Source of the DNA: a virus
Lineage: Duplodnaviria > Heunggongvirae > Uroviricota > Caudoviricetes
DNA length: 10,178 nucleotides
Reading direction: 5' to 3' (one strand)
IMG/VR virus record: IMGVR_UViG_3300035208_005701
In this document: one piece after another, positions 1-10,178 of the stretch
How the letters are laid out: every line of letters starts with the position of its first letter
Position numbering within the stretch: position 1 is the stretch's first letter
Program-made: the position numbers and the translations under genes
The notes under the pieces: generated by a model
What the model saw: only the letters and a program-made list of their open reading frames with translations
Databases searched by the model: none
What the model was told of the DNA's origin: nothing

Positions 1-2085
1 GAATGTGGAGATCCTAATGTTCCATATTATTTTGGAGCAGCAGAATTTGGACAAAGAATGGTATTACCGGAAAATCAACAAGGCAATTCTTGGTGGAAGA
101 AATGGACTTTAATAAAAACAAGAATGGGAAGATGTATAGTTGTATCAGATGATCCTGATGATGAAAGAATAGAAATTACTGGTAAGAAGAGAATGATATC
201 TGGTAAACCTGATGGTGATATAGATTCTACTTACACAATTGATGGAAATATGACCACTATATTATTGGATGAAAGAGCTGGTAAAGAAAAATTATTGATC
301 AGAGATTATAATGGAAATTTTATAAATTTTAAAACTGATGATGGTGTACAAAATCAATTACATATATTTTTTAATGATGAAATTCATATAGAAACATTAA
401 CTAATCTTTATATTAAAACAGGACAAAGTTTACATGTTGAAACTGGAGTAGATTTTTTAGTACATACAACGAATAATATTGAATTGAAAGCTGACGCAGA
501 TATGAGGGAAACAGCGTTAAATATTTATAGAGTATCTACTTTAGAAGATTGTAGAGATGCTGGTGTTACTATTTGTGATTCTAGTGGTGCAACTATTGAA
601 CAAAAAGCTGGAATTGATTTAGCACAGGAAGCTGGTTCTGGAATATATAGGACTTCTGGTGCAACTATTGATGATTTAGCATCCTCAGATTTTAAAGTAA
701 TGGCCAATGGTAGTTTGAATTTATTAGGATTATCAACTCTTGTTATGGAAGGTTCCGCTGGTGCTAGTATTTTGTCAGATGGTCTTATAAGTATAGATGG
801 TTCATTTATAAATGTACAATGTGAAACTGCTACTAAAGCTGAAGAAGCAGTACCAATCACTATTGAGGGAGTTACAAATCCAGCAGCAACTGCATCTCCT
901 GCAGTTCCAATAGGGGAAAGAGATTATGATCCTATTATTGTTCCTCCTGAACAAGAACCAATAGTTCCAGAATTAAGTCCAATTCCAATTTCAACAGCTA
1001 TTTTTAATCCATCAGAAGGTGATCCATATGACTCTGAATCAGAACCACCACAAACCTATACAGTGGATGAAAGCTTATCTCAATTTAAAGAAATATCAGC
1101 TGTATCAGTAGAGGAAGCAATGACTACTCCAACTATCAATTATGAATTTCAATCCCCATATGCATCTCAAACAACAAGAAGTTTAAATAAAGATATTCAA
1201 AATGAGTCTATTACTCAGCAAATTGGTGTTGGACATATGTTTGCTATTAGTTTAAAAGATGAGTATAGAGATTATATAATTCCATTAGCTAAAAAATCTG
1301 GTGCTACTCATACTGGATTATATTTATTAAGAGATTTAGATCCAGGAGCAGACAATGAATATATAGATGATATATCTGTATGGAATAATTATCGAGATCC
1401 ATCAAGTTGGACAGATTGGAATGAAACATGGTGGATTAGATTTCAAGCATTTTTAGAACAAGCAAGAGATAATAGTATTACAGTTATATTGACACTTTTT
1501 GATTTTTGTGGTAGTCCATATGATCCATTTATTACAAAGATTGAAAATGCTTATACTGTAAATGCTTGGGGAATAGCTCAACAAGAATATTTAGAAAAAG
1601 TTGTTAATTATTTAAAAGATTCAGAAGTGAATTATATTTTAAATTTGGGGTGTAAATCATATAACATGAATGTTAGAGATTCTAAAGATTTATTACCTTC
1701 AGCAGGATATATTAGAAGAATGATTATGTTTTTAATAGATGAATTGGGAGTATCATCAAATAAATTAGCTCTTACATCTAATACTAATAGAAATTTATAT
1801 GAAATAAATCCATTAGTAAGATATCAAGCATTTTCAGGTGATAAAGTTCCAGGGTTAAATCAAATTAATATAGAAGAATATGTGAATGGTCAATGGAGTG
1901 GTGAAGCATCAACAGCAAGTTATAAAACATTTTTGATTCAATCTACTCAAGGAATAGTTTGTATGAATACTTGGAGAATGAGTCAATTTGACAATGGTGA
2001 TCATGATTTGAATAAAATATTTCATCCATATGGAAGATCAGCAATGAGAGAGATTTTAGGAATATCAGGAGATGGGAGTATATAA
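1..2085 (+). CDS. Gp5/VgrG-like baseplate spike protein with beta-helix, Pro/Glu-rich linker and C-terminal glycoside-hydrolase-like domain; 5'-truncated by the window
   Basis: Frame 1 is open from base 1 (ECGDPNVPYYFGAAEFGQR precedes the listed Met at 58). GDPNVPYYFG matches the GDPxxPxxxG end of the Gp5/VgrG OB-fold. Octapeptide periodicity (ICDSSGAT/IEQKAGID/LAQEAGSG/IYRTSGAT/IDDLASSD) is typical of Gp5 beta-helices. The C-terminal ~290 aa resemble a TIM-barrel GH5-like fold. Confidence 0.7.
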   Translation, partial: ECGDPNVPYYFGAAEFGQRMVLPENQQGNSWWKKWTLIKTRMGRCIVVSDDPDDERIEITGKKRMISGKPDGDIDSTYTIDGNMTTILLDERAGKEKLLIRDYNGNFINFKTDDGVQNQLHIFFNDEIHIETLTNLYIKTGQSLHVETGVDFLVHTTNNIELKADADMRETALNIYRVSTLEDCRDAGVTICDSSGATIEQKAGIDLAQEAGSGIYRTSGATIDDLASSDFKVMANGSLNLLGLSTLVMEGSAGASILSDGLISIDGSFINVQCETATKAEEAVPITIEGVTNPAATASPAVPIGERDYDPIIVPPEQEPIVPELSPIPISTAIFNPSEGDPYDSESEPPQTYTVDESLSQFKEISAVSVEEAMTTPTINYEFQSPYASQTTRSLNKDIQNESITQQIGVGHMFAISLKDEYRDYIIPLAKKSGATHTGLYLLRDLDPGADNEYIDDISVWNNYRDPSSWTDWNETWWIRFQAFLEQARDNSITVILTLFDFCGSPYDPFITKIENAYTVNAWGIAQQEYLEKVVNYLKDSEVNYILNLGCKSYNMNVRDSKDLLPSAGYIRRMIMFLIDELGVSSNKLALTSNTNRNLYEINPLVRYQAFSGDKVPGLNQINIEEYVNGQWSGEASTASYKTFLIQSTQGIVCMNTWRMSQFDNGDHDLNKIFHPYGRSAMREILGISGDGSI
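585..671 (+). repeat. 15-bp direct repeat TGGTGCAACTATTGA (585-599 and 657-671) within the beta-helix coding region
   Basis: Exact repeat with a 72-nt period (three octapeptides); both copies encode GATI. Confidence 0.8.
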
Positions 2086-2665
2086 TATGATATGTGATAA
2101 TCTAAGTTCATCTACTAGTACTCCTCCAACTGAATTTATATTAACTGCAATTAGAGAAAAATTAATTCATTATATAAATCCAGGTAAGTTATCTCCAGAT
2201 ATAGATATAGGAAGAAAAATTAAAGAAGATATGATAAATTCTATTACTCATGAAAAATTAGAAGATATTATGTCAAATTATTTTGATATGGAAGCATCTA
2301 TTTCTGAACTTTATGGAAATCGTTTTATTGATTATTTAATTGGTAATATAGATATGACAATTGTACCAACTAAAAAAATTCCATCAGTTATTTTATATAC
2401 TGATTCTTATACAATAACGAGTTCTAGTTTAAATATAACTCCTGTTACGATAGAGGAAAATGAGAATCTATTAGAGGATGCAACAATATTATGGACTACT
2501 ATGTTTTATCCTGTTGGTGGTACTGTTGCATTTGATTATAATAATGTACTATCTCCAATTCTTACTTTCTCTATTAAGGGAAGTTATGTATTAAATGTAA
2601 CAATTAAATGGATAGATTTTAAAGTTGCAATATCTCAAAATATAATAATAGATACTACATTTTAA
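2072..2665 (+). CDS. Hypothetical, probably virion, protein with a C-terminal Ig/PKD-like domain
   Basis: 197-aa ORF overlapping the spike gene stop by 14 nt. The C-terminal segment ILWTTMFYPVGGTVAFDYNNVLSPILTFSIKGSYVLNVTI resembles the W..GTV.F.....T..F...G.YVL.LT pattern of PKD-like beta-sandwiches. Confidence 0.45.
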   Translation: MGVYNMICDNLSSSTSTPPTEFILTAIREKLIHYINPGKLSPDIDIGRKIKEDMINSITHEKLEDIMSNYFDMEASISELYGNRFIDYLIGNIDMTIVPTKKIPSVILYTDSYTITSSSLNITPVTIEENENLLEDATILWTTMFYPVGGTVAFDYNNVLSPILTFSIKGSYVLNVTIKWIDFKVAISQNIIIDTTF

Positions 2666-2677
2666 TTATCCACTAAA

Positions 2678-2691
2678 GAACAAATATAAAA
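2678..2691 (+). promoter_or_regulatory. Putative phage promoter motif GAACAAATATAAAA upstream of the amidase gene
   Basis: The identical 14-mer occurs at 4731-4744. Both copies are intergenic and just upstream of a GGAG RBS and ATG. Confidence 0.5.
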
Positions 2692-2702
2692 ACGGAGCAA
2701 TA

Positions 2703-3218
2703 ATGTTAATTCCTTATAAACCGGCCACTATGCACCATTTTCGGAGCAGACCAAAATATATTGTATTACATGATGTATCTTGTATGTATCCGGTTATAGA
2801 TAAAATTACTATCGATGATAAGACCTCTCAGATATATTTAAGTAGATTATATAATTGGATAATATCAGGACAAAGTGATTTAAATTATCATTTTATAGTT
2901 GAAAAAATTGGAAAAGATTATGAAACATTATTGGGTAGACCATTAAATAGATTATGTGAATATCCTGATATCAAAGATGATATAAATTCTAGAGCTATTC
3001 ATATAGGAATGATAGGCAAATATGATAAACAAATACCGACTCCTAGATTTTATCAACAAATAGCATATAGGATCATTGCTCCTTACATGTACATGTTAGG
3101 AATTCCTGTAGGACAGATTTATTTTCATTCTGAAGTAAGTAATAAAAATAAAACCTGTCCTGGAACATTTTTTAAAAAAGAAGATCTTTTAACTAGATTA
3201 AAAACTCTTCTAGTTTAA
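2703..3218 (+). CDS. N-acetylmuramoyl-L-alanine amidase (Amidase_2, T7 lysozyme/PGRP-like)
   Basis: Motifs PKYIVLHD, NYHFIV, GRPL, NSRAIHIGMIG, IYFHSEV and KTCPG, with the His/His/Cys zinc ligands present. GGAG RBS at 2694-2697. Confidence 0.85.
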   Translation: MLIPYKPATMHHFRSRPKYIVLHDVSCMYPVIDKITIDDKTSQIYLSRLYNWIISGQSDLNYHFIVEKIGKDYETLLGRPLNRLCEYPDIKDDINSRAIHIGMIGKYDKQIPTPRFYQQIAYRIIAPYMYMLGIPVGQIYFHSEVSNKNKTCPGTFFKKEDLLTRLKTLLV

Positions 3219-4628
3219 TTAAATAGATCTATCTATCTGATCTTCTAATTCTTTAAAAAGATCACTTAATTTGTTACTAAATAATTCATTGTAAAATATT
3301 ATCATATCACTTTCTAATTTAGCTAAAGGAAAATTAGTTACTTTCTTTTCATTACTAAAACTAACATATGTGTTTCTAGATAATTTTCCTATTATAGATG
3401 AGTATCTATCATAAGCTAAAATTTTATTTTTAAATCCAAGGAATGTTTCAAAAGTATCAAGGAATTCAGTTAAATTTTTAATTTTATAAGTTGTTTTTAA
3501 TATAGGTTTTTCAATGTTATAATATAATAACATCTTTTTGATTATTGGAAATCTATCTTTGAAGCTTTCAGGCAAAATAGAATACAATAAAATATTTAGT
3601 AAATAACTATTCGATACAGGTATAGTTAAAAAATGTCTATAAGGAATATCTAAAACTTTACTTAAAATTGGATAAGTAATGTAATTAGCGAATAGAGACA
3701 TTTCTTTTAAACCAGAAACTGTATTTTTAAATTTATCAATATCTATATCAAGATCTTCTAATCTGTTATAAGCAGATAATAATAATTTACTAATTGTATC
3801 ATTATGCGCATAACTACTTAAATTATCTTTACCTTGAACAGAATATACATCTTGAGTATTAATTGTTTCAGAATATATTATTGTATCTTTGTAGATATTT
3901 TTTAATATCCATTTAATTGATTCATCAATTACACTTATCAAGTACGGAATTGGATTTAAAGTTGTTTCGCATGTTACTAAAATATTATTCATAATAAAAT
4001 TAAAGATAGTCATAATGTGCATATCAGTAGTTTTACAATAAACTGATTTTATATAATCCCACATATATTTATCTGTATGGTTATATTCGTAAGTTTTGCT
4101 ACTAACAATCTTAAATAATTTATAGATGATATCATTATTAGCTATTTTTGATACTAGTTTATTATATATTTCTTTATGAAATTTAGATGGTAATTGTAAA
4201 AAAGTATCTTGAGAAAAAATACAATAAAGTTTTAAATAATTTGATACTTGAACTATTTTTTTAATTTCTACATCATCAAAAAATATTGAGTTTTTTGATA
4301 TTTTTGATCTATTAATATAATCAGAAAAATTTATGTTGCATATTTCTAAGTATTTATCAGTTAACTCCATTAACTTATCTATATTGTTTTTAATGATTGA
4401 ATATTCTCTGTTGCTTTTTATATAATCTCTTATTAATCCAATATACCAGTTATCAAACTCATCTCCTAATTTTTTACTGCAATCTTCTATAAAATCTGAA
4501 AGTTTGTTGAATTTATTTGTTACTGGAGAAAATGCTAAATTTAAATCTATAATTTTTTCTAATTCGCCTTTTTTGTTTTTATTTGACATGCTTACTTTTC
4601 TTTTGCCTTCAGTTTTAAATACTATCAT
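3219..4628 (-). CDS. Probable promoter-specificity (sigma-like) subunit of a phage non-virion RNA polymerase, AR9 gp226/phiKZ gp68-like
   Basis: 469 aa with an AAGGAG RBS. KLFKIVSSKTYEYNHTDKYMWDYIK and NPIPYLISVIDESIKWIL resemble segments of AR9 gp226 as I recall them, and the size and the neighbouring RNAP gene fit. Not verified by alignment. Confidence 0.55.
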   Translation of the reverse strand: MIVFKTEGKRKVSMSNKNKKGELEKIIDLNLAFSPVTNKFNKLSDFIEDCSKKLGDEFDNWYIGLIRDYIKSNREYSIIKNNIDKLMELTDKYLEICNINFSDYINRSKISKNSIFFDDVEIKKIVQVSNYLKLYCIFSQDTFLQLPSKFHKEIYNKLVSKIANNDIIYKLFKIVSSKTYEYNHTDKYMWDYIKSVYCKTTDMHIMTIFNFIMNNILVTCETTLNPIPYLISVIDESIKWILKNIYKDTIIYSETINTQDVYSVQGKDNLSSYAHNDTISKLLLSAYNRLEDLDIDIDKFKNTVSGLKEMSLFANYITYPILSKVLDIPYRHFLTIPVSNSYLLNILLYSILPESFKDRFPIIKKMLLYYNIEKPILKTTYKIKNLTEFLDTFETFLGFKNKILAYDRYSSIIGKLSRNTYVSFSNEKKVTNFPLAKLESDMIIFYNELFSNKLSDLFKELEDQIDRSI

Positions 4629-4730
4629 ATTTGCTCCTTTTGTTTTTAATAATCTATTTACGTAAGTTATATATGTAATGAATTTAACTATTCAAAGTAG
4701 ATACTTTTTAGGTAGTACTTTAGTTGAATT

Positions 4731-4744
4731 GAACAAATATAAAA
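4731..4744 (+). promoter_or_regulatory. Putative phage promoter motif GAACAAATATAAAA upstream of the 4759 ORF and the beta-prime gene
   Basis: Identical to 2678-2691 and followed by AAGGAG (4749-4754) and the ATG at 4759. Confidence 0.5.
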
Positions 4745-4758
4745 TATAAAGGAGTTGT

Positions 4759-5508
4759 ATGGGTATAGATCGAGTAATAGATAAATGGACTAGAGATTTA
4801 TTAAAAATAACAATTATAGAATCTAATCATTCTAATGATAAAGATTTTTTTAAATTTGTAGATGAAGATTTATCATATGAACAGATATTGAATATTTTGA
4901 TTACCGGAAATGTTGTATCAGAATATAGTTCATCTGCTCAGACTTTAATGATACATAAAAAAATTCATCAGAATTTGTCTCAGTTTATGAATTTGCCTTT
5001 ATCTTCTTTTTTTACTTTTGAAGTTTTGCCTTTTATAATAAAAAATATCCCATTAGTTACTACTATTTTGGGTGGATCAGAAGCAACTAAAAATATACTA
5101 GTTAATAAAAAATTATCGTCTAGAATGGTTGGAGTGTTATTTTCATTAGTTAAAAATATAATAACAGAAAAAATACGTCAAGGTTCCATTGGTTGTGCAA
5201 AAAATTGTATTTCTAAATTAACAAGTGAAAAATCTTTGATAAAGTGGAGTATTCCTGTATGTGCATCTGAATGTAGAGTTGAAGTATTGAAAAATGTATT
5301 ACATCAATTGAAACATGATTCTTTGAGATGTGGTAACACAGATAGACCAAAGCAATGTAAGCATGCTTTAGTTACTCAATATATAAGAGTTAAAAAGTAT
5401 CTAGATAAAGAGATTATTCATTTTAATAAAGTAAAAGATCAATTTGATAATAAGGTAGAGGATGTTAGAAAGAAGTCTTCTCCTTTATATGTAGAAAAAC
5501 CTCATTAA
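4759..5508 (+). CDS. Hypothetical protein with a Cys-rich C-terminal half
   Basis: 249-aa ORF with a strong RBS. Cys pattern CAKNC...CASEC...C...C. No family recognised. Confidence 0.6.
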   Translation: MGIDRVIDKWTRDLLKITIIESNHSNDKDFFKFVDEDLSYEQILNILITGNVVSEYSSSAQTLMIHKKIHQNLSQFMNLPLSSFFTFEVLPFIIKNIPLVTTILGGSEATKNILVNKKLSSRMVGVLFSLVKNIITEKIRQGSIGCAKNCISKLTSEKSLIKWSIPVCASECRVEVLKNVLHQLKHDSLRCGNTDRPKQCKHALVTQYIRVKKYLDKEIIHFNKVKDQFDNKVEDVRKKSSPLYVEKPH

Positions 5509-5529
5509 GAATTTTAAGGAAATTGTACA

Positions 5530-6750
5530 ATGATAATATTGTTAGATATGGATAGTTTTGTAAAAGATTTAAAACCGGTTTCGTCTTCTGAATATATAGC
5601 TGGTAAAGGAATTCAGTTCCATCCAGATGGTTTGTTTTCAGAAAGTATTTTTGGATTGTTTGATTCGAAAGATAGAAAAGATTTGTATTCCTATATAGAA
5701 TTAAATTGTAAAGTCCTTCATCCAGCAATGTGGAACGTGTTAAGAAGATTAAATAGAAAAATATTGTCAGCTATTAATAAAGAAGCTTCATTTTCAATAA
5801 ATTCTGCTGGTGAATTAGAGCAGAATCCTGATGGAGAAATTAAAGGTTTGTCTTCAGTTATTGAGAATTTTGATAAGATAGTTTTTAAATCAGATGGAAA
5901 TACCTTTAGAGAAGATTTGATAAAAATGGTGAAGTATTATCAGAATAAAAATATGTTGTTTTTATCCAAAGTCCTTGTTATTCCTGCTTATTATAGAGAG
6001 GCAGAATTTGATCAGATTAATCAGCAAATGAGAGTTGATCCTTTAAATGAATATTATGTTAAAATAATTAGACAGTCTTTGCAACTCCAAAGTATTAGAA
6101 CCGGAGAAGTTTTTGATGTACTAGCTACTAAAATGAATAATTTGGTTTTAGATTTATATGAGTATTTAGTTGCTAAAATAGGAAAGAAAAGTGGTATCAT
6201 TAGAAGTAAAGTTCTTGGAAAACGAATTGATTTTTCTGCTAGAGCTGTGATTTCTGGTGGTTCTGATCAAATTGGAGTAGACCAAATTGGTGTCCCTTTT
6301 AGAATTTTAGTGAAGATTTTTGAGCCGTTCCTATTGTTTGATCTGTTGAAGAGTGGTGCAGTTTCTCAAGGAGAATTGGGTAGAGTTTTAAAGGAGTTTA
6401 ATAGTTCCACTTTATCAGTGTTGAATCTTAGAAATTTATTTACTGGTATTTATCATGGAGATGAAATTCCTGTTGAATTAGAATCCATGTTGAAAGATTC
6501 AGTTAATAGAGTGATTGGTGATAAAGTAGTTATTGCTAAAAGAGATCCTGCTTTGCATACCGAATCTGTTCAGGCTTTTTATCCAGTCATGGTTAGTGGA
6601 AGTACTATCCGTTTGAGTATATTAAAATGTGGTGGATTTTCTGCCGATTTTGATGGAGACTCGATTAATGGTTCCATTGGAATAAGTTATGGAGAAAATA
6701 AAACCAAATGGATAGGACAAATTTCCGAATTAGAAAATGCGGAGGTTTGA
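5530..6750 (+). CDS. rpoC: Phage multisubunit RNA polymerase beta-prime-like subunit, N-terminal part up to the catalytic DFDGD motif, fused to a putative 29-aa N-intein
   Basis: Conserved beta-prime motifs appear in order: DGLFSESIFG, YIEL..KVLHP, VIPAYYR, GKKSGIIRSKVLGKRIDFSARAVIS, IGVP, KRDPALH, SADFDGD (6640-6660). AAGGA RBS upstream. Confidence 0.9.
   Translation: MIILLDMDSFVKDLKPVSSSEYIAGKGIQFHPDGLFSESIFGLFDSKDRKDLYSYIELNCKVLHPAMWNVLRRLNRKILSAINKEASFSINSAGELEQNPDGEIKGLSSVIENFDKIVFKSDGNTFREDLIKMVKYYQNKNMLFLSKVLVIPAYYREAEFDQINQQMRVDPLNEYYVKIIRQSLQLQSIRTGEVFDVLATKMNNLVLDLYEYLVAKIGKKSGIIRSKVLGKRIDFSARAVISGGSDQIGVDQIGVPFRILVKIFEPFLLFDLLKSGAVSQGELGRVLKEFNSSTLSVLNLRNLFTGIYHGDEIPVELESMLKDSVNRVIGDKVVIAKRDPALHTESVQAFYPVMVSGSTIRLSILKCGGFSADFDGDSINGSIGISYGENKTKWIGQISELENAEV
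6661..6750 (+). other. Putative N-terminal half (IntN, 29 aa) of an atypically split intein
   Basis: Directly after DFDGD the protein reads SINGSIGISYGENKTKWIGQISELENAEV-stop. It starts with Ser and has the intein block-A pattern [CS]-I-x-G-x-x-x-I...I-x-E-L instead of the QMAVH/EMNLH-type sequence expected in beta-prime. Confidence 0.65.
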
Positions 6751-6752
6751 TA

Positions 6753-6768
6753 GCTGATTTTGATGGTG
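6753..6768 (+). repeat. Second, out-of-frame copy of the ADFDG-coding sequence
   Basis: GCTGATTTTGATGGTG (6753-6768) versus GCCGATTTTGATGGAG (6643-6658): 14/16 identical, and both differences fall at synonymous third positions. Confidence 0.7.
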
Positions 6769-6788
6769 TACTCCTTTAAAATAAAAGA

Positions 6789-6798
6789 GAATAAATAT
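6789..6798 (+). promoter_or_regulatory. Putative promoter motif GAATAAATAT upstream of the homing endonuclease gene
   Basis: Matches the GAAYAAATAT consensus and is intergenic, 37 nt before the ATG at 6836. Confidence 0.4.
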
Positions 6799-6835
6799 TA
6801 AAAGATGTATTTGTGGTAAAGAAAATGAAAATTTA

Positions 6836-7789
6836 ATGAAAATTAGAATGCATTCTAGTAAATGTCGTGCTCATGGTCAATATAGAGATGAAATAATAAC
6901 AAAAGAATTTTTGTTGGATAATTATATTAATCAAAATTTATCAATAGATGAAATTATTAATAAATTAAATAATAAATTTAGTTCTTCTGAAATAGAAATG
7001 TATATGAAAAAATTTGAAATAGGTACTAGAATATGCAAATGCGGAGAAATTTGTATAGAAGGAGTTTCATATGGAAGTCATATAGGACATTGTAAAGTTT
7101 ATAAAGATTATAAAAATAACATATTAAGTGAAGAATTTTTATTAGAAAATTATATTAATAAACGATATCCATGTGGATATATTTCAGAACTTTTGAAAAA
7201 TGAGTTTACTGCACATGAAATTAAGATGAATCTTAAAAAATTTAATATTAAAATAAGAACTAATTCAGAAAATATTAGTACAGATTTTGTACAAAATAAA
7301 TTGAAAACTACAATGTTAGAAAAATATGGGGTAGAAAATTGTAGTCAATCAGAAGAAGTAAAACAGAAAAAAGTAGATACTATGATGGATAATTTTGGAG
7401 TTTCTCATCATTTGAAATTAGAATCTCAAATGGATAAACAACGACAAACCAATTTGGATAGATATGGAAAAGATAATGTTTCTCAAGTAAAAGAAATTCA
7501 TTTATTAAAAGAATCTACTTTTCAGGAAAATTATGGAGTTAGAAATATTTTTTGTGATGCTCAAATGATGAAGCAATATTGGATGGATAAATTTGGAGTA
7601 GATAATCCTTCAAAAGTTTTAGAGGTTGAATTAAAAAAACAAGATACTATTTTTAAAAATTTTGGATTGTTAACTACTCGTTATCCAGCTTCAAAAAATT
7701 CACAAATTTTATTTGATAAGATATATAAAAATCTTACAGAATCTATTAAACCATTTTGTTATTATTATAATCTAAATAAAGAACCATGA
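6836..7789 (+). pseudogene. 5' part of a Vsr-like homing endonuclease gene (repeat-rich putative DNA-binding region), truncated by IS607 insertion after codon 316
   Basis: Two FLLxNYIN helical repeats, a CKC...H..HC cluster, and ~23-aa (Y/F)GVxN repeats typical of N-terminal regions of phage Vsr-like endonucleases. It ends at CYYYNLNKE plus IS-derived P-stop and rejoins 9764 in frame. Confidence 0.75.
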
Positions 7790-7822
7790 TAAAACATATG
7801 AAATCATTTAATTTCAATTATT

Positions 7823-9070
7823 TTAACTCACTTTTAAAACAGATGTTTTCAAAGTATCAATTGAAACAATTTTAGTTGTTTCTAACAGCTTTGGTTCCAG
7901 CTGCTTGAATTTATAATATATATTTATTGCGGAATTTGTATCCCGTTCTAATACCATTCCGCAATTTTTGCAATTGTAAATTCTGTCACTAAGAGTCATT
8001 TCTTGTAAGTGATTACAAGTGTTGCATTTTTTAGTTGTATTTGATTCGTTAATTTTATAGTACCTATTCCCACTGAATGTGTTACTTTTGTATTGTAACA
8101 TGTTAACGAATAAGGAAATAGGCCAAAATTGATTCTTGTATTTGTTTATGTTTTTGATTTTAGATTGAGTGTTTTTCTTGATGCCTTTTAAATCTCCTAC
8201 TACAATAGTATTAAAATTATCTGTTAATTTCTTAGAGATTTTATGAAGAAAAGTTCTTTTCTTGTTAGTTTCTTTGGATTGTAATCTGTTAATAGTTCTA
8301 TTTAAATGTTTCCATTTTCTAGACCATTTTTTCTTTTTATTTAGAAGTGATTGAATATGTTCTTTTCTTTTTGTTAATTTTGGATATTTTAAATTAGCTC
8401 CAGAAACTTTTAAAATTTCATTAGTTTCTGGAATATATCCAGTAATTAAATTCTTTTGTCCTAAATCAATAAAAATTGATTTGTCAGAATTATTTTCTTT
8501 TAATTTTGGATCAATACAAAAATGGAAATAAAAACATTTATGAGATGGGTTATAAATTAATTTATGACCTTCTTTTGTAAATGGTAAAGTGAGTAAATTG
8601 AATTTTTTAGTATTATATTTACAAATTATTTGAATTTTTTTATGTTCTTGAAAAGTAAGTTCTACAATCGAATTATTAATAATTTTTATGGTACAAGAAT
8701 TTTTTAAAAAAGAAAAATATAAAGGTTGAAAAAATCTTGTAGATTTGTATCGATTTGGAAACTGTACAGATTTATCAAATTTTTTGGCTTCATAAAATCC
8801 TTTAATTGAGTTGAAAAGTGTATCGGTTATACCGATCACTTGCCAACTCATTAAATAAGAAGGTATTATGCCTAGTTTTTTAGCACTAAATTCTTTTTGC
8901 AATTCATATTTCGAAATATAATTTTTAGTTATTAAATTTCGTTTTTGTTCAAAATCATCTTTTAAAACATTTACCATTGCATTATAATATTTACAAATTT
9001 CAATAGACGCAAATTTTAGATAATTTTGATCATCTTTAGAAATTTTACATTTAATTTGAAACGTTTTCAT
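7823..9070 (-). CDS. tnpB: TnpB RNA-guided nuclease (IS607-associated) with a rearranged RuvC-II
   Basis: RuvC-I FIDLG (Asp at 8465-8467), VVGDL at the canonical RuvC-II position, INESNTT, zinc finger CNTC...CKNC, and RuvC-III RDTNSAINI (Asp at 7940-7942). Confidence 0.9.
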   Translation of the reverse strand: MKTFQIKCKISKDDQNYLKFASIEICKYYNAMVNVLKDDFEQKRNLITKNYISKYELQKEFSAKKLGIIPSYLMSWQVIGITDTLFNSIKGFYEAKKFDKSVQFPNRYKSTRFFQPLYFSFLKNSCTIKIINNSIVELTFQEHKKIQIICKYNTKKFNLLTLPFTKEGHKLIYNPSHKCFYFHFCIDPKLKENNSDKSIFIDLGQKNLITGYIPETNEILKVSGANLKYPKLTKRKEHIQSLLNKKKKWSRKWKHLNRTINRLQSKETNKKRTFLHKISKKLTDNFNTIVVGDLKGIKKNTQSKIKNINKYKNQFWPISLFVNMLQYKSNTFSGNRYYKINESNTTKKCNTCNHLQEMTLSDRIYNCKNCGMVLERDTNSAINIYYKFKQLEPKLLETTKIVSIDTLKTSVLKVS

Positions 9071-9686
9071 TTATAAATAATTCTTTTTTAATAATATTTA
9101 ATTTTTGTTTTCCTCTTCTAGAACCATATAATTTCATACTAAAATGATGAATTATAGCAATTAAATCATTAGTAATTTCTTTTCTATAATCCAATGTTTC
9201 AGATTCATTTAATATTATAATATTAGTATTCATATATGAACATATATGTTTAATTAATTCAAAACCGAATCTTAAAAGTCTATCTTTGTATTCAATAATT
9301 ATATTTTCAACTTGATCAGATAATATTAATTGTATTAGTTTTAGAAAATTGACTCGATTAAAATTCATTCCGGAAGCAATATCTTCTAGAATCAAATCAA
9401 TTTGCATTCCTTTACTAGCGCAAAAATCTTGTAATCGTTGTTTCTGCCGTTCAAGATTCTCTTTCTGCAAAGATGTACTGACTCTACAATAAATAACAGT
9501 TTTTCTTTTTATTTTTAGTTTTTTGGTATTACTATTGACAAATTGTTCTAAATCAAATTCAGAAAATCTCCTATGACCATTCGGAAGAACAGTATATTTA
9601 ATAATATTTTTAGTGCACCATATATGCAAAGTGGTATTAGCAATATTTAAAATTTTAGATGCTTGAGAGATAGTATACAGTTTCAT
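9051..9686 (-). CDS. tnpA: IS607 TnpA transposase (N-terminal MerR-like HTH plus serine recombinase domain)
   Basis: N-terminal HTH ending in LPNGHRRF, catalytic YCRVST, LERQ, DIASGMNFNR, EYKDRLLRFGFELI. AAGGAG RBS upstream. Confidence 0.93.
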   Translation of the reverse strand: MKLYTISQASKILNIANTTLHIWCTKNIIKYTVLPNGHRRFSEFDLEQFVNSNTKKLKIKRKTVIYCRVSTSLQKENLERQKQRLQDFCASKGMQIDLILEDIASGMNFNRVNFLKLIQLILSDQVENIIIEYKDRLLRFGFELIKHICSYMNTNIIILNESETLDYRKEITNDLIAIIHHFSMKLYGSRRGKQKLNIIKKELFINENVSN

Positions 9687-9688
9687 TA

Positions 9689-9729
9689 GTACTCCTTTAT
9701 ATTTATTCTGAATAAATATAAAGGAGTAC
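9689..9729. repeat. Perfect 41-bp palindrome (20-bp arms, 1-nt centre) covering the tnpA RBS
   Basis: GTACTCCTTTATATTTATTC-T-GAATAAATATAAAGGAGTAC; the arms are exact reverse complements. Confidence 0.95.
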
Positions 9730-9763
9730 GAACTAATATAAAAACGTTAACTATAAGAATGAA

Positions 9764-10090
9764 TATTATTTGAATTATCAAACATTCAAATATGTATATC
9801 TTGATTTTTCATTAATATCTGATACTTTTAAAATAAGTATAGAATTTAATGGAGATTTTTGGCATATGAATCCTGAAAAATATAAATCTACAGATATTAA
9901 TAGTGTTACAAAAAGAACTGCTGAAGATACATGGAACAGAGATGAAAAAAGAAACAAAGAGATAGAACTACAAGGATTCAAACATTTAATAATATGGGAA
10001 TCCGAGGTTAACCATTCACCAGAACAAACATTAAATAAATGTTTATCTTTTATAAAAGAGCATTGTCTAGAATCAATAATTGGAGTTTAA
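9764..10090 (+). pseudogene. 3' part of the interrupted homing endonuclease gene: Vsr/DUF559-like nuclease domain
   Basis: YLDF...ISIEFNGDFWHMNP...WNRDEKRNKEIELQGFKHLIIWESE is a Vsr-like catalytic signature. It is in frame with 6836-7783 once the IS is removed, and the TTG at 9770 has no good RBS of its own. Confidence 0.8.
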
Positions 10091-10178
10091 ATGAAACTTT
10101 TTAAAAAATTAGGACGACATATTAGACCGAATGGTGTATATGTTACTCATTTTGAACCAACAACTCAGATTTATATAA
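10091..10178 (+). CDS. Start of an ORF (MKLFKKLGRHIRPNGVYVTHFEPTTQIYI...), candidate C-intein half fused to the rest of beta-prime; 3'-truncated by the window
   Basis: The ATG directly follows the endonuclease stop codon, with GGAG at 10082-10085. The frame is open to the window end. Its identity is inferred from position and a loose likeness to the region following intein block A. Confidence 0.5.
   Translation, partial: MKLFKKLGRHIRPNGVYVTHFEPTTQIYI

What the first reader, a model, noticed from the sequence alone, without database searches (positions are those of the whole stretch)
6640..10178. RNA polymerase active site apparently fractured by an atypically split intein right after DFDGD
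Seen: the Mg-binding motif ADFDGD is followed at once by a Ser-initiated 29-aa block-A-like peptide and a stop. About 3.3 kb of selfish DNA follows, then a new ORF with its own RBS at 10091. Established: fractured phage genes with split inteins flanking a free-standing Vsr-like endonuclease were described by Dassa et al. 2009, and naturally short N-inteins exist (e.g. AceL-TerL, about 25 aa). Inference: this RNAP needs protein trans-splicing to join the catalytic loop to the rest of beta-prime. I do not know of a described split intein at this site. A Ser1 intein with a 29-aa N-half would also be attractive for protein ligation.
Basis: partly seen in the sequence, partly recalled or inferred. 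Interest (0 to 1): 0.9.

Follow-up and report, generated by a model that had tools for sequence, protein, structure and literature searches.

The report
Split intein in phage RNA polymerase
An uncultured phage encodes its RNA polymerase beta-prime subunit in two pieces, broken right after the catalytic DFDGD motif by a split intein with a 29-residue N-half, and the pieces most likely have to be spliced together as proteins to form the active site.

Summary

- **The two halves.** The beta-prime N-part (5530-6750) ends ADFDGD, then a Ser-initiated 29-aa peptide, then a stop. The ORF starting at 10091 runs off the window. Overlapping contigs that are 100% identical extend it. It has a 151-aa intein C-half with block B (S-x-D-H) and a block F Asp. 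It ends Q-D, followed by Thr and then beta-prime sequence (TMALYTPITKEA).
- **Homologues.** Intein-less homologues read DFDGD-(T/Q/M)MA. Four diverged relatives stop at the same point after the same short N-half.
- **Fold and docking.** A profile of the C-half hits only inteins in the PDB. The AlphaFold model (pLDDT 89.7) matches intein structures. The complex test supports docking of the N-peptide (score 0.70, best control 0.02).
- **The DNA between the halves.** It is one free-standing DUF7487 plus Vsr-like homing endonuclease gene, broken here into 317-aa and 106-aa ORFs by an IS607-type element (tnpA and tnpB).
- **Family.** All 97 database matches (up to 50%-identity cluster representatives) that were checked sit in beta-prime. 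The family occurs as a contiguous mini-intein, a LAGLIDADG maxi-intein, a canonically split form and this atypically split form. The C-terminal residue is Asp, not Asn, in all 28 aligned members.

This is a new intein family and insertion site of a known kind (fractured genes, atypically split inteins). Splicing itself is untested. This scan had already noted the nesting and the duplicated motif on this same window.

The parts
5530..6660 (+). N-extein: phage multisubunit RNAP beta-prime N-part (M1-D377), ending in the Mg-binding motif ADFDGD
   Evidence: Pfam RNA_pol_Rpb1_2 at E 1.1e-19. tblastn gives 25-31% identity to jumbo-phage beta-prime genes. Aligned with 13 homologues in A1.
6661..6750 (+). 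Intein N-half: 29 aa (S378-V406, block A/N1 plus the first helix), then stop TGA at 6748-6750
   Evidence: Read directly. Relatives P0004, P0005, P0006 and P0008 end at the same position after 29-31 aa with the pattern S...(I)SELE..EV. The segment aligns with the start of the contiguous or long-N inteins of P0009, P0011, P0012, P0014 and P0049. It is predicted to dock on the C-half.
6734..6767 (+). Diverged second copy of the extein coding DNA (KCGGLIADFDG in another frame). It overlaps the end of the N-half ORF. Core GCTGATTTTGATGG lies at 6753-6766.
   Evidence: 76% identical over 33 nt to 6624-6656 (D5). The core motif occurs twice against 0.01 expected. A similar copy sits after the N-half stop in L006 and L010 but not in L008.
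6768..6835 (+). 5' untranslated region of the endonuclease gene, with a small hairpin (CTCCTTT/AAAAGAG) and the promoter-like motif GAATAAATAT at 6789-6798
   Evidence: the motif occurs 5 times against 0.41 expected, each time 13-47 nt upstream of a start codon. Dassa 2009 (PMC2677866) reports hairpins with late-promoter motifs upstream of such endonuclease genes.
6836..7789 (+). Homing endonuclease, N-terminal part (317 aa, DUF7487 repeats). Native sequence runs to about 7780; the last two codons and the stop come from the IS.
   Evidence: Pfam DUF7487 at E 4.8e-19. It aligns with the N-terminal three quarters of the intact 375-471 aa endonucleases of L006, L008 and L010.
7781..9765 (-). IS607-type insertion: tnpB at 7823-9070, tnpA (serine recombinase with MerR-like HTH) at 9051-9686, and a palindrome at 9686-9732 next to the tnpA start. 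The ends are approximate.
   Evidence: Pfam OrfB_IS605 plus Cas12f1-like_TNB, and Resolvase plus HTH_17/MerR. Palindrome: I3. The tnpB-side end near 7781 is inferred from unitig branching and from a second contig that shares 7788-7867. The other end is placed only by the protein alignment.
9770..10090 (+). Homing endonuclease, C-terminal part (106-aa ORF): Vsr/DUF559-like nuclease core (LDF...IEFNGDFWH...IWESE)
   Evidence: Pfam MTES_1575 (27.6 bits) and DUF559 (18.7 bits), both below cut-off. It aligns with the C-terminal quarter of the intact relatives.
10091..10178 (+). Start of the intein C-half plus beta-prime C ORF. Only the first 29 codons lie in the window. The C-half is M1-D151, Thr152 is the +1 residue, and beta-prime continues from there.
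   Evidence: RBS GGAG at 10081-10084. Extension P0001 comes from the identical contig L002. Full-length relatives are 781-782 aa and match Rpb1_3 and Rpb1_5.

Best explanation
The beta-prime gene of this phage's multisubunit RNA polymerase is a fractured gene. One ORF makes beta-prime residues 1-377, ending in the catalytic DFDGD, fused to a 29-aa intein N-half that starts with Ser. A second ORF, 3.3 kb downstream, makes a 151-aa intein C-half fused to the rest of beta-prime, which starts Thr-Met-Ala-Leu-Tyr.

Inferred mechanism: the short N-half docks onto the C-half and completes a Hint fold. Class-1 protein trans-splicing then follows. Ser1 undergoes an N-O acyl shift, the acyl group is transferred to Thr+1, the C-terminal Asp151 cyclises in place of the usual Asn, and an O-N shift closes the peptide bond. 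The product is one beta-prime chain reading DFDGD-TMALYTP, which restores the Mg-binding loop.

The DNA between the halves is a free-standing DUF7487 plus Vsr-like homing endonuclease gene. In relatives this gene is intact and presumably copies the whole cassette into intein-less alleles. In this genome an IS607-type element has split it and probably inactivated it.

Shown: the anatomy, the homology, the fold, conservation in relatives and predicted docking. Inferred: that splicing occurs, the chemistry of step 3, and homing by the endonuclease.
For: 1. **Exact in-frame insertion.** Intein-less homologues P0007, P0010, P0016 and P0020 read D(F/Y)DGD directly followed by (T/Q/M)M(A/S)(L/V/I)(Y/F).P. 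The window has DFDGD|S...(29 aa)* and then ...GVFVQD|TMALYTPITKEA. phmmer aligns the latter to the cellular beta-prime sequence FDGDQMAVHVPLTLEA.
2. **Conserved split point.** Relatives at 44-57% identity (P0004, P0005, P0006, P0008) stop at the same place. L006, L008 and L010 show the same order: beta-prime N (406-408 aa), endonuclease (375-471 aa), intein C-half plus beta-prime C (781-782 aa).
3. **Family-wide motifs** (A4, 28 sequences). Invariant: His50, Asp73, block F Asp132 and Thr134, and the C-terminal Asp151. His74 and Thr152 are nearly invariant. Position 1 is Ser, Cys or Thr in the intein-bearing N-parts, and +1 is Thr, Ser or Cys.
4. **Profile search.** The A4 profile against all PDB sequences gives seven matches at E<=10, and all seven are inteins. 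Six score between 1.6e-4 and 1.3e-3: KlbA at 1.6e-4, the TFIIB inteins and the PolII inteins. DnaB scores 0.59.
5. **Fold.** The AlphaFold2 model of the C-half has pLDDT 89.7 and pTM 0.81. Foldseek against the PDB puts the cysteine-less Aes123 PolB1 split intein first (E 4.3e-7), and ranks 1-45 are all inteins or BIL domains.
6. **Docking.** In the complex test of C-half residues 1-172 with beta-prime N residues 362-406, the score was 0.70 and the best of 3 controls 0.02. That mark was reached by 51 of 78 solved complexes and 2 of 108 mismatched pairs. The runs share at least 74% of contacts and the partner pLDDT is at least 66. The N-half strand 383-388 pairs with C-half residues 25-30 and touches the block B and block F regions.
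7. **Contiguous relatives.** P0049 (1146 aa) is a contiguous mini-intein and P0096 a LAGLIDADG maxi-intein, both at the same site. In these a 150-aa or larger insert sits next to the catalytic Asp triad, which argues that excision is needed.
8. **No intron.** Rfam finds no group I or II intron signal in the window or in four related loci.
Against: - No experiment exists, and no RNA or protein data were available.
- Pfam's intein and Hint models do not hit the window's own C-half. Relatives reach only sub-threshold Intein_splicing scores of 24-34 bits against a cut-off of 35.8.
- The C-terminal dipeptide is Gln-Asp, not His-Asn. The sequence also seems to lack the block F His that usually assists step 3, so step 3 may be slow or different.
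- Only 29 codons of the C-half lie in the window. The rest rests on overlapping identical contigs.
- The complex pass may partly reflect the model's memory of solved split inteins.
- The IS607 insertion sits between the promoter-like motif upstream of the endonuclease and the C-half ORF, and it could reduce that ORF's expression.
Confidence: 0.85

Rival explanations
1. The intein halves no longer splice. They act only as a non-covalent clamp that holds the two beta-prime fragments together, as the naturally split beta-prime subunits of jumbo-phage RNAPs associate without ligation.
For: The C-terminus is Gln-Asp rather than His-Asn. Some intein-less relatives have beta-prime N ORFs that end 35-55 aa after DFDGD (P0007, P0020). 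Cultured jumbo-phage beta-prime genes are also in pieces. So this enzyme family tolerates breaks near this point.
Against: The nucleophile positions (1 and +1), the block B Asp-His, the block F Asp and the terminal Asp are conserved or invariant across more than 28 diverged members. That includes contiguous forms, where an unexcised 150-aa or larger insert would sit directly on the Mg-binding loop. Such conservation is not expected for a mere clamp. Inteins ending in Asp or Gln are known to splice (PMC4031507, read).
Confidence: 0.08
2. The 3.3-kb insert is removed at the RNA level by a group I intron that carries the endonuclease. The intein would then really be contiguous, and the stop and start codons would be intron sequence.
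For: In Yersinia phage phiR1-37 the beta-prime N gene g178 ends GGDFDG-KF-stop. A Vsr-like ORF (g179) follows, then a group I intron match (RF00028, 44.1 bits, E 1.7e-9), then a small ORF that continues beta-prime (MDAPMNF...YMMTRD). Vsr-like endonucleases therefore do ride introns at this very DNA site. The window's junction (GTT|TGA ... ATG|AAA) would even allow a U at -1 and a terminal G.
Against: The sensitive Rfam scan finds nothing at E<=1 in window 6500-10178, and nothing at E<=0.1 in L007, L008, L011 and L012. In L010 only 16 and 25 nt are non-coding between the three ORFs, and in L006 the endonuclease ORF overlaps the C-half start. That leaves no room for an intron core. The stop after the N-half and the Met-Lys start of the C-half are conserved in position across diverged relatives.
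Confidence: 0.03
3. The locus is decaying. The IS607 hit and the duplicated extein fragment would mark a dying RNAP gene in a defective phage.
For: The endonuclease is broken by the IS. An out-of-frame extein relic follows the N-half.
Against: Both beta-prime ORFs are intact. The same sequence, 100% identical, was assembled independently: three assemblies carry the downstream part, two of them also carry the beta-prime N gene, and the stretch is held by a groundwater and a landfill run. The relic and the split are shared with relatives whose endonuclease is intact. So only the endonuclease is damaged.
Confidence: 0.04

Closest known systems
Fractured genes with split inteins and free-standing Vsr-like or GIY-YIG endonucleases (Dassa et al. 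2009, PMC2677866)
   Same: Three same-strand ORFs: host N-part plus intein N-half, a free-standing endonuclease, and intein C-half plus host C-part. There is a short untranslated region with a hairpin and promoter-like motif before the endonuclease. The endonuclease stop abuts the start of the downstream ORF. The nuclease domain is Vsr-like.
   Different: The host protein is a phage RNAP beta-prime, which is not among the hosts named in that paper (gp41, IMPDH, DnaE, NrdA, NrdJ, ligase, terminase). The endonuclease has a long DUF7487 repeat region. It is itself interrupted by an IS607 element. A relic of extein DNA sits before it.
[quoted passage not shown] The GOS terminase intein is described in Dassa 2009. 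The PolB16 OarG intein (15-aa N-half, Ser1/Ser+1) is described in PMC10189870. AceL-TerL is cited from memory.
   Same: The break comes right after block A (N1), so the long C-half carries all the other motifs. As in PolB16, Ser1 and a hydroxyl +1 residue imply cysteine-independent chemistry. A conserved Lys/x-His (SKHEN, His50) sits where PolB16's NX-motif His would be expected.
   Different: The N-half is 29 aa and the C-half 151 aa. The intein ends Gln-Asp, whereas PolB16 ends His-Asn. The host and insertion site differ. The same intein family also occurs canonically split and contiguous.
Aes123 PolB1 cysteine-less split intein (PDB 9hth)
   Same: It is the best structural match to the modelled C-half (Foldseek E 4.3e-7, 25% identity). 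It comes from a phage and has Ser-type chemistry.
   Different: It sits in a DNA polymerase, not an RNAP. The title of entry 9hth names an N159A mutation, so its terminal residue is Asn. Its split site and the rest of its biology were not checked here.
Archaeal RNAP largest-subunit inteins (Mja rPol A', Mja and Nph rPol A''), listed in PMC1635734
   Same: They are inteins in the homologue of beta-prime.
   Different: They are cellular. That they are contiguous and carry endonuclease domains is from memory. I could not check whether Mja rPol A' uses the same insertion point, so the site may not be unprecedented.
[quoted passage not shown]
   Same: It uses the same DNA target, the DFDG|D codons, and the same nuclease type. 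The window's extein relic ends GATGGT, exactly where the phiR1-37 exon ends.
   Different: That element is spliced as RNA, not as protein, and it has no Hint domain.

Membership tests
Intein (Hint domain, class 1 splicing) | In-frame insertion at a conserved host site that is absent from intein-less homologues | tested here: met
   In A1, intein-less homologues read DFDGD-(T/Q/M)MA. The window has 29 + 151 aa between D377 and Thr+1.
Intein (Hint domain, class 1 splicing) | Nucleophile (Cys/Ser/Thr) at intein position 1 and at C-extein +1 | tested here: met
   Ser1 and Thr+1 in the window. Across the family, position 1 is S, C or T and +1 is T, S or C.
Intein (Hint domain, class 1 splicing) | Block B T-x-x-H and block F Asp (F:4) | tested here: met
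   S71-E-D73-H74. D73 is invariant, H74 is at least 90% conserved, and D132 is invariant in 28 sequences.
Intein (Hint domain, class 1 splicing) | Block G His-Asn at the intein C-terminus | tested here: not met
   The window has Gln150-Asp151. Asp is invariant in all 28 members and the penultimate residue is Q, Y, W or F. Inteins ending in Asp or Gln are a known splicing-competent variant (PMC4031507). This departs from the consensus but does not exclude membership.
Intein (Hint domain, class 1 splicing) | Hint (horseshoe) fold | tested here: met
   AF2 model at pLDDT 89.7. Foldseek ranks 1-45 are all inteins or BIL domains. The profile hits only inteins in PDB sequences. Pfam models alone do not reach threshold.
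Intein (Hint domain, class 1 splicing) | Self-catalysed excision and extein ligation | not testable with these tools
   This needs expression and mass spectrometry.
Naturally split intein in a fractured gene (Dassa 2009 arrangement) | Host N-part plus intein N-half ORF, free-standing endonuclease ORF, and intein C-half plus host C-part ORF on one strand | tested here: met
   Window. The same order holds in L006, L008 and L010.
Naturally split intein in a fractured gene (Dassa 2009 arrangement) | The two intein halves associate | tested here: met
   Prediction only: score 0.70 against a best control of 0.02. The mark was reached by 51 of 78 solved complexes and 2 of 108 mismatched pairs. Run agreement is at least 74% and partner pLDDT at least 66. 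The pass may lean on likeness to solved split inteins.
Atypically split intein (short N-half) | Break after block A (N1), so that the C-half holds N2-N4, C2 and C1 | tested here: met
   The 29-aa N-half aligns with the first roughly 29 residues of the long-N and contiguous relatives. Only Val-stop and Met are added at the break.
Vsr-like (DUF559 / MTES_1575) homing endonuclease | Vsr-type nuclease core with catalytic Asp, Glu and His motifs | tested here: inconclusive
   MTES_1575 scores 27.6 bits (cut-off 38.2) and DUF559 scores 18.7 bits (cut-off 20.6). The LDF...IEFNGDFWH motifs align with intact relatives that carry the same weak hits. The gene is split by the IS, and cleavage was not tested.
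IS607-family insertion sequence | Serine-recombinase TnpA with an N-terminal MerR-like HTH, followed by TnpB | tested here: met
   Resolvase at E 1.2e-17 plus HTH_17/MerR. OrfB_IS605 plus Cas12f1-like TNB. The two genes overlap on the minus strand.
IS607-family insertion sequence | Defined element ends and mobility | tested here: inconclusive
   The tnpB-side end near 7781 is inferred from unitig branching and from a second contig that shares 7788-7867. The other end is bracketed only to 9733-9769 by the protein alignment. No empty site was found.

The most novel reading that the evidence does not exclude
The DFDG|D codons of phage RNAP beta-prime are a shared homing hotspot, and the same Vsr-like endonuclease lineage has moved between two kinds of self-splicing host. 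In phiR1-37 it rides a group I intron at this site. In this clade it sits inside an intein at the same site, and it still carries a relic of the 5' exon (GCTGATTTTGATGGT) in front of it. That relic is conserved in three lineages. It may now serve as an operator or decoy for the endonuclease, as I-TevI represses its own gene (recalled, not checked). By extension, the permanently split beta-prime genes of jumbo-phage RNAPs could be fossils of such fracturing events after loss of the intein or intron.
Probability: 0.2. Interest if true: 0.8.

Novelty: new member of a known kind. Interest (0 to 1): 0.62.

Why it matters
**For RNA polymerase biology.** The break and the intein sit directly after the third catalytic Asp. 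No active site can form until the two chains are joined, so phage transcription would depend on protein trans-splicing. That makes the splicing step a possible control point.

**For intein evolution.** One intein family at one site occurs in several forms:
- contiguous mini-intein;
- LAGLIDADG maxi-intein;
- canonically split, with or without a gene between the halves;
- N-half fused to the endonuclease;
- atypically split.

This natural series shows how endonuclease invasion breaks inteins at different points.

**For protein engineering.** Naturally split inteins with a short N-half and Ser/Thr chemistry are rare. PMC10189870 calls PolB16 only the second mesophilic cysteine-less split intein. 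Here at least 26 clusters of such C-halves (at 50% identity) are available, all ending in an unusual invariant Asp.

Tried and rejected
- **Cultured phages.** Megablast of 5530-10178 against 50,697 phage records found no match. An exact-pattern scan of IMG/VR for the window's end also found none.
- **Pfam.** Scans of the C-half and of the 29-aa N-half found no Hint or intein family. The profile and fold routes were used instead.
- **The search for related loci.** The 8-sequence alignment worked.
- **IS607 relatives.** blastn in distant mode against phages found only about 98-nt matches inside Staphylococcus phage transposase genes. That was no help for the element's ends.
- **Laid contigs.** X1 and X2 were laid to look for an IS-less allele. 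There was no credible joint across the IS. The listed joints have 20-24 nt sides and were disregarded. No RNA holder was listed.
- **Intron searches.** Rfam found nothing in the window or in four relatives, and ARAGORN found nothing.
- **Tandem duplication.** I considered a 110-nt tandem duplication as the origin of the extein relic. I rejected it because the sequence after the relic shows no obvious likeness to the N-half coding sequence on inspection.
- **Literature.** Searches for an intein at DFDGD or in phage RNAP found nothing relevant. The insertion site of the archaeal Mja rPol A' intein could not be established.

Full report
**Observation**

The window is AT-rich, with windowed GC of about 21-36%, and carries phage-type genes. 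ORF 5530-6750 matches Pfam RNA_pol_Rpb1_2 (E 1.1e-19). It is 25-31% identical to the beta-prime genes of jumbo-phage multisubunit RNAPs such as phiR1-37, PBS1/AR9-like Bacillus phages and phiKZ-like phages. It ends KCGGFSADFDGD, then a 29-aa peptide beginning with Ser (6661-6747), then TGA. An ORF starts at 10091 behind a GGAG and runs off the window.

**Extending the downstream ORF**

The window's proteins are found on short contigs from other assemblies, three of which carry the downstream part. All are 100% identical to the window where they overlap. L002 extends the 10091 ORF to 231 aa (P0001). It contains FHVSEDHSLIV (block B, Ser-x-x-His) and GYDFTVVDNFTFSTDDGVFVQD (blocks F and G), followed by TMALYTPITKEA. 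phmmer aligns FVQD|TMALYTPITKEA to the cellular beta-prime sequence FDGD|QMAVHVPLTLEA. The intein C-half is therefore M1-D151, and Thr152 is the +1 residue.

Among 26 homologues of the N-part (alignment A1), three groups stand out:
- Intein-less proteins (P0007, P0010, P0016, P0020) continue D(F/Y)DGD-(T/Q/M)M(A/S), which is exactly what follows D151 in the window's second ORF.
- P0004, P0005, P0006 and P0008 (44-57% identity) also stop 29-31 aa after DFDGD, with the same Ser start and an (I)SELE..EV end.
- P0009, P0011, P0012 and P0014 carry a long N-half of about 127 aa. It runs through the window's break point and is clearly homologous to the window's C-half (KPNG..V.HY.P.....I.SI...TG....K.I..YS.HEN..MYKI.D..NRF..F..S.DHSL). 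That is a canonical split of the same intein.

Against the long-N relative P0009, the window's break adds only Val-stop and Met.

**Synteny**

In L006, L008 and L010 the order is beta-prime N (406-408 aa), a DUF7487 plus MTES_1575/DUF559 protein (375-471 aa), an intein C-half plus beta-prime C protein (781-782 aa, Rpb1_3 and Rpb1_5), and then, in L006 and its duplicate L007 where Pfam hits were on record, the beta subunit. L012 shows the canonical split: 504 aa, a 297-aa ORF, then 456 aa. L019, a MAG contig, shows a canonical split with nothing between the halves.

**The intervening 3.3 kb**

Alignment A3 shows that the window's 317-aa DUF7487 ORF (6836-7789) and the 106-aa Vsr-like ORF (9770-10090) are the N- and C-terminal parts of one endonuclease homologous to the intact ones in the relatives. 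Between them, on the minus strand, lie overlapping tnpA (Resolvase plus MerR-like HTH) and tnpB (OrfB_IS605 plus TNB) genes. That is an IS607-type element. Unitig branching, and a second contig that shares 7788-7867, place the tnpB-side end near 7781. The other end lies between the palindrome 9686-9732 and about 9769. The nesting is therefore RNAP gene > split intein > homing endonuclease > IS607.

**Is it an intein?**

Pfam does not recognise the window's C-half, so I tested by other routes.
- *Exhaustive search.* phmmer of the 151-aa C-half against 1.84 billion representatives gave 97 matches. Every one I examined is beta-prime at the same site. At least 26 clusters have the C-half at residue 1 of a 400-1160 aa protein, which is the atypical split. 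About 14 have a long N-half at the C-terminus of a protein of about 480-546 aa, the canonical split. P0049 is a contiguous mini-intein in an 1146-aa beta-prime. P0096, P0066, P0097 and P0103 carry LAGLIDADG domains. In P0085 the N-half is fused in frame to the Vsr-like endonuclease.
- *Alignment.* In the 28-sequence alignment A4 the invariant residues are His50, Asp73, Asp132, Thr134 and the C-terminal Asp151. His74 and Thr152 are at least 90% conserved.
- *Profile.* The A4 profile has only seven PDB matches at E<=10, and all are inteins. KlbA scores 1.6e-4, the TFIIB and PolII inteins score between 4.2e-4 and 1.3e-3, and DnaB scores 0.59.
- *Fold.* AlphaFold2 with A4 gives pLDDT 89.7. Foldseek puts the cysteine-less Aes123 PolB1 split intein first (E 4.3e-7), and ranks 1-45 are all inteins or BIL domains.
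- *Docking.* The complex test of the C-half with beta-prime N residues 362-406 scored 0.70 against a best control of 0.02. That mark was reached by 51 of 78 solved complexes and 2 of 108 mismatched pairs. The runs share at least 74% of contacts, and the partner pLDDT is at least 66. The N-half strand pairs with C-half residues 25-30 and contacts the block B and F regions. This supports docking but does not show it, and it may lean on likeness to solved split inteins.

**Unusual chemistry**

The family ends in Asp, never Asn, and is preceded by Gln, Tyr, Trp or Phe rather than His. By my reading of the sequence it also has no His at the usual block F position that assists step 3. Inteins ending in Asp or Gln are documented to splice by cyclisation of that residue (review PMC4031507), so this is a known variant. 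An entire family fixed on Asp is still notable. Ser1 and Thr+1, together with a conserved Lys/x-His (His50), resemble the NX-motif signature proposed for Ser1 inteins (PMC10189870). That resemblance is my inference from position only.

**Rivals**

RNA splicing was considered seriously because phiR1-37 shows it at this very site. There the beta-prime N gene g178 ends GGDFDG-KF-stop. A Vsr-like ORF follows, then a group I intron match (RF00028, E 1.7e-9, 44 bits against a gathering score of 50), then a small ORF that continues beta-prime. In the window and four relatives, however, Rfam finds nothing. In L010 and L006 there is also no non-coding room for an intron core. A non-splicing clamp and simple decay are each unlikely, for the reasons given under the rival explanations.

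**An unexplained feature**

A diverged copy of the extein coding DNA (KCGGLIADFDG, out of frame) lies right after the N-half and overlaps its last codons. Similar copies (GCTGATTTTGATG) follow the N-half stop in L006 and L010 but not in L008. In L010 the copy is closer to the other relics than to L010's own extein codons. The relic ends GATGGT, exactly where the phiR1-37 exon ends. I read it as a scar of the endonuclease cassette's earlier home at the DFDG|D site, possibly retained as a binding site. This is speculation.

**Comparison with what is known**

The arrangement is that of Dassa et al. 2009 (PMC2677866). Their hosts did not include RNAP, and only their terminase intein was broken at this unusual point. 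Atypically split inteins have been characterised, for example PolB16 OarG with a 15-aa N-half. RNAP largest-subunit inteins are known in archaea (PMC1635734), but I could not determine their insertion point. No paper in the searchable library describes an intein at DFDGD or in a phage beta-prime.

**Verdict**

This is a genuine, conserved, atypically split intein at the catalytic centre of a phage RNAP. It is a new member of a known kind. Splicing is untested. Earlier notes of this scan on the same window had already recorded the nesting, the duplicated motif and the promoter-like motif. I confirmed these independently.

Noticed in passing
window 7781-9765: An IS607-type element (tnpA serine recombinase plus tnpB) sits inside the homing endonuclease gene of a phage. 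Its tnpA-side palindrome (9686-9732) carries the phage's promoter-like motif GAATAAATAT plus AAAGGAG in both orientations. One copy faces out towards the endonuclease remnant and the intein C-half ORF.
   Followed up: partly
window 2678, 4731, 6789, 9699(-), 9710: The motif GAAYAAATAT occurs 5 times against 0.41 expected, each time 13-47 nt upstream of a start codon. It is a candidate promoter for the phage's own RNAP.
   Followed up: partly
L013 (Yersinia phage phiR1-37, AJ972879.2) 3850-5470: The beta-prime N gene g178 is annotated as ending GGDFDG-KF-stop. Downstream lie a Vsr-like ORF (g179), a group I intron match at 4916-5274 (RF00028, E 1.7e-9) and a 32-aa ORF g181 that continues beta-prime. 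The gene looks intron-interrupted inside the DFDGD motif rather than truly ending there.
   Followed up: partly
L006:4663-5649 and L008:4659-5651: Relatives carry a second DUF7487 plus DUF559 endonuclease gene (328-330 aa) between the amidase gene and the 469-aa minus-strand gene. The window has no gene there (3218/3219 junction).
   Followed up: no
P0046 (1159 aa) residues 587-876: One relative's intein C-half plus beta-prime C protein has a second Intein_splicing match inside Rpb1 domain 5. That would be a second intein site in the same subunit.
   Followed up: no
P0085 (843 aa): A canonical-split relative has the long intein N-half fused in frame to the DUF7487 plus Vsr-like endonuclease. 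This resembles the in-frame endonuclease integration step of the Dassa gene-breaking model.
   Followed up: no
L018, L019: Family members lie on contigs binned as a Thermoplasmata archaeon MAG and a Candidatus Izimaplasma MAG. The window's DNA is held by groundwater and landfill metagenomes. The host is unknown and the bins may be mis-assignments.
   Followed up: no
window 7788-7867: In run X1 a 5883-nt contig shares the tnpB-side end of the IS with 3 differences, including T>A at 7818. This suggests a second, slightly diverged copy of the element in the same sample.
   Followed up: no
window 3219-4628 (-): A 469-aa minus-strand ORF with no Pfam hit lies next to the beta-prime operon. A minus-strand ORF of 469 aa (L006, L008) or 513 aa (L010) sits at the same place in the relatives. 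Its function was not examined.
   Followed up: no

Follow-up and report, generated by a model that had tools for sequence, protein, structure and literature searches.

Layout of the nested locus

The window, that is, the whole 10,178-nucleotide stretch of DNA analysed here, comes from an uncultured large phage and carries an RNA polymerase (RNAP) gene, a split intein, a homing-nuclease gene and a 1,980-bp IS607 transposon, each nested in the one before. The three-layer nesting described in an earlier note on this DNA was found with all its parts, namely both RNAP gene halves, the split intein, the nuclease gene and the IS607 element. The features are as follows.

5530 to 6660, plus strand: RNAP beta' N-extein, ending at the catalytic ADFDGD (Pfam RNA_pol_Rpb1_2, 1.1e-19; PHROG RNA polymerase subunit, 1.4e-46)
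6661 to 6750, plus strand: N-intein fragment of 29 codons plus stop, with intein blocks A and N2 only
6753 to 6768, plus strand: second copy of the DFDG-coding string, GCTGATTTTGATG, just past the N-intein stop and in the same place in the related loci L001 and L008
6789 to 6798, plus strand: promoter-like motif GAATAAATAT, upstream of the nuclease gene
6797 to 7783, plus strand: 5' part of the nuclease gene, with zinc knuckles, HTH-like modules and DUF7487 repeats as well as the opening ~32 residues of the nuclease domain
7781 to 9763, minus strand: IS607-family element of 1,980 bp, placed anywhere from 7781-9760 to 7784-9763 owing to the shared GAA
7781 to 7965, minus strand: IS right end and candidate omega-RNA scaffold, overlapping the 3' end of tnpB; the 16 nt that follow (7780 down to 7765) are the predicted guide
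7823 to 9070, minus strand: tnpB, RNA-guided nuclease (Pfam OrfB_IS605 and Cas12f1-like_TNB)
9051 to 9686, minus strand: tnpA, IS607-type serine transposase (Pfam HTH_17 at residues 3-53, Resolvase at 64-191)
9686 to 9763, minus strand: IS left end, with a palindrome of 23-bp arms at 9686-9732 (inverted repeat I3, 96% complementary)
9764 to 10090, plus strand: 3' part of the nuclease gene, Vsr-like catalytic core (YLDF, IEFNGDFWH, WESE), with Pfam MTES_1575 and DUF559 below cutoff
10091 to 10178, plus strand: start of the gene for the C-intein and RNAP beta' C-extein, MKLFKKLGRHIRPNG..., matching the opening residues of the ORFs in L001 and L008

The nuclease gene parts correspond to ORFs at 6836-7789 (plus strand, 317 aa) and 9770-10090 (plus strand, with the frame open from 9764). 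The layout is that of a fractured gene, in which the host N-part and N-intein are in frame and are followed by a same-strand nuclease gene and then by the C-intein with the host C-part; the full form of the last gene was seen in L001 and L008, and the end of the window cuts it after 29 codons. The RNAP beta' frame halts 29 codons past DFDGD (6661-6747), and the N-intein fragment has Ser as its first residue, directly after DFDGD, while unsplit beta' homologues run on as ...DFDGDQMA.... Vacant DFDGD alleles are present in related phages (P0175, P0176). The N-intein fragment is kept in L001 (32 aa) and L008 (31 aa), and the downstream ORF of these loci has a 151-aa intein extension followed by TMALYVP, the continuation of beta'.

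For the C-intein fragment, a Pfam search found no Hint domain and no family, and a sequence search of solved structures gave no match. When the N-fragment was modelled on the 151-aa C-fragment of L001, the complex reached an ipSAE of 0.74 (runs 0.74, 0.80 and 0.57) against 0.00 for the best control, a score that likeness to solved split-intein structures may explain; the runs agreed in at least 80% of contacts with a partner pLDDT of at least 64, and the ipSAE mark is one that 51 of 78 solved complexes and 2 of 108 mismatched pairs attained. Atypically split inteins such as AceL-TerL have an N-fragment of about 25-30 residues and a long C-fragment, and occur in phage genes from environmental DNA. 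The N-fragment here is similarly short, whereas the host protein, the Ser1 and the C-terminal Asp differ.

The DFDG-coding repeat at 6753-6768 is possibly an operator or half-site. The motif GAAYAAATAT occurs five times in the window against 0.41 expected, with every copy upstream of a gene start.

Borders of the insertion and the IS-free orthologue

When 7784-9763 was removed, the remaining DNA gave a 424-codon frame (316 + 108) with a single terminal stop, as the earlier note had stated. GAA is present at 7781-7783 and again at 9761-9763. By base composition alone, the 108-codon and 316-codon parts would be free of stops with a chance of about 1.4e-5 and 2e-16, respectively. An IS-free orthologue, which the note had suggested looking for, was found (P0002/L001). 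Its protein reads ...NLNKEYYLK... where the fused frame reads ...NLNKE/YYLN..., and the two align without a gap up to 40 residues either side of the junction. The fused DNA and L001 form one 2,583-bp alignment of 74.9% identity, which runs unbroken across the junction without an indel. L001 has AAATAAAGAATATTATTTA at the site predicted as AAATAAAGAATATTATTTG, matching 18 of the 19 empty-site bases at the same length through the junction, and it holds a single GAA, indicating that there was no target duplication.

The order of RNAP N-part, nuclease gene and RNAP C-part was also found in three related phage lineages, with intact nucleases of 444-471 aa. Since these lineages carry an intact nuclease in the same layout, the IS is a derived insertion. 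A relative-rate test that compared the split gene with P0002, using three outgroups, gave 29:41, 34:27 and 29:25 (all p>0.15), that is, no excess change. This lack of excess change fits the recent insertion that the note had read from the stop-free halves, neither of which shows decay, and by these sequence comparisons the insertion is young relative to the split from the nearest IS-free orthologue.

The borders of the IS were set by L001, and homology to related elements begins and ends within 8 nt of them. Five relatives in other contexts (L002, L004, L005, L010 and L012; four relatives only for the left end) were collinear with the predicted ends, lost similarity at the same ends, and had 2-3 nt identical at both junctions. 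The shared bases were TTC in the window (in the orientation of the IS, equal to GAA), ATC/ATC in L002 and TT/TT only in L012. The crossover core is therefore probably 2 nt within the shared TTC (TT or TC), not the canonical GG. The GAA that the note had taken for the core is thus indeed shared by both junctions but wider than the core to which the relatives point. Terminal inverted repeats were absent, and no inverted pair linked 7781-7810 with 9735-9763.

Logan contigs from two runs of different studies (groundwater 2022 and landfill 2018) showed no differences from the window. The right junction was bridged widely by long contigs in both runs, and the left junction was crossed by just 27 nt in both, with zero mismatches. 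Neither the empty-site joint of 7783 to 9764 (AAATAAAGAATATTATTTG) nor the circle joint (...TATAAGAAT-GAA-CCATGATAAA...) was present in the contigs of the two runs, so that in these metagenomes, four years apart, only the occupied allele was seen in contigs, which drop rare variants. The joints that were listed look spurious, having sides of 20-24 nt in AT-rich sequence. The contigs of both runs break at 7781/7788-7810, and one 5.9-kb X1 contig has 7788-7867 with 3 mismatches, which hints at a second, related right-end copy elsewhere in the sample.

The interrupted nuclease and the IS607 element

The 5' part of the nuclease gene (Pfam DUF7487, 4.8e-19) and the 3' part share 60% and 65% identity with P0002, respectively. 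The nuclease fold comprises residues 304-438 of P0002, with the IS junction at E336/Y337, past the first helix and strand of the fold and ahead of all catalytic residues. The earlier proposal that the IS separates the DNA-binding and catalytic domains did not hold, as the cut lies ~32 residues inside the Vsr-like nuclease domain. The predicted fold of P0002 matched 3r3p_A (Z 10.7, rmsd 2.5, 97 aligned, which is 97 of 97 residues) and Vsr 1cw0_A (Z 10.5, rmsd 2.8, 114 aligned), while Foldseek with the whole 444-aa nuclease model gave weak E-values only and a sequence search matched no PDB chain. Among 40 nuclease homologues D350 and E363 were near-invariant, and the nuclease of the window retains the catalytic motifs YLDF, IEFNGDFWH and WESE. 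Judged by the modelled fold, the protein is a free-standing Vsr-like (EDxHD-type) homing endonuclease.

At the 5' end of the gene, the window has ATT (6797) where the orthologous start codon is ATG, the first ATG of the gene is at 6836, and the Shine-Dalgarno sequence is weaker. Of the 424-aa nuclease that the note expected to be restored, the in-frame fusion stood, but its ATG is non-orthologous, and a start at 6836 loses two Cys of the first zinc knuckle. Because the orthologous ATG is ATT here, excision alone may not give back full nuclease activity. The ATT and the weaker Shine-Dalgarno sequence could be signs of a gene already in decay, or down-tuned, either before the insertion or after it.

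The identification of the insert as IS607 agreed with its gene content, a serine TnpA with an N-terminal HTH and a TnpB, and with the lack of inverted repeats and target duplication. TnpA scored 193.3 bits with the NCBIfam equivalog transpos_IS607 (cutoff 110) and has the motif RVSTSLQ. TnpB scored 104.5 bits with guided_TnpB (cutoff 100), and just 70.6 with the more specific IS607_TnpB model (cutoff 350). D202, E342 and D377 of TnpB, together with four Cys, do not vary across 11 relatives; there is Gly where the RuvC-II Glu is usual, and an invariant Glu occurs 50 residues later. From these sequence features, the insert is a true IS607-family element, with tnpA, tnpB and the structured right end all intact. 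The INPHARED phage collection gave no match, IMG/VR none by exact DNA or TnpB peptides, and exact-protein look-up nothing for the window's own proteins.

The left-end palindrome contains the Shine-Dalgarno sequence of tnpA and GAATAAATAT in both directions, at 9699 (minus strand) and 9710 (plus strand), an arrangement kept in L010. The right terminus reads ...ATGG(T/A)TC in five of six aligned elements, L003 having diverged there, and of the 40 consensus pairs in the last 185 nt, 17 stay paired through two-sided changes. TTC occurs both in the right terminus (GGTTC) and in the left flank (TATTC), which was counted against our preferred explanation as regards the sparing of the occupied site by TnpB. 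An IStron was considered and rejected, as the element lies antisense to the interrupted gene and Rfam gave no match at E<=1 inside 7781-9763, with no group I intron.

Origin of the arrangement and related systems

The locus is probably a fractured RNAP with a Vsr-like nuclease gene and a young antisense IS607 inside that gene, and would represent selfish elements set on selfish elements, not a regulated switch. A phage RNAP beta' gene would have been split at the catalytic DFDGD by a split intein, with the nuclease gene between the intein halves. IS607 would then have transposed antisense into the nuclease gene, ~32 residues into the nuclease domain, and inactivated the enzyme. The homing nuclease would be needed neither for protein splicing nor for the phage, so its gene would be a tolerated 'safe harbour'; the claim that the IS had landed in a dispensable gene within an important locus is to this extent supported. 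By analogy with published IS607 elements, TnpA could excise the IS as a circle and the donor could be resealed without a scar, restoring the reading frame. TnpB with the 16-nt right-flank guide would cut the restored site, which would favour copying of the IS back from a sister genome, or alternatively copying into IS-free alleles of co-infecting relatives. The predicted guide (7780-7765) has one mismatch to the L001 allele. It is conceivable, if rather unlikely, that the IS is a hyperparasite that homes by RNA guidance between co-infecting phages into the nuclease coding sequence, with occasional scarless excision transiently reviving homing.

The earlier note had further proposed that excision acts as an on/off switch for homing. 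In published work on IS607, TnpA forms circular intermediates and scarless donor joints and requires core dinucleotides that match, while cleavage of the vacated donor joint by TnpB leads to the element being copied back (10.1101/2023.11.20.567912). Frequent excision and reinsertion that toggles nuclease activity in the phage population under selection seems quite improbable to us, even though scarless excision reached ~5% overnight in a plasmid assay (10.1101/2023.11.20.567912), both gene halves are intact with no excess change, and relatives carry vacant DFDGD target alleles. A recent insertion accounts equally well for the lack of decay, the start codon of the nuclease is ATT, the target specificity of IS607 is weak, and return to the site that it left is not one of its properties. 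Because published IS607 elements excise without a scar and their TnpB then cuts the vacated site, which would be expected to destroy it (10.1101/2023.11.20.567912), a stable switch is argued against, as it is by the contigs, which held the occupied allele only and neither joint.

That the IS is an inert passenger in a nuclease gene that was already decaying, or has for a long time been a pseudogene, with the open frames left over, would agree with the lost ATG, the weakened Shine-Dalgarno sequence and the identical occupied allele in two habitats. We consider it unlikely, given 424 stop-free codons at ~24% GC (the short part alone having the low chance given above), the retention of all catalytic motifs, the lack of rate acceleration against the intact orthologue, and the intact tnpA, tnpB and structured right end. 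The N-terminal fragment lacking the nuclease retains every DNA-binding module, the target-site string has an upstream copy that is kept in three lineages, and GAATAAATAT points outward at 9710-9719; such a fragment might have been kept as a regulator, for example by binding the upstream DFDG-coding repeat, while the outward motif of the IS left end drives the RNAP C-part. The homing nuclease I-TevI, which represses its own promoter, offers a precedent. We nevertheless hold such a domestication to be very improbable, as the repeat also occurs in IS-free loci with intact nucleases and is thus independent of the truncation, and the outward motif is limited to the window and the L010 lineage of the IS. 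The contig breaks at 7781/7788-7810 and the related right end elsewhere in the sample would suit a repeat mis-assembly that joined the IS into the nuclease gene, but the right junction is bridged by long contigs, and the left one crossed by 27 nt without mismatches, in each of two independent runs, and both flanks fit one orthologous gene exactly, so that an artefact of assembly has hardly any likelihood.

Under the preferred reading of a young insertion in a tolerated gene, the locus is a new combination of known kinds of selfish element with no new mechanism. It is a tidy curiosity and not a new system, because each layer belongs to a known kind of selfish element. It gives a clean natural case of selfish elements stacked in three layers where an important enzyme has its active site, and because IS-free orthologues exist, its history can be traced to the base. 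A compact phage genome here tolerates a transposon by housing it within another parasite. In this locus an RNA-guided nuclease, TnpB, is also set against a protein homing nuclease, a concrete conflict that lends itself to testing, and the IS607 family gains a phage lineage whose junction core is not GG and whose TnpB has a rearranged active site. If the IS does act as a hyperparasite, an RNA-guided drive would disable and ride a protein-guided drive, which itself rides an intein at the catalytic centre of RNAP. In the literature, of which our coverage was incomplete, no IS607 inside a homing-nuclease gene and no fractured phage RNAP was reported.

The closest IS607/TnpB systems are IS607 of Helicobacter pylori and the CboIStron of Zedaveinyte et al. 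(10.1101/2023.11.20.567912; structural work PMC6188088). Like these, the element is ~2 kb, has a serine TnpA with an N-terminal HTH and an overlapping downstream tnpB, lacks inverted repeats and target duplication, and shows short identical junctions and a structured right end over the 3' end of tnpB. Unlike them, it has the junction identity TTC (probable core TT or TC) in place of GG and a TnpB in which Gly takes the place of the usual RuvC-II Glu, with an invariant Glu 50 residues on, and resides in an AT-rich large phage, whose promoter-like motif is in the IS left end; in contrast to CboIStron, there is no group I intron.

As in the fractured genes of Dassa et al. 2009 (PMC2677866), an N-part with N-intein is followed by a short non-coding gap and a same-strand nuclease gene, the C-intein with the C-part abuts the nuclease stop, the nuclease is Vsr-like and the host is a phage. 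The host gene here, however, is RNAP beta' at DFDGD, outside their eight DNA enzymes; the intein has Asp rather than Asn as its last residue and an early break, which falls between blocks N2 and B and leaves an N-part of 29-32 aa and a C-part of 151 aa, and the nuclease gene is interrupted. The nuclease resembles I-Bth0305I, the EDxHD prototype (PMC3239194; PDB 3R3P), in its C-terminal Vsr-like fold with conserved acidic and His residues and in its N-terminal multi-module DNA-binding region, whereas its N-terminus consists of zinc knuckles and DUF7487 repeats instead of NUMOD motifs, and it is free-standing in a split intein instead of lying in a group I intron.

Gene layout and IS-free orthologues

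The window is AT-rich and phage-like, with a GC content of about 21-36%, and contains an amidase gene together with a compact beta' gene for multisubunit RNAP. The features from the beta' gene onwards are as follows.

Features of the split RNAP locus
5530-6750, plus strand: beta' ORF, in which the catalytic ADFDGD is reached at 6660, followed by 29 codons from Ser and then a stop
6836-7789, plus strand: ORF, nuclease 5' part
7823-9070, minus strand: tnpB (415-aa product)
9051-9686, minus strand: tnpA, IS607 transposase (211-aa product)
9764-10090, plus strand: open frame, nuclease 3' part
ATG at 10091, plus strand: downstream ORF, ending at the window border and incomplete

When 7784-9763 was deleted, 316 and 108 codons were joined in one frame with a single terminal stop, confirming the in-frame fusion proposed in the earlier note, and GAA is found at both 7781-7783 and 9761-9763. 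A homology search using the nuclease 5' part as the query yielded P0002, an orthologue of 444 aa with 60% identity, encoded on contig L001 without the IS. Across the junction, ...FYYNLNKEYYLKIDFNKYIYLDF... in P0002 corresponds to ...YYYNLNKE|YYLNYQTFKYVYLDF... in the fused window, and the global alignment of the two had no gap within 40 residues of the junction. The fused DNA and L001 gave a single 2,583-bp alignment with 74.9% identity, collinear through the junction, and L001 has 18 of the 19 bases that the earlier note, which had asked for IS-free orthologues, predicted for the empty site. At the same position, two more distant nucleases were found, P0003 (40% identity, 9 contigs) and P0005 (35% identity, 13 contigs, including loci L008 and L009), all intact and each flanked on one side by the beta' N-part (about 407 aa) and on the other by the C-part (781 aa). 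Since relatives carry intact, IS-free nucleases at this place, the insertion is derived and specific to the window's lineage. The nesting and the junction are proven through these orthologues.

The stretch was present in two runs of different studies, a groundwater metagenome (2022), which is the probable source sample, and a landfill metagenome (2018), and the contigs of both runs matched the window with zero differences, with hundreds of bases bridging the right junction and 27 nt crossing the left one. Contigs break at 7781/7788-7810 in both runs. A 5.9-kb contig of run X1, from the probable source sample, matches the IS right end (7788-7867) over its terminal 80 nt with 3 mismatches, indicating that the sample contains a second, related right end, either in the genome or in the wider community.

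The split intein and the interrupted nuclease

In L001 and L008, the downstream ORF has the same start as that of the window (MKLF...) and encodes 151 residues with intein-like blocks (...VSQDHSMIV..., ...GYDFTV...), ending ...VQD|TMALYVP, after which the beta' sequence continues (Rpb1 domains 3 and 5). With only blocks A and N2 in the N-fragment, the split point of the intein is unusually early. When the two L001 intein fragments were modelled as a complex, the ipSAE was 0.74 (runs 0.74, 0.80, and 0.57) against 0.00 for the best control, although split inteins have solved structures, so that this pass may show likeness and is not proof of binding. Of the solved complexes, 51 of 78 attain the mark of 0.74, as do 2 of the 108 mismatched pairs; contacts agreed between runs to at least 80%, with a partner pLDDT of at least 64.

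This arrangement corresponds to the 'fractured genes' described by Dassa et al. 2009 (PMC2677866), who also introduced the Vsr-like nuclease family; RNAP is absent from the hosts of their fractured genes, whereas the host here is RNAP beta'. The beta' homologues P0175 and P0176 are unsplit and intein-less (...ADFDGDQMA...) and are thus potential homing targets in related phages. Another homologue, P0174 (1391 aa), is vacant at DFDGD and has, at another conserved site (...IMK|C...HN|TFHTGGA), an intein of the LAGLIDADG type, so inteins occur at no fewer than two sites in this phage RNAP family. Directly past the N-intein stop, the DFDG-coding string GCTGATTTTGATG recurs as a 13-16-nt copy in the window (6753-6768), L001 (about 1092-1108), and L008 (about 3435-3448). 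This copy is kept across three lineages that share only 35-60% nuclease identity, and may serve the nuclease as an operator or half-site.

The AlphaFold model of P0002, built from 40 homologues (mean pLDDT 88), has a C-terminal domain (residues 304-438) similar to the I-Bth0305I catalytic domain (3r3p_A; Z 10.7, rmsd 2.5, 97 aligned) and to Vsr (1cw0_A; Z 10.5, rmsd 2.8, 114 aligned). The junction corresponds to E336|Y337, so that the first helices and strand of the domain come before it and the YLDF and IEFNGDFWH strands after it. The IS therefore splits the catalytic domain itself, contrary to the suggestion that it separates the DNA-binding domain from the catalytic one.

At the window's composition, a stop-free frame would arise with a chance of 1.4e-5 for 108 codons and 2e-16 for 316 codons. 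With three outgroups in turn, Tajima-type relative-rate tests against P0002 gave 29, 34, and 29 unique changes in the window lineage versus 41, 27, and 25, a difference that was not significant with any of the three. Together with the intact catalytic motifs, these results are consistent with a recent insertion, as had been suggested from the two stop-free halves. In place of the start codon common to L001 and L008 (ATG), the window has ATT (6797-6799), together with a weaker Shine-Dalgarno sequence, a defect on which the earlier note is silent. In-frame codons 6785-6835 still code for the first Cys pair of the N-terminal zinc knuckle, which a protein starting at 6836 lacks; a 437-aa protein starting at the ATT would probably be poorly translated. 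Frame restoration alone may thus not give full activity.

The IS607-family element and its ends

The proposal that the insert is an IS607 element held: the 211-aa TnpA passes the NCBI IS607 transposase equivalog (193 bits, cutoff 110) and has the HTH before the serine-recombinase domain, the inverted order typical of the family, and TnpB is encoded alongside (guided_TnpB, 104.5 bits, cutoff 100). Among 11 relatives, TnpB residues D202, E342 (8045-8047), and D377 and four zinc-finger Cys are invariant. A Gly at the usual RuvC-II Glu position (8195-8197) is likewise invariant, with the Glu 50 codons past it, consistent with the rearranged active site of Fanzor-related TnpBs. No terminal inverted repeats and no group I intron were found in the IS; an IStron was rejected for want of the latter.

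Loci with related elements
L002: tnpA and tnpB, in a 93-kb phage-like contig
L010: TnpA 89% identical, flank different from the window's
L003, L004, L005-L007, L011, and L012: other contexts

The similarity between these elements and the window runs from 7 nt inside the left border to 8 nt inside the right border, both as predicted; the right terminus ...ATGG(T/A)TC is kept in five elements, beyond which the flanks diverge. Both junctions carry TTC in the window and ATC in L002; in L012 they have only TT in common. The flanking GAA (TTC in the IS orientation), taken earlier for the crossover core, is thus a real junction identity, but probably just two of its bases make up the core, which differs from the GG known from studied IS607 elements. 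AATATTC directly outside the left end is common to L010 and the window, thin data that hint at a target or TAM preference.

The left end includes a palindrome with 23-bp arms, which contains the tnpA Shine-Dalgarno sequence and the phage's promoter-like GAATAAATAT in both directions. It could make the tnpA ribosome site inaccessible on read-through transcripts, and could provide outward transcription toward the RNAP-C gene. The 11-mer GTACTCCTTTA (3 matches in the window, 0.15 expected) forms the arms at 9689-9699 (plus) and 9719-9729 (minus) and also occurs at 6768-6778, adjoining the DFDG repeat ahead of the nuclease gene; the L001 sequence at that spot is a diverged version, so the 11-mer there is older than the IS. 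GAAYAAATAT occurs five times in the window (0.41 expected), at 2678, 4731, 6789, 9699 (minus), and 9710 (plus), in each case either preceding a start codon by 20-45 nt or pointing out of the IS, and also upstream of tnpA in L002, L010, and L012; it is a candidate phage promoter resembling the T4-type late promoter.

The last 185 nt of six elements share a common set of helices, in which 17 of 40 pairs retain pairing in at least one sequence despite changes on both sides; most of this region also encodes the TnpB C-terminus. By analogy with characterised TnpB systems, we infer that the guide would be the 16 nt past the right end (7780 down to 7765), antisense to the nuclease codons directly before the junction and differing from the L001 allele at one position.

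Proposed excision and re-copying

In a published study of an IS607-family element, TnpA excises a double-stranded circle, requires matching core dinucleotides, and reseals the donor without a scar, and TnpB cuts the resealed joint, promoting re-copying (10.1101/2023.11.20.567912). By analogy, TnpA excision would restore the nuclease reading frame, in line with the earlier note, and the element's own TnpB would counteract a lasting empty site. Neither the empty-site joint (7783 to 9764) nor the circle junction was found among the contigs of the two runs; contigs lose rare variants, so excision is compatible with this result. Excision as an on/off switch for homing is not supported. Neither splicing nor the phage is likely to need the homing nuclease, which would explain how an important locus can tolerate the insertion.

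Each layer is of a known kind. In the literature searched, the IS607/homing-nuclease/split-RNAP combination had no precedent; it is new in that respect, yet implies no new mechanism. TnpB could copy the IS into intact nuclease alleles on co-infection. The complete IS607 element of L012 (TnpA 66% and TnpB 56% identical) and the IS-free L001 both come from JGI sample 3300037067, so such elements and vacant nuclease alleles co-occur.
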